From the NCBI RefSeq assembly GCF_046105845.1, contig NZ_CP151004.1: DNA of 64,000 nucleotides; one strand, 5' to 3'. This document shows positions 1-64,000 of this stretch, one piece after another. The notes under the pieces are model-generated. The model was not told the DNA's origin. It ran no database searches and saw only the letters and a program-made list of their open reading frames with translations. The stretch is from Escherichia coli (lineage in GTDB: Bacteria > Pseudomonadota > Gammaproteobacteria > Enterobacterales > Enterobacteriaceae). Within the stretch, counting starts at the first letter, position 1. Every line of letters begins with the position of its first letter. A program made the translations under genes and the position numbers.

Positions 1-527
1 TTCTGCGCCTGGCGTTCTTTGGCCCATTTATTGGTGCCATCGCGCGGTCGGTTGGTGGTGCTATTTCCGATAAATTCGGCGGAGTGCGGGTGACGTTGAT
101 CAACTTCATTTTTATGGCGATTTTCAGCGCCCTGCTGTTCCTTACCTTACCGGGCACAGGCTCCGGTAATTTCATCGCATTTTACGCCGTATTTATGGGG
201 TTGTTTCTGACCGCAGGTCTGGGAAGTGGTTCTACTTTCCAGATGATCGCCGTCATCTTTCGCCAGATAACCATTTATCGGGTGAAGATGAAAGGCGGTA
301 GTGATGAGCAAGCTCAGAGAGAAGCCGTCACCGAAACGGCGGCGGCTCTGGGCTTTATCTCAGCCATTGGCGCAGTGGGCGGCTTTTTCATTCCGCAGGC
401 GTTTGGCATGTCGCTCAATATGACCGGCTCTCCGGTAGGCGCGATGAAAGTGTTTTTAATCTTCTACATCGTTTGTGTGCTGCTGACCTGGCTGGTTTAT
501 GGTCGGCGGAAGTTCAGCCAAAAATAA
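1..527 (+). CDS. narU: nitrate/nitrite transporter NarU, C-terminal part (5' end outside window)
   Basis: Open frame runs from the window edge to the stop at 525-527; hydrophobic MFS-like C-terminus; sits immediately upstream of narZ as in the narU-narZYWV locus. Confidence 0.85.
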   Translation, partial: LRLAFFGPFIGAIARSVGGAISDKFGGVRVTLINFIFMAIFSALLFLTLPGTGSGNFIAFYAVFMGLFLTAGLGSGSTFQMIAVIFRQITIYRVKMKGGSDEQAQREAVTETAAALGFISAIGAVGGFFIPQAFGMSLNMTGSPVGAMKVFLIFYIVCVLLTWLVYGRRKFSQK

Positions 528-621
528 GAGATCGATGCCTGACACGTCTTATCAGGCTACAACCGTGTCGCACCCGACAAGGCATCAGATCCCAATTCAT
601 TCCTGGAGCAGGAGTTATGTC

Positions 622-3600
622 ATGAGTAAACTTTTGGATCGCTTTCGCTATTTCAAACAAAAGGGCGAAACCTTTGCCGATGGTCACGGACAGGTGATGC
701 ATAGCAACCGCGACTGGGAGGACAGCTATCGCCAGCGTTGGCAATTCGACAAAATCGTGCGTTCCACCCACGGTGTTAACTGTACAGGCTCCTGTAGCTG
801 GAAAATCTACGTTAAAAATGGTCTGGTGACCTGGGAAATCCAACAGACCGACTACCCGCGCACTCGCCCTGACCTGCCCAATCATGAACCTCGCGGCTGC
901 CCGCGTGGCGCAAGTTACTCCTGGTATCTTTACAGCGCTAACCGCCTGAAATACCCGCTCATTCGCAAACGACTGATTGAACTGTGGCGCGAAGCCCTCA
1001 AACAACACAGCGATCCGGTACTGGCGTGGGCATCGATTATGAACGATCCGCAAAAGTGCCTGAGCTACAAACAAGTGCGTGGGCGCGGCGGGTTTATCCG
1101 CTCCAACTGGCAGGAACTAAACCAGCTGATTGCCGCCGCTAACGTCTGGACCATCAAAACCTACGGCCCGGATCGCGTTGCCGGTTTCTCGCCGATCCCG
1201 GCGATGTCGATGGTTTCTTACGCCGCCGGAACACGTTATCTTTCACTATTAGGTGGCACCTGTTTAAGCTTCTACGACTGGTATTGCGACCTGCCGCCCG
1301 CCTCGCCGATGACCTGGGGCGAGCAAACCGACGTGCCAGAATCTGCCGACTGGTATAACTCCAGCTACATCATCGCCTGGGGGTCTAACGTACCGCAGAC
1401 ACGTACGCCGGACGCCCACTTCTTTACCGAAGTACGCTACAAAGGCACTAAAACCATCGCCATTACCCCTGACTACTCTGAAGTGGCCAAATTGTGCGAC
1501 CAGTGGCTGGCACCAAAACAAGGCACTGATAGCGCCTTGGCGATGGCAATGGGCCATGTGATTTTAAAAGAGTTTCATCTCGATAATCCCAGCGACTACT
1601 TTATCAACTACTGCCGCCGCTACAGCGACATGCCGATGCTGGTAATGCTGGAACCTCGCGACGATGGCAGCTACGTACCCGGGCGCATGATCCGCGCGTC
1701 TGACCTGGTAGATGGACTGGGCGAAAGCAACAATCCGCAGTGGAAAACCGTGGCGGTTAATACCGCAGGTGAACTGGTGGTGCCGAACGGTTCGATTGGT
1801 TTTCGCTGGGGAGAAAAAGGCAAATGGAATCTGGAATCTATTGCCGCCGGTACGGAAACCGAATTGTCATTAACCCTGCTTGGTCAACATGACGCCGTTG
1901 CAGGCGTGGCCTTCCCCTACTTTGGCGGCATTGAAAATCCGCATTTTCGTAGCGTAAAACATGATCCTGTCCTGGTGCGTCAATTACCCGTTAAAAACCT
2001 GACATTAGCCGATGGCAGCACCTGTCCGGTGGTTAGCGTTTATGATTTGGTACTGGCGAATTATGGCCTCGATCGCGGGCTGGAAGATGAAAACAGCGCG
2101 AAAGATTACGCTGAAATCAAACCGTACACCCCAGCCTGGGGTGAGCAAATTACCGGCGTGCCGCGCCAGTATATTGAAACCATCGCCCGTGAATTTGCCG
2201 ATACCGCCCATAAAACGCATGGGCGCTCGATGATTATCCTCGGTGCTGGCGTCAACCATTGGTATCACATGGACATGAACTACCGTGGGATGATCAACAT
2301 GCTGATCTTCTGCGGTTGTGTCGGGCAAAGCGGTGGCGGCTGGGCACACTATGTCGGTCAGGAAAAACTGCGCCCGCAAACCGGCTGGTTGCCACTGGCC
2401 TTTGCGCTCGACTGGAACCGACCACCGCGCCAGATGAACAGCACCTCGTTTTTCTACAATCATTCCAGCCAATGGCGCTATGAAAAAGTCTCTGCTCAGG
2501 AGTTACTTTCACCGATCGCCGATGCCAGTAAGTACAGCGGTCATCTGATTGATTTCAACGTTCGCGCCGAACGTATGGGCTGGCTACCTTCTGCGCCGCA
2601 GCTGGGGCGTAACCCGCTCGGGATTAAAGCTGAAGCCGACAAGGCCGGATTATCCCCCACAGAATTTACCGCCCAGGCGCTGAAATCGGGCGATTTACGC
2701 ATGGCCTGCGAACAACCAGATAGCGGCAGCAATCATCCGCGTAATTTGTTTGTCTGGCGTTCTAACCTGCTTGGCTCCTCCGGCAAAGGCCACGAGTATA
2801 TGCAGAAGTATCTGCTGGGGACCGAAAGCGGGATTCAGGGCGAGGAACTCGGTGCCAGCGACGGGATCAAACCGGAAGAAGTCGAGTGGCAAACTGCGGC
2901 GATTGAAGGCAAGCTCGACCTGCTGGTGACGCTCGACTTCCGTATGTCCAGTACCTGCCTGTTCTCCGATATCGTTCTGCCCACCGCCACCTGGTACGAA
3001 AAAGACGATATGAACACCTCGGATATGCATCCGTTTATTCATCCGCTTTCTGCGGCGGTCGATCCGGCGTGGGAATCACGCAGCGACTGGGAAATCTACA
3101 AAGGTATCGCCAAAGCCTTTTCGCAAGTGTGCGTGGGCCATCTTGGCAAAGAAACCGACGTGGTATTACAACCACTGCTGCATGACTCTCCGGCAGAACT
3201 CTCACAGCCGTGTGAAGTGCTCGACTGGCGCAAAGGCGAATGCGATCTGATTCCAGGTAAAACTGCGCCCAATATTGTGGCGGTGGAACGCGACTACCCT
3301 GCTACCTATGAACGCTTTACCTCGCTCGGGCCATTGATGGACAAACTTGGCAACGGCGGTAAAGGGATTTCGTGGAATACCCAGGATGAAATCGATTTCC
3401 TCGGCAAACTCAACTACACCAAGCGTGAAGGCCCGGCACAGGGGCGTCCGCTGATTGACACCGCCATTGACGCATCAGAAGTGATTCTGGCGCTGGCACC
3501 GGAAACCAACGGTCATGTTGCAGTCAAAGCGTGGCAGGCGCTGGGCGAGATAACCGGACGCGAACATACCCATCTGGCGCTGCACAAAGAGGACGAGAAG

Positions 3601-4362
3601 ATTCGCTTTCGCGATATTCAGGCGCAGCCACGTAAAATCATCTCCAGCCCCACATGGTCTGGTCTGGAAAGCGATCACGTCTCCTACAACGCCGGATATA
3701 CCAACGTTCATGAGTTAATTCCGTGGCGCACGCTGTCGGGACGCCAGCAGCTCTATCAGGATCATCCGTGGATGCGTGCTTTTGGTGAAAGCCTGGTGGC
3801 TTATCGCCCGCCTATCGACACCCGTAGCGTCAGTGAAATGCGCCAGATACCGCCAAACGGCTTCCCGGAAAAAGCACTTAACTTCCTGACGCCGCATCAG
3901 AAATGGGGCATTCACTCAACCTACAGTGAAAACCTGCTAATGCTGACCCTCTCTCGCGGTGGACCGATTGTCTGGATCAGCGAAACCGATGCCCGTGAAC
4001 TGACCATTGTCGATAACGACTGGGTGGAAGTGTTTAACGCCAACGGCGCGCTGACTGCCCGCGCGGTGGTCAGCCAACGTGTACCGCCGGGTATGACCAT
4101 GATGTATCACGCTCAGGAACGCATTATGAATATTCCTGGTTCGGAAGTAACTGGCATGCGCGGCGGCATTCATAACTCGGTCACCCGCGTTTGTCCGAAA
4201 CCAACGCATATGATTGGCGGTTACGCGCAGCTGGCCTGGGGCTTTAATTACTACGGCACCGTCGGCTCGAACCGTGACGAATTCATCATGATCCGCAAGA
4301 TGAAGAACGTTAACTGGCTGGATGATGAAGGTCGCGATCAGGTACAGGAGGCGAAAAAATGA
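622..4362 (+). CDS. narZ: respiratory nitrate reductase 2 (NRZ) alpha subunit, molybdoenzyme
   Basis: Track ORF 499..4362; true start taken at internal ATG (MSKLLDRFRYF...) giving 1246 aa; N-terminal HGVNCTGSCSW Fe-S motif typical of NarG/NarZ; stop overlaps narY start (ATGA). Confidence 0.95.
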   Translation: MSKLLDRFRYFKQKGETFADGHGQVMHSNRDWEDSYRQRWQFDKIVRSTHGVNCTGSCSWKIYVKNGLVTWEIQQTDYPRTRPDLPNHEPRGCPRGASYSWYLYSANRLKYPLIRKRLIELWREALKQHSDPVLAWASIMNDPQKCLSYKQVRGRGGFIRSNWQELNQLIAAANVWTIKTYGPDRVAGFSPIPAMSMVSYAAGTRYLSLLGGTCLSFYDWYCDLPPASPMTWGEQTDVPESADWYNSSYIIAWGSNVPQTRTPDAHFFTEVRYKGTKTIAITPDYSEVAKLCDQWLAPKQGTDSALAMAMGHVILKEFHLDNPSDYFINYCRRYSDMPMLVMLEPRDDGSYVPGRMIRASDLVDGLGESNNPQWKTVAVNTAGELVVPNGSIGFRWGEKGKWNLESIAAGTETELSLTLLGQHDAVAGVAFPYFGGIENPHFRSVKHDPVLVRQLPVKNLTLADGSTCPVVSVYDLVLANYGLDRGLEDENSAKDYAEIKPYTPAWGEQITGVPRQYIETIAREFADTAHKTHGRSMIILGAGVNHWYHMDMNYRGMINMLIFCGCVGQSGGGWAHYVGQEKLRPQTGWLPLAFALDWNRPPRQMNSTSFFYNHSSQWRYEKVSAQELLSPIADASKYSGHLIDFNVRAERMGWLPSAPQLGRNPLGIKAEADKAGLSPTEFTAQALKSGDLRMACEQPDSGSNHPRNLFVWRSNLLGSSGKGHEYMQKYLLGTESGIQGEELGASDGIKPEEVEWQTAAIEGKLDLLVTLDFRMSSTCLFSDIVLPTATWYEKDDMNTSDMHPFIHPLSAAVDPAWESRSDWEIYKGIAKAFSQVCVGHLGKETDVVLQPLLHDSPAELSQPCEVLDWRKGECDLIPGKTAPNIVAVERDYPATYERFTSLGPLMDKLGNGGKGISWNTQDEIDFLGKLNYTKREGPAQGRPLIDTAIDASEVILALAPETNGHVAVKAWQALGEITGREHTHLALHKEDEKIRFRDIQAQPRKIISSPTWSGLESDHVSYNAGYTNVHELIPWRTLSGRQQLYQDHPWMRAFGESLVAYRPPIDTRSVSEMRQIPPNGFPEKALNFLTPHQKWGIHSTYSENLLMLTLSRGGPIVWISETDARELTIVDNDWVEVFNANGALTARAVVSQRVPPGMTMMYHAQERIMNIPGSEVTGMRGGIHNSVTRVCPKPTHMIGGYAQLAWGFNYYGTVGSNRDEFIMIRKMKNVNWLDDEGRDQVQEAKK

Positions 4363-5903
4363 AAATACGTTCGCAAGTCGGCATGGTGCTTAACCTCGAT
4401 AAATGTATCGGCTGCCATACCTGTTCGGTGACCTGTAAAAACGTCTGGACCGGACGCGAAGGCATGGAGTACGCATGGTTTAACAACGTCGAAACCAAAC
4501 CGGGCATTGGTTATCCGAAAAACTGGGAAGATCAGGAAGAGTGGCAAGGCGGCTGGGTGCGTGATGTGAATGGCAAGATCCGCCCGCGTCTGGGCAGCAA
4601 GATGGGCGTAATAACCAAAATCTTCGCCAACCCGGTGGTGCCGCAGATTGATGATTACTACGAACCTTTCACCTTCGACTACGAACATTTGCATAGCGCA
4701 CCGGAAGGCAAACATATCCCTACTGCTCGCCCGCGTTCACTGATTGACGGCAAACGGATGGACAAAGTGATCTGGGGGCCAAACTGGGAAGAACTGCTGG
4801 GCGGCGAATTTGAAAAACGCGCCCGCGACCGCAACTTCGAGGCCATGCAAAAGGAGATGTACGGGCAGTTTGAAAACACCTTCATGATGTACCTGCCGCG
4901 CTTGTGCGAACACTGCCTCAATCCCAGTTGCGTGGCGACCTGCCCAAGCGGCGCTATCTACAAACGCGAAGAAGACGGCATTGTGCTGATCGATCAGGAT
5001 AAATGCCGTGGCTGGCGTTTGTGCATTAGCGGTTGTCCGTACAAAAAAATCTACTTCAACTGGAAAAGCGGCAAGTCAGAAAAATGTATCTTCTGTTACC
5101 CACGAATTGAGTCAGGCCAACCCACCGTGTGCTCAGAAACCTGCGTGGGTCGCATCCGGTATCTGGGCGTGCTGCTTTACGACGCCGACCGCATCGAGGA
5201 AGCGGCGAGCACCGAGCGCGAAGTTGACCTCTATGAACGCCAGTGCGAAGTGTTCCTCGATCCGCACGATCCCTCAGTGATCGAAGAAGCCCTGAAACAA
5301 GGTATTCCACAAAACGTGATTGAAGCTGCCCAGCGTTCGCCAGTCTACAAAATGGCGATGGACTGGAAACTGGCGTTACCGCTGCACCCTGAATACCGCA
5401 CCCTGCCGATGGTCTGGTACGTTCCTCCGCTGTCACCGATTCAGTCTTACGCTGATGCGGGCGGTTTGCCGAAAAGCGAAGGCGTGCTCCCAGCCATCGA
5501 GAGCCTGCGTATTCCTGTGCAATATCTCGCCAATATGTTAAGTGCTGGCGATACCGGTCCGGTACTGCGGGCGCTAAAACGGATGATGGCGATGCGCCAC
5601 TATATGCGTTCACAAACCGTGGAAGGCGTTACCGATACCCGCGCCATTGACGAAGTAGGCCTGAGCGTCGCCCAGGTCGAAGAGATGTATCGCTACCTCG
5701 CCATTGCCAACTATGAAGACCGTTTTGTCATTCCAACCAGTCATCGGGAAATGGCGGGCGATGCCTTCGCAGAACGCAATGGCTGCGGTTTTACCTTTGG
5801 CGACGGTTGCCACGGCTCGGACAGCAAATTCAACCTGTTCAACAGTAGCCGTATCGATGCCATCAACATCACCGAAGTGCGCGACAAAGCGGAGGGCGAA
5901 TAA
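4359..5903 (+). CDS. narY: respiratory nitrate reductase 2 beta subunit (Fe-S)
   Basis: 514-aa ORF with four ferredoxin-type Cys clusters (CIGCHTCSVTC, CEHCLNPSCVATCP, CRGWRLCISGCPYKK, CIFCYPRIESGQPTVCSETCVGR). Confidence 0.95.
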   Translation: MKIRSQVGMVLNLDKCIGCHTCSVTCKNVWTGREGMEYAWFNNVETKPGIGYPKNWEDQEEWQGGWVRDVNGKIRPRLGSKMGVITKIFANPVVPQIDDYYEPFTFDYEHLHSAPEGKHIPTARPRSLIDGKRMDKVIWGPNWEELLGGEFEKRARDRNFEAMQKEMYGQFENTFMMYLPRLCEHCLNPSCVATCPSGAIYKREEDGIVLIDQDKCRGWRLCISGCPYKKIYFNWKSGKSEKCIFCYPRIESGQPTVCSETCVGRIRYLGVLLYDADRIEEAASTEREVDLYERQCEVFLDPHDPSVIEEALKQGIPQNVIEAAQRSPVYKMAMDWKLALPLHPEYRTLPMVWYVPPLSPIQSYADAGGLPKSEGVLPAIESLRIPVQYLANMLSAGDTGPVLRALKRMMAMRHYMRSQTVEGVTDTRAIDEVGLSVAQVEEMYRYLAIANYEDRFVIPTSHREMAGDAFAERNGCGFTFGDGCHGSDSKFNLFNSSRIDAINITEVRDKAEGE

Positions 5904-6598
5904 TGCAGATCCTCAAAGTGATCGGCCTGTTGATGGAGTATCCGGACGAGCTGTTGTGGGAATGTAAGGAGGACGCGCTGGCGTTGATCCGCCGCGACGC
6001 ACCGATGCTTACGGATTTTACCCGCAACCTGCTTAACGCGCCGCTGCTGGATAAACAGGCCGAATGGTGCGAAGTGTTTGACCGTGGACGTACCACATCG
6101 CTGCTGCTGTTCGAACATGTTCATGCCGAGTCCCGCGATCGCGGCCAGGCAATGGTGGACCTGCTGGCGGAGTATGAAAAGGTCGGCCTGCAGTTGGATT
6201 GTCGAGAACTGCCCGATTATCTGCCGCTGTATCTGGAGTACTTAAGCGTACTGCCGGACGATCAGGCGAAAGAAGGCTTGCTCAACGTTGCGCCGATCCT
6301 CGCCCTGCTTGGCGGACGCTTAAAACAACGCGAGGCTCCGTGGTATTCGTTGTTTGACGCCCTGCTGCATCTGGCGGGAAGTACACTTTCAAGTGACAGT
6401 GTCACAAAACAAGTAAACAACGAGGAGCGCGATGACACCCGCCAGGCGCTTGATGCAGTGTGGGAAGAGGAGCAGGTGAAGTTTATTGAAGATAACGCCA
6501 CGGCGTGTGACAGCTCGCCGCTTAATCAATATCAGCGACGCTTTAGCCAGGATGTCGCGCCGCAATATGTCGACATCAGTGCGGGAGGTGGGAAATGA
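5903..6598 (+). CDS. narW: nitrate reductase 2 assembly chaperone (NarJ-like delta subunit)
   Basis: 231-aa ORF; 1-nt overlap (TAATG) with narY and 4-nt overlap with narV; position in operon. Confidence 0.9.
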
Positions 6599-7275
6599 TT
6601 CAGTATCTGAACGTCTTTTTTTATGATATCTACCCGTACATTTGTGCGACAGTGTTTTTCCTCGGCAGCTGGCTGCGCTACGACTACGGGCAGTATACCT
6701 GGCGCGCCTCCTCGAGTCAGATGCTCGATAAACGCGGGATGGTGATATGGTCGAATCTGTTCCATATCGGCATTTTGGGGATTTTCTTCGGGCACCTGTT
6801 CGGCATGTTAACGCCGCACTGGATGTACGCGTGGTTTTTGCCAGTGGCAGCGAAACAACTAATGGCGATGGTGCTCGGCGGTATTTGCGGTGTGTTGACG
6901 TTGATTGGCAGCGCAGGACTGCTGTGGCGCAGGCTGACTAATCAGCGTGTGCGTGCCACTTCCACTACGCCGGATATTATCATCATGAGCATTTTGCTGA
7001 TCCAGTGTCTGCTGGGGCTAAGTACCATACCGTTTTCAGCACAGTATCCTGATGGTAGCGAAATGATGAAGCTGGTGGGTTGGGCGCAAAGCATTGTCAC
7101 TTTCCGTGGTGGATCGTCAGAGATGCTCAACGGCGTAGCGTTCGTCTTCCGCTTGCATCTGGTGTTGGGAATGACCATCTTCCTGCTCTTCCCGTTCACC
7201 AGACTGGTGCATGTGTGGAGCGCGCCGTTTGAGTACTTTACTCGTCGGTATCAGATTGTGCGTTCGCGGCGATAA
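6595..7275 (+). CDS. narV: nitrate reductase 2 gamma subunit (cytochrome b, membrane anchor)
   Basis: 226-aa polytopic membrane ORF with conserved His residues; last gene of the narZYWV operon. Confidence 0.9.
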
Positions 7276-7354
7276 TTTTCACCCTGGCCGGATAGCCCTT
7301 CGCTCTCCGGCCACTTGCAGGCTATGATAGTTCTCCAGCCACAGGAGAACGTTA

Positions 7355-8248
7355 ATGAAACCGCAGGTTTACCACGTCGATGCTTTTACCTCACAACCGT
7401 TTCGCGGCAATTCTGCCGGTGTTGTTTTCCCCGCCGATAATCTCAGTGAAGCGCAAATGCAGCTTATCGCCCGCGAATTAGGTCATTCCGAAACTGCTTT
7501 TCTGCTGCACAGCGACGACAGCGATGTGCGCATCCGCTACTTTACGCCAACAGTTGAAGTGCCGATTTGTGGTCACGCGACAGTAGCTGCGCACTATGTA
7601 CGTGCGAAGGTGTTAGGTTTAGGAAATTGCACGGTCTGGCAAACGTCACTGGCAGGAAAACATCGCGTGACTATCGAAAATCACAATGATGATTATCGTA
7701 TTTCACTGGAACAAGGTCCGCCGGGCTTTGAACCGCCGCTGGAGGATGAAGTACGCGCGGCGATTATCAACGCATTGCATCTTACTGAAGACGATATTCT
7801 GCCGGGTTTGCCGATCCAGGTCGCGACGACCGGGCATTCTAAAGTGATGATCCCGTTGAAGCCGGAAGTGGATATCGACGCTCTTTCGCCTGACCTTAAT
7901 GCGCTGACCGCTATCAGTAAACAGATTGGCTGCAATGGTTTCTTCCCGTTCCAGATCCGCCCAGGCAAAAACGAAACCGACGGTCGTATGTTCTCGCCTG
8001 CGATTGGTATTGTGGAAGATCCGGTGACTGGCAATGCCAATGGCCCGATGGGTGCATGGTTGGTACATCACAACGTATTGCCCCACGATGGCAACGTGTT
8101 GTGTGTTAAAGGCCATCAGGGGCGCGCATTGGGGCGTGACGGCGTGATTGAAGTAACGGTGACAATTCGCGATAACCAACCGGAGAAAGTCACCATTTCT
8201 GGCACAGCGGTGATTTTGTTTCATGCCGAATGGGCAATTGAATTCTGA
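7355..8248 (+). CDS. yddE: PhzF-family isomerase-like protein
   Basis: 297-aa ORF; PhzF/DAP-epimerase-like fold recognised from sequence; synteny next to narV. Confidence 0.85.
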   Translation: MKPQVYHVDAFTSQPFRGNSAGVVFPADNLSEAQMQLIARELGHSETAFLLHSDDSDVRIRYFTPTVEVPICGHATVAAHYVRAKVLGLGNCTVWQTSLAGKHRVTIENHNDDYRISLEQGPPGFEPPLEDEVRAAIINALHLTEDDILPGLPIQVATTGHSKVMIPLKPEVDIDALSPDLNALTAISKQIGCNGFFPFQIRPGKNETDGRMFSPAIGIVEDPVTGNANGPMGAWLVHHNVLPHDGNVLCVKGHQGRALGRDGVIEVTVTIRDNQPEKVTISGTAVILFHAEWAIEF

Positions 8249-8255
8249 AACCGTT

Positions 8256-8323
8256 GCCTGATGCGCTTCGCTTATCAGGTCTATGTATGCCGGATAAGGC
8301 GTTTACGCCGCATCCGGCAACCT
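8256..8323. repeat. REP (repetitive extragenic palindromic) element pair
   Basis: Intergenic imperfect palindromes gcctgatgcg...cttatcagg and gccggataaggcgtttacgccgcatccggca match the enterobacterial REP consensus. Confidence 0.7.
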
Positions 8324-8331
8324 GACATAAA

Positions 8332-9177
8332 TTATTTTCCCGCCTCCGGGTGCGTATCAAACGCCGCCATCACCAGCGCTAACTCATCCACGGTAAAGCC
8401 ATGTTTCGCATCATCCACCCCCAGACCAAACTGTTCCTGCATCACGGCATATAACGACGCCACATCTGGTAGATTTCGCTGTTCCACCGCGTGCCCATTT
8501 TCATAATGGGTAAAATGAAAATTGGTCAGTGTCAGCTTGCCGCCGTCCGGCAAATGGCGGCACATCAGCAAATGATGGCGAAAATGCGACTGCGGCCAGT
8601 GCGCAGACCAGAAATTGCCCATTACATAATCGCTTTGTTGCTGCTCGCAGAGATCAAAACGGTACATCGACTGCCAGTGCTGATGATGATTAAACTGCAA
8701 CACCCAATCATCACCCTCCTGTAACAACCGATACTCTCCGTGTGGCGTGATCTGCACGAGATCGGGAACTAAACGAATCGGCGCGGTTAGCGTCTGTCCA
8801 CCGAAACCGACATCAGCAATCCATTTTTCCCCTTCCAGTTCCACCAACAGCAAACGATGGGTGCGCGGCGGTAATGCTGGCGGATTTGATAACACTACGC
8901 GCCCTAACAAGCTGCGAACGTTAAACCCCAGCTCGCGTAACACCCGCTCAAACACGCCATTCTGCTCAAAACAGTAACCGCCACGACGGGCTATCACCAG
9001 TTTCTCTTCCAGCGATTGATCATCAAGCTGTATTTCCCTCGGCAGCAAAACGTCGAGGTTTTCAAATGGAATGGTGCAATTGTGTTTCAGGTGCAATGCA
9101 CGAAGCGTATCAATATTGACCGCAGCAGCTCCCGACCAGTTAATACGGGCAAAATAGTGATTCAGAATGGGCGTCAT
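8332..9177 (-). CDS. nhoA: arylamine N-acetyltransferase (N-hydroxyarylamine O-acetyltransferase)
   Basis: 281-aa ORF; NAT-family sequence (…GGYCFEQNGVF… with catalytic Cys); synteny. Confidence 0.9.
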   Translation of the reverse strand: MTPILNHYFARINWSGAAAVNIDTLRALHLKHNCTIPFENLDVLLPREIQLDDQSLEEKLVIARRGGYCFEQNGVFERVLRELGFNVRSLLGRVVLSNPPALPPRTHRLLLVELEGEKWIADVGFGGQTLTAPIRLVPDLVQITPHGEYRLLQEGDDWVLQFNHHQHWQSMYRFDLCEQQQSDYVMGNFWSAHWPQSHFRHHLLMCRHLPDGGKLTLTNFHFTHYENGHAVEQRNLPDVASLYAVMQEQFGLGVDDAKHGFTVDELALVMAAFDTHPEAGK

Positions 9178-9349
9178 CAGGCGTTTCCCTTAGTGGTTTT
9201 CTCAACTTATAACCTGGAATAGACGCCGCACCGGCTATTTTGTGCGATCGCGGACATGCATCACGTTTGCAAATCGCCAATCCCGTTAATTTCGTTACTT
9301 ATTGCGTTACGGACTACGCTTAAAAAAACCTTCTTCGCGAGGCGATACC

Positions 9350-9919
9350 ATGAGCCGATTTATCCCCGTCGAATTACACCATGCCAGCCGTCTGTTAAAT
9401 CATGGCGCAACTGTCATGATCACCAGTTTCGATGAGCAATCCCAGCGGCGTAACATTATGGCAGCAGCCTGGTCAATGCCGGTGGAGTTTGAACCGCCAC
9501 GTGTGGCGATTGTGGTAGATAAATCGACATGGACCAGGGAGTTGATTGAACGTAATGGTAAGTTTGGCATCGTTATCCCGGGTGTTGCAGCAACTAACTG
9601 GACGTGGGCGGTGGGAAGTGTGTCGGGGCGTGATGAAGATAAGTTTAATTGCTATGGTATTCCGGTTGTGAAAGGTCCGGTGCTTGGTTTGCCGCTGGTC
9701 GAGGAAAAATGTCTGGCGTGGATGGAGTGTCGCCTGCTACCTGCGACTTCTGCGCAAGAAAAATACGACACACTGTTTGGCGAGGTAGTATCAGCAGCGG
9801 CAGACGCACGGGTATTTGTCGAAGGCCGCTGGCAGTTTGATGATGATAAACTCAATACACTACATCATTTAGGTGCTGGCACGTTTGTTACCAGCGGCAA
9901 GCGTATTACCGCTGGCTAA
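9350..9919 (+). CDS. yddH: flavin reductase-like domain protein
   Basis: Track ORF 9302..9919; start placed at internal ATG (MSRFIPVELHH...) giving 189 aa; flavin-reductase-like fold. Confidence 0.8.
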   Translation: MSRFIPVELHHASRLLNHGATVMITSFDEQSQRRNIMAAAWSMPVEFEPPRVAIVVDKSTWTRELIERNGKFGIVIPGVAATNWTWAVGSVSGRDEDKFNCYGIPVVKGPVLGLPLVEEKCLAWMECRLLPATSAQEKYDTLFGEVVSAAADARVFVEGRWQFDDDKLNTLHHLGAGTFVTSGKRITAG

Positions 9920-9984
9920 AGAATCATATGCAGCGACCGGTTTTTTAAGCAATGTTTCCATATGAGTTAAAAGCACATTTTATT

Positions 9985-10140
9985 TCACGATTGTATATTC
10001 TTAGTGAAGATTAATTTATCCTCACCAACATCATAGTAATTGCGTATTATAGCTTCATTGATAAAGCCCTGTTTTGTATAAAATGCGCGGGCGGCACTAA
10101 AATCGATATGGCTGGAGGTCTCTACTAAAAGTAGTCTTGC
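9985..10140 (-). pseudogene. GNAT (RimI-like) acetyltransferase, C-terminal remnant only
   Basis: Minus-strand open frame without start codon translates to ...RLLLVETSSHIDFSAARAFYTKQGFINEAIIRNYYDVGEDKLIFTKNIQS*, matching the C-terminal acetyl-CoA-binding end of RimI-like GNATs; lies in an AT-rich tract. Confidence 0.45.
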
Positions 10141-10531
10141 GTGATTGGGACAGGTCAAGAAAAAGCAGTTTTGCAGTTTTTTATTTCAGGGCACAGTTGC
10201 GAAAATTGAATCCCTTATGGACTAATGTGAGAAAATTCCGAGGTATGACTGTTTTGATATAGTGGACAATCAAGCGTCTCGAATTAACAATGAATTTCAG
10301 GTGCCAAGCCTTACAATTTGTAGCATGACGGATATAGGACAACATTAGGAAATCGGACAGAAAATTCATCATAATAAAATGACAACTTATCTCTTTCTCT
10401 CACTTTCTGAGAAATTTCACAAAAGTATAAACTAAGCCAATATGCCTTTATATATAAAAAATACTCATGCTTATTTTTATCGGAAAAATCCAAAATTTTG
10501 TCAAGACCATCAAAAATATCTTTATCATGAT

Positions 10532-11448
10532 CTATATGTACTCTTGATGATGGATCGCTGTGGCGAACTTTTCTGCGGTTAAATCAGCAGAACTGATATA
10601 ATATCTGACCGTCATTTCTGGCTCTTTCTTTTGTTCTGCTATTATGGACCGAAAGGAGACTGCAACGCATAATTTCTTCAGTCCTTTCCATTCAAACGTG
10701 AAATCAATAAGTTCATCAGGGACATCGCAAACAATATGAAGACGGATTTCTTCTCTGCCGTGACTCTTTTCACTAATGGCGTAACTGTCATGTTCTGGAT
10801 TATTTAATTCTTTCAGTGGAAATTTTTCCTCAAAGGCTTTATTAAGCCGCCCCTGATTTCCTTTTACAGCGAATAAATAATCACCGCCCTGTTTTGTATC
10901 TTCTCTGCAATATCTTTCTGGCAACCCATCGCATCAGTTGTGATGATTTTTCCTTTAATATCCAGCATGTTAAGAAGTTCAGGGATAGCTGTAATTTCAT
11001 TGGATTTCTCATCCGTCCTGATCTGTCCGATGACCAGACTGTGCATTGTTGAGAACGCACTAATGACATGAATCGCTCCCTTGCGGCGACTCTTGTCATA
11101 AGAATGCCGGAGTGTTTTTCCATCAATTGCGATGACGTCTTTATCATCTGAAGAATGGCAGTCACGCATCCAGTTAATAAAGCACTCGTGAAATTTTGCA
11201 GGACTGATACAGGATACAACTCTGGCAATGGTATCGTGAACAGGAATACCATTATCAAAATTACCATATTGCTTCAAAAAATCGAGATGTGTTTCCCCAA
11301 AATCCTCTATATCTTCCCAGCCTTCTGCACCCGAAATAACGGCACAAATAGTCAACAGTAGAATATCCGATAATTTATGTTCCACTTTCCAGGCTTGTCT
11401 GTAATCGGGGATAATAGAAATATGTCCCATCAATTTTTTAAGTTCCAT
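10532..11448 (-). mobile_element. H-repeat-associated (ISAs1-family) transposase pseudogene, frameshifted and 3'-truncated (YdcC-like)
   Basis: Two overlapping minus-strand ORFs (10864..11448 and 10532..10924) together read [32 protein letters not shown]... and ...[27 protein letters not shown]..., characteristic of H-repeat proteins; a frameshift near 10890-10920 and loss of about the last 75 codons; surrounded by AT-rich sequence. Confidence 0.8.
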
Positions 11449-11836
11449 TTTGTTCTCCTTAATTATGTAAGGAGTATTTGATCATGTATAAGCAATAAAA
11501 ACAGCTTCAGGAAATAAGGAATATCGCAATTTTTAAACATAAAATGCGAATCGTTCAATACAAAAAAGCAGCGTTGCGTAATCTTTCCCTGATTAAATAC
11601 GCTACCGCCCTACCCTGATGACATGATCTGCACTGCACTATCATATCGACATGTTTCTCTACATGCGAAAAGATGTTTTATTTTTGGATTATATTAAATT
11701 GATATTTCATATAAAAAACGAAATTACATCAATCATATAAATAGTTGTACCAACTTTAATTACTATTCATAGCAAACAAATGGATATCCAGTTAACTACG
11801 CCAGTGATTCATTAACATTAACCTCCGGCATTATTG

Positions 11837-12454
11837 TTAAATAATTTCATTCCTTTTTAATACTTCTTGTAATTTCGGTAACTGACATACAGCATCAGCA
11901 ATCGCACTGATATTCGTAGCATTATCCTGAAACCATTCATGCCCCGGCCCCCATGTGCGCATGGTGCAGAGATAACAGTCCACCAGCGTTAGTTGCTCAC
12001 CAAAGGCATAAGGTTCAGCGGTCAATTGTGAATTCAGCCAGATATAAAGCGATTTGCGATATTCAATTACATTCCTCTTTAACTGTTCAGGCGCGTCAGG
12101 AGCCCAACGCTCAGGGTAATCGGCGAAAGTGAATGTTGGATAGACATTAGCAACCAGCCAGACCAATAGCCGTTGAAACTGCTGACGTTCGGCGCGCCCA
12201 AGCGGTGGCGCAAGGTCCGGGCGACGATCGAGAACCATCAATGCAATCGCCGCTGTCTCCGTCATAATCTCGTCATTTTCCAGCGCCAGTGTCGGAATCT
12301 GACACAACGGGTTCAGGGTTTTCAATAACTCGCGTGAAGTTCCCTCGTGGTCAAAACCACTGACATCAACGAACTGATAAGGAATATCAGCCAGTGTTAG
12401 CATCAGCTCACTGATTGTAGAGCCCCATCCGGGTACGCCATACACCTTAATCAT
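11837..12454 (-). CDS. yncG: glutathione S-transferase-like protein
   Basis: 205-aa ORF with GST N- and C-terminal domain features; synteny upstream of ansP. Confidence 0.85.
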   Translation of the reverse strand: MIKVYGVPGWGSTISELMLTLADIPYQFVDVSGFDHEGTSRELLKTLNPLCQIPTLALENDEIMTETAAIALMVLDRRPDLAPPLGRAERQQFQRLLVWLVANVYPTFTFADYPERWAPDAPEQLKRNVIEYRKSLYIWLNSQLTAEPYAFGEQLTLVDCYLCTMRTWGPGHEWFQDNATNISAIADAVCQLPKLQEVLKRNEII

Positions 12455-12720
12455 ATGTCCCTCACAATCTTTTAAAGATTAAGTGTAGGACAGTACACAG
12501 GTTAACCAGCAAAAGGATTTGTCATTTTTTCGTCAGTTGTATTATTCCCCTTCAGGATTGTAAGGGGATGTTTTGCATCGTTTATCGATAACGGGTAGGA
12601 TGCTGCGCCGATAGTTTTATACCCATAAAGAATAATGGTGATAACTATCATCGCCAGGATGAATAAACATTGTTCATGGCAACTTATATGACTTTTTCAT
12701 TAAAGCAATCAGGGAGAGCA

Positions 12721-14220
12721 ATGAGTAAACACGACACCGACACTTCAGATCAACACGCCGCGAAACGCCGCTGGCTTAATGCCCACGAAGAGGGGTATCA
12801 CAAAGCGATGGGCAATCGCCAGGTGCAGATGATCGCCATTGGCGGCGCGATTGGCACCGGCTTGTTTTTAGGTGCAGGAGCCCGACTGCAAATGGCGGGG
12901 CCAGCACTGGCACTGGTCTATTTAATCTGCGGCCTGTTTTCATTTTTTATTCTGCGTGCATTGGGTGAGCTGGTGTTACACCGCCCTTCCAGTGGCAGTT
13001 TTGTCTCTTATGCCCGTGAGTTTTTAGGAGAGAAAGCCGCTTACGTTGCAGGCTGGATGTACTTCATCAACTGGGCGATGACGGGGATTGTCGATATTAC
13101 CGCCGTTGCACTGTATATGCATTACTGGGGTGCGTTTGGCGGCGTGCCGCAGTGGGTCTTTGCGCTCGCTGCGCTGACCATCGTTGGCACCATGAATATG
13201 ATTGGTGTGAAATGGTTTGCCGAGATGGAGTTCTGGTTTGCGCTTATTAAAGTGCTCGCCATTGTGACCTTTTTGGTCGTGGGTACAGTGTTCCTCGGTA
13301 GTGGTCAGCCGCTGGATGGCAACACCACTGGCTTTCATTTAATTACCGATAACGGCGGCTTCTTCCCCCACGGTTTGCTACCTGCGCTGGTGTTGATTCA
13401 GGGCGTAGTGTTTGCTTTTGCCTCCATTGAAATGGTGGGTACAGCTGCCGGAGAATGTAAAGATCCGCAGACCATGGTGCCTAAAGCGATTAACAGTGTG
13501 ATTTGGCGTATTGGCCTGTTTTACGTCGGCTCCGTGGTGTTGCTGGTTATGTTATTGCCGTGGAGCGCGTATCAGGCGGGGCAAAGTCCGTTCGTGACGT
13601 TTTTCTCTAAACTGGGTGTGCCGTACATCGGCAGCATTATGAACATTGTGGTGCTGACCGCTGCCCTCTCCAGCCTGAACTCAGGTCTGTACTGCACCGG
13701 ACGTATTCTGCGCTCGATGGCGATGGGCGGTTCCGCACCGAGTTTTATGGCGAAAATGAGTCGTCAGCATGTGCCGTATGCCGGGATTCTGGCGACACTG
13801 GTTGTGTATGTCGTCGGCGTATTCCTCAACTATCTGGTGCCGTCGCGCGTATTTGAGATTGTGTTGAACTTCGCGTCGCTGGGAATCATCGCTTCATGGG
13901 CGTTTATCATCGTGTGCCAGATGCGCCTGCGTAAAGCGATTAAAGAAGGCAAAGCAGCGGATGTCAGTTTTAAACTGCCTGGCGCGCCCTTCACTTCCTG
14001 GCTGACATTACTGTTTTTGCTGAGCGTCCTGGTGCTGATGGCGTTCGATTACCCGAACGGGACTTATACCATCGCGGCGCTGCCGATTATCGGTATTCTG
14101 CTGGTTATAGGCTGGTTTGGTGTGCGCAAACGCGTTGCTGAAATTCACAGCACTGCGCCAGTCGTCGAGGAAGATGAAGAACAACAGGAAATTGTGTTTA
14201 AACCTGAAACGGCGAGTTAA
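12721..14220 (+). CDS. ansP: L-asparagine permease (APC family amino-acid transporter)
   Basis: Track ORF 12670..14220; start at internal ATG (MSKHDTDTSDQ...) gives 499 aa; 12-TM amino-acid permease signature. Confidence 0.9.
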   Translation: MSKHDTDTSDQHAAKRRWLNAHEEGYHKAMGNRQVQMIAIGGAIGTGLFLGAGARLQMAGPALALVYLICGLFSFFILRALGELVLHRPSSGSFVSYAREFLGEKAAYVAGWMYFINWAMTGIVDITAVALYMHYWGAFGGVPQWVFALAALTIVGTMNMIGVKWFAEMEFWFALIKVLAIVTFLVVGTVFLGSGQPLDGNTTGFHLITDNGGFFPHGLLPALVLIQGVVFAFASIEMVGTAAGECKDPQTMVPKAINSVIWRIGLFYVGSVVLLVMLLPWSAYQAGQSPFVTFFSKLGVPYIGSIMNIVVLTAALSSLNSGLYCTGRILRSMAMGGSAPSFMAKMSRQHVPYAGILATLVVYVVGVFLNYLVPSRVFEIVLNFASLGIIASWAFIIVCQMRLRKAIKEGKAADVSFKLPGAPFTSWLTLLFLLSVLVLMAFDYPNGTYTIAALPIIGILLVIGWFGVRKRVAEIHSTAPVVEEDEEQQEIVFKPETAS

Positions 14221-14333
14221 TTGCAAAATTGCCCGGCTACGTGCCGGGCAAATTCAAATTACTGACGAAGGTGCCGGATACGGCGTGATAAAAGTCAGGC
14301 AAGTCTCTCCGTTTTCACCCTCGCCCATGTCGT

Positions 14334-15395
14334 TTATAGCGCAATACGAATCACATCGTCCGGCTGGGTTGCTTCCTGCTGTTTAGTGGATTTTTGTTTC
14401 ACACTGACATACAGCGTTTTACCATCGGCAGACAGCGCCAGGCTGTTCGGATGAGTCGGCGTATCGAACGTTTTCACCACTTTATAGCTTTTCGCGTCAA
14501 TCACACTGACTTTACCTGCCTGACGATGCGTTACGTAGGCTTCATTACGCGCGGGGTTAAACAGCACAGCCAGTGATTCCGGTGCCGCAACCTTCGCCAG
14601 AATATTGCCATTGCGGGTATCGACCACTAACACTTCTGCCGCTTTAGAATCGGTGATAAATGCACGCTGCCTGGCGGTATCAAGGCTGATGTTGATAAAG
14701 AAGTGCTCTTTGCCATCATCCAGCAGCTTTTTACGGCTGAGGATTTTATTGTCGGCGGTGTCGATGGTAATCAATTCGCCGTCAGCGTTAGTGGTGTAAA
14801 GACGTTTGCCTTTGCTATCCAGCGCTAAACCGGTACTCATTTTACCGGTGTTCTGGATGGCGGTTTTCAGTTTGATATTCTCGCCATCAACGACCCAAAT
14901 CACGCTATCTTTACCAATACCACTGATGTAAACGGTGTTCGTGGCATCATCAGCTACCAGCTCACGCGGTTGCAGCGGGCGCACCTCTTCCGTGCGCTTA
15001 CGATCATCCAGCACCAGACGGCCTTTCACTTCGCCCGTTTTGGCATCTATCGCCGTGACCGCGCTGTTTACGGTGTTACCAAACCACAACGTCTGAGTCG
15101 TGTTATTGATGGTGGCACCAAACGGCTTGAGATCGTTATGGATCGCCTGCGTCACTTCCAGAGTGACCGGATCAAGACGATAAACCACGCCACCTTTATC
15201 CAGTTTGCGGCTTTGCGAAGTGGCGAGCCACAGCGCGTTTTCTTGCTGGCTATAAGCCATTTCGTAGGCACCTTTACCTACCGCTTTACGCAGCATTTCT
15301 TCTGCGGCCTGCGTACTGAATGATGAAGCAACAAGCAATGAACCTAACAGTAATGAACCACGCAGGCGCGATGAAAACAGATGACGTAAATGCAT
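14334..15395 (-). CDS. yncE: periplasmic beta-propeller (PQQ-like repeat) protein
   Basis: 353-aa ORF with signal peptide and repeated beta-propeller blades. Confidence 0.85.
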   Translation of the reverse strand: MHLRHLFSSRLRGSLLLGSLLVASSFSTQAAEEMLRKAVGKGAYEMAYSQQENALWLATSQSRKLDKGGVVYRLDPVTLEVTQAIHNDLKPFGATINNTTQTLWFGNTVNSAVTAIDAKTGEVKGRLVLDDRKRTEEVRPLQPRELVADDATNTVYISGIGKDSVIWVVDGENIKLKTAIQNTGKMSTGLALDSKGKRLYTTNADGELITIDTADNKILSRKKLLDDGKEHFFINISLDTARQRAFITDSKAAEVLVVDTRNGNILAKVAAPESLAVLFNPARNEAYVTHRQAGKVSVIDAKSYKVVKTFDTPTHPNSLALSADGKTLYVSVKQKSTKQQEATQPDDVIRIAL

Positions 15396-15636
15396 GACGA
15401 CTCCCTTTGATGAACCGATATTTTTGCTGCTTCACAATGCTTCGCTAAGCGTAATCATCGTTACGCTCTTGTTATAAATGGGAATGGTAATCATTATTTT
15501 CTCAAATGTGGAGCATTTCTTGCCGTTACGACTACAATTTTCTCAATTACTTAACGTATCGTGCCGTTTCGTTTTCCATAAATTTACAATTTTATTACCA
15601 TGGCGGCGTTTTCCCATTCTTAACCTGGCTTTTTTC

Positions 15637-17739
15637 ATGAAGATTTTTTCCGTCCGACAGACCGTTTTGCCCGCACTGCTTGTCCTTTCCCCCGTTGTTT
15701 TTGCCGCTGATGAACAGACCATGATTGTCAGTGCCGCACCGCAGGTGGTTTCAGAACTGGATACCCCAGCAGCCGTGAGCGTGGTGGATGGCGAGGAGAT
15801 GCGCCTGGCAACACCGCGCATTAACTTGTCCGAATCACTGACCAGCGTGCCTGGTTTGCAGGTACAAAACCGGCAGAACTATGCGCAAGATTTACAGCTG
15901 TCGATTCGCGGATTTGGCTCCCGCTCCACTTACGGAATTCGCGGTATTCGCCTGTATGTGGACGGTATTCCCGCCACCATGCCCGACGGACAAGGGCAAA
16001 CATCCAACATCGATTTAAGCAGTGTACAAAATGTGGAAGTGCTGCGCGGCCCCTTCTCTGCCCTGTATGGCAACGCCTCCGGCGGGGTGATGAATGTCAC
16101 TACGCAAACCGGACAGCAACCGCCAACCATTGAAGCCAGTAGTTACTACGGCAGTTTTGGCAGCTGGCGCTATGGGCTGAAAGCAACGGGCGCAACGGGC
16201 GACGGCACACAGCCTGGCGATGTCGATTACACCGTCTCAACCACGCGCTTTACGACCCACGGCTATCGTGACCATAGCGGCGCACAGAAAAATTTGGCCA
16301 ATGCCAAACTGGGCGTACGCATTGATGAAGCCAGTAAATTAAGCCTGATTTTCAATAGTGTGGATATCAAAGCAGATGATCCTGGTGGATTAACCGAAGC
16401 AGAATGGAAGGCGAATCCGCAACAAGCGCCACGCGCTGAACAGTACGACACGCGAAAAAGCATCAAGCAAACTCAGGCTGGGTTGCGCTATGAACGTAGC
16501 CTGAGCGCACAAGATGATATGAGTGTAATGATGTATGCCGGAGAGCGAGAAACGACCCAGTACCAGTCAATACCCATGGCACCACAACTTAACCCGTCGC
16601 ATGCGGGCGGCGTGATTACTCTGCAACGCCATTATCAGGGGATAGACAGCCGCTGGACACACCGTGGCGAGCTGGGCGTTCCGGTCACGTTCACTACTGG
16701 CCTGAACTACGAAAACATGAGTGAAAACCGCAAGGGCTACAATAACTTCCGCCTGTATAGCGGCGTGCCGGAATACGGGCAAAAAGGTGAGTTGCGCCGC
16801 GACGAACGCAATCTGATGTGGAACGTCGATCCCTATTTACAGACACAGTGGCAGCTGAGTGAAAAACTGTCGCTGGATGCTGGCGTGCGCTACAGTTCCG
16901 TGTGGTTTGATTCCAACGACCATTACGTTACTCCGGGTAACGGCGATGACAGCGGTGATGCCAGTTATCACAAATGGCTACCTGCCGGATCGTTAAAATA
17001 TGCAATGACCGATGCCTGGAATATCTATCTGGCAGCCGGGCGTGGTTTTGAAACGCCGACGATTAATGAGCTGTCTTATCGTGCTGACGGTCAAAGCGGT
17101 ATGAACTTTGGTTTAAAACCATCCACCAACGATACAATTGAGATCGGCAGTAAAACGCGTATTGGTGATGGGCTGCTTAGTCTCGCATTGTTCCAGACCG
17201 ACACCGATGATGAAATTGTTGTTGATAGCAGTAGCGGTGGGCGTACGACTTACAAAAATGCCGGAAAGACCCGTCGTCAAGGCGCTGAACTGGCATGGGA
17301 TCAACGTTTCGCGGGAGATTTTCGCGTAAACGCGTCCTGGACCTGGCTCGATGCGACCTATCGCAGCAATGTGTGCAATGAACAGGATTGTAACGGTAAC
17401 CGGATGCCAGGGATCGCCCGTAATATGGGCTTTGCGTCGATAGGTTATGTACCGGAAGATGGCTGGTATGCAGGTACGGAAGCGCGTTACATGGGCGATA
17501 TTATGGCAGATGATGAAAATACGGCCAAAGCGCCGTCTTATACTCTCGTCGGCTTATTCACCGGGTATAAATACAATTACCACAATTTAACTGTGGATTT
17601 ATTTGGTTGTGTCGATAATTTATTCGATAAAGGATACGTTGGTTCTGTCATTGTCAATGAGTCAAACGGGCGATATTACGAACCTGCGCCCGGGCGAAAT
17701 TATGGTGTCGGCATGAATATTGCGTGGCGATTTGAGTAA
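15637..17739 (+). CDS. yncD: TonB-dependent outer-membrane receptor
   Basis: Track ORF 15478..17739; start at MKIFSVRQTVLPALLVLSPVVFA (signal peptide) gives 700 aa; plug domain and C-terminal ...NIAWRFE ending typical of TonB-dependent receptors. Confidence 0.9.
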   Translation: MKIFSVRQTVLPALLVLSPVVFAADEQTMIVSAAPQVVSELDTPAAVSVVDGEEMRLATPRINLSESLTSVPGLQVQNRQNYAQDLQLSIRGFGSRSTYGIRGIRLYVDGIPATMPDGQGQTSNIDLSSVQNVEVLRGPFSALYGNASGGVMNVTTQTGQQPPTIEASSYYGSFGSWRYGLKATGATGDGTQPGDVDYTVSTTRFTTHGYRDHSGAQKNLANAKLGVRIDEASKLSLIFNSVDIKADDPGGLTEAEWKANPQQAPRAEQYDTRKSIKQTQAGLRYERSLSAQDDMSVMMYAGERETTQYQSIPMAPQLNPSHAGGVITLQRHYQGIDSRWTHRGELGVPVTFTTGLNYENMSENRKGYNNFRLYSGVPEYGQKGELRRDERNLMWNVDPYLQTQWQLSEKLSLDAGVRYSSVWFDSNDHYVTPGNGDDSGDASYHKWLPAGSLKYAMTDAWNIYLAAGRGFETPTINELSYRADGQSGMNFGLKPSTNDTIEIGSKTRIGDGLLSLALFQTDTDDEIVVDSSSGGRTTYKNAGKTRRQGAELAWDQRFAGDFRVNASWTWLDATYRSNVCNEQDCNGNRMPGIARNMGFASIGYVPEDGWYAGTEARYMGDIMADDENTAKAPSYTLVGLFTGYKYNYHNLTVDLFGCVDNLFDKGYVGSVIVNESNGRYYEPAPGRNYGVGMNIAWRFE

Positions 17740-17747
17740 TTACCTTG

Positions 17748-17772
17748 ATGCCCGGTATTTGCCGGGCATTTA
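17748..17772. terminator. stem-loop, likely bidirectional intrinsic terminator between yncD and mcbR
   Basis: atgcccgg-tattt-ccgggcat hairpin followed by a T-rich run, between convergent genes. Confidence 0.55.
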
Positions 17773-17774
17773 AT

Positions 17775-18440
17775 TTAACGATTGTATTGCTGGTATAAAA
17801 TAGCAATATTTTGTTGCATAATTTCAGCAAGAAAATGTCTGCATCCCTCTTTGTCTTTTGCTTTTAACGCGGCGAGTAATAGACGATAGTTTTCTATACG
17901 CTCCCGTAATTCCGCTGGATTAATCGCTTCATAGAGATAATGTAAACCAGGTCCCATCCTGACCCACAGTTGCTCAATCATCTCACACAAGATGGGCATA
18001 TTTGAACGATAATAAATCGCTAAGCGAAATAGCCTGTTCGCATTAATGATTTGTTCCATTTCGCCCTTTTCTTGCGCCTGCTGTAATTTCTCGAGCAATT
18101 CCTCGAGTTCCGCCAGGTCTTGCGGGGTGAGGTTTTCAACAGCCAGAGCAACTGCCATTAATTCCAGTTCGTAGCGGATCCGATTGATTTCGTCTAATTG
18201 ACGTTTCCCCACTTCCGGAACTGTAAATGCTTGCGCTGGTGCGACAGAAAGCGCATTCACCGAAACCAGACGTAATAATGCTTCACGCACAGGTGTAATA
18301 CTCATACCTAATTGCTCCGCCAGATTTTTAGTAATCAGGCGTGCGCCAGGTTTTAGTGCTCCAATACTAAGCTGATGTTTCAGGTCGTTCTCAACCTTCA
18401 TAGTTAAACTGATATGCGGTATTTTTTCCGTTCCAGGCAT
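17775..18440 (-). CDS. mcbR: GntR-family transcriptional regulator (colanic acid/biofilm regulator McbR)
   Basis: 221-aa ORF with N-terminal winged-HTH GntR domain and FCD-type C-terminal domain. Confidence 0.85.
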   Translation of the reverse strand: MPGTEKIPHISLTMKVENDLKHQLSIGALKPGARLITKNLAEQLGMSITPVREALLRLVSVNALSVAPAQAFTVPEVGKRQLDEINRIRYELELMAVALAVENLTPQDLAELEELLEKLQQAQEKGEMEQIINANRLFRLAIYYRSNMPILCEMIEQLWVRMGPGLHYLYEAINPAELRERIENYRLLLAALKAKDKEGCRHFLAEIMQQNIAILYQQYNR

Positions 18441-18638
18441 GTTATTTCCTTCAGGTGTTTTCGTTCCAACTCTGCCAGCACAGCAGAAGTCGTTTACCTG
18501 GCGTATGAAGCTGAATAATCATTATCCACTCACCTTTATTGTTATTAGCTACAGAACAGAGAAGTGGTAAGTTAATTAAAGCTGGAAATAAGCTTTTTGT
18601 CTGGATTTTTATGGCGACTTTACGCCGCCGTCGTATCT

Positions 18639-19676
18639 TTAATCATCACCCGCCACGCGGATCACCACTTTGCCGAAGTTTTTACCCTTCAGCAGGCCGA
18701 TAAATGTCTGTGGCGCATTCTCTAAACCGTCAGTAATTTCTTCGCGGTAGTGGATTTTATCCTCTTTCACCCATTGCCCCATCTCCTTCTGAAACTCATG
18801 GATGCGGTGACCATAATCCTGAGCGATAATAAATCCTTGCAAGCGAATACGTTTTTTCAGCACTGTAGCCATCAACAGAGGTAAACGATCCGGACCGGGT
18901 GGTAGCTCTGTAGCGTTATAGCTGCTCACTAAGCCACAAACGGGAATGCGCGCAGATGTATTAAGTAAAGGTAGCACTGCATCAAATACCTTACCGCCCA
19001 CGTTTTCATAATAGATATCAATACCTTTTGGGCACGCTTTCGCCAGTTGTTCGGCAAAATCATCCGCATGGTGATCAAGGCATACATCGAAGCCTAACAC
19101 CTCGGTAGCATGGCGGCATTTTTCCGCGCCACCGGCTATCCCCACCACCCTGCAACCTTTAAGTTTGCCGATTTGACCCACCGTCGCCCCCACTGGTCCT
19201 GTCGCCGCAGCTACCACCAGCGTTTCGCCCTCTTTGGGCTGACCGATATCCAGCAGCCCCATATAAGCGGTAAAGCCTGGCATCCCCAGCACACCCAGCG
19301 ACCACGATGGATTTTGCGGATGATCGCCAAGTTTCACCAGTTCATCACCACTGGATATGTCATAGTCCTGCCATCCACTGTAGCCCAGTACCCAGTCGCC
19401 AGGCTGATAATCAGGATGATTCGACTCCACGACACGGCTCACCGTGCCGCCGACCATCACGCCGCCAATATCAACAGGCGGTGAATAAGATGGCTCATCG
19501 CTCATACGTCCACGCATATACGGGTCCAGGGACAAATAAACTGTGCGCAGTAACACCTGTCCTTCACCCGGTGTGGCGACATCATCTTCTTCAAGACGGA
19601 AATTCTCCGGAACCGGTGCGCCATGCGGACGCGAGGCCAGAACCCAACGGCGGTTACGCTGCTTTTGTTGCCCCAT
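18639..19676 (-). CDS. curA: NADPH-dependent curcumin/dihydrocurcumin reductase (MDR-family oxidoreductase)
   Basis: Track ORF 18639..19769; start at internal MGQQKQRNRRWVL... gives 345 aa; zinc-independent MDR fold with nucleotide-binding motif AAATGPVG. Confidence 0.85.
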   Translation of the reverse strand: MGQQKQRNRRWVLASRPHGAPVPENFRLEEDDVATPGEGQVLLRTVYLSLDPYMRGRMSDEPSYSPPVDIGGVMVGGTVSRVVESNHPDYQPGDWVLGYSGWQDYDISSGDELVKLGDHPQNPSWSLGVLGMPGFTAYMGLLDIGQPKEGETLVVAAATGPVGATVGQIGKLKGCRVVGIAGGAEKCRHATEVLGFDVCLDHHADDFAEQLAKACPKGIDIYYENVGGKVFDAVLPLLNTSARIPVCGLVSSYNATELPPGPDRLPLLMATVLKKRIRLQGFIIAQDYGHRIHEFQKEMGQWVKEDKIHYREEITDGLENAPQTFIGLLKGKNFGKVVIRVAGDD

Positions 19677-19856
19677 AATGCTCTCCTGTGCTTTTAGCAT
19701 GAATCCATCAATAGTAGCAGGCTCACGGGATTGGTTTTGTTTGCAGCCGTCACATCCCCTCTGCAACACGCAATAATTTCATCGAGGAATCCGTTGCTTC
19801 GGGCTGTTTTCGATAGTATTGATAACATCATCATCATTATTTTATCGAGGCCAGAC

Positions 19857-20375
19857 ATGTCCATCCGTTTTGCCCGCAAAGCCGACTGTGCTGCCATTGC
19901 GGAAATTTATAACCACGCCGTGTTGTATACGGCGGCTATCTGGAATGACCAAACGGTGGATGCAGATAACCGCATTGCCTGGTTCGAAGCGCGGACTTTA
20001 GCAGGTTATCCGGTGCTGGTGAGTGAAGAAGATGGCGTCGTTACAGGATATGCCTCGTTTGGCGACTGGCGTAGTTTCGATGGTTTTCGCCATACCGTGG
20101 AACATTCGGTTTATGTCCATCCCGATCATCAGGGCAAAGGTCTTGGGCGTAAATTGTTAAGCCGATTGATTGATGAAGCGCGGGATTGCGGGAAGCATGT
20201 CATGGTCGCCGGGATCGAATCGCAAAATCAGGCGTCTTTGCATCTGCACCAGTCGTTGGGATTTGTCGTCACCGCACAAATGCCGCAGGTAGGCACTAAA
20301 TTTGGGCGCTGGCTGGATCTGACATTTATGCAGTTGCAACTCGACGAGCGCACTGAACCGGACGCGATTGGATGA
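19857..20375 (+). CDS. mnaT: GNAT family L-amino-acid N-acyltransferase
   Basis: Track ORF 19731..20375; start at MSIRFARKADC... gives 172 aa; GNAT motifs (QGKGLGRKLL). Confidence 0.85.
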   Translation: MSIRFARKADCAAIAEIYNHAVLYTAAIWNDQTVDADNRIAWFEARTLAGYPVLVSEEDGVVTGYASFGDWRSFDGFRHTVEHSVYVHPDHQGKGLGRKLLSRLIDEARDCGKHVMVAGIESQNQASLHLHQSLGFVVTAQMPQVGTKFGRWLDLTFMQLQLDERTEPDAIG

Positions 20376-20821
20376 ATCAGTCGCTTACCCTTGCTTTTTT
20401 GATTGCCGCCGGAATTGGTCTGGTAGTCCAGAACACGTTGATGGTGCGCATCACCCAGACCTCCTCTACCATTCTCATCGCCATGTTGCTGAACTCTTTG
20501 GTAGGAATTGTGCTGTTCGTTTCTATTTTATGGTTTAAACAAGGCATGGCGGGGTTTGGCGAACTGGTGTCCAGCGTGCGCTGGTGGACACTTATACCTG
20601 GCTTGCTGGGATCGTTTTTTGTCTTCGCCAGTATCAGCGGATATCAGAATGTGGGAGCGGCGACAACTATTGCGGTACTGGTCGCCAGCCAGCTGATTGG
20701 CGGTCTGGTGCTGGATATCTTCCGCAGCCATGGCGTACCACTACGGGCGTTGATCGGCCCAATTTGTGGCGCAATTTTACTTGTGGTTGGTGCCTGGCTG
20801 GTGGCCAGGCGCACATTTTAA
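20372..20821 (+). CDS. ydcZ: inner-membrane protein, DUF606 family
   Basis: 149-aa hydrophobic ORF overlapping the mnaT stop by 4 nt. Confidence 0.8.
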   Translation: MNQSLTLAFLIAAGIGLVVQNTLMVRITQTSSTILIAMLLNSLVGIVLFVSILWFKQGMAGFGELVSSVRWWTLIPGLLGSFFVFASISGYQNVGAATTIAVLVASQLIGGLVLDIFRSHGVPLRALIGPICGAILLVVGAWLVARRTF

Positions 20822-21055
20822 TCAGAGGATGGTGCCACCTTTGGTTAACTGTTCGTGGCGCGCTTCCATATCTTCTTTATGCTTGCGACCGTGATGGGCG
20901 ATCGCTGTGCGCAGACGCTGCTGCTGGGTGTAGCGATCTTCCCGACTTAACTCCGCGTCATCGCTCAGGGCGATTAATAATTCGTTCATATGGGCAATGA
21001 CGCTCTCTTCAATCGCGGCATCCACGCGCGCGATGACTTCATCCAGATGCGACAT
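20822..21055 (-). CDS. ydcY: small uncharacterized protein
   Basis: 77-aa ORF in conserved position; acidic/helical. Confidence 0.7.
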   Translation of the reverse strand: MSHLDEVIARVDAAIEESVIAHMNELLIALSDDAELSREDRYTQQQRLRTAIAHHGRKHKEDMEARHEQLTKGGTIL

Positions 21056-21140
21056 ACTTTCTCCTTAGCCACTTGTGAAATTTATCGATTCATCCAAATG
21101 ATATAAGTCTGCGTGGTGCCGTCAAGCCAGTGAGTAAGAT

Positions 21141-21314
21141 TTAAAACAGTGAAAACAACAGCGCCACCGGGAAACTCATCGGCCATGTTGCCCCCACCAG
21201 AAAGGCGCTTAAGAAACGGATGCGTTTCTTATCGTGAGAAAGAAACCAGGTGATAAGAAATGCGATTGCTGCCATAACCGCATAAAAAACAAGCATGTGT
21301 TGATAGAGAGACAT
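21141..21314 (-). CDS. ortT: small membrane toxin-like protein (orphan GhoT-like toxin OrtT)
   Basis: Track ORF 21141..21389; start at internal MSLYQHMLVFYAVMAAIAFL... gives 57 aa with two predicted TM helices. Confidence 0.7.
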   Translation of the reverse strand: MSLYQHMLVFYAVMAAIAFLITWFLSHDKKRIRFLSAFLVGATWPMSFPVALLFSLF

Positions 21315-21508
21315 GTACGGGCGTCCAGCCAGATGAATAAAACGCGCGCAAATATGCGTCATTTTTTGACGTGCATCAAGTTTTTTCACCAGTTTGAGAA
21401 AAAATCATCAAACAGCAACTTGCCCTTATCCATCTTCAGAATGAGTATTATTGCGGATTTTCTTAACCCGTACTATACACATAGGGGCAATGATAAAAGG
21501 TGGCAAAA

Positions 21509-21604
21509 ATGAATGTTTCCAGTAGAACTGTAGTACTGATAAATGTCTTTGCTGCTGTTGGTTTGTTTACTCTTATCTCTATGAGATTTGGCTGGTTTAT
21601 TTGA
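21509..21604 (+). CDS. yncL: 31-aa single-TM small protein
   Basis: ATG preceded by strong SD (aaggtgg); translation MNVSSRTVVLINVFAAVGLFTLISMRFGWFI*; followed by a long inverted repeat (cgtactgtcagag...ctctgacagtacg). Confidence 0.65.
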   Translation: MNVSSRTVVLINVFAAVGLFTLISMRFGWFI

Positions 21605-21700
21605 TGTAGTGATTTTGCACGCAGCACGTACTGTCAGAGAAATCAGTGCTCTGACAGTACGCAAGATCTTCTCATACTCTTACGATCTGCAATATTATCC

Positions 21701-23125
21701 TTAATGTTTAACCATGACGTGGCGGACGACGGTGTAATCCTCCAGCCCATAAAGTGACATATCCTTGCCGTAACCAGAAAGTTTCTGCCCACCGTGCGGC
21801 ATTTCACTTACCAGCATGAAATGGGTATTGACCCAGGTACAACCATATTGCAGCCGCGCGCTGACGCGATGCGCCCTGCCCACATCTTTCGTCCATACCG
21901 AGGATGCAAGTCCGTACTGGCTGTCATTTGCCCAGTTTACCACCTGTTCTTCATTGTCGAAGAGCGTAACACTCACTACCGGACCAAATACCTCTTTTTG
22001 CACGATGGCATCGTCCTGTAATGCGCCAGCCAGTAGCGTCGGCGCATAGTAATAGCCATTACCCTTGCGCTTTTCACCGCCAGTGATCACTTTGATGTGC
22101 CCTGTCGCTTTCGCCTCTTCTACTGCCTTGCTGACGCGTTCGAGATGCGCCAGCGAGCTTAAAGGTCCAAGCTCCGTAGACTCGTCATCCGGCGCACCAG
22201 ATTTTAACGTTGCCACCGCAGCACCCAGTTTTTCCACCAGCGTATCGTAAATGCCTTTTTGCGCGTAGATCCGACAAGCCGCAGTACAATCCTGTCCGGC
22301 ATTGTAATAGCCAAATGTACGTACACCTTCGACCACTGCTTCAATATCCGCATCATCAAAAACAATCACTGGCGCTTTGCCACCAAGTTCCATATGAGTA
22401 CGCTTAATGGAGGGCGCGGTATGGCTGATGATATGCTCGCCGGTGGCGATAGAGCCCGTCAGCGACACCATCCGCACTTTGGGATGACCGGTCAGCGGAT
22501 CGCCCACCGTTTTGCCTCTGCCAAACAGTACGTTAATCACGCCTGCCGGGAAGATATCTTTCGCCAGCTCTGCCAACTTCAACGCGGTCAGCGGGGTAAT
22601 TTCTGATGGTTTAAGCACTACACAGTTCCCTGCCGCCAGCGCCGGAGCCAGTTTCCACGCGGCCATCATCAGCGGATAATTCCACGGTGCGATCGAAGCC
22701 ACGACCCCCAACGGATCGCGACGGATCATCGAAGTATGACCTTCAAGATATTCACCTGCCGCCAGACCATTCAGACAGCGCGCCGCACCAGCGAAAAAGC
22801 GAAAAACATCGACAATCGCCGGGATTTCATCATTGAACGCACTATGCAGCGGTTTGCCACAATTACGGGACTCCAGTTCGGCGAAAACCTGACCATTTTC
22901 TTCGATAACATCAGCCAGTTTCAGCAGACATTCCGCACGCACTTTCGGCGTGGTTTGCCCCCATTCGGCAAATGCTGCATCTGCCGCGCGCACAGCAGCA
23001 TCGACCTGCTCTGCGGATGCCTCGGCAATCTCCAGTAAAACGTCCCCCGTTGCCGGATTATAGACAGGCTGTTTTTCCCCTTCGCCGCTAACCAGTTCTC
23101 CGTTAATCAGTAACTTATGTTGCAT
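21701..23125 (-). CDS. patD: gamma-aminobutyraldehyde dehydrogenase (aldehyde dehydrogenase family)
   Basis: 474-aa ORF with ALDH catalytic Cys/Glu motifs; follows ydcSTUV in the same orientation. Confidence 0.9.
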
Positions 23126-23146
23126 AGCATATTCCTGTATCAGTGG

Positions 23147-23941
23147 TTATTGACCATTGTCGCCTTCGCGGGTTAGCCACCAGGCCCCCAGGATCGGCAA
23201 GGTTGTTACCAACATAACCAGCAGTGCCACCACGTTGGTTACCGGTACATCACGCGGTCGCCCAAGCTGATTGAGCAACCACAACGGTAACGTTCGTTCA
23301 TGACCTGCCGTAAAGGTCGTCACGATGATTTCATCGAACGACAAGGCAAACGCCAGCATTCCTCCTGCCAGTAGCGCCGAACTGAGATTCGGCAACACTA
23401 CGTAGCGGAAGGTTTGCCAGCCATTGGCCCCAAGATCCATTGACGCCTCAACCAGACTCCACGAGGTGCGGCGAAAACGGGCGATGACATTGTTAAACAC
23501 CACCACTACGCAAAAAGTCGCATGACCGACCACGATGGTGAAAAATCCCGGCTCCAGATTGATGGTTTTAAAGGCGGTTAATAACGCCAGACCAGTGACA
23601 ATGCCCGGCAGCGCAATGGGCAGCAGCAGTAACAGCGAAATGGCGTTTTTGCCGAAAAAGTCTCGTCGCCACAGCGCGGCAGCGGCCAGCGTCCCTAACA
23701 CCAGCGCCATTAATGTCGCCAGCGCCGCCACTTTAAGTGACAGTGTCACGGCATCAAGAATATCACTACGCTGTGCTGCCACGCTAAACCAGCGCAGCGT
23801 CAGGCCCTGCGGTGGAAAACTAAACGCCGCATCTTCAGTGTTAAACGCATAGGCGGCGATAATCAGGATGGGAAAATGTAGGAAAACCACGCCGCCCCAG
23901 GCCGCCAGTTTGAGGAAAAACGGTGCGCGTTCAGAGTGCAT
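23147..23941 (-). CDS. ydcV: ABC transporter permease (polyamine-type)
   Basis: 264-aa ORF, 6-TM permease with EAA-like loop; overlaps ydcU. Confidence 0.85.
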
Positions 23942-24872
23942 CGAACGCTCCCAGACGTTTCACGAACGCCAGGTACAGTGCGATGAGAACAATCGGCACC
24001 AGGGTGAATGCCGCCGCCATCGGCATATTGCCAATCGCTCCCTGCTGGGAATAAACCATATTGCCGATAAAATATCCTGGAGGGCCAACCAGCTGCGGAA
24101 CAATAAAATCGCCCAGTGTGAGTGAAAAGGTAAAGATAGAGCCAGCGGCAATACCAGGGATTGCCAGCGGCAGCACCACATAGCGAAAGGTTTGCCGTGG
24201 ACGCGCGCCAAGATCAGCCGACGCCTGCAACAATGACGGCGGCAAACGCTCAAGCGCCGCCTGCACGGGCAGGATCATGAACGGCAGCCAGATATAGAGA
24301 AACACCAGAAAGCGCCCCAGCCCGGAAGTTGACAGCGTATTGCCGCCCACCGCAGGTAATGTAAGGAACGCAGTCAGCAGTGGTTCCAGCCCAAGATGTT
24401 GTAAAAACCACTGAGCCACGCCATCTTTTGCCAGCAATAACGTCCAGGCATAGGCTTTAACAATGTAGCTCGCCCACATCGGCAACATTACCGCAATATA
24501 AAAAAACGCTTTCATTTTCCCGCTGGTATAGCGCGCCATATACCACGCCATTGGAAAAGCCAGAATGGCGCTGGCGATAGTGACTGCCACAGCCATAGTC
24601 AGCGTGCGGAGAATGATGTCGTAATTCGCCGGATTAAACAGCGCACGGATATTCGCCAGCGTCAGTTCCGGCGTTACCGACATGGTGAAATCGTCAAAGG
24701 TATAAAATCCCTGCCATAACAGTGTCAGCAGCGAGCCGAAATAGACAATGCCAAACCACATTAGCGGGCCAAGCAGCAGTAAAAACAGCCCCAGCCCCGG
24801 ATTACGCCAGAAGAAACCGGACACCTTACCCAGACCTGGACGTGAAGGTGATTGCAATACATTCATCGCCAT
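23931..24872 (-). CDS. ydcU: ABC transporter permease (polyamine-type)
   Basis: 313-aa permease ORF directly downstream of ydcT. Confidence 0.85.
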
Positions 24873-25886
24873 TCACCTCTCCTCAACCAGCGGCACCATC
24901 ACATCACGCGACCAGGAAACCATCACCTGTTGTCCGGGCGTGAGCGTGGCAGGCAGTTCTTCGCCTGTCATATTGGCCTGACTCACCAGCAGTTTTTCAC
25001 CGCCGTTCAGTCTCAGTTCAAAACGAGTTGCCGCTCCCTGATATTGCACTGCCTGGATCGTGCCATTAGCCTGCACTTCGCCGGGGGTGTTGAAGCGGAT
25101 ATGTTCCGGTCGCAGGGCGAAGCTTCCCGTCATGCCACAAAGTTTCTCTGCCATCAGTCCATCAAAAACATTCGATGTACCAACGAACCCGGCAACAAAC
25201 GGCGTGCGCGGGCGCATATAGAGATCGCGCGGGGAATCGACCTGCTCAATGCGTCCATTATTGAAAACCGCAACACGATCAGACATCGATAACGCTTCGC
25301 CCTGATCGTGGGTAACGAAGATAAAAGTGATACCGAGAGACTGTTGCAGCTTTTTCAGTTCCAGTTGCATCTGCTCACGCAATTTGAGATCCAGCGCGCC
25401 GAGCGGTTCATCCAACAGCAATACGCGCGGTTCATTCACCAGTGCTCTGGCAATAGCAACCCGTTGGCGCTGACCACCAGAAAGTTGTGACGGTTTACGT
25501 TGCTGTACAAACCCCAACGCCACTTTCTCCAGCGCCTCTTGCGCCATCGCATGCCGCTGTTTTTTATCCACGCCTTTGACCATCAGCCCGTAGGCGACGT
25601 TGTCAAGAATCGACATATGCGGAAATAGCGCGTAGTCCTGAAAGACGGTATTCACGTCCCGCTCCCACGGTGGCAGATTGCTGGCGGGTTTACCAAAGAT
25701 AGAGATAGCCCCGCCGGAAAGCTGTTCGAATCCGGCAATCAGGCGCAGGCAGGTGGTTTTGCCGGAACCGGACGGCCCCAGCATAGAGAAGAACTCACCA
25801 TCTTTTATCGCAATACTGACGCCATCTACTGCGCGCACGTCACCGTACAACCGCGAGACGTTATCAAACTCCACTGCGTACGTCAT
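24873..25886 (-). CDS. ydcT: ABC transporter ATP-binding protein
   Basis: 337-aa ORF with Walker A (GPSGSGKTT), signature (LSGGQRQRV) and Walker B motifs. Confidence 0.9.
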   Translation of the reverse strand: MTYAVEFDNVSRLYGDVRAVDGVSIAIKDGEFFSMLGPSGSGKTTCLRLIAGFEQLSGGAISIFGKPASNLPPWERDVNTVFQDYALFPHMSILDNVAYGLMVKGVDKKQRHAMAQEALEKVALGFVQQRKPSQLSGGQRQRVAIARALVNEPRVLLLDEPLGALDLKLREQMQLELKKLQQSLGITFIFVTHDQGEALSMSDRVAVFNNGRIEQVDSPRDLYMRPRTPFVAGFVGTSNVFDGLMAEKLCGMTGSFALRPEHIRFNTPGEVQANGTIQAVQYQGAATRFELRLNGGEKLLVSQANMTGEELPATLTPGQQVMVSWSRDVMVPLVEER

Positions 25887-25903
25887 AAAACACCCCAGCG
25901 AAG

Positions 25904-27049
25904 TTAGCGACCGCCCATAATGGCAATGTAATCCTGCGTCCAGCGACTGTAGGGAACAAACTTGCCCCCTTCTGCGATAGGCGTTTTCCAGAAGGCGATT
26001 TTATCGAAATAGTTAAAACCGTTGGTTTCACAACCTTTTTCGCCTAATAACGGACTGGCTTTACACCCTTCCGGCACTACCGGTAACGAGCCAAACCAGG
26101 CCGCCACATCGCCCTGCACTTTTGGCGTTAATGACCAGTTCATCCATTTGTAGGCGCAAACCGGATGTTTCGCTTCACTATGTAGCATGGTGGTGTCAGC
26201 CCAACCGGTAACGCCCTCTTTCGGGAATACGGTCGCGACAGGCTGGCCTTCGGCTTTCAGGGCGTTGGCCTGATAGGGCCATGCACTGGAAGCAACCACA
26301 CCCTCGTTTTTGAAATCGCTCATTTGTACGGTAGTGTCATGCCAGTAGCGATGGATCAAACTATGTTGATCGCGCAGCACTTTCAGCACCGCCTGGTACT
26401 GTTCTTCGGTGAGTTGATACGGATCGCTGATGCCCAACTGCGGCTGAGTGGCTTTAACGAACAACGCAGCGTCCGCAATGTAGATAGGGCCATCATAAGC
26501 CTGAACGCGGCCTTTATTGCTCTTGCCGTCCGGCAGATTCTGCTCAACAAAAACCACTTGCCAGCTATCCGGCGGCGTCGGGAAGGTTTTAGTGTTGTAC
26601 ATCAGCAGGTTCGGCCCCCATTGGTAAGGTGTGCCGTAAACTTTGCCGCCAACGTTAAACCAGTCGCCTTTAACCACGCGCGGATCGAGCGCTTTCCAGT
26701 TGGGAATCAAGGCGGTATTAATCGGCTGCACGCGTTTGCCCATAATCAAACGCAGCGAGGCATCGCCAGATGCCGTAACCAGATCGTAACCCCCTTTGGT
26801 CATCAGACTGACCATTTCATCGGATGTCGCGGCGGTTTTCACATTCACCGCGCAGCCTGTCTCTTTTTCGAATTGCGTTACCCAGTCGTATTGTTTATCA
26901 GTTTGTCCGCGTTCGATGTATCCCGGCCAGGCGATAATATCCAGTCTCCCTTCCGGTTTATCTAAATTGGTAGGTGGTTCGGCGGCGTGAGCGGTCATTA
27001 TTGTCATGCTGAGCGCACACAGGCTGCTGCGGGCAAATGTCTTGCTCAT
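25904..27049 (-). CDS. ydcS: periplasmic substrate-binding protein of ABC transporter (PotD/PotF-like)
   Basis: 381-aa ORF with signal peptide; polyamine-binding-protein fold. Confidence 0.85.
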   Translation of the reverse strand: MSKTFARSSLCALSMTIMTAHAAEPPTNLDKPEGRLDIIAWPGYIERGQTDKQYDWVTQFEKETGCAVNVKTAATSDEMVSLMTKGGYDLVTASGDASLRLIMGKRVQPINTALIPNWKALDPRVVKGDWFNVGGKVYGTPYQWGPNLLMYNTKTFPTPPDSWQVVFVEQNLPDGKSNKGRVQAYDGPIYIADAALFVKATQPQLGISDPYQLTEEQYQAVLKVLRDQHSLIHRYWHDTTVQMSDFKNEGVVASSAWPYQANALKAEGQPVATVFPKEGVTGWADTTMLHSEAKHPVCAYKWMNWSLTPKVQGDVAAWFGSLPVVPEGCKASPLLGEKGCETNGFNYFDKIAFWKTPIAEGGKFVPYSRWTQDYIAIMGGR

Positions 27050-27293
27050 AAGGTCTTACTCCTGTCGTAATTAATTGTTCAGCCGCCGTGCCGTAAAAAT
27101 ATCTCCTTGTTTAACCATAGACGGCGGCTTGCAGGCACACCTTCGCCCCTGAGAAAATTTAATCAGGTTGTGAGCTACCGCGCATTATGCCGTCTGTAAG
27201 ATTATCTTCTGGAGTATAGACAAGGAGTTAGGAAATATGACTGCTATTCGAAATTCATATTACTTAACCTGAGAGGAATTAAATTAAACGCTA

Positions 27294-28700
27294 TTACAGT
27301 CGTTCTTGAATAAGTTTGCCTAATTGTTTAACCGCCTGTTCTTCGCGCTCGCCCCACTGCCACGCGGTATTAAAACGGAAAAAACGTGACCAGTTTTCAC
27401 CGGTAGAAAACATTTTACCCGGCGCAATACTGATATGATGCGTCAGTGCCGCCAGGCTTAATTCGCCCGCATCTAACGGCGCGGGGAGCTCCAGCCAGAG
27501 AAAATAACCGCTGTCATTATGATGAATTTTCACTTCCGCAGGCAGATAACGCAGCAGTGCCTGCCAGGCACGTTGTTTACGCTCCGCAAGCTGGCGACGC
27601 AAGCGACGAAGATGGGCGTCGTATCGGCGCGTGGAAAGGTAATCCACCAGTGCAAGCTGCATCGGTGAGCTGGTGGAAAGCGTACTCATCAACTGCAAGC
27701 GTTGAATTTTACGTGCATGTTTTCCGGCGGCGATCCAACCAATACGAAAACCAGGCACCAGACATTTCGAAAACGAAGAGCAATGCAAAACGCCATCGTG
27801 GCGATCCCACGCTTTCGCAGGCAGCGGTTTTTCCCGTCCAAAATAAAGTTCGCTGTACACGTCATCTTCAATCAGCGTTACGTTGTACTGATTGAGCAAC
27901 GCTACCAGCCTCGCTTTTTTTTGCGGCGTTAAGGTAAATCCGAGTGGATTCTGGCTATTAGTCATCAGCCAGCACGCTTTCACCGGATACTCCTGCAACG
28001 CCAGTTCCAGCGCCTTGAGATCAATCCCTTCGTTAACATCCGTCGCCACCGATAACGCCTTCAGCCGTAACCGCTCCAGCGCCTGCAACGCGCCGTAGAA
28101 ACAAGGATTCTCTACTATCACCCAATCGCCCGGTTCAGTGACCGCTTGCAAACTGAGGTTTAATGCCTCTAACGCCCCGGCGGTAATGACAATTTCATCA
28201 GGAGAAATAGTGATGCCCTGTAAGGCATAGCGACGAGCAATAGCCTGACGCAGTTCTGCGTTTCCTGGCGGTAAGTTTTCAATCACGCTCATCGCCGTGG
28301 CGGTTTTGCTTACCTGCGCCAGCGAGCGGTTGAGTTGTTGGAGGGGGAAAAGTCGCGGGTCGGGAAAGGCCGAGGCAAACGGAACGACCGACGGATCGCG
28401 ACTGGCCTGCAACATATCAAAAATATAGGTGTTGATATCGACTGCTTCATCTCGAGTGACTGGAATGACTGGCGCTTTCGGCATTTTTATTGCCTGTGGC
28501 GCAACGTAATAACCCGACTGCGGTCGCGCGATAATATATCCCTGACTTTCGAGCAACTGATAGGCATGGCTGACAGTCATAAAGCTCATGCCAGAAAGCG
28601 CCACCTGGTCACGCAACGAAGGCAAACGATCTCCGGGTTGCCAGATACCCGACGCAATCTGCTCGCGTAATTGTTCTGCAAGCTGCTGGTATTTTTTCAT
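27294..28700 (-). CDS. ydcR: MocR-type regulator (GntR HTH fused to aminotransferase-like PLP domain)
   Basis: 468-aa ORF; N-terminal wHTH plus class-I aminotransferase-like domain. Confidence 0.85.
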   Translation of the reverse strand: MKKYQQLAEQLREQIASGIWQPGDRLPSLRDQVALSGMSFMTVSHAYQLLESQGYIIARPQSGYYVAPQAIKMPKAPVIPVTRDEAVDINTYIFDMLQASRDPSVVPFASAFPDPRLFPLQQLNRSLAQVSKTATAMSVIENLPPGNAELRQAIARRYALQGITISPDEIVITAGALEALNLSLQAVTEPGDWVIVENPCFYGALQALERLRLKALSVATDVNEGIDLKALELALQEYPVKACWLMTNSQNPLGFTLTPQKKARLVALLNQYNVTLIEDDVYSELYFGREKPLPAKAWDRHDGVLHCSSFSKCLVPGFRIGWIAAGKHARKIQRLQLMSTLSTSSPMQLALVDYLSTRRYDAHLRRLRRQLAERKQRAWQALLRYLPAEVKIHHNDSGYFLWLELPAPLDAGELSLAALTHHISIAPGKMFSTGENWSRFFRFNTAWQWGEREEQAVKQLGKLIQERL

Positions 28701-28778
28701 TATCGAATCGTAATTATGTGCAGATGATTCGGCAGTCTATATCAGTTGTTAAAAATGACAACTTTTCGTTAACTGTAA

Positions 28779-29019
<241 letters not shown>

Positions 29020-29193
29020 TATCTCCGTGTGTAATGTGCTCGAAAATAGCACTTAATCGCCGCAACGGCAGAATGCAATGCAAAATCAGGAAGGAAGATT
29101 CCAGAATTTCTTTGCGCTAATTTGCAAAACTGAATAATAACCTAAAGAAACTATCGGCATCATAGCGGTAAAAGGTAAGAAAAAGGTGGCAGG

Positions 29194-29424
29194 ATGTTTA
29201 CGAAGGCGTTATCGGTTGTCTTATTAACGTGTGCGCTGTTCTCAGGACAACTCATGGCAGGGCACAAAGGACATGAATTTATGTGGGTAAAGAATGTGGA
29301 TCATCAGCTACGTCATGAAGCGGACAGCGATGAATTGCGTGCCGTGGCGGAAGAGTCGGCGGAAGGTTTGCGCGAGCATTTTTACTGGCAAAAATCGCGC
29401 AAACCAGAAGCGGGACAGCGTTGA
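29194..29424 (+). CDS. yncJ: small secreted protein, DUF2554
   Basis: 76-aa ORF with signal peptide (MFTKALSVVLLTCALFSGQLMA). Confidence 0.75.
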   Translation: MFTKALSVVLLTCALFSGQLMAGHKGHEFMWVKNVDHQLRHEADSDELRAVAEESAEGLREHFYWQKSRKPEAGQR

Positions 29425-29430
29425 GTCATT

Positions 29431-29465
29431 TGTTGCCGGATGCGGCATGACGCCTTACCCGGCAG
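29431..29465. repeat. REP-like palindromic element
   Basis: ttgccggatgcggcatgacgccttacccggca resembles the REP consensus; intergenic between convergent yncJ and ydcP. Confidence 0.5.
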
Positions 29466-29515
29466 GCAATATCATGCAGATTTGATGAGTTGTGAGTAAC
29501 CAGAAAACTGGCGTT

Positions 29516-31519
29516 TTACCCTTTTCGCTTCGGTAAAGTTTTCAGCAGCTCATCCGGACTTACGGATGCCACTACGCTTCCCGGTAACGGCATTTTCAGT
29601 ATGTGATTTTTGATTTTGCCAATGACGTGCATCTCGCATGGGCGGCAATCAAACTTTAGCGTTAATACTTCATCGCCGTTAACCAGTTGCATTGGCGTCG
29701 CCTTCCAGCTTTTGATATTGCCTTTCGCCTGTTTCGGGCACAGATTGAAGGCAAAGCGCAGACAATGCTTAGTGATCATCACCGGGACTTCGCCCTTCTC
29801 TTCATGTGCCTCATACGCCGCGTCAATCAGCTGCACACCATAGCGATGATAAAATTCACGCGCTTTCTGGTTGTATACGTTCGCGAGGAAACTCAAATGC
29901 GTTTGCGGATAAACCGGCGCAGGATCAGCAACCGGTTTACGGCTGCCGCGCTGGTAACTGGCAAGACGCGCAGCATCTAGCATGTCGGCGGCTTCACGGC
30001 GGAACTGGTTTAACAGACTGTTTGGTACAAACAGCGCACCCGGCAAATTAATTTGCACATCGCGGGCGTAATAGATGGTTTGCCCCAGTTTTGCCAGACC
30101 ATCCTTTAGATTGTTCATTGCTTTTTCGGCGTTATTGGCTTCGTCGAACTGCCCGTCCAGCGTATGCGTGATGCTGACACCCTCTTCACTGGTGAGGGTC
30201 AGAATCAGTTGTTCCTGCCAGCCGCCCAGTTCAATGTCTACCGCCACCCGACGTTCGCTGGAGGTTTTTGTCAGTGCCTGCTGCCAGTTATGATCAAGAT
30301 TACGGTTTAGTGGGTGATGCGGGCGAATTTTGTGCAACTCTGCTGGCATTTCATTGGGCCAGACGCGGTACTGATTTTCTCCGGTTTTCTCGACCGTATT
30401 GGCACGAAAGCCGACGACTTCACGTTTAATCATCACGTTCAGGCCATCGCCATTTGCTAACGGCTCGGTGACGGCAACATCGAGATGATCCTTCGCCACT
30501 TTTAATACTTCACCGACCGGGAGGCCGATAAACTTGGGGGAGTCGAACGCGCCGATATCCCCTTTACGGGCATTCACAAAATAATCTGTGCTACCACGGT
30601 GGAAAGTCTTTTCCGTCGATGGAACAAAGAAATGTTCAGTACGACCTGATGAAGCACGCGTCAGATCGCCACGTTCTTCAATAATGGCATCCAGCATCTG
30701 GCGATAATGGGCGGTGATATTCTTCACGTAGCTCATATCTTTGTAACGCCCTTCAATCTTGAAGGAGCGTACACCAGCATCAATCAGCGCGCCGAGGTTG
30801 GCAGTCTGATCGTTATCTTTCATCGACAGCAGATGTTTTTCATAGGAAACCACCCGCCCCTGATCGTCTTTCAATGTGTATGGCAAACGGCACGCCTGCG
30901 AGCAATCGCCACGGTTGGCGCTACGCCCTGTTTGCGCATGAGAAATGTAGCACTGACCCGAATAGGCCACGCACAGTGCGCCATGAATAAAGAATTCAAT
31001 GGTCGCGTCCGTGGCCTGGTGAATCGCGCGGATCTGCTCAAGATTCAGCTCTCGCGCCAGCACAATCTGCGTGAAGCCAACATCGGAGAGGAACTTCGCT
31101 TTTTCTACTGTACGAATGTCGCACTGCGTACTGGCGTGCAGTTCAATCGGCGGAATATCAAGTTCCAGAATCCCCATATCCTGAACAATCAGCGCATCGA
31201 CGCCGGTCTGGTAGAGGTCAGTAATCAGCCGTTGCGCGGGTTCCAGCTCATCATCATGCAAAATTGTGTTAAGCGTGACGAAAATTTTTGCACCATAACG
31301 ATGGGCAAACGGCACCAGCTCGGCAATATCTTTCAGGCTATTGCTGGCATTATGACGGGCACCAAAACCAGGGCCGCCGATATAAACAGCATCGGCACCG
31401 TGCAAAATAGCTTCGCGGGCAATGGCGGCATCGCGTGCCGGACTTAACAGTTCAAGACGATGAGAAGATACGGTCACTTTCTTATCCAGTAGCTGAAAAA
31501 TGGCGGCTATTTTAGCCAC
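29516..31519 (-). CDS. ydcP: peptidase U32 family protein (collagenase-like)
   Basis: 667-aa ORF with U32 peptidase features; exact start uncertain (possibly an internal start about 14 codons in). Confidence 0.85.
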   Translation of the reverse strand: MAKIAAIFQLLDKKVTVSSHRLELLSPARDAAIAREAILHGADAVYIGGPGFGARHNASNSLKDIAELVPFAHRYGAKIFVTLNTILHDDELEPAQRLITDLYQTGVDALIVQDMGILELDIPPIELHASTQCDIRTVEKAKFLSDVGFTQIVLARELNLEQIRAIHQATDATIEFFIHGALCVAYSGQCYISHAQTGRSANRGDCSQACRLPYTLKDDQGRVVSYEKHLLSMKDNDQTANLGALIDAGVRSFKIEGRYKDMSYVKNITAHYRQMLDAIIEERGDLTRASSGRTEHFFVPSTEKTFHRGSTDYFVNARKGDIGAFDSPKFIGLPVGEVLKVAKDHLDVAVTEPLANGDGLNVMIKREVVGFRANTVEKTGENQYRVWPNEMPAELHKIRPHHPLNRNLDHNWQQALTKTSSERRVAVDIELGGWQEQLILTLTSEEGVSITHTLDGQFDEANNAEKAMNNLKDGLAKLGQTIYYARDVQINLPGALFVPNSLLNQFRREAADMLDAARLASYQRGSRKPVADPAPVYPQTHLSFLANVYNQKAREFYHRYGVQLIDAAYEAHEEKGEVPVMITKHCLRFAFNLCPKQAKGNIKSWKATPMQLVNGDEVLTLKFDCRPCEMHVIGKIKNHILKMPLPGSVVASVSPDELLKTLPKRKG

Positions 31520-31549
31520 AAGCGCGACGTTGCGAAATAGTTTTCCCGC

Positions 31550-32086
31550 TTAACTGCGCGGGTAATGGATGAGGGAATGAAAATGTACGATTTGCTCCCC
31601 ACCATTACGATAGACATGCGTGACGTCTGCAGCAAATCGAGCGCCTTCCCCACAATTAAGGCTCTGCCATTCACCATCAACGCACAGATCAAGTTGCCCA
31701 TCAATGACGACAACATGTTCGATTACTCCCTTCTCATGGGGCGTCGATTCACTTATTGCACCAGGTGCCATCTGAATCGAGAAGTGTTCAAAGCAGAGTT
31801 GTGGATCATAAGGAAACAGCGAAGTGATCACCATCGCCTGCTGTTGCGGATCATAAACTGAAGGCGTAGCGGACTGCGGCGGAGAAATAAATGTCGAAAA
31901 TGGCACATTCAACCCGGTGGCAATTTTCCATAATGTCGCGACCGTCGGGCTGGACTCATTACGCTCAATCTGCCCTAACATCGCTTTAGAAACGCCCGTC
32001 GCTTCTGCCAGTCGCGAAAGACTCCAGCCGCGCTGCTGACGTAGTTGTTTAAGTGTGGTGGATAAAAAGCGAGTGAGATTTTCCAT
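31550..32086 (-). CDS. ydcN: XRE-family HTH regulator with C-terminal cupin domain
   Basis: 178-aa ORF; N-terminal HTH (LSRLAEATGVSKAMLGQIERNESSPTVATLWKIA) plus cupin fold. Confidence 0.85.
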   Translation of the reverse strand: MENLTRFLSTTLKQLRQQRGWSLSRLAEATGVSKAMLGQIERNESSPTVATLWKIATGLNVPFSTFISPPQSATPSVYDPQQQAMVITSLFPYDPQLCFEHFSIQMAPGAISESTPHEKGVIEHVVVIDGQLDLCVDGEWQSLNCGEGARFAADVTHVYRNGGEQIVHFHSLIHYPRS

Positions 32087-32177
32087 GTGACTCCTCCGGC
32101 AAAGCGGAAGTTTATCACTTGTGCGTTATAACGGACAAATGCTACGGTGCCTGTACGCTATAACGCACGAGGTGACC

Positions 32178-33350
32178 ATGCGTCTGTTTTCTATTCCTCC
32201 ACCCACGCTACTGGCGGGGTTTCTGGCGGTATTAATTGGCTACGCCAGTTCAGCGGCAATAATCTGGCAAGCAGCGATTGTCGCCGGAGCCACCACTGCA
32301 CAAATCTCTGGCTGGATGACGGCGCTGGGGCTGGCAATGGGCGTCAGTACGCTGGCTCTGACATTATGGTATCGCGTACCTGTTCTCACCGCATGGTCAA
32401 CGCCTGGCGCGGCTTTGTTGGTCACCGGATTACAGGGACTAACACTTAACGAAGCCATCGGCGTTTTTATTGTCACCAACGCGTTAATAGTCCTCTGCGG
32501 CATAACGGGACTCTTTGCTCGTCTGATGCGCATTATTCCGCACTCGCTTGCGGCGGCAATGCTTGCCGGGATTTTATTACGCTTTGGTTTACAGGCGTTT
32601 GCCAGTCTGGATGGTCAATTTACGTTGTGTGGCAGTATGTTGCTGGTATGGCTGGCAACCAGGGCCGTTGCGCCGCGCTATGCGGTAATTGCCGCGATGA
32701 TTATTGGGATCGTGATCGTTATCGCGCAAGGTGACGTTGTCACAACTGATGTTGTCTTTAAACCCGTTCTCCCCACTTATATTACCCCTGATTTTTCGTT
32801 TGCTCACAGCCTGAGCGTTGCACTCCCCCTTTTTCTGGTGACGATGGCATCGCAAAACGCACCGGGTATCGCAGCAATGAAAGCAGCTGGATATTCGGCT
32901 CCTGTTTCGCCATTAATTGTATTTACTGGATTGCTGGCACTGGTTTTTTCCCCTTTCGGCGTTTATTCCGTCGGCATTGCGGCAATCACCGCGGCTATTT
33001 GCCAAAGCCCGGAAGCGCATCCGGATAAAGATCAACGTTGGCTGGCAGCTGCCGTTGCCGGCATTTTCTATTTGCTCGCAGGTTTGTTTGGTAGTGCCAT
33101 TACCGGGATGATGGCTGCCCTGCCCGTAAGTTGGATCCAGATGCTGGCAGGTCTGGCGCTGTTAAGTACCATTGGCGGCAGTTTGTATCAGGCGCTGCAT
33201 AATGAGCGTGAGCGAGACGCGGCGGTGGTGGCATTTCTGGTAACGGCAAGTGGATTGACGCTGGTCGGGATTGGTTCTGCGTTCTGGGGATTAATTGCCG
33301 GAGGCGTTTGTTACGTGGTGTTGAATTTAATCGCTCACAGAAACCGATAA
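32178..33350 (+). CDS. ydcO: BenE-family membrane transporter
   Basis: Track ORF 32121..33350; start at MRLFSIPPPTLLAG... gives 391 aa; polytopic membrane protein. Confidence 0.85.
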   Translation: MRLFSIPPPTLLAGFLAVLIGYASSAAIIWQAAIVAGATTAQISGWMTALGLAMGVSTLALTLWYRVPVLTAWSTPGAALLVTGLQGLTLNEAIGVFIVTNALIVLCGITGLFARLMRIIPHSLAAAMLAGILLRFGLQAFASLDGQFTLCGSMLLVWLATRAVAPRYAVIAAMIIGIVIVIAQGDVVTTDVVFKPVLPTYITPDFSFAHSLSVALPLFLVTMASQNAPGIAAMKAAGYSAPVSPLIVFTGLLALVFSPFGVYSVGIAAITAAICQSPEAHPDKDQRWLAAAVAGIFYLLAGLFGSAITGMMAALPVSWIQMLAGLALLSTIGGSLYQALHNERERDAAVVAFLVTASGLTLVGIGSAFWGLIAGGVCYVVLNLIAHRNR

Positions 33351-33384
33351 TAAAAAGCGCCATCTTACGATGGCGCGGCTGGAA

Positions 33385-34053
33385 TTACTTTTTGTTAACG
33401 TCAAACATAGTGGCATCGGTCGCCATGTCATCAATAACTTGTTTAATATTTTCGAAAGCCATTGGCGTACTTTCGTTATTCAGGTCTTTACCTTCGCCCT
33501 GACGAACGACTTTGATAACCGGTTTATTAGTCGCTGCATCAATCAGCTCACCTTCAAAATACAGGCGAGTATCCATGGTACGGTGGCCCGTCGCCATTTG
33601 CGTCCCCGCGACCACTAATGCGACAGGAACCACTTCATAGAATTGCAGCCCTTCTTTGCTGGTATCAACACCGGTAATGGCCCCACGGAAAATCAGACTA
33701 CGCGGCCCAGCGGTGGTAACCAGTGGTTTACGCTGCGCTATCGCTTCTTTCATTTCGGTGTTGGTATAGTTCAAAATTTTATCCAGAACTTTCTGCCCTA
33801 CCTGGGTAGAAGGTTTTGGCACCGGATAATAAGTGATTGGGTTCCAGACGATGCTGTCATATTTGCTTTGATCAAAACTCGGGTCTACCCAACGTAAAAC
33901 AGGTTTACCTGTTGCTGAGGTTGTTTCTTTTAAATCAGAGTAATTGTTTAAAAAACCAGAATATTTATCTGGCTGGGTGATTTTAGAGGCACAACCAGAC
34001 AGAGCCAACAAGCCGCATAAAGCTGCAACTTTCGCAAATGATGTGGTACGCAT
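33385..34053 (-). CDS. ydcL: lipoprotein, DUF3313
   Basis: 222-aa ORF with lipobox (LALSGC); convergent with ydcO, separated by about 35 bp containing a hairpin. Confidence 0.85.
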   Translation of the reverse strand: MRTTSFAKVAALCGLLALSGCASKITQPDKYSGFLNNYSDLKETTSATGKPVLRWVDPSFDQSKYDSIVWNPITYYPVPKPSTQVGQKVLDKILNYTNTEMKEAIAQRKPLVTTAGPRSLIFRGAITGVDTSKEGLQFYEVVPVALVVAGTQMATGHRTMDTRLYFEGELIDAATNKPVIKVVRQGEGKDLNNESTPMAFENIKQVIDDMATDATMFDVNKK

Positions 34054-34355
34054 GAATAGTTTCCTGAGATGATTATATTACTTTCTAAGTTATAGCAAAA
34101 AGCGCCGCTTCGTGTTGTGGCAAAAAAAGTGTTGGTGAAAATAAATTTTTTAGCCCCTTTTCAGACGACATAGTCAATGCCGAAAAAGGGGCTAAGTCAA
34201 TCATCAGTAGTTAAATTTCAGTAAGTTAAGCGGCTAAAAAACTTCGACTACTGTGATTAATTTCACATCCCTTCGATAAAAAATATGCTTACCGAAAAGA
34301 AGAACAGTAAACCATCTCAGCGTGGGGAATTTTCACGCGCTTTGTTCTTACCGGA

Positions 34356-34949
34356 TCATTTTTTACGTGCCAGCATCGTGGCGAAACGCAGTTTAATACG
34401 ATTACCGTTGGCGTCGGTGCGGTGCAGCTCGCCGACGTCTTCATTGTATTTCACCCTCTCCCAGCCTTCGTAATATCGACGTAATTCTCCCTCTTTGAAG
34501 GCAAACGGGAAGCCGACGGTACATGGATAATCAGCGGTATCCATCGCCGCCACAATCAGGTTGTAACCGCCAGGTTTCGTGCAACGTTGCATATTGGCAA
34601 TCAGCCCTGGGATGGTTTTAGCCTCAAGGAACATCAGCACCACAGTCGAAATAATAAAATCGTACTGTCCATCAAATGTGAGGTTATTCAGATCAACGAC
34701 CCGGGTGTGTAAATTATCCAGATTTTCAATGGACTTAATGCGCTCGACGTTGGCGATACTCATGGCATTTTTATCCCATGCGTCAACATCATAACCATTG
34801 GCTGCCAGGTAAAGACTGTTACGACCATTGCCACAGCCCAGATCCAGCGTTTTACCCGGTTTAACCACTTTCACCGCTTCCAGCACTTCAGAGTGTGTGC
34901 GGGTTAATTCATATTTATCAGTAAAATAGTTTTCATCACGAATGATCAT
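34356..34949 (-). CDS. tehB: tellurite resistance SAM-dependent methyltransferase
   Basis: 197-aa ORF with SAM-binding motif ([15 protein letters not shown]); overlaps tehA stop. Confidence 0.9.
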
Positions 34950-35938
34950 TCTTTGTCCTCTGCTTTCATTAAAACGGCGCGCTCGGTTCTGACTAACAAT
35001 TTTCCCTGCATCAGAAGCGCAAAAGTACGGATGAGCAGTATTGCAATAATAAAATTGGTAAAGATAAACAGCGGCACCGCCAGCGTATGGAAAAATCCAT
35101 TATCGCTGCCACTCCCCAGATGCAAACCGGTGGTTGCCAGTGCAGATACGCCGAACGAGAAACTCCAGAATGAAGCATTAAATGGCTGGGAGAGATACCA
35201 TGGCATCAGACGTAGCATAAACAGCAGTTGCAGCAGTCCATAACCGAAAAGCATTTTCGCCAGCGTGTCACCCTCGCCGCCGTTGACGCTCAGCCAGGCA
35301 CTACAGGCCACCAGCGCAGGAGCGAGCTGAATGCCGAGTGATGTCCGCAGCGCCGTGGGTAATTCTCCCGAACTGCGCAGACGCTGCAAGATCACCGGTT
35401 CAAGGCTTAGCCATGAGAAAACGCCTGCGCCTAAAAACACCAGACCGGCGTCGGTGTAGCCCAACGCACCACAGGCCATTGCGCTGATAAAGTTGTTGGC
35501 AACTGTCGGCAGATACAGTCCAGGCGTGGTAGCTTCTTCAGGATGAGATCCGCGCCATAATCCCGCAGTTTGCCAGGCGGCATAAGCCAACTGTACAACG
35601 ACACCAAAACTGAACAGGCATACCGCCAGTGGGCGAAACCACGGAACAAAACCAATCGCCACCAGCATCGTCGTTGCCGGAAACAAACTCACAAAACTGC
35701 TCAGCACTGGATGGCGAACTTCCGCCAGCACGCTATGCGGAAAGCGTATGAGTCGGGTAATAAATGCGCTAGTCAATAATCCCCAGATGATCATCGCCAG
35801 AATCACCAGCCCATCCCCTAACCAGTGGCTGACCTGCCAAACCTGGCTGGCATAGCGCCAGGCAAATCCCATCCCTATCGTCCCCAACACAATACCAAAG
35901 TAGCCTGCCGGCAAATTGAGCACTTTATCGCTCTGCAT
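34946..35938 (-). CDS. tehA: tellurite resistance / C4-dicarboxylate transporter family membrane protein
   Basis: Track ORF 34946..36046; start at internal [15 protein letters not shown]... gives 330 aa; 10-TM protein. Confidence 0.9.
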
Positions 35939-36061
35939 CTTCTTACTCATTTTGTTTAATTTATAAAGTATATTTGAAATGCATTTTATGGAATTTTCTC
36001 GAGCATAGCCAGAGCCGCAGAATTTGCTACGGTTATAGTAAGTCACCTGTGGGAAAACGCT

Positions 36062-37042
36062 ATGCGCAAATATCGTCTAAGTGAAGAACAGCGAGCCTTT
36101 AGTTATCAGGAAGATGGCACTAAAAAAAGTGTGTTATTACGGCAAATTATCGCCATTAGCGATTTTAACGATGTGATAGCAGGAACCGCTGGCGGCTGGA
36201 TCGATCGCGAAACGGTGTTAGCACAGGAAGGAAATTGCTGGATTTACGACCAGAATGCTATTGCGTTCGGCGGAACGGTGATATCCGGGAATACGCGTAT
36301 CACCGGCACCAGCGTGCTGTGGGGAGAGGTTTACGCAACGGATAATGTCTGGATCGATAATAGTGAAATCAGCCAGGGTGCATATATAAGTGACAGTGTC
36401 ACCATTAGTGACTCATTAGTTTGCGGTCAATGTAGAATATTTGGTCACGCCTTAATTGATCAACATTCTATGATCGTCGCCGCACAAGGCTTAACGCCCG
36501 ACCATCAACTCCTGCTACAAATTTATGATCGCGCGAGGGTTAGCGCCTCGCGTATTGTCCACCAGGCACAAATTTATGGCGATGCCGTCGTCCGGTATGC
36601 TTTTATTGAACATCGCGCCGAAGTTTTTGATTTTGCCAGTATTGAAGGTAATGAAGAGAACAACGTCTGGCTATGCGATTGCGCTAAAGTTTACGGTCAC
36701 GCGCAGGTGAAAGCTGGCATAGAAGAAGATGCCATTCCGACGATTCATTACAGTTCACAGGTGGCGGAATATGCCATTGTGGAAGGTAATTGTGTGTTAA
36801 AACATCATGTCTTGATTGGCGGAAATGCCGTGGTATGTGGCGGACCGATTCTGCTCGACGAGCACGTTGTCATACAAGGTGAGAGCCGTATTACAGGTGC
36901 GGTGATAATTGAAAACCATGTGGAGTTAACCGACCACGCCGTCGTTGAAGCCTTTGATGGCGACACGGTTCATGTCCGTGGCCCAAAAGTCATTAACGGC
37001 GAGGAGCGCATTACGCGAACGCCGCTGGCAGGGTTATTGTGA
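36062..37042 (+). CDS. ydcK: uncharacterized left-handed beta-helix (hexapeptide-repeat-like) protein
   Basis: 326-aa ORF with many repeated I/V-x-G-x-x-x-I motifs; 3' end overlaps convergent rimL by about 9 nt. Confidence 0.8.
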
Positions 37043-37573
37043 ATCGATAATACGCGCGTATAAGTTCACATCATCATAGGCATCATTCAGGAACTCAGCC
37101 TGTTTCAGACAACCTTCAAGGATAAAACCATTGCGCAAAGCGACTTGGTTGCTTTGCGCATTGTCCACCCGACATTTGATCACGAAGCGTCTAAGTTCAC
37201 CAGACTGAGCGTAATGATGAATCAATGCCTTCAGCGCCTGAGAAATGATCCCCTGCCCCTGATGAGATTCGTCCAGCCAGTAGCCGATTTCAGCGGTTTT
37301 ATTCAGTGGTTCAATACGATTAAACGAGATAACGCCGATAAGTTCATCTTCTTTGAAAATCATGAACATTTTGGCATAGCCGCGTTGATGCAACATCACA
37401 TTACCCTGCACCGTTTTTCGCGTGTCCTCTTCACTCTGAACAAACTGCGGCCAGTTTAGCGACTGCTGTAACCAGGTTTTATTTTTACAGATTAACTGAT
37501 AAAGAGGTATGACATGACTTTCTGCAACAGCATGTAATTCAAGTGATTCACTTACTTTTATCGTTTCAGTCAT
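37034..37573 (-). CDS. rimL: ribosomal protein L7/L12 serine N-acetyltransferase (GNAT)
   Basis: Track ORF 37034..37588; start at [14 protein letters not shown]... gives 179 aa; GNAT motif ([10 protein letters not shown]). Confidence 0.85.
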
Positions 37574-37635
37574 CTTATCTCCAGTCAATCCATGCAGTTG
37601 TTAAAAAAGCCGCCTGGTTGGCGGCTTAGGAAAGT

Positions 37636-37860
37636 TTACACCTCTTTGACGCTCTCCTGCTGCAGGATTTTGAGCATCTCATCTTTTAACTGTAACTTTT
37701 GTTTTTTCATGCGGACCACTTCCGCATTGTACCCTCGACCGTCGGAACCTTCCTTTCTGGCAATTTCATGATCAAGTTTATTGTGTTTATCGAACAAGGA
37801 CATAAAGCGAGGATTTTCGTTTTTCAGACGGGATATTAAATCTCGGTATTCTGGAAACAT
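37636..37860 (-). CDS. ydcH: small DUF465-family protein
   Basis: About 74-aa ORF (MFPEYRDLISRLKNENPRF...), coiled-coil-like. Confidence 0.75.
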   Translation of the reverse strand: MFPEYRDLISRLKNENPRFMSLFDKHNKLDHEIARKEGSDGRGYNAEVVRMKKQKLQLKDEMLKILQQESVKEV

Positions 37861-37999
37861 ACGCACTCCCTGTTAGTGGCTGACAAGGTGTATCTGAAAT
37901 ACACACTATCAGATTACTCATTTAACTTAGGGAAAAATGCGAGCGGGATCGTGTTTAACCAGACGGCACCTCCCGAAGAAGGTGCCGAAGAAAAAACGA

Positions 38000-39655
38000 T
38001 TAACTCATCACGCGGTCGTCAACATACTGACGTTTATCCGGCGCTGGCGGGAAATACTGATACAGCCATGTTTCACTGATAGCGTCGCCCTGACAACGCA
38101 GATACATCCGCATATCGACCGGATCAGTGGAGTCCGAAGTCGGATACCAGTCAAACTGAATACGATAACCATCAATGGGTTCAATATAGAGAATTTCGAT
38201 TTGCTTCGCTTCCCCACTGGAAAGCGTAATCACCGGCTCAATGCCTTTTGGTGCGGCAGCTTTCAGATCACCACCAACGAAATCGACGGCAAAACGACGC
38301 GCCCATTTTTCGGGATAGTGTTCACCTGGCGCCCAACCTTCCGGGAAACCGCCCATGCCGGTACGCGTCGCCATAACGCGCGCTAATGGGCAATGAACAG
38401 GCGGTTGCCCACTCCAGTACAGACGATACTGGAATGCAAACTCATCACCCGCTTTTACAGCTTTTTCTGGCTGCCAGAAGCAGACAATGTTATCCAGCGT
38501 TTCGCCCGTTGTTGGGATTTCCATCAGGCCGATGGTGCCCTTACCCCACTTGTTACGCGGTTCCACCCACAGACTTGGGCGTTTGTTATACCAGCCCATA
38601 ATGTCCTGATAATGAGAGAAATCACGATCCAGTTGCAATAAACCAAACCCTTTCGGGTTGTTGTCGGTGTAAGCATTGAACTGCAATTTTTGCGGATTGT
38701 TCAGCGGACGGCAAATCCACTCGCCGTTGCCCCGCCACATGGACAGACGATCAGAGTCATGGATTTGCGGATGAATGGTGTCGCACATCCGACGTTCATT
38801 AGTACCGCAGCTGAACATGCTGGTCATCGGCGCAATGCCCAGCTGTTTAATGTCTTTGCGCGCATACAGGTGATTTTCCACATCCATAATCACCTGACTT
38901 TTCTCACAATGGATAGTGAACTTATAGGCACCAGTAATGCTGGCGCTATCGAGCAACGCATAAACGGTAAAGGTGGTTGCCCCCGGTTTTACCGTATCAA
39001 ACCAGAAGGCGGTAAAGTCGGGGAATTCTTCTTTACTGTCGGTGTAAGTGTCGATCGCCAGGCCGCGAGCCGATAGACCGTATTGATATGTATCATCAAC
39101 CGCGCGGAAATAACTCGCGCCGAGGAATGATACGACATCACGGCGCGCCAGTTCGGGGGCTTTAAACACGCGAAAACCGGCAAAACCGAGATCACTTTGC
39201 CCTTCTAATTGTTTGGTATCAACACCCGCATCGTTGTATTTGAACAACTCCGGGCGAAAGTGAATTTCACGCGCCAGATGTGTTGCGGGATCAACAGAAA
39301 ACATACGAACGCGGCGACGGAATCCCATTCCCATATGGAAGAACTGAGCGTCCAGTTGACGGTTCTCAACGTTATGCCAGAGCGATTTTTCGGCGTCGTA
39401 TTGAATACTGTTATAAGCCTGCGGCGTCATTGTCGCCAGAGTGTCAGGTAACGGACGCGGCGCACCACGCCACGCGGTTTGCGCTAAGTCGTGCGCCATT
39501 GACTGTAGAATGGAGAAGTCAAAACGCTGGGTTTGCCCGTCGGCAATATCAGAATCTGCCGCGAATGCCGCCTGAGAAAAAAGAGAAGCAATGCCGCTGG
39601 TACCGCACACGGCGGCCATAGCCATTGAACCTTTAATAAATCGTCTACGATCCAT
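38000..39655 (-). CDS. opgD: osmoregulated periplasmic glucans biosynthesis protein D
   Basis: 551-aa ORF with twin-arginine signal ([18 protein letters not shown]...AFA); MdoG/MdoD family. Confidence 0.9.
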
Positions 39656-39879
39656 ACCTGAAAGTGAGTCCTTCTGGTGTTGTGAATGGTCCCGCGCTGG
39701 TCGTTTTCAGCGGCAAGAAAGTGCTTATTTATGACCGCTCACTCTAGACAATATTTATTAATAATCCAATTGTTGAACTGAGAGAATATGCATAAATCGG
39801 CAATTTTTTTATGTCGATGGGATGAGCCTGATTCGTTTGTAAAATCAGGCAAATTTTTGCAAAGGCGGATGGTCAGAAT

Positions 39880-41223
39880 TTAAAGCAAACCACAGCGACG
39901 TTTACTGCGTTCTTCCGCTTCCTGATAAAGCTGGAACTCATCCATAACCGGGCAGCCCAACGCCTGCTCAAATGCTTCGCGACTGGCATTACCGTGACTG
40001 CGTGCCTGCGTTTCATTACCCAGATTTGACTGGAAGATCCCCGCCGCGCTAACAGGCAAGAAATCTTCATAGGTAATGGGTTGCGCCACTACCCAACCAC
40101 GTTCAATTAAGGGCTGTGGATCGTCTCCGGGATGAATCGCCTGACGATGCGCCTCACCCGAAGGCGTCAGACGGTACCGGAACCATGCCAGCCCTTGCTG
40201 ACGCATTAAAAACTCACTATCAGGAAAAGCGCGGAAGGTTTCCTGTAAATGCATTTGGTGAGTGAGATTATCCTGCCCGGTTCCAGCGTTCCGCAGTAGA
40301 TCATCATACAGTTGTCGTCCTTTCGGCGTTAATGCCACGCCACGCTGCTCTATTTCACCAAAGCGCGCGGTATGCGTGCCCTGTTTCTGCCCTGCAAACA
40401 ACACCGTCTCTTCCAGTGCTTTAAAGCTGGTCTGGCGTAGTAAAATCGGTACCTCGCGGCGCGGCGGCCCTTCGATCAGAATTTTGGGTTCAATCCCGCA
40501 TTCAGGCATCATCGACTGCACCCGGTCAATATCCAGCGTACGTGGCGTCAGGTGGTTGATATGGCATCCAGGAAAACAGACCACATCAGCAATCAACCGA
40601 TGTTCGTTGTGCAAGGCGCGATAGGTTTCTTCATCTACCGTTGCTGACTGGTGCCAACGAAACGTTTCCAGGGCTTCCTGCACAAACTCCTGTGCCTGTG
40701 TTTCGTTAAAACCGCCCCGCTGCTCATATTCCTCTAACAGTTGTCGACAACGTGGGGTGAAGATATCGCGCTGACGCAGAATCTCCGCCGCTTTCTGGCG
40801 CAAAATTTCGTTCTCGATAAGCTCAAGGCGGAGTAATGAAGTAAAAACGCGGAAGGGATTACGCGCCAGAGAAGCATCATCAATGGGCCGAAATGCTGTC
40901 GAATGTACCGGCACCCCCGCCTGCGAGAGATCGTAATAGCTCACCGGGTACATCCCCATAATGGCAAACATCCGCCGAAGAGTAGCAAGCTCTTGTGCAG
41001 TCCCAACACGAATCGCCCCATGACGTTCAACATTCAGTCGCGCCAGCTCGTCTGCATTTACCATTTTTTCGTGCAGTTGAGGATTGTTTTCCAGCACAGC
41101 CAGATTCACATCAGCTACCAGTTCCAGCAGCGTGCCGTACTGCGGAACTTCTTGCTGGTACATGGCTGACATTGCCTGCGAAAACTGTTCCCGAATCTCA
41201 TCCGCCGTGATGCTGTTCGCCAT
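39880..41223 (-). CDS. ydcJ: DUF1338-family protein (putative metalloenzyme)
   Basis: 447-aa ORF in conserved position between opgD and ydcI. Confidence 0.8.
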   Translation of the reverse strand: MANSITADEIREQFSQAMSAMYQQEVPQYGTLLELVADVNLAVLENNPQLHEKMVNADELARLNVERHGAIRVGTAQELATLRRMFAIMGMYPVSYYDLSQAGVPVHSTAFRPIDDASLARNPFRVFTSLLRLELIENEILRQKAAEILRQRDIFTPRCRQLLEEYEQRGGFNETQAQEFVQEALETFRWHQSATVDEETYRALHNEHRLIADVVCFPGCHINHLTPRTLDIDRVQSMMPECGIEPKILIEGPPRREVPILLRQTSFKALEETVLFAGQKQGTHTARFGEIEQRGVALTPKGRQLYDDLLRNAGTGQDNLTHQMHLQETFRAFPDSEFLMRQQGLAWFRYRLTPSGEAHRQAIHPGDDPQPLIERGWVVAQPITYEDFLPVSAAGIFQSNLGNETQARSHGNASREAFEQALGCPVMDEFQLYQEAEERSKRRCGLL

Positions 41224-41439
41224 AGTATCTGCCTCCAGTGGTCAGTAATCTGGAGTGTAGGTAACCGCATTCACTCCGGCGGGAAGAATTTACAAACTGT
41301 GATCTCGCCGCGAAAACATCAATATTATCCATTTTGCTGTAACATAATTGCTTTAATTGTTAATAATATTTTGCAATCAAGTTATCATAATCAAACAACT
41401 TCACTTGTCAGCGACACCGCTTCGTTTTTAACATCGCTT

Positions 41440-42363
41440 ATGGAAAAAAATAGTCTGTTTAGTCAGCGCATCCGTTTGCGCCACCTTCATACATTCGTAG
41501 CTGTCGCACAACAAGGAACTTTGGGGCGCGCGGCTGAAACCCTTAATTTGAGTCAACCTGCGCTCTCTAAGACATTGAATGAACTGGAGCAACTGACGGG
41601 CGCTCGCTTGTTTGAGCGTGGTCGTCAGGGGGCGCAACTTACCTTACCCGGCGAACAATTTTTAACGCATGCAGTCAGAGTTCTTGACGCCATCAACACT
41701 GCCGGACAGTCGCTTCATCGTAAAGAAGGTCTTAATAATGATGTCGTCAGGGTTGGTGCACTACCTACTGCGGCACTGGGGATATTACCTTCGGTTATAG
41801 GTCAGTTTCATCAGCAACAAAAAGAGACGACCTTGCAAGTTGCAACAATGAGTAACCCTATGATTCTGGCAGGTTTAAAAACCGGGGAAATCGATATCGG
41901 CATTGGTCGGATGTCAGATCCTGAACTGATGACCGGGCTTAATTACGAACTGCTGTTTCTTGAATCGCTGAAGCTGGTTGTCCGCCCTAATCACCCGCTA
42001 CTTCAGGAGAACGTAACGCTAAGCCGGGTGCTGGAATGGCCGGTTGTTGTATCACCAGAAGGCACTGCGCCACGCCAGCATTCAGATGCATTAGTGCAGA
42101 GCCAGGGCTGTAAAATTCCTTCGGGCTGTATCGAAACACTGTCTGCTTCTCTATCTCGTCAACTTACGGTTGAATACGACTACGTGTGGTTTGTCCCTTC
42201 TGGCGCTGTAAAAGACGACCTGCGTCATGCCACGCTGGTGGCCCTACCTGTTCCGGGTCATGGTGCAGGCGAACCGATTGGAATACTGACCCGCGTAGAT
42301 GCGACGTTCTCTTCTGGTTGCCAGTTGATGATTAACGCTATTCGAAAATCAATGCCGTTCTGA
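41440..42363 (+). CDS. ydcI: LysR-family transcriptional regulator
   Basis: Track ORF 41299..42363; start at MEKNSLFSQRIRLRHLHTFVAV... gives 307 aa; N-terminal LysR HTH (LSQPALSKTLNELE). Confidence 0.85.
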   Translation: MEKNSLFSQRIRLRHLHTFVAVAQQGTLGRAAETLNLSQPALSKTLNELEQLTGARLFERGRQGAQLTLPGEQFLTHAVRVLDAINTAGQSLHRKEGLNNDVVRVGALPTAALGILPSVIGQFHQQQKETTLQVATMSNPMILAGLKTGEIDIGIGRMSDPELMTGLNYELLFLESLKLVVRPNHPLLQENVTLSRVLEWPVVVSPEGTAPRQHSDALVQSQGCKIPSGCIETLSASLSRQLTVEYDYVWFVPSGAVKDDLRHATLVALPVPGHGAGEPIGILTRVDATFSSGCQLMINAIRKSMPF

Positions 42364-42400
42364 AAGGTGAAGGGATCTGTCGATCCCTCCTTAAACATTT

Positions 42401-44041
42401 TCACACTGTAGCGAAACTAACTGGTTCACCAGCTCCGCGAGGTACTGCCGACACGGAATGTTTGTTCAGACGAAATACGTCCACCGCCTCAGCTAATCGT
42501 GCCGCCTGTTCTTCAAGGGACACCGCCGCCGCTGAGGCCTCTTCTACCAGAGAAGCATTCTGTTGCGTCACCTTATCCATTTCAGAAATCGCCTGGCTAA
42601 CCTGCGTTATGCCCCTACTTTGCTCATCCGAGGCGGCGGCAATTTCCTGCATGATATGTGTGACACTCGCGACGGCATCAACAATAGTGCTCATGGTTTT
42701 CCCGGCCGTGGCCACCTCATCCGATCCCAGGTCAATTAACCTGACTGATTCACTGATCAAGCCTTCAATCTCTTTCGCCGCCTGAGCGCTGCGGCTTGCG
42801 AGTGTCCGTACTTCGCTGGCGACAACGGCAAATCCACGCCCTTGCTCACCCGCTCGCGCGGCTTCAACGGCAGCATTCAGTGCCAGAATATTCGTCTGGA
42901 AAGCAATACTGTTGATGACGGCGGTGATCTCAGAAATTTTCTTCGAACTCGTGGAGATAGCGCCCATCGTTTTTACTACACCGGAAACCGTCTGCCCGCC
43001 ATTGCAGGCTTTAATAGAAGCCTCTTGCGCCAGTTTGCTGGCATGATGCGCGTTATCTGCATTCTGTTTCACCGTCGCAGTAAGTTGCTCCATGCTGGCG
43101 GCAGTTTGTTCGATAGCCGCCGCTTGTTCTTCGGTGCGAGATGACAGGTCCGCATTGCCAGCTGAAATTTCGCTGGTGCCACGATAAATCTCTTCCGCAC
43201 CCTGTCGAACAGTCCCTACTGTCATCCCCAGTGAATGCTGCATTTGCTGTAAATGACGACTTAAGCGACCGATTTCATTACGACCTGCCGGATCATCATT
43301 CATCGTCAGATCGCCACTGGCGATTTTTTCAATCCGTTGTGCGGCATGTTGCAGTGGACGAATGACAATCCGACGTAGCACCATAAATGTTATCAGTGTC
43401 ATGACCAGGGCAAGCACAAACGCGCCAATCATGAACATCCCACCCAGGCGGGTGCGCTGATGGGCCAGTTCCGCCAGTTGGTTGGCTCTGGTGCTACGTA
43501 TCTTAACGGCTTTGCTCAAAATATCGGTATAAGCATTATCCAGCGGTCGGATCTGCTCACTTTCATGATTGATAATCGCTTCAAACATGCCATTTTTGGC
43601 ATATTTCAACATCGGTTGCATACCCGTGATATAAGCCTGGAAGCGTTGATTTAATTCAGTGTCGAGGGCTTCATCAGCAGGTGTTTTCACCGACCGATTC
43701 TGATAAGCACGATACCCTTGCTGCGACTGTTTAATCTCCGATTCGGCTTGCGCAATATTTCGCTTCATTGCTTCCATTTCCGCAATACGACTCGCTGCCC
43801 CGGCCTGAATCATATTGACCCGGGCTGAACGCAAAAAATCTGAACTGTTCGCTAACCCGGTCCGAATCTCAATTTCCGCAGTAACATCCCGCTGATCGCG
43901 ATCGGCCTGCCAGAGGAAATAGCCAGCCAGAGCTGAACTTAATGCGAATAGAACTAAGATACCGCCAAGAATGCAGGCAAATAACGGAACCAGCCTGATG
44001 TGATGCAAAAAACCTAATCGCTGTGAGGGAGTTGTATTCAT
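42401..44041 (-). CDS. trg: methyl-accepting chemotaxis protein III (ribose/galactose sensor)
   Basis: 546-aa ORF: two TM segments, periplasmic domain, HAMP, conserved MCP signalling domain and methylation sites. Confidence 0.9.
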
Positions 44042-44329
44042 TACCGTTGTCTCTCTTCCAGGTTTACTCCTGATAGAAAGTCATCGGCACTTGACGGTAA
44101 TTTCTTACGACCAAAAACCTCTTTGCGTCACATTTTTACAACAATTATGGCAGAGAAGATTAATGCCATTGGAATGAAGAGAGTAACGAATGATTAAACT
44201 GGCTAAACCGAATGACGAAAAATTCTGGAAAACAGCACGCAATTTCGTCAGGTGATTATTTTCGTCCCTAAGGAAACCACATAGGATGCTCACGGGTGCC
44301 TGAGACTTTCTGTTTTCAGGCTAACCGGG

Positions 44330-44381
44330 AATCAGAAAGACGAAGGCCCCGACCGATATTTCTATCAACCGAGGCCAACGA

Positions 44382-44400
<19 letters not shown>
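44330..44400 (-). ncRNA. sokB: predicted Sok-type antisense RNA against the mokB/hokB leader (coordinates approximate)
   Basis: Inferred from hok/sok locus architecture: the antisense regulator overlaps the mok translation-initiation region (mokB ATG at 44382). Not verified at nucleotide level. Confidence 0.3.
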
Positions 44401-44589
<189 letters not shown>

Positions 44590-44653
44590 GGGCAAGCGCG
44601 GGGATTTTCCCCGCGCATCTGACTAGCGGATTCATTTTCTCATGGCACCCCTT

Positions 44654-44833
44654 TTACACTTCAGTAGTGCATGTTTTTTTCGATGCACTAATAGAACCAT
44701 CATTACAGACAAATTTGCCGCCTGCCGTACAGTGTGAGATCCCCCCTTTAGAACCAGAACAGGGTTTGCGCCCGGCATCGGCATAAAAGGAAACAAGCGC
44801 TCCCATAACCAAGATAAGTGCCAGTTTTTTCAT
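44654..44833 (-). CDS. ydcA: small secreted Cys-rich protein
   Basis: 59-aa [62 protein letters not shown]; signal peptide plus 4 Cys; SD (ggaggt) upstream. Below the track length cut-off, so hand-called. Confidence 0.65.
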
Positions 44834-45003
44834 ATAACCTCCATGGTTTATCGAATCTTATGTTCGATTTGAACGTTATACGCTGGTTTATTTTGATACC
44901 GTTGATGAGATCAAAGATCGGGTGAATTGATTAAAGATAAGCCAGATGGACGTATGGACCAGGATTATGGTTTTATTTGTCATACAAATAAATATAATAG
45001 GCG

Positions 45004-45067
45004 CTTCCGATGTAGGCCCGTATTCTTCGCCTGTACCACGGGTCGGTTTTAGTACAGGCGTTTTCTT
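45004..45067 (+). ncRNA. rydC: Hfq-dependent small RNA RydC
   Basis: Sequence cttccgatgtaggcccgtattcttcgcctgtaccacgggtcggttttagtacaggcgttttctt matches the RydC sRNA as I recall it, including the pseudoknot-forming 5' region and a 3' terminator hairpin (cgcctgtac...gtacaggcg + U-run); lies between ydcA and cybB. Confidence 0.75.
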
Positions 45068-45077
45068 TAAATATCCT

Positions 45078-45608
45078 TCAGGAACGTTTACGCGGCATCA
45101 TGCGTAGAAGTGTGTTGTCCTTCCAGAAATAATGGTGTGCCAGTGCAGCCGCAGCGTGCAACCCGATGACAAAGTATCCCATATTCGCCAGCGTTTCATG
45201 CCACGACTTTAAGCTATCAACCCGTTCGAAATTGGCCTCTGATGCATAAGGCATCGTCATACCAAACGCAAACCACGGGTTACCCCGGTTATACATCATC
45301 ACCAAACCAATCACTGGCAGCGCAATAAACAGGAGATAGATCACCAAATGTCCCAAATGCGCCAGTCCCGTCATCATCGGTTTTGGCTTAGGTATAATCG
45401 GCGGGGTTGGGTATTTCAGCCTTAACAAAAGACGAACCACCATCAGCACGAGAATTGTGATGCCACAGGAAACATGAATCATGTTGATGAGCGGCCGATC
45501 GCTACGTGGGAAGAAACCACGAAACTCCATTGCGCAATACGCTGCGATAACCAGCAAAAAGACCAGCCAGTGAATGCTGATTTGTAACCTTGAGTATTTA
45601 TTTTCCAT
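45078..45608 (-). CDS. cybB: cytochrome b561 (superoxide:quinone oxidoreductase)
   Basis: Track ORF 45078..45644; start at MENKYSRLQISIHWLVF... gives 176 aa; 4-TM di-heme cytochrome b with conserved His. Confidence 0.9.
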   Translation of the reverse strand: MENKYSRLQISIHWLVFLLVIAAYCAMEFRGFFPRSDRPLINMIHVSCGITILVLMVVRLLLRLKYPTPPIIPKPKPMMTGLAHLGHLVIYLLFIALPVIGLVMMYNRGNPWFAFGMTMPYASEANFERVDSLKSWHETLANMGYFVIGLHAAAALAHHYFWKDNTLLRMMPRKRS

Positions 45609-45796
45609 AACATTTCCTGCTTTAAAACAATTTGCCGTTAACATAACGAGCTTTTCTTAAAATTTCATTAAATATTGTTCACCCGTTTTCAGTACGTTAC
45701 GTTTCACGGCAAGAATGTAGATTGCCCATCCCGCCATCCTGGTCTAAGCCTGGAAAGGATCAATTTTCATCCGAACGTTCCTGACAGGAGAAGACC

Positions 45797-46798
45797 ATGA
45801 GTAAAGTTGGTATTAACGGTTTTGGTCGTATCGGTCGACTGGTGTTGCGTCGATTACTTGAAGTCAAAAGCAACATAGACATTGTTGCTATTAATGATCT
45901 CACTTCCCCAAAAATTCTCGCCTACCTGTTGAAACATGATTCAAACTACGGACCGTTCCCCTGGAGCGTTGATTTTACGGAAGATTCACTTATCGTTGAT
46001 GGAAAAAGTATCGCGGTTTACGCCGAAAAAGAGGCTAAAAATATTCCATGGAAAGCGAAAGGCGCAGAAATCATTGTCGAATGTACTGGCTTTTATACCT
46101 CCGCCGAGAAATCGCAGGCGCACCTTGATGCTGGTGCGAAGAAGGTGTTGATTTCCGCCCCTGCCGGTGAAATGAAAACCATCGTTTATAACGTCAATGA
46201 CGACACACTGGATGGCAACGACACCATTGTTTCCGTGGCGTCATGCACCACTAATTGTCTTGCACCGATGGCCAAAGCCTTGCACGACAGTTTCGGAATA
46301 GAAGTCGGCACGATGACGACCATTCATGCCTATACCGGCACTCAGTCACTGGTGGATGGTCCGCGAGGTAAAGATCTACGCGCTTCACGTGCAGCGGCAG
46401 AAAATATCATTCCCCACACTACAGGTGCGGCAAAAGCCATTGGTCTGGTGATCCCGGAACTGAGCGGCAAACTGAAAGGTCATGCGCAACGCGTGCCGGT
46501 GAAAACAGGTTCGGTGACTGAGCTGGTATCGATTCTCGGAAAAAAAGTGACTGCCGAAGAGGTGAATAACGCACTTAAACAAGCAACCACCAATAACGAG
46601 TCATTTGGTTATACCGATGAAGAAATAGTCTCTTCCGATATCATTGGCAGCCATTTCGGTTCGGTGTTTGATGCCACGCAAACGGAAATTACCGCCGTGG
46701 GCGATTTACAACTGGTGAAAACGGTCGCCTGGTACGATAACGAATATGGCTTCGTCACGCAGCTTATTCGCACCCTCGAAAAGTTCGCTAAACTCTGA
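45797..46798 (+). CDS. gapC: glyceraldehyde-3-phosphate dehydrogenase C, apparently intact
   Basis: Uninterrupted 333-aa ORF with NAD-binding GFGRIGR motif and catalytic SCTTNC motif; strong SD (caggag) upstream. Confidence 0.9.
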
Positions 46799-46803
46799 CG
46801 CGC

Positions 46804-46835
46804 AAAGGCGGAGGGGAAAACCTCCGCCTCTTTTA
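46804..46835. terminator. bidirectional intrinsic terminator between gapC and aldA
   Basis: aaaggcggagg-ggaaaa-cctccgcct hairpin flanked by an A-run and a T-run, between convergent genes. Confidence 0.7.
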
Positions 46836-46839
46836 CTCA

Positions 46840-48279
46840 TTACGACTGTAAATAAACCACCTGGGTCTGCAGGTATTCATGCAAGCCATGTTTGCCATCT
46901 GCGCCGCCAATACCCGATTTACGCCATCCGGCGTGGAATCCTTGCATAGCTTCGAAGTTTTCACGGTTGATGTAAGTTTCACCAAACTTCAGCCCTTTAA
47001 TGGCTTTCATCGCGACGTTCAGATTTTGGGTATAGAGTGATGAGGTCAGGCCGTAATCACTGTCATTAGCCATTGAGATAGCCTCTTCCAGCGTGTCAAA
47101 TGCGACCACTGGCAGCACCGGGCCAAAGGTTTCCTCGTGCATAATCGACATTTCCTGGCGAACATCCAGCAGCAATGTCGGCGGATAATAATATCCTTTC
47201 CCCTCTACCGCTTTGCCACCCAACGCCACTCTCGCCCCTTCTTCTACTGCGCGCGCCACTTTTTGCTCGACCCTTTCCAGCGCCGCGGCGTTAATCAACG
47301 GCCCCATCGCAATGTCGTTGCGTTCAGCGGGGTTACCAAATTGAACCGCCTGCATCGCTTCACCCAGCCGATTGACGAACTGATCATAAATGCCTTTCTG
47401 TACATAAACACGTTCTGCACAGTTACACACTTGCCCACTATTAATGACGCGTGAATCAACGATGGCTTTGACTGCCAGTTCAAGATCGGCATCGTCCATT
47501 ACGATAGCCGGTGCTTTACCCCCCAATTCCAGGCACACTTTGGTGATGTTTTTCGCCGCAGTCGTCATAATCTTTTCACCTGCAGAGACGCTGCCTGTCA
47601 TACTGACCATTGCGACCTTTGGGTTACCCGCCAGTTCTTGCCCAACGGTTTCACCACGCCCCAGAACAAGGTTAAACACGCCGCGCGGAAGGCCTATTTC
47701 ATCGACGATTTTGGCGAATGCAATCGCATTGTTTGGCGTAAATTCACTGGGTTTAATGACGATGGTATTACCGGTCAAAAGAGCGGGAGCCATTTTGCGG
47801 GCAATGAGGAAGAACGGGAAGTTCCACGGCAGAATGCCGGTAGTCACGCCAAGCGCACGTTTAAACAGAAGAATATTTTCTCCTGGACGATCGCTTTGAA
47901 TAATCTCGCCTTCATAACGCCGTGCCCACTCCGCCATGTAATCGATATAGTCCGCAGTAAAAGCCACTTCGACTTCAGCCAACTGCTGGATCTTGCCCCC
48001 TTCTTCAACAATCAGCGCACTGATTTCACTGGCGCGTTCGCGGATCCCGGCGGAGATTTTGCGCAACCAACTGGCGCGTTCAATAGCAGGCAACGCTTCC
48101 CATTCTGGTTGTGCACGTTCTGCTGCATCGATTGCTTTACGGGCATCCTCGGCCTGACCATCGGGAATGCGGGAAATGACCGCCTCTGTAGCAGGGTTTA
48201 CCACATCAATCCATGCGTCTCCACGCCAGGTAACAAACTGTCCATCAATATACATAGGATGTTGAACGGGTACTGACAT
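46840..48279 (-). CDS. aldA: lactaldehyde/glycolaldehyde dehydrogenase (NAD-dependent ALDH)
   Basis: 479-aa ORF with ALDH signature and catalytic Cys (GQVCNCAERV). Confidence 0.9.
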   Translation of the reverse strand: MSVPVQHPMYIDGQFVTWRGDAWIDVVNPATEAVISRIPDGQAEDARKAIDAAERAQPEWEALPAIERASWLRKISAGIRERASEISALIVEEGGKIQQLAEVEVAFTADYIDYMAEWARRYEGEIIQSDRPGENILLFKRALGVTTGILPWNFPFFLIARKMAPALLTGNTIVIKPSEFTPNNAIAFAKIVDEIGLPRGVFNLVLGRGETVGQELAGNPKVAMVSMTGSVSAGEKIMTTAAKNITKVCLELGGKAPAIVMDDADLELAVKAIVDSRVINSGQVCNCAERVYVQKGIYDQFVNRLGEAMQAVQFGNPAERNDIAMGPLINAAALERVEQKVARAVEEGARVALGGKAVEGKGYYYPPTLLLDVRQEMSIMHEETFGPVLPVVAFDTLEEAISMANDSDYGLTSSLYTQNLNVAMKAIKGLKFGETYINRENFEAMQGFHAGWRKSGIGGADGKHGLHEYLQTQVVYLQS

Positions 48280-48475
48280 GGGCGACTCCTGTGATTTATA
48301 TGTTTGTTTTCGGTGAATACATTGTTAATTAACATCAATCATCAAAGAGACGGCATCGTGAAAGGACAATTCTGTGAAGGGCTTCATAAAAACAAGTGTA
48401 AAAGGAATAAAAGGCAGAAATAAACGTCAGGAGTCATGCCCGTTTGCAAACAAGTGGTTCACAAACGGGCAATTT

Positions 48476-49276
48476 TTAACGTAACGAGCGACTTTCCATC
48501 GCCTCGATGAGCACCGCATCGTGTTTCAGCGTTTGCCATGCATGGATGACTTCTGCCGGAAAATCAACGTGAACGATAAAATCTCGCCCGCGGGGACCGT
48601 AGCCATCGCTATCATCGCGTAAACGCGGCAGCTCGCCAGTGAGTAGTGAGAGATAACGCTCAACCGGCCATAATCCTTGCAACGGATTAACAAAGATTAC
48701 ACTGTCTGCGTTGTTTCCTAGCTGAGGAACGAATCCGGGATAACTTAACCAGCGTGGTGCATCGGGATTGTCCCCAGTCATACGGCGGAACGTCGCCATC
48801 GTGCGCCGCTGCATGGTGGGGTCCTGAACAACGATAGCCGTATGAACTCGTTCTACGGCCTGATTCAATAGCGCGATGCTAAAGCGTGCGTTTTCACCGC
48901 AGTTTGTTGACTGGTCTTCAATCCAGATTTTTTCATGCGGAATGTGCCAGAACTGATGAGCGATATCCGCCAGGATGGTCGCTTCTGCTCTGCCAGTGGT
49001 GCGGATAGTGTTGTAGTGCGGATGCTGTGCGATGGCACTATACAAAAAAGTTGTCGAGTGACCGATACCACCACTAATCAGTAGAGGAATTTGCTGATCG
49101 CGGGCAATCTTGCATGCCGCATCGATAGTTGGCATAACCGCATTGCCTGCAAGGATCACGCAATCGGCCTGATACGGCATCTCACCGGAGAAATCATCCT
49201 GCGCCAGCCACTGACCGATAACATTTATGGCATCTATGGTTGCCGGCGAAAGCGTCGGAAACGGGGTAATGTTCAT
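48476..49276 (-). CDS. ydcF: DUF218 (YdcF-like) domain protein
   Basis: 266-aa ORF; conserved position between aldA and hrpA. Confidence 0.8.
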
Positions 49277-49490
49277 GGTTCCTCCTTATCGTTCCCTTAA
49301 GAATACTGCGTGAGATAATAGTGAGAAGCGGAGCACTCTGAAAGGAGGAAGTCGTATTTCCTTAACCGCCACTCCGCAAGCCTGACATATCTTTTAAGGA
49401 AATGCTGTAGATAAACATTATTCATCTTGCAGCTGAGAATTGTATTTTTCTGAATTCCTGAATTTTTGCCCTTACCGTTTTAGAATTAAT

Positions 49491-49524
49491 AAAAAACCCG
49501 GCGCTAAATGCTTACCGGGTTTTA
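49491..49524 (-). terminator. intrinsic terminator downstream of hrpA
   Basis: aacccgg...ccgggtt hairpin; on the minus strand it is followed by a U-run. Confidence 0.6.
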
Positions 49525-49547
49525 GATTTATCAGGCAAATAGCAGTG

Positions 49548-52500
49548 TTAACCGCTAATCTGCTCCATCGCCTGCAAAATACGCTTATCTGAAATCGGAT
49601 AAGGCGTACCAAGTTGTTGAGCGAAGTAACTAACGCGCAACTCTTCTATCATCCAACGGATCTCTTTAACGTCTTCATCCTCACGACGTGCGGGCGGTAG
49701 TTTGTTGAACCATTGCTGCCACGCCTGCTGGACGTTTTCGACTTTCAGCATCTGAGCACGGTCGCGATGCGGATCAACCGCCAGTTTTTCCAGTCGTTTT
49801 TCAATCGCCTGCAAATAACGCAGCGTGTCGCCCAGCCGTTTAAAACCGTTGCCAGTGACAAAACCGCGATACACCAGCCCGCCCATCTGCGCTTTAATGT
49901 CAGAAAGCCCCAGCGCCATGGTCATATCCACCCGCCCTTTCAGGCGTTTGTTGATATTGAACACTGCCGTAAGGATTTGCTCGACCTGCTTTGCAATATC
50001 CACCACCGTGTCGTTCAGTTCAGCGCGAACTTTTTCATGCAGCGCAGCAAAGCCTTCTTCCGTCCAGACCGGGCCACCATTGGCGTCGATCAGTTGATCC
50101 ACACCGCAGGAGATACAGTCGTCGATCAGCTCCAGCACTTTGCCATACGGGTTAAAGTACAGCCCAAGTTTGGCTTTGTTTGGCAACTTCTCATGCAAGT
50201 ATTTGATTGGTGAAGGAATATTCAGCAGCAGTAAACGACGAAGACCGTTCCACATCGCTTGCTTTTGTTCCAGCGGGTTATCAAACAGTTTGATCGCCAC
50301 GCTGTCGCGCTCATCCACCAACGCTGGCCACGCCTTCACTTTGTAGTTGCCACGCTTCTGTTCGTAGCTTTCCGGCAGCTGACCAAAACTCCAGATATGT
50401 AAGCCGCTCTGCTCGATACCGTCATCCGCCACCGCAGACAGCGTTTCCTGCACTTTGCCTTTCAGAGCATCTTTCAGATCCTGTAATGAGCGCCCTTCTT
50501 TTAACTTCTTGTTTTTGTCATCCACCACACGGAAGGTGATTTTCAGGTGATCGGGCACCTGATCCCAGTGCCAGTCTTCGCGGTCAACGGTGACGCCAGT
50601 CATCCGCCGTAGCTCTCGTTCAAGACTGTCGAGCAACGGCAATTCCAGCGGTGTGACGCGGCCTAGAAACGCTTCGGCGTAGGTTGGCGCGGGCACAAAA
50701 TTACGGCGTACTGGTTTCGGCAACGATTTAATCAGAGCAATCACCAGTTCGCGGCGCAGACCGGGGATCTGCCACTCAAACCCGCTCTCCTCAACCTGGT
50801 TAAGTAACGGCAGCGGGATATGCACAGTCACACCGTCAGCATCTGCCCCCGGCTCAAACTGATAGCTCAAACGCAGTTTGAGATTGCCCTGATGCCAGAA
50901 GTTCGGGTAATCCAGCTTGCTGATCTTTTCCGCCCCTTCTTTGATCAACATGCTCTTTTCAAAGTTGAGCAAATCAGGCGTTTCGCGGCTGACTTTTTTC
51001 CACCAGCTGTCGAAGTGACGTGCGGAGATCACATCGTGGCTGATGCGCTGGTCGTAAAACTCAAACAGCGTTTCGTCATCCACCAGAATATCGCGGCGAC
51101 GTGTTTTGTGTTCCAGTTCTTCCACTTCGGCCCGTAGTTTCAGGTTTTCACGGAAGAATGCGTGACGCGTCTGCCAGTCACCTTCCACCAGCGCGTGGCG
51201 AATAAAGAGTTCACGACATAACGCCGGATCGATCTGGCTGTAGTTGACCTTGCGCGCGGCAACAATCGGCAAGCCATAAACAGTGACTTTTTCCGTTGCC
51301 ATCACCGCGCCCTGCGCCCGTTCCCAGTGTGGTTCGCTGTAGGTGCGTTTAATTAAATGCTGAGCAACTGGCTCCACCCATTCTGGATCGATGCGTGCCG
51401 CAATGCGCCCCCACAGGCGGCTGGTTTCTACCAGTTCCGCCACCATTACCCATTTCGGCGGCTTTTTGAATAAACCAGAACCGGGAAAGATGGAAAAACG
51501 CGCGTTACGTGCGCCGGTATATTCTTGTTTATCGGCATCTTTCATGCCGATATGGGAAAGCAAACCGGTCAGTAAGGCGATGTGAATTTCGCGATACTCC
51601 GCCGGTTCGCTGTTAACCGGAATGCCAAGTTCTTTCACCACCTGGCGCAACTGGGTGTAGATATCCTGCCATTCGCGCACGCGCAGATAGTTGAGATAAT
51701 CGGTACGACACAGGCGACGGAAGGCGTTAGAAGAAAGCGCCTTTTGCTGCTCGCCAAGATAATTCCACAGATTTACAAACGCGAGGAAGTCGGATTCTTT
51801 GTCGTGGAAGCGACGATGTTTTTCGTCCGATGCCTGCTGTTTGTCCATTGGTCGCTCACGCGGATCCTGAATGGAGAGCGCGGACGTGATAATCATCGCC
51901 TCACGCACGCAGCCATGTTTTTGCGCTTCCAGCACCATACGCGCCAGACGAGGATCGACAGGCAATTGCGAAAGCTGGCGACCGAGCGGCGTTAGTTTAT
52001 AGGCGCTGGCCTGTTCATCAGTGGTGATCGCACCCAGCTCTTCAAGCAGACGCACGCCATCCTGGATATTGCGTTTATCCGGTGCTTCGACAAACGGGAA
52101 CGCCGCGATATCACCCAGCCCCAGCGCGGTCATCTGCAAAATAACCGAGGCCAGGTTGGTACGCAGAATCTCCGGATCGGTAAACTCCGGGCGCGAGAGG
52201 AAATCGTCTTCGGAATAGAGACGAATACAGATCCCTTCAGACACACGACCACAGCGGCCTTTACGCTGATTGGCAGACGCCTGCGAAATCGGCTCAATCG
52301 GCAAACGCTGCACTTTGGTGCGATAGCTGTAGCGGCTGATACGTGCTGTACCGGGGTCGATAACGTATTTAATCCCCGGTACGGTCAGCGAGGTTTCCGC
52401 GACGTTGGTCGCCAGCACAATACGCCGTCCGCTGTGCGACTGGAACACGCGGTTCTGTTCGCTGTTCGAAAGCCGCGCATAAAGCGGCAAGATTTCGGTA

Positions 52501-53450
52501 TGCCGCAGATTTAGCTTGTTCAGCGCATCGGCGGTATCGCGAATTTCCCGCTCACCGCTCATAAAGATCAGAATGTCGCCTGGGCTTTCCTGACTCAGTT
52601 CGTCTACGGCGTCAAAAATCGCCTGCAGCTGATCGCGCTCGGTGTCATCGGCTTCTTCAACAATCGGTCGATAGCGCACTTCCACCGGATAGGTCCGACC
52701 GGAGACTTCGATAATCGGCGCATTATTAAAGTGGCGCGAAAAGCGTTCCGGGTCGATAGTCGCGGAAGTGATAATGATTTTTAGGTCAGGACGCCGCGGT
52801 AGCAACTCTTTCAAATAGCCGAGCAGAAAATCGATATTCAGGCTGCGTTCGTGCGCTTCGTCAATAATGATAGTGTCGTACTGCATCAGCAGGCGGTCTT
52901 GCTGGATCTCCGCCAGCAGGATACCGTCGGTCATCAGCTTGACCATCGTGTTATCACTAACGTGATCACTGAAACGCACTTTGTAACCGATGCAACCGCC
53001 CGGCTCCGTTTTCAGCTCTTCCGCAATACGGTTCGCCACCGTTCGCGCAGCCAGACGACGCGGCTGGGTATGGCCGATCAGCCCTTTAATCCCGCGCCCC
53101 AGCTCCATACAGATTTTCGGTAGCTGAGTCGTTTTACCGGAACCCGTTTCCCCGGCGACGATCACTACCTGGTGATCACGAATTGCTTCGAAAATGTCCT
53201 GCTTTTTCTGACTAACCGGCAAATTGTCCGGATAAGTGATTTCCGGTCGTGCCGCTTCACGCAGCAGGACTTTCCCTGCCGCATGGTCAATCTCTTTCGC
53301 CATCTCCTGGAAAATGGCCTGTTGTGCATCAGGATTTTTAACCTTCTTCACGCCGTGCAGACGGCGAGAAAAACGCAGTCTGTCGCGCAGCATCAGCGAA
53401 TCCAGCCGCTGCTGCAAGGCCGTAAAGGTCAATTTTTGTTGTTCTGTCAT
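49548..53450 (-). CDS. hrpA: ATP-dependent RNA helicase HrpA (DEAH-box)
   Basis: 1300-aa ORF with Walker A (GETGSGKTTQLP), DEAH motif (DEAHERS) and HA2/OB-fold C-terminal region. Confidence 0.95.
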   Translation of the reverse strand: MTEQQKLTFTALQQRLDSLMLRDRLRFSRRLHGVKKVKNPDAQQAIFQEMAKEIDHAAGKVLLREAARPEITYPDNLPVSQKKQDIFEAIRDHQVVIVAGETGSGKTTQLPKICMELGRGIKGLIGHTQPRRLAARTVANRIAEELKTEPGGCIGYKVRFSDHVSDNTMVKLMTDGILLAEIQQDRLLMQYDTIIIDEAHERSLNIDFLLGYLKELLPRRPDLKIIITSATIDPERFSRHFNNAPIIEVSGRTYPVEVRYRPIVEEADDTERDQLQAIFDAVDELSQESPGDILIFMSGEREIRDTADALNKLNLRHTEILPLYARLSNSEQNRVFQSHSGRRIVLATNVAETSLTVPGIKYVIDPGTARISRYSYRTKVQRLPIEPISQASANQRKGRCGRVSEGICIRLYSEDDFLSRPEFTDPEILRTNLASVILQMTALGLGDIAAFPFVEAPDKRNIQDGVRLLEELGAITTDEQASAYKLTPLGRQLSQLPVDPRLARMVLEAQKHGCVREAMIITSALSIQDPRERPMDKQQASDEKHRRFHDKESDFLAFVNLWNYLGEQQKALSSNAFRRLCRTDYLNYLRVREWQDIYTQLRQVVKELGIPVNSEPAEYREIHIALLTGLLSHIGMKDADKQEYTGARNARFSIFPGSGLFKKPPKWVMVAELVETSRLWGRIAARIDPEWVEPVAQHLIKRTYSEPHWERAQGAVMATEKVTVYGLPIVAARKVNYSQIDPALCRELFIRHALVEGDWQTRHAFFRENLKLRAEVEELEHKTRRRDILVDDETLFEFYDQRISHDVISARHFDSWWKKVSRETPDLLNFEKSMLIKEGAEKISKLDYPNFWHQGNLKLRLSYQFEPGADADGVTVHIPLPLLNQVEESGFEWQIPGLRRELVIALIKSLPKPVRRNFVPAPTYAEAFLGRVTPLELPLLDSLERELRRMTGVTVDREDWHWDQVPDHLKITFRVVDDKNKKLKEGRSLQDLKDALKGKVQETLSAVADDGIEQSGLHIWSFGQLPESYEQKRGNYKVKAWPALVDERDSVAIKLFDNPLEQKQAMWNGLRRLLLLNIPSPIKYLHEKLPNKAKLGLYFNPYGKVLELIDDCISCGVDQLIDANGGPVWTEEGFAALHEKVRAELNDTVVDIAKQVEQILTAVFNINKRLKGRVDMTMALGLSDIKAQMGGLVYRGFVTGNGFKRLGDTLRYLQAIEKRLEKLAVDPHRDRAQMLKVENVQQAWQQWFNKLPPARREDEDVKEIRWMIEELRVSYFAQQLGTPYPISDKRILQAMEQISG

Positions 53451-53641
53451 AACGTTAGTGGGCAGTAGGCTGCCTGATTAATTTTCTTTTAAATGATAGA
53501 TATAGAGTACCACATCGCGGCTTTCTATGCGTTGTTCAATAAATTCGAACATAGGCTTCGATTTATTGCGCTATCTCTGTGGCAGGATTGTGAATAAAGT
53601 GTCAACAAGCAACGGGGCATCGCCCATTCAAACATCTATAA

Positions 53642-54256
<615 letters not shown>

Positions 54257-54369
54257 CCGGACACGGTCTTGATGTGGACTGTAGATATTCAGTCCACATC
54301 TTAATCCGCTTACCTGTTTTCTATCGCTTTGTGCTCTTCCTTAAGCACAATCTGCGAGCGCCTGACTCG

Positions 54370-55230
54370 TTATTCTCGCGAAATACCATCCAACGTAGAC
54401 AACACTTCCTCAGAAAGATGCAATTTTTCAGCAGCCATATTCTCCCGTAAATGCGCAACAGAAGACGTCCCTGGGATCAGCAAAATATTCGGTGAACGTT
54501 GTAACAGCCACGCCAGCGCCACCTGCATTGGTGTTGCACCCAGGCTCGCAGCAACATCGGAAAGCGTGGAAGATTGCAGCGGCGTAAAGCCCCCGAGCGG
54601 AAAGAACGGCACGTAGGCAATGCCATCGCGGGCCAAATCATCAATCATTGCGTCATCAGCACGATGAGCAATGTTGTATTCGTTCTGCACACAGACGATT
54701 TCGGTAATCTTACGCGCCTCTGCAACCTGCGTCGGTGTGACGTTGCTCAGGCCAATATGTTTTACCAGGCCTTGTTGTTGCATCTCTGCCAGCACGGTCA
54801 GGCTGGCTTCAATCGATCCTTCCGCCGGGCCATGACCATCCCCCATCATGACGCGCAGGTTAACCACATCCAGTACGTCCAGACCGAGATTACGTAGATT
54901 ATCGTGCACCGCTTTTTGCAGCTCTGCCGGAGAAAATGCGGGCAACCAGGAAGCGTCCTCTCCACGCCGCGCACCAATTTTAGTGACAATTGTCAGGTCG
55001 TCAGAGTAAGGATGTAGCGCTTCGCGGATAATCTGATTGGTGACGTGCGGACCATAAAAGTCGCTGGTATCAATATGATTGACGCCCAATGCCAGCGCCT
55101 CGCGCAGCACGGTTATAGCAACGTGGCGATCTCTTGGGGGGCCAAAAACCCCAGGGCCTGCCAGTTGCATCGCGCCATAACCAAGACGGTTAACGGATTT
55201 TGTACCGAGAGTAAATGTGTTGCTGCTCAT
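54370..55230 (-). CDS. ydbC: aldo/keto reductase family oxidoreductase
   Basis: 286-aa ORF with AKR fold motifs. Confidence 0.85.
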   Translation of the reverse strand: MSSNTFTLGTKSVNRLGYGAMQLAGPGVFGPPRDRHVAITVLREALALGVNHIDTSDFYGPHVTNQIIREALHPYSDDLTIVTKIGARRGEDASWLPAFSPAELQKAVHDNLRNLGLDVLDVVNLRVMMGDGHGPAEGSIEASLTVLAEMQQQGLVKHIGLSNVTPTQVAEARKITEIVCVQNEYNIAHRADDAMIDDLARDGIAYVPFFPLGGFTPLQSSTLSDVAASLGATPMQVALAWLLQRSPNILLIPGTSSVAHLRENMAAEKLHLSEEVLSTLDGISRE

Positions 55231-55460
55231 CGCACCCTGCCCTGTAGTAAAACGGATTAAGAAAAATCAGTATAGAAACGAAAAGAGATAAATAATGCGA
55301 AGGCGTAAACAAGATTACTGGATGAGTTGCTCTATTGTCCTTGAAGACACCAAACCAAAACGCCTAAAGCATCGCATCCGGCAATAAAAAACCGCAACCT
55401 GTATCAGCGTTGCGGTTTGTGTATCACATGCTAAAAATTAGAACGTCCAGCATCAGGACG

Positions 55461-56051
55461 TTACTGTTTCGGTCGCAGATTCTCATCAAATACCAGGCGT
55501 TTCCTGCCAGGTTCAACTTCCCGCAATGGCTCGACTTGATGTAACGTCTGCTTACAGCGTGTCACCAGCACCTGGTACTCATGCGTACCCTGCTTTTTCC
55601 ATGCCAACTCCTGCTCACTGAGTTCACGAATCGCTTTCGCCGGGCTGCCGACAATCAGGTAATTAGCTGGCATTTCTGCTTTGGCTTTCACAAATGCGGA
55701 TGCGCCAACAATGCTGTTCTCGCCAATCACCGCACCGTCTATCACTACCGCGTTCATTCCCACTAATGCATTGCGGCGGATAATGCAGCCGTGAAGGATA
55801 GCGCTATGACCAATATGTCCATCTTCTTCCACGACAGTATCCTGCTCGGGAAAACCGTGCATAACGCAATTATCCTGAATGTTCGCGCCATTTTTCACCA
55901 CGATACGATCAAAATCGCCACGCAGGCTGGCATTTGGCCCAACGTAAACGCCCTTGCCGAGAATAACATCGCCGATCAATACCGCTGTCGGATGAACAAA
56001 ACTCTCTTGTGGTACAACCGGAGTCAGACCGTCTATCTGATAAATTGGCAT
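55461..56051 (-). CDS. paaY: hexapeptide-repeat (gamma-carbonic-anhydrase-like) thioesterase PaaY
   Basis: 196-aa [50 protein letters not shown]...; intact, although the rest of the paa cluster is not present in the window. Confidence 0.85.
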
Positions 56052-56179
56052 AACGCCTCCTGTTCAATATTCAAGCCGCCAAAACGTTGAAAATACAGGC
56101 TTCCCGGCGCAGGCAATTCACCGACCGAGGTTTCACCTTTTTCACTAACGAACGCTAAAGCAGCAGGCGCTACGCGCTG
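56033..56179 (-). pseudogene. paaX: paaX remnant: last about 48 codons of the phenylacetate repressor
   Basis: Minus-strand frame ends ...[49 protein letters not shown], the PaaX C-terminus; the N-terminal part of the track ORF (to 56326) is unrelated and is antisense to the feaR fragment. Confidence 0.7.
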
Positions 56180-56392
56180 ATAAAGTTTGCCGATAAAGGT
56201 TTGGTAGTCGCGCAATATATCCGTAACCGTCGTCTCGATTTTTGTGCAGATGCGATTCGCCATGCCGCAGATGATGAAAAACTGGCAGGCATTGGCTTTC
56301 ATTGGGGATTTTCCGACCAGAGTCATTTTTCAACGGTATTTAAGCAACGCTTTGGGATGACGCCAGGCGAGTATCGACGTAAATTCCGCTAA
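56159..56392 (+). pseudogene. feaR: AraC-family regulator remnant, C-terminal HTH only (feaR-like by position)
   Basis: Open frame begins right after a stop at about 56156 and reads ...DFCADAIRHAADDEKLAGIGFHWGFSDQSHFSTVFKQRFGMTPGEYRRKFR*, a typical AraC second HTH; no N-terminal domain; abuts the paaX remnant. Confidence 0.6.
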
Positions 56393-56563
56393 CTAATTCG
56401 CGTTGCATGTACAGCAACGCGAATTAGTTAAAACAGATATTTGACTATGCATTTTTCAGGGCGAAAGGCAATTTGACAGGAATTTTTGAATATTCACCTT
56501 GTTTCCGGAAAATAGAATAATCGCCTTCTCCTGTAGCGTTATCCCGATATTGCGGTTTTGCTA

Positions 56564-56890
56564 TTAAAATTTTCGCACCCATTTACCGTTTATCCCTTGT
56601 ACATATTCCCCCGGTTTAGCCCGAGCTACGAGCTTTTGCCCGGCGAGTTTCGCGATATCATCTACCGAGACATTATTTTGCTTTGCCAGTTGTTGGTAAC
56701 TCGCTTTACGTTCGGCATTAATGTCGTTTACTAATTTCTCTGTTTCAGCATCTGTTTTCAGCGCAACCAGATAACCATAAAATGTTTCCCCTACCCGCCC
56801 CTGAGTTCTGGCTTCATCCAGAGTCAATGCCATTACATTGCTGCTTACCAGCCCAACAAGAAACGCACAAAGAAGTAATGTTTTCTTCAT
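56564..56890 (-). CDS. ydbL: DUF1318 periplasmic protein
   Basis: Track ORF 56564..56971; start at MKKTLLLCAFLVGLVSSNVMA... gives 108 aa. Confidence 0.8.
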   Translation of the reverse strand: MKKTLLLCAFLVGLVSSNVMALTLDEARTQGRVGETFYGYLVALKTDAETEKLVNDINAERKASYQQLAKQNNVSVDDIAKLAGQKLVARAKPGEYVQGINGKWVRKF

Positions 56891-56897
56891 CATCGCC

Positions 56898-57083
56898 TCA
56901 AAAAAGATCGCTACGAGTCTCAAGCAGCTCTTCGACATCTTTGTCTGCCTTGATGATGATCTCATGCTCAATTTTAACGTTCATATTGATAGTGATTGGT
57001 TCCTTAGGTGCAGCGACTTCAATGCGAGGCGTACAGCCAACCAGCATAAAAGATGACGTCAACGCAGCCAGTAAAATTTTCAT
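56898..57083 (-). CDS. ynbE: small lipoprotein
   Basis: 61-aa ORF with lipobox (MLVGC); stop/start overlap with ydbH. Confidence 0.8.
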   Translation of the reverse strand: MKILLAALTSSFMLVGCTPRIEVAAPKEPITINMNVKIEHEIIIKADKDVEELLETRSDLF

Positions 57084-59719
57084 TGTTTTTCCTCACACTC
57101 TTTTCCTTGCGGACAGTCATTTCCCGGCAGACGTGCGTTCTGCTCCAACCATGCCTGGAGATTATCGCCAAAGCGTAAACTGCGCCACAGCGTAAAAATA
57201 TTCTCTTCGTGATGGTAATTAAGGTTTACCGTACCGCTTTTACCATCAACGCGACTGGTACCTGTAATGTTGGCCTGCATGGTTAATAAACCGAGATTAT
57301 CTAAGTTAATTTTTGTCGATGAACGGCTAATTTCCATATAGCGCAACCAGTTAATTGCTGAACCCGCAGTCATATTGTCTTTTACCACCGCATCAGCAGT
57401 GTCTTTATCCAGCCGCAAGGTCATTGGCCCGCTATTTGCCAGCCAACCATCTTTCACTATCCATTTTTCGTTGTTTAGCCATAACGGCAATGCACCACTA
57501 AATGCCCCGGACATGGCGAATTGTTTCGGATTGACGGCGCTAACCAGTTCGCTGGATGAGAGATTATTCAGCCGCAACAGCGCCGGGTCATGTTGCGGCA
57601 TACGTAATTGTTTCATCAGCACGTTACCGCCTAACACATCGACGCTAACATCAGTCAACAGCAATGGTTCTTCTTCAGTCCACGGATAACGCCCTTGCAA
57701 ATCAGCCGTAATATTTTTCGCTGTCACCAGATTAATCACTTCGGCAATTCGCAACGTAACGGGGCCGCGAGTCCCCAGATGCCAGGCTCCATCGGCAAAA
57801 CGGAAAGGCAGGACAAAATCGACACCGTTAACCTGATTATCTGGCATCCAGGCACTACCGCCTTTCAACACACCGTGCCCTCCCGCGCGGAATCCTTGTT
57901 CAGGCGCAGCAGAAAATGCAACCTGGGCATACAGTTCGCCATCGCGTAAGTTCATCTTCCAGTCGGGTGGCACCAGCGGCTGGAATACAGTTAGTGATTG
58001 TTTAGGCCACCAGGCGTTACCGCGCAGACGAATACCGTCCCAGCGACCATTTACCCGAACCGGGCCAATCTCACCAGCATGTAAATCGCCTTTAAAGAGG
58101 AAATACGTCGGATCGCGTCCATCGACGCTAAATTTTAAGGTTGATGGCGGTAACACACTGCCGCCAGTGAACAGCGTTTGCCCGGCGTCCAGTGACAGCG
58201 CGCCGCTAAAGGAGGGATGCTGTGCGTCACGTACCCAGACGACGGGCTTATCGAGAATTAGTCGCGGCTTTTCTACCGTCATCGTACCGTATTGTAACTG
58301 GTCGAAACCGGTGGAGAGATCGGTCAGCGTAATCGTGCTGTCATGCCACTCACCCTTTCCTGCGACATCCCAGGTGGCATTCATCGGTGTAAAACTGCCT
58401 TTTCCCCAGTAGCGCCACTGCCAGCGGCCAGCGTCAGGGAGAAAATCATTCGCCAGTCCATCCATATGCAGCACGAAATCGCCCAGTTCATTTTCATGCG
58501 CCTGCAAAATGGCCTGCAAACGTCCGTCAACACCACGTTGGGTGACTTTTACACCCGCTAAAGGCCAGCGGATTTCATCGATGTCCAGCGAATCGATGAC
58601 TCTTCCCTTCGAACGTAATAACGCGCCTGGCTCAAAGGCCAGCGTTGGGTCAGTCAGACTTCCGCTTAGCTGCGCAGGTAAACGGGCATATAAAATGAGG
58701 TCCGCCTGTTTCGCTTCACCGGTCAGTTGCATAGGCAGCTGGCTGTTATCCATGCTTAATTTTCCAGGGCCAAAATTAAGCACCGCGTTGCCCTTACCCG
58801 CTTGCCCCTGGGTCAGCACACTCAGTCGTCCGCTGACCAGAGCGTTCTCGAGCCCTGCCTGCCAGTTGTCGACTTTGACACCCAGTCGGCCACTCAAAGG
58901 AAAACCTGCATACGGCCAGCTCCAGCGACCATCGCTTACGGTCAATTGTTGACGAGTAATTTGCCACGGCAGATCGAGCAACGGATCACCGTTATCCTGT
59001 GCCAGCACAATCAATTGCCCGCTATTTTCCTGCCAGTCCAGCTCGGCATCCACCAGTGAAGGCTCCTGCGGCAAGTTTAACGTCGCAGTAGCATGACCAC
59101 TTACAGGAAGTCCATCCGGCACGAGCGGCATAGTAAATTCCCCCACCAGTTTAACCGGCGGCTGATTTTCAAACGCGACGACATCCAGTTCGCTGACTGT
59201 AAGTTGTTGCCCTTTCAGCTGGCCTTGAAATTTAACTTTTTCGCCCTGATAACGCAGTTGCTGGATATCAGAGGTTAACGCGAGAGAGAGTTTTCCCTGC
59301 CACTCCTGCCAGGGAGAAAAAATCAGTTTATCGATATTGATCCAGGTGTTAGGCAACATGGCCTGCCACTGCGCGAGGGTTTTTGGAGCGGCAGGCGATT
59401 GCTCCGTCTGCGGCAATTTCGCCAGACAAGCAGAATCAAGTTCTACCGTGCCGACGTTCAATAACCAGCGGCTGGGATGTGAAAGGCTGGCGTTGGTGAT
59501 ATGCGCAAGCTGACAATCTCCCACCAGATAACGGAGATCGGGGATGATTAAACCTTTACGCGTAATACGTGGGCTTTCATCTAATGCAATACGTGTCCCG
59601 AGCGGTAGCCAGATGCCCGCCAGCGTGGGAACCCACAAGCCGAGCGTCATCAGCAGCGTCAACGGCACAAGAATAATCAGTAATAACAGCGCGAGAACGG
59701 CTTTATTTTTACCCAGCAT
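57080..59719 (-). CDS. ydbH: large AsmA-like/DUF748 envelope protein
   Basis: 879-aa ORF with N-terminal TM anchor; first gene of the ydbH-ynbE-ydbL unit. Confidence 0.85.
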   Translation of the reverse strand: MLGKNKAVLALLLLIILVPLTLLMTLGLWVPTLAGIWLPLGTRIALDESPRITRKGLIIPDLRYLVGDCQLAHITNASLSHPSRWLLNVGTVELDSACLAKLPQTEQSPAAPKTLAQWQAMLPNTWINIDKLIFSPWQEWQGKLSLALTSDIQQLRYQGEKVKFQGQLKGQQLTVSELDVVAFENQPPVKLVGEFTMPLVPDGLPVSGHATATLNLPQEPSLVDAELDWQENSGQLIVLAQDNGDPLLDLPWQITRQQLTVSDGRWSWPYAGFPLSGRLGVKVDNWQAGLENALVSGRLSVLTQGQAGKGNAVLNFGPGKLSMDNSQLPMQLTGEAKQADLILYARLPAQLSGSLTDPTLAFEPGALLRSKGRVIDSLDIDEIRWPLAGVKVTQRGVDGRLQAILQAHENELGDFVLHMDGLANDFLPDAGRWQWRYWGKGSFTPMNATWDVAGKGEWHDSTITLTDLSTGFDQLQYGTMTVEKPRLILDKPVVWVRDAQHPSFSGALSLDAGQTLFTGGSVLPPSTLKFSVDGRDPTYFLFKGDLHAGEIGPVRVNGRWDGIRLRGNAWWPKQSLTVFQPLVPPDWKMNLRDGELYAQVAFSAAPEQGFRAGGHGVLKGGSAWMPDNQVNGVDFVLPFRFADGAWHLGTRGPVTLRIAEVINLVTAKNITADLQGRYPWTEEEPLLLTDVSVDVLGGNVLMKQLRMPQHDPALLRLNNLSSSELVSAVNPKQFAMSGAFSGALPLWLNNEKWIVKDGWLANSGPMTLRLDKDTADAVVKDNMTAGSAINWLRYMEISRSSTKINLDNLGLLTMQANITGTSRVDGKSGTVNLNYHHEENIFTLWRSLRFGDNLQAWLEQNARLPGNDCPQGKECEEKQ

Positions 59720-59926
59720 GGGTAGTTAATATCCTGATTTAGCGAAAAATTAAGCATTCAATACGGGTATTGTGGCATGTTTAACCGTTCAGTTGAAGGT
59801 TGCGCCTACACTAAGCATAGTTGTTGATGAATTTTTCAATATCGCCATAGCTTTCAATTATATTTGAAATTTTGTAAAATATTTTTAGTAGCTTAAATGT
59901 GATTCAACATCACTGGAGAAAGTCTT

Positions 59927-60916
59927 ATGAAACTCGCCGTTTATAGCACAAAACAGTACGACAAGAAGTACCTGCAACAGGTGAACGAGTCCTTTGGCTT
60001 TGAGCTGGAATTTTTTGACTTTCTGCTGACGGAAAAAACCGCTAAAACTGCCAATGGCTGCGAAGCGGTATGTATTTTCGTAAACGATGACGGCAGCCGC
60101 CCGGTGCTGGAAGAGCTGAAAAAGCACGGCGTTAAATATATCGCCCTGCGCTGTGCCGGTTTCAATAACGTCGACCTTGACGCGGCAAAAGAACTGGGGC
60201 TGAAAGTAGTCCGTGTTCCAGCCTATGATCCAGAAGCCGTTGCTGAACACGCCATCGGTATGATGATGACGCTGAACCGCCGTATTCATCGCGCGTATCA
60301 GCGTACTCGTGACGCCAACTTCTCTCTGGAAGGTCTGACCGGCTTTACTATGTATGGCAAAACGGCAGGCGTTATCGGTACCGGTAAAATCGGTGTGGCG
60401 ATGCTGCGCATTCTGAAAGGTTTTGGTATGCGTCTGCTGGCGTTCGATCCGTATCCAAGTGCGGCGGCACTGGAACTCGGTGTGGAGTATGTCGATCTGC
60501 CAACCCTGTTCTCTGAATCAGACGTTATCTCTCTGCACTGCCCGCTGACACCGGAAAACTACCATCTGTTGAACGAAGCCGCCTTCGATCAGATGAAAAA
60601 TGGCGTGATGATCGTCAATACCAGTCGCGGTGCATTGATTGATTCTCAGGCGGCAATTGAAGCGCTGAAAAATCAGAAAATTGGTTCGTTGGGTATGGAC
60701 GTGTATGAGAACGAACGCGATCTGTTCTTTGAAGACAAATCCAACGACGTGATCCAGGATGACGTGTTCCGTCGTCTGTCTGCCTGCCACAACGTGCTGT
60801 TTACCGGGCACCAGGCATTCCTGACAGCAGAAGCACTGACCAGTATTTCTCAGACTACGCTGCAAAACTTAAGCAATCTGGAAAAAGGCGAAACCTGCCC
60901 GAACGAACTGGTTTAA
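59927..60916 (+). CDS. ldhA: fermentative D-lactate dehydrogenase (2-hydroxyacid dehydrogenase family)
   Basis: 329-aa ORF with NAD-binding GxGxxG (GVIGTGKIG) and catalytic residues. Confidence 0.95.
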   Translation: MKLAVYSTKQYDKKYLQQVNESFGFELEFFDFLLTEKTAKTANGCEAVCIFVNDDGSRPVLEELKKHGVKYIALRCAGFNNVDLDAAKELGLKVVRVPAYDPEAVAEHAIGMMMTLNRRIHRAYQRTRDANFSLEGLTGFTMYGKTAGVIGTGKIGVAMLRILKGFGMRLLAFDPYPSAAALELGVEYVDLPTLFSESDVISLHCPLTPENYHLLNEAAFDQMKNGVMIVNTSRGALIDSQAAIEALKNQKIGSLGMDVYENERDLFFEDKSNDVIQDDVFRRLSACHNVLFTGHQAFLTAEALTSISQTTLQNLSNLEKGETCPNELV

Positions 60917-60922
60917 TCTTGC

Positions 60923-60950
60923 CGCTCCCCTGCATTCCAGGGGAGCTTAT
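60923..60950 (+). terminator. intrinsic terminator after ldhA
   Basis: gctcccctg-cattc-caggggagc hairpin followed by ttattc. Confidence 0.5.
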
Positions 60951-61026
60951 TCAGATAATCCCCAAAGACCTTTCATCCTCTATTCTTAAAATAGTCCTGA
61001 GTCAGAAACTGTAATTGAGAACCACA

Positions 61027-61449
61027 ATGAAGAAAGTAGCCGCGCTCGTTGCGCTAAGCCTGCTGATGGCGGGATGTGTAAGTAATGACAAAATTGCTGT
61101 AACCCCAGAGCAGCTACAGCATCATCGCTTTGTGCTGGAAAGCGTAAACGGTAAGCCCGTGACCAGCGATAAAAATCCGCCAGAAATCAGCTTTGGTGAA
61201 AAGATGATGATTTCCGGCAGCATGTGTAACCGCTTTAGCGGTGAAGGCAAACTGTCTAATGGTGAACTGACAGCCAAAGGGCTGGCAATGACCCGTATGA
61301 TGTGCGCTAACCCGCAGCTTAATGAACTCGATAACACCATTAGCGAAATGCTGAAAGAAGGTGCACAAGTGGATCTGACCGCGAACCAGTTAACGCTGGC
61401 GACCGCGAAACAGACATTAACTTATAAGCTAGCGGATTTAATGAATTAA
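61027..61449 (+). CDS. hslJ: heat-shock lipoprotein HslJ (META domain)
   Basis: Track ORF 61015..61449; start at MKKVAALVALSLLMAGC (lipobox) gives 140 aa. Confidence 0.85.
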   Translation: MKKVAALVALSLLMAGCVSNDKIAVTPEQLQHHRFVLESVNGKPVTSDKNPPEISFGEKMMISGSMCNRFSGEGKLSNGELTAKGLAMTRMMCANPQLNELDNTISEMLKEGAQVDLTANQLTLATAKQTLTYKLADLMN

Positions 61450-61712
61450 TAGCTGCCACAGCTCCCGGCGGCAAGTGACTGTTCGCTACAGCGTTTGCCG
61501 TTGGGTAATGCACACATCCCAATCGCCGTACCATCCAGTTGACGGGCAACAGAAAGCGAACCGCCGATCATTGCACAATTTGCTTCTCCACTACTGGACA
61601 TCGACGCTTTTAAACCTGGCGCTACGTGCGCCGCAGTCGCCTGCTGAACAGGTTCACTACTACACGCCGACAACAATAAAGCGGCACACCCTACCCAAAA
61701 CGCTGCTCGCAT
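61446..61712 (-). CDS. ydbJ: small periplasmic DUF333 protein
   Basis: 88-aa ORF with lipoprotein-like signal (LLLSAC). Confidence 0.75.
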   Translation of the reverse strand: MRAAFWVGCAALLLSACSSEPVQQATAAHVAPGLKASMSSSGEANCAMIGGSLSVARQLDGTAIGMCALPNGKRCSEQSLAAGSCGSY

Positions 61713-61985
61713 CTTTTCTTCCTCTGATCTTCAAGCCAAACGACACCGCCATAAATAATAGGCAGCACAGAGGGCGACGTCGAGAGCTGTCCTGCGCGTT
61801 GCCCCGCATTTTTACTTTTTTATGGCTATTTTTTTGCCCTCTGTTTGATCAAAACATTCATTACGCTGATGTGGGGGACACAAAAGCGAAAATGCAGAAG
61901 AAAGCCATTTGCTAAAATTGAAAGATAACTACTGGGCGCGCAGCAATTTCGTGCGCCCCTCATTTGCGCAATGTAAGGGTGTCAT

Positions 61986-64000
61986 ATGATTACTATTGAC
62001 GGTAATGGCGCGGTTGCTTCGGTGGCGTTTCGCACCAGTGAAGTTATCGCCATCTACCCTATTACCCCCAGTTCCACGATGGCAGAACAGGCTGATGCAT
62101 GGGCAGGAAACGGCTTAAAGAACGTTTGGGGAGACACACCACGCGTGGTTGAAATGCAGTCGGAAGCGGGTGCTATCGCTACCGTGCATGGCGCTTTGCA
62201 GACGGGTGCCCTTTCAACATCGTTTACGTCATCGCAGGGTTTGCTGCTGATGATCCCGACGCTGTACAAACTGGCAGGCGAACTGACGCCATTTGTCCTG
62301 CATGTAGCGGCACGTACCGTTGCCACACATGCACTCTCTATTTTTGGCGATCATTCCGACGTTATGGCGGTGCGCCAGACGGGTTGCGCGATGTTGTGTG
62401 CAGCAAACGTCCAGGAAGCGCAAGACTTTGCTCTTATTTCGCACATCGCGACGCTGAAGAGTCGCGTGCCATTTATTCATTTCTTTGATGGTTTCCGCAC
62501 GTCCCACGAGATCAATAAAATTGTCCCGCTGGCCGATGACACTATTCTTGAACTGATGCCGCAGGCCGAAATTGATGCTCATCGCGCCCGGGCACTCAAC
62601 CCGGAACATCCGGTGATCCGCGGTACGTCCGCCAATCCTGATACTTATTTCCAGTCTCGCGAAGCCACCAACCCATGGTACAACGCGGTCTATGACCATG
62701 TTGAGCAGGCGATGAATGATTTCGCTGCCGCGACAGGTCGTCAGTATCAGCCGTTTGAGTATTACGGGCATTCGCAAGCGGAACGGGTGATTATCCTGAT
62801 GGGCTCTGCCATTGGTACCTGTGAAGAAGTGGTTGATGAACTGCTAACCCGTGGCGAAAAAGTCGGCGTGCTGAAAGTTCGCCTGTACCGTCCCTTCTCC
62901 GCCAAACACTTGCTACAAGCTCTGCCGGGATCCGTACGCAGCGTGGCGGTACTGGACAGAACCAAAGAACCAGGTGCCCAGGCAGAACCGCTCTATCTGG
63001 ATGTGATGACCGCACTGGCAGAAGCCTTTAATAATGGCGAGCGCGAAACCCTGCCCCGTGTCATTGGTGGGCGCTATGGTCTTTCATCCAAAGAATTTGG
63101 CCCGGACTGTGTACTGGCGGTATTTGCCGAGCTCAACGCGGCTAAACCGAAAGCGCGCTTTACGGTTGGTATTTACGATGATGTGACCAATCTGTCACTG
63201 CCGTTGCCGGAAAACACCCTGCCAAACTCGGCGAAACTGGAAGCCTTGTTTTATGGCCTTGGCAGTGATGGCAGCGTTTCCGCGACCAAAAACAATATCA
63301 AGATTATCGGTAATTCCACGCCGTGGTACGCACAGGGCTATTTTGTTTACGACTCCAAAAAGGCGGGCGGCCTGACGGTTTCTCACCTTCGCGTGAGCGA
63401 GCAGCCGATTCGTTCCGCTTATCTCATTTCCCAGGCTGATTTTGTTGGCTGCCACCAGTTGCAGTTTATCGATAAATATCAGATGGTTGAACGTTTAAAA
63501 CCTGGCGGCATTTTCCTGCTCAACACGCCGTACAGCGTAGATGAAGTGTGGTCGCGCTTGCCGCAGGAAGTTCAGGCCGTGTTAAACCAGAAAAAAGCGC
63601 GCTTCTATGTGATTAACGCGGCGAAAATCGCCCGCGAATGTGGCCTGGCGGCCCGTATTAATACCGTCATGCAGATGGCTTTTTTCCATCTGACGCAAAT
63701 TCTGCCTGGCGATAGCGCCCTCGCAGAATTGCAGGGTGCGATTGCCAAAAGTTACAGTAGCAAAGGTCAGGATCTGGTGGAGCGCAACTGGCAGGCTCTG
63801 GCGCTGGCGCGTGAATCCGTAGAAGAAGTTCTGTTGCAGCCGGTTAATCCGCACAGCGCCAATCGACCGCCTGTGGTTTCCGATGCCGCTCCTGATTTCG
63901 TGAAAACCGTTACCGCGGCGATGCTCGCCGGGCTTGGTGATGCCCTCCCCGTTTCGGCGCTGCCGCCAGACGGCACCTGGCCGATGGGCACCACGCGCTG
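61986..64000 (+). CDS. ydbK: pyruvate:flavodoxin/ferredoxin oxidoreductase, N-terminal part (3' end outside window)
   Basis: ATG at about 61986 opens a frame to the window end (MITIDGNGAVASVAFRTSEVIAIYPITPSS...), the PFOR N-terminus; not in the track because no stop lies inside the window. Confidence 0.85.
   Translation, partial: MITIDGNGAVASVAFRTSEVIAIYPITPSSTMAEQADAWAGNGLKNVWGDTPRVVEMQSEAGAIATVHGALQTGALSTSFTSSQGLLLMIPTLYKLAGELTPFVLHVAARTVATHALSIFGDHSDVMAVRQTGCAMLCAANVQEAQDFALISHIATLKSRVPFIHFFDGFRTSHEINKIVPLADDTILELMPQAEIDAHRARALNPEHPVIRGTSANPDTYFQSREATNPWYNAVYDHVEQAMNDFAAATGRQYQPFEYYGHSQAERVIILMGSAIGTCEEVVDELLTRGEKVGVLKVRLYRPFSAKHLLQALPGSVRSVAVLDRTKEPGAQAEPLYLDVMTALAEAFNNGERETLPRVIGGRYGLSSKEFGPDCVLAVFAELNAAKPKARFTVGIYDDVTNLSLPLPENTLPNSAKLEALFYGLGSDGSVSATKNNIKIIGNSTPWYAQGYFVYDSKKAGGLTVSHLRVSEQPIRSAYLISQADFVGCHQLQFIDKYQMVERLKPGGIFLLNTPYSVDEVWSRLPQEVQAVLNQKKARFYVINAAKIARECGLAARINTVMQMAFFHLTQILPGDSALAELQGAIAKSYSSKGQDLVERNWQALALARESVEEVLLQPVNPHSANRPPVVSDAAPDFVKTVTAAMLAGLGDALPVSALPPDGTWPMGTTR

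Follow-up and report, generated by a model that had tools for sequence, protein, structure and literature searches.

In the stretch of Escherichia coli chromosome analysed here, 64 kb in length and referred to as the window, a complete paaY gene stands beside fragments of two regulatory genes, paaX and feaR, and the remainder of the paa-tynA-fea locus is missing. This raises the question of whether the arrangement is a deletion scar, how such a deletion came about and what has become of paaY. Comparison with intact loci gives an answer of which we are highly confident: the locus is a deletion scar that goes back to a single old illegitimate-recombination event and is now segregating, with paaY left behind as a decaying passenger.

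Relative to K-12, the window has the reverse orientation. The locus is preceded by hrpA (49548-53450, minus strand), azoR (53651-54256, plus strand) and pdxI (ydbC; 54370-55230, minus strand). These are followed by paaY (55461-56051, minus strand), which codes for a hexapeptide-repeat thioesterase of 196 aa. Beyond the paaX and feaR fragments, the minus-strand genes ydbL (56564-56890, start taken from the translation), ynbE (56898-57083) and ydbH (57080-59719) are found, and then ldhA on the plus strand (59927-60916). Over the 9 kb from 49000 to 58000, all complete E. coli genomes remain below 99% identity to the window. The best match to hrpA has 98.8% identity and is from two soil isolates, while the draft assembly GCA_026124145.1 has the same arrangement, including a second deletion between azoR and pdxI, at 99.2% identity. 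The window thus represents a less-sampled E. coli lineage.

Breakpoints, gene remnants and junction sequence

The breakpoints were mapped by BLAST against the paa-positive strain E. coli 55989. Two colinear blocks abut at window position 56184/56185; the left block stops at position 20953 of the 55989 locus (L002), within paaX, and the right block starts at position 38706, within feaR. The final paaX base is 56184 and the initial feaR base is 56185, with GCGCTGATAAA directly followed by GTTTGCCGATAAAGG, and the truncated 5′ ends of the two genes are joined head to head. A reading of the sequence alone had expected the junction at about 56180 and had advised alignment to a paa-positive genome, which indeed yielded the exact breakpoints. 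Relative to 55989, 17,752 bp are absent, covering the 5′ part of feaR, feaB, tynA, paaZ, paaA-K and the 5′ part of paaX. These are exactly the genes that the sequence-only reading had listed as missing, with an estimated length of roughly 17 kb, and the paaX-feaR deletion scar which it proposed is supported by the 55989 alignment and by partial PGAP annotations in other strains.

The intact locus, feaRB-tynA-paaZ-paaABCDEFGHIJK-paaXY, is found in K-12, W and 55989 between the same flanking genes in the same order. There, paaY, the 3′ ends of paaX and feaR, and a hairpin adjacent to feaR are colinear with the window at 96-98% identity, whereas the intervening 17,752 bp are missing from the window. 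The flanks are homologues of paaX and feaR according to profile matches as well as alignment. The deleted 17.75-kb segment has no match elsewhere in the 64-kb window (E ≤ 1e-3), and paa genes were not found at another place within it. One old event would have removed the 17,752 bp between paaX codon 266 and feaR codon 233, both approximate.

The paaX remnant (56033-56184, minus strand) consists of the last 50 codons and the stop codon, corresponding to PaaX residues 267 to 316 or thereabouts. A paaX 3′ fragment had been recognized before, with a slightly low count of about 48 codons. It overlaps paaY by 19 bp, and its translation is identical to the PaaX C-terminus of 55989. Only positions 243-278 of the 279 positions of the PaaX model TIGR02277 are matched, with 24.2 bits against a cutoff of 264.55, and Pfam domains were not detected in the 50 residues. 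A PaaX repressor is a full-length protein with an N-terminal winged-helix DNA-binding domain; the remnant has lost this domain together with most of the protein.

The feaR remnant (56185-56392, plus strand) retains the last 68 codons and the stop codon, approximately FeaR residues 234-301. It covers positions 236-303 of the 303 positions of the FeaR model NF007243 (124.8 bits, cutoff 199) and positions 21-80 of the 80 positions of Pfam HTH_18, which is only part of the AraC-type DNA-binding domain. These matches bear out the earlier assignment of a C-terminal feaR helix-turn-helix on the strand opposite to paaX. FeaR as defined by NF007243 is full-length and combines an N-terminal sensing domain with a complete double helix-turn-helix domain, and the remnant falls short of this in each respect.

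Two open reading frames owe their existence to the deletion. One has 97 codons (56033-56326, minus strand), with 47 codons antisense to the feaR remnant in frame with the 50 paaX codons; in the profile search its family match is limited to the part derived from paaX. The other has 63 codons and covers the feaR remnant (56201-56392, plus strand). In draft assemblies, gene callers give variable versions of the chimeric region with 60 or 89 aa. Nothing suggests that the two reading frames are genes; they are accidental by-products of the deletion. Both remnants and the 97-codon frame should be annotated as pseudogene remnants rather than as genes.

The search for microhomology or direct repeats at the junction, which the sequence-only reading had suggested, gave a mixed picture. 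Repeats longer than 13 nt do not occur between 55200 and 56700, and the strict microhomology is 0 nt. The hexamer AATGTT is nevertheless present at the break in both parental sequences as represented by 55989 (GATAAATGTTGATAC in paaX and CCGAATGTTTGCCG in feaR), and the junction corresponds to a recombination product within this hexamer, less one T. When 200,000 random breakpoint pairs within paaX and feaR were evaluated by the same rules, only 0.39% shared at least 6 nt. The hexamer is therefore probably meaningful, even though it was spotted after the fact. At the junction there is no IS element or IS end, with paaX sequence directly abutting feaR, and no recombinase site. Since the break falls at a shared AATGTT in the absence of an IS element, a long repeat or a recombinase site, we consider it likely that the deletion arose by RecA-independent, illegitimate, microhomology-associated joining, the enzymology of which cannot be read from the sequence. 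Against this mechanism it has to be said that the strict overlap is zero, and that the 6-nt interpretation, arrived at post hoc, demands the loss of one additional base.

The hairpin adjacent to the feaR remnant (56390-56430) had been described as a perfect 13-bp stem just after the stop codon. The hairpin is there, but its perfect stem is longer, with 17 bp (56390-56406 and 56414-56430) enclosing a 7-nt loop, and it begins on the stop codon itself. Its folding energy is -25.9 kcal/mol on the plus strand (z = -5.8), and an extended fold on the minus strand reaches -32 kcal/mol. The structure has the GC-rich stem of an intrinsic terminator. A U-tract is lacking on both strands, the stem being followed by AAAACAG in the plus-strand direction and by GCGGAAT in the minus-strand direction. 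By definition the hairpin is therefore not an intrinsic, Rho-independent terminator, and it was not called in a terminator scan. Paa-positive 55989 has the same hairpin at the same place, with one difference in the loop and one in the stem. An origin by the deletion, or any connection with it, could be ruled out for this reason. Judged by this comparison, the hairpin is native to the region between feaR and ydbL, two convergent genes.

Distribution and origin of the scar allele

The 1,200-bp scar region is fully covered in 258 of 5,426 complete E. coli genomes. A 160-bp query centred on the junction was covered in 259 of the 5,426 genomes (about 5%), and in 246 of those the identity was at least 99%. 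Not a single base of the junction differs between the window, E7-1N7 and the EPEC reference strain E2348/69. The scar is thus a common allele and not specific for one strain. Each sampled complete scar genome has a single place which matches the junction query, and we take this to mean that the sampled genomes do not carry a second copy of paaX or feaR. When the exact 26-nt junction sequence was searched in the GTDB representatives of bacteria and archaea, one genome for each species, it had no match, so the allele is found in no species representative.

In every scar record that was inspected, PGAP has annotated a 153-bp "PaaX, incomplete, missing N-terminus" and a 207-bp [quoted passage not shown]. 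In E2348/69 (O127:H6; NC_011601.1, E2348C_RS08255 to RS26835), the remnants have these same lengths of 153 bp and 207 bp, the junction is the same, and the locus has the same neighbours, being enclosed by pdxI and ydbL-ynbE-ydbH. This strain differs from the window in that paaY has lost its start and stop codons, in a divergence of about 6% across the segment from paaY to the paaX remnant, and in an ISEc13 between azoR and pdxI. The scar is an ordinary, common deletion polymorphism of a known accessory locus and is already annotated in RefSeq. An explicit description of this exact junction was not found in the literature, which treats the heterogeneity of the locus in general terms only.

Three other explanations of the junction were weighed. 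As the locus behaves like an accessory island between core genes (PMC4951805), the window might represent an ancestral empty site into which the paa-tynA-fea cluster was inserted in paa-positive strains. This was rejected, since the remnants align with positions inside paaX and feaR and match the sequence of the intact genes, which an insertion cannot bring about. That the junction is an assembly artefact is excluded by its presence in 259 independently finished genomes. We give practically no credence to either of these two explanations. The same deletion may also have arisen repeatedly if the two sites were a recombination hotspot, and this has somewhat more to recommend it. Over the 724 bp of paaY and the paaX remnant, haplotypes with the scar do not form a clade but are interspersed with paa-positive ones and have up to 44 differences (up to 6%); in addition, AATGTT is common to both parental sites. 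Nevertheless, we regard recurrence as very improbable. Every genome examined has the same junction down to the base, with the same odd missing T, whereas a recurrent microhomology event would be expected to retain AATGTT, and the other independent deletions at this locus break elsewhere.

The invariance of the junction, with its one-base oddity, and the different breakpoints of independent deletions make a single origin followed by homologous recombination the simplest reading of the sequences. Because the paaY haplotypes linked to the scar differ by up to 6%, a single origin demands either great age or repeated recombination. Recombination is indicated by the interspersion of scar and paa-positive haplotypes. 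The PaaY protein of the scar strain CUVET19-1704 also has the same accession as that of the paa-positive strain GPEC403-625. The scar allele would have been passed on by descent and also transferred from one E. coli lineage to another by homologous recombination, which could either carry the scar into new backgrounds or replace the flanking DNA in strains that already have it.

paaY without its operon

The earlier claim that paaY itself is intact has held up. Its product of 196 aa matches the PaaY model TIGR02287 over the full length (residues 3-195, model positions 1-192 of 192) with 370.4 bits, above the cutoff of 319.6. The gene retains its ATG start, an AGGAGG ribosome-binding site and its stop codon. 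It has also kept its native 3′ end, where a terminator-like hairpin with a T-run (55442-55462, minus strand) starts at the end of the stop codon and has a 7-bp stem with 4 GC pairs and the tail CTAATTTTTA. Compared to the PaaY of 55989 there are five changes (E15Q, G48D, D54N, M104I and Q184K), which sit at positions that are variable in solved homologues, the nearest of which align over residues 1-180. On the strength of this variability, the PaaY protein of the window looks functional. Residue G48 is hit twice in scar lineages (G48D and G48S), which was considered as a possible sign of inactivation or adaptation; this is unsupported, the residue being E in a solved homologue.

PaaY is also recognized by its location in the paa cluster and its co-transcription with paaX from Px, and here the cluster, Px and most of paaX have been deleted. 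Px drives the paaXY operon and is repressed by PaaX (PMC9493321). The thioesterase PaaY hydrolyses a by-product of the pathway, 2-hydroxycyclohepta-1,4,6-triene-1-formyl-CoA, and thereby disposes of a dead-end inhibitor of PaaZ (PMC9493321). Judging from the gene content, paaY would have lost the Px promoter, its operator, PaaX and the pathway that makes its known substrate. A sigma-70-like promoter was not found on the minus strand between the feaR hairpin and paaY; the only minus-strand candidates nearby are inside ydbL and inside paaY. Transcription of paaY would therefore be limited to read-through of ydbH-ynbE-ydbL across the hairpin, which is conceivable because the hairpin is without a U-tract on either strand.

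In 5 of 7 scar genomes sampled from the complete-genome collection, paaY is intact as in the window. In E2348/69 (L004, 8927-9541) and A25 (L009, 6866-7480), its ATG has changed to AAG, the stop codon is lost, which adds 8 residues, and there are 8-9 further amino acid changes. PGAP keeps the gene in both strains as an intact PaaY of 204 aa which starts at the normal third codon, a non-ATG codon. Pairwise dN/dS values for paaY involve so few substitutions that relaxed and purifying selection cannot be told apart, except for the evident loss of start and stop in E2348/69 and A25.

It may be asked whether the orphan paaY is kept by selection, being expressed by read-through or from a cryptic promoter and acting as a stand-alone acyl-CoA thioesterase, in which case the scar would be a functional remodelling of the locus. 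Several observations are in keeping with this. Start, ribosome-binding site, stop and terminator are preserved in the window and in the five sampled genomes with an intact gene, and the exact PaaY protein of the window is widespread, occurring in 321 collection blocks that represent many public assemblies, with all six listed contexts being scar contexts. The window substitutions fall on positions at which homologues vary, the upstream hairpin without a minus-strand U-tract would permit read-through, and E. coli PaaY reportedly accepts a range of CoA esters (PMC9493321). The lineage of E2348/69 and A25, however, has lost both ATG and stop and has accumulated further changes. Other loss alleles truncate paaY, as does the common AH19F006-type, or have removed it, as in 98205 and O157. 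In a small sample, scar lineages have private non-synonymous changes in paaY more often than paa-positive lineages do. Finally, as CUVET19-1704 shares its PaaY with a paa-positive strain, intactness may simply reflect recent recombination or a short time since the loss. We therefore consider selection on paaY unlikely. It is more doubtful still that a paaY expressed by read-through is under selection and that the scar, having arisen once, has spread across divergent E. coli backgrounds because some hosts favour the loss of paa-tynA-fea with retention of paaY. On balance, we regard paaY as a slowly decaying passenger: it would persist without a known remaining substrate and would be decaying slowly in some of the lineages.

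Other losses in the window and at the paa-tynA-fea locus

The comparison with 55989 revealed additional absences in the window. Between azoR and pdxI (54256-54370) there is a second deletion scar, where 7,046 bp are missing relative to 55989. Most of ynbD is gone together with ynbC, ynbB, ynbA and ydbD, and about 72 bp of the ynbD 3′ end have been kept; the junction has a 3-bp overlap, TCG, at 54367-54369. The same junction occurs in 142 of the 5,426 complete E. coli genomes. The ynbD-ydbD genes are missing from E2348/69 and A25 as well, although the spacing there is different. Between pdxI and paaY (55231-55460), the window is without ydbA, a large autotransporter gene, as is 55989. In K-12 it is located between paaY and pdxI as a pseudogene, and it is also present in 98205 and AH19F006 (6-8.5 kb). 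The 216 bp upstream of pdxI were considered as a possible ydbA remnant, which could be ruled out: no more than 9 nt of them belong to ydbA, and the sequence is that of the normal intergenic region between pdxI and ydbA.

Further differences are found at a greater distance from the scar. A 422-bp deletion relative to 55989 (junction at about 29017) has removed hicA and the first 60 codons of hicB, and the last 78 codons of this antitoxin gene are left on the minus strand (28779-29017). At 33349/33350, the IS200/IS605 tnpA and insQ (tnpB) genes, which in 55989 occupy 1,743 bp between ydcL and ydcO, are absent. The vgrG/Rhs element of 55989 is absent from 9947-11839, where only an ISAs1-like remnant (10677-11566, 93% identity) is present. 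At 21700-21710, the window lacks a 1,313-bp segment of 55989 that carries a CatB-related acetyltransferase gene beside patD.

The paa-tynA-fea locus has been lost in other ways as well. The paaC-paaZ core is present in 3,179 of 5,426 complete E. coli genomes (59%), so that about 41% are without it. In the AH19F006-type allele, a 329-bp 3′ fragment of paaY is fused to a 252-bp 3′ fragment of feaR (L005, 6002-6580) beside a full-length ydbA; this allele makes up about 10% of complete genomes, as estimated from 4 of 40 evenly spaced sample rows. In strain 98205, ydbA directly adjoins ydbL and paaY is gone. In O157:H7, the match to the scar region is restricted to the 216 bp proximal to pdxI. In all three, as in the window, the same accessory locus has been lost between the same core genes (PMC4640556; PMC4951805), but the breakpoints are others and paaY is truncated or gone. 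The scar allele is one of several independent loss alleles.

Such variation has been described before. Goldstone et al. described feaRB-tynA-paaZA-KXY, together with ydbA, as a heterogeneous genomic region that is flanked by the core genes ydbH-ynbE-ydbL and ynbC-ynbD-azoR (PMC4951805). Elovaara et al. found that none of 28 O157:H7 isolates, 1 of 6 EPEC and 3 of 45 UPEC were positive in a tynA PCR, and that a 33-kb region is missing from CFT073 (PMC4640556).

Judging from its gene content, a strain with the scar would not grow on phenylacetate or 2-phenylethylamine, and the PaaX repressor and the FeaR activator would be absent. This predicted inability is a common, lineage-variable trait of E. 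coli, and the scar matters little beyond correct annotation. The locus illustrates the repeated loss of an accessory metabolic island via different breakpoints, as well as the occurrence of a single loss allele on divergent haplotypes; both could already be seen in published pangenome work and in RefSeq annotation.
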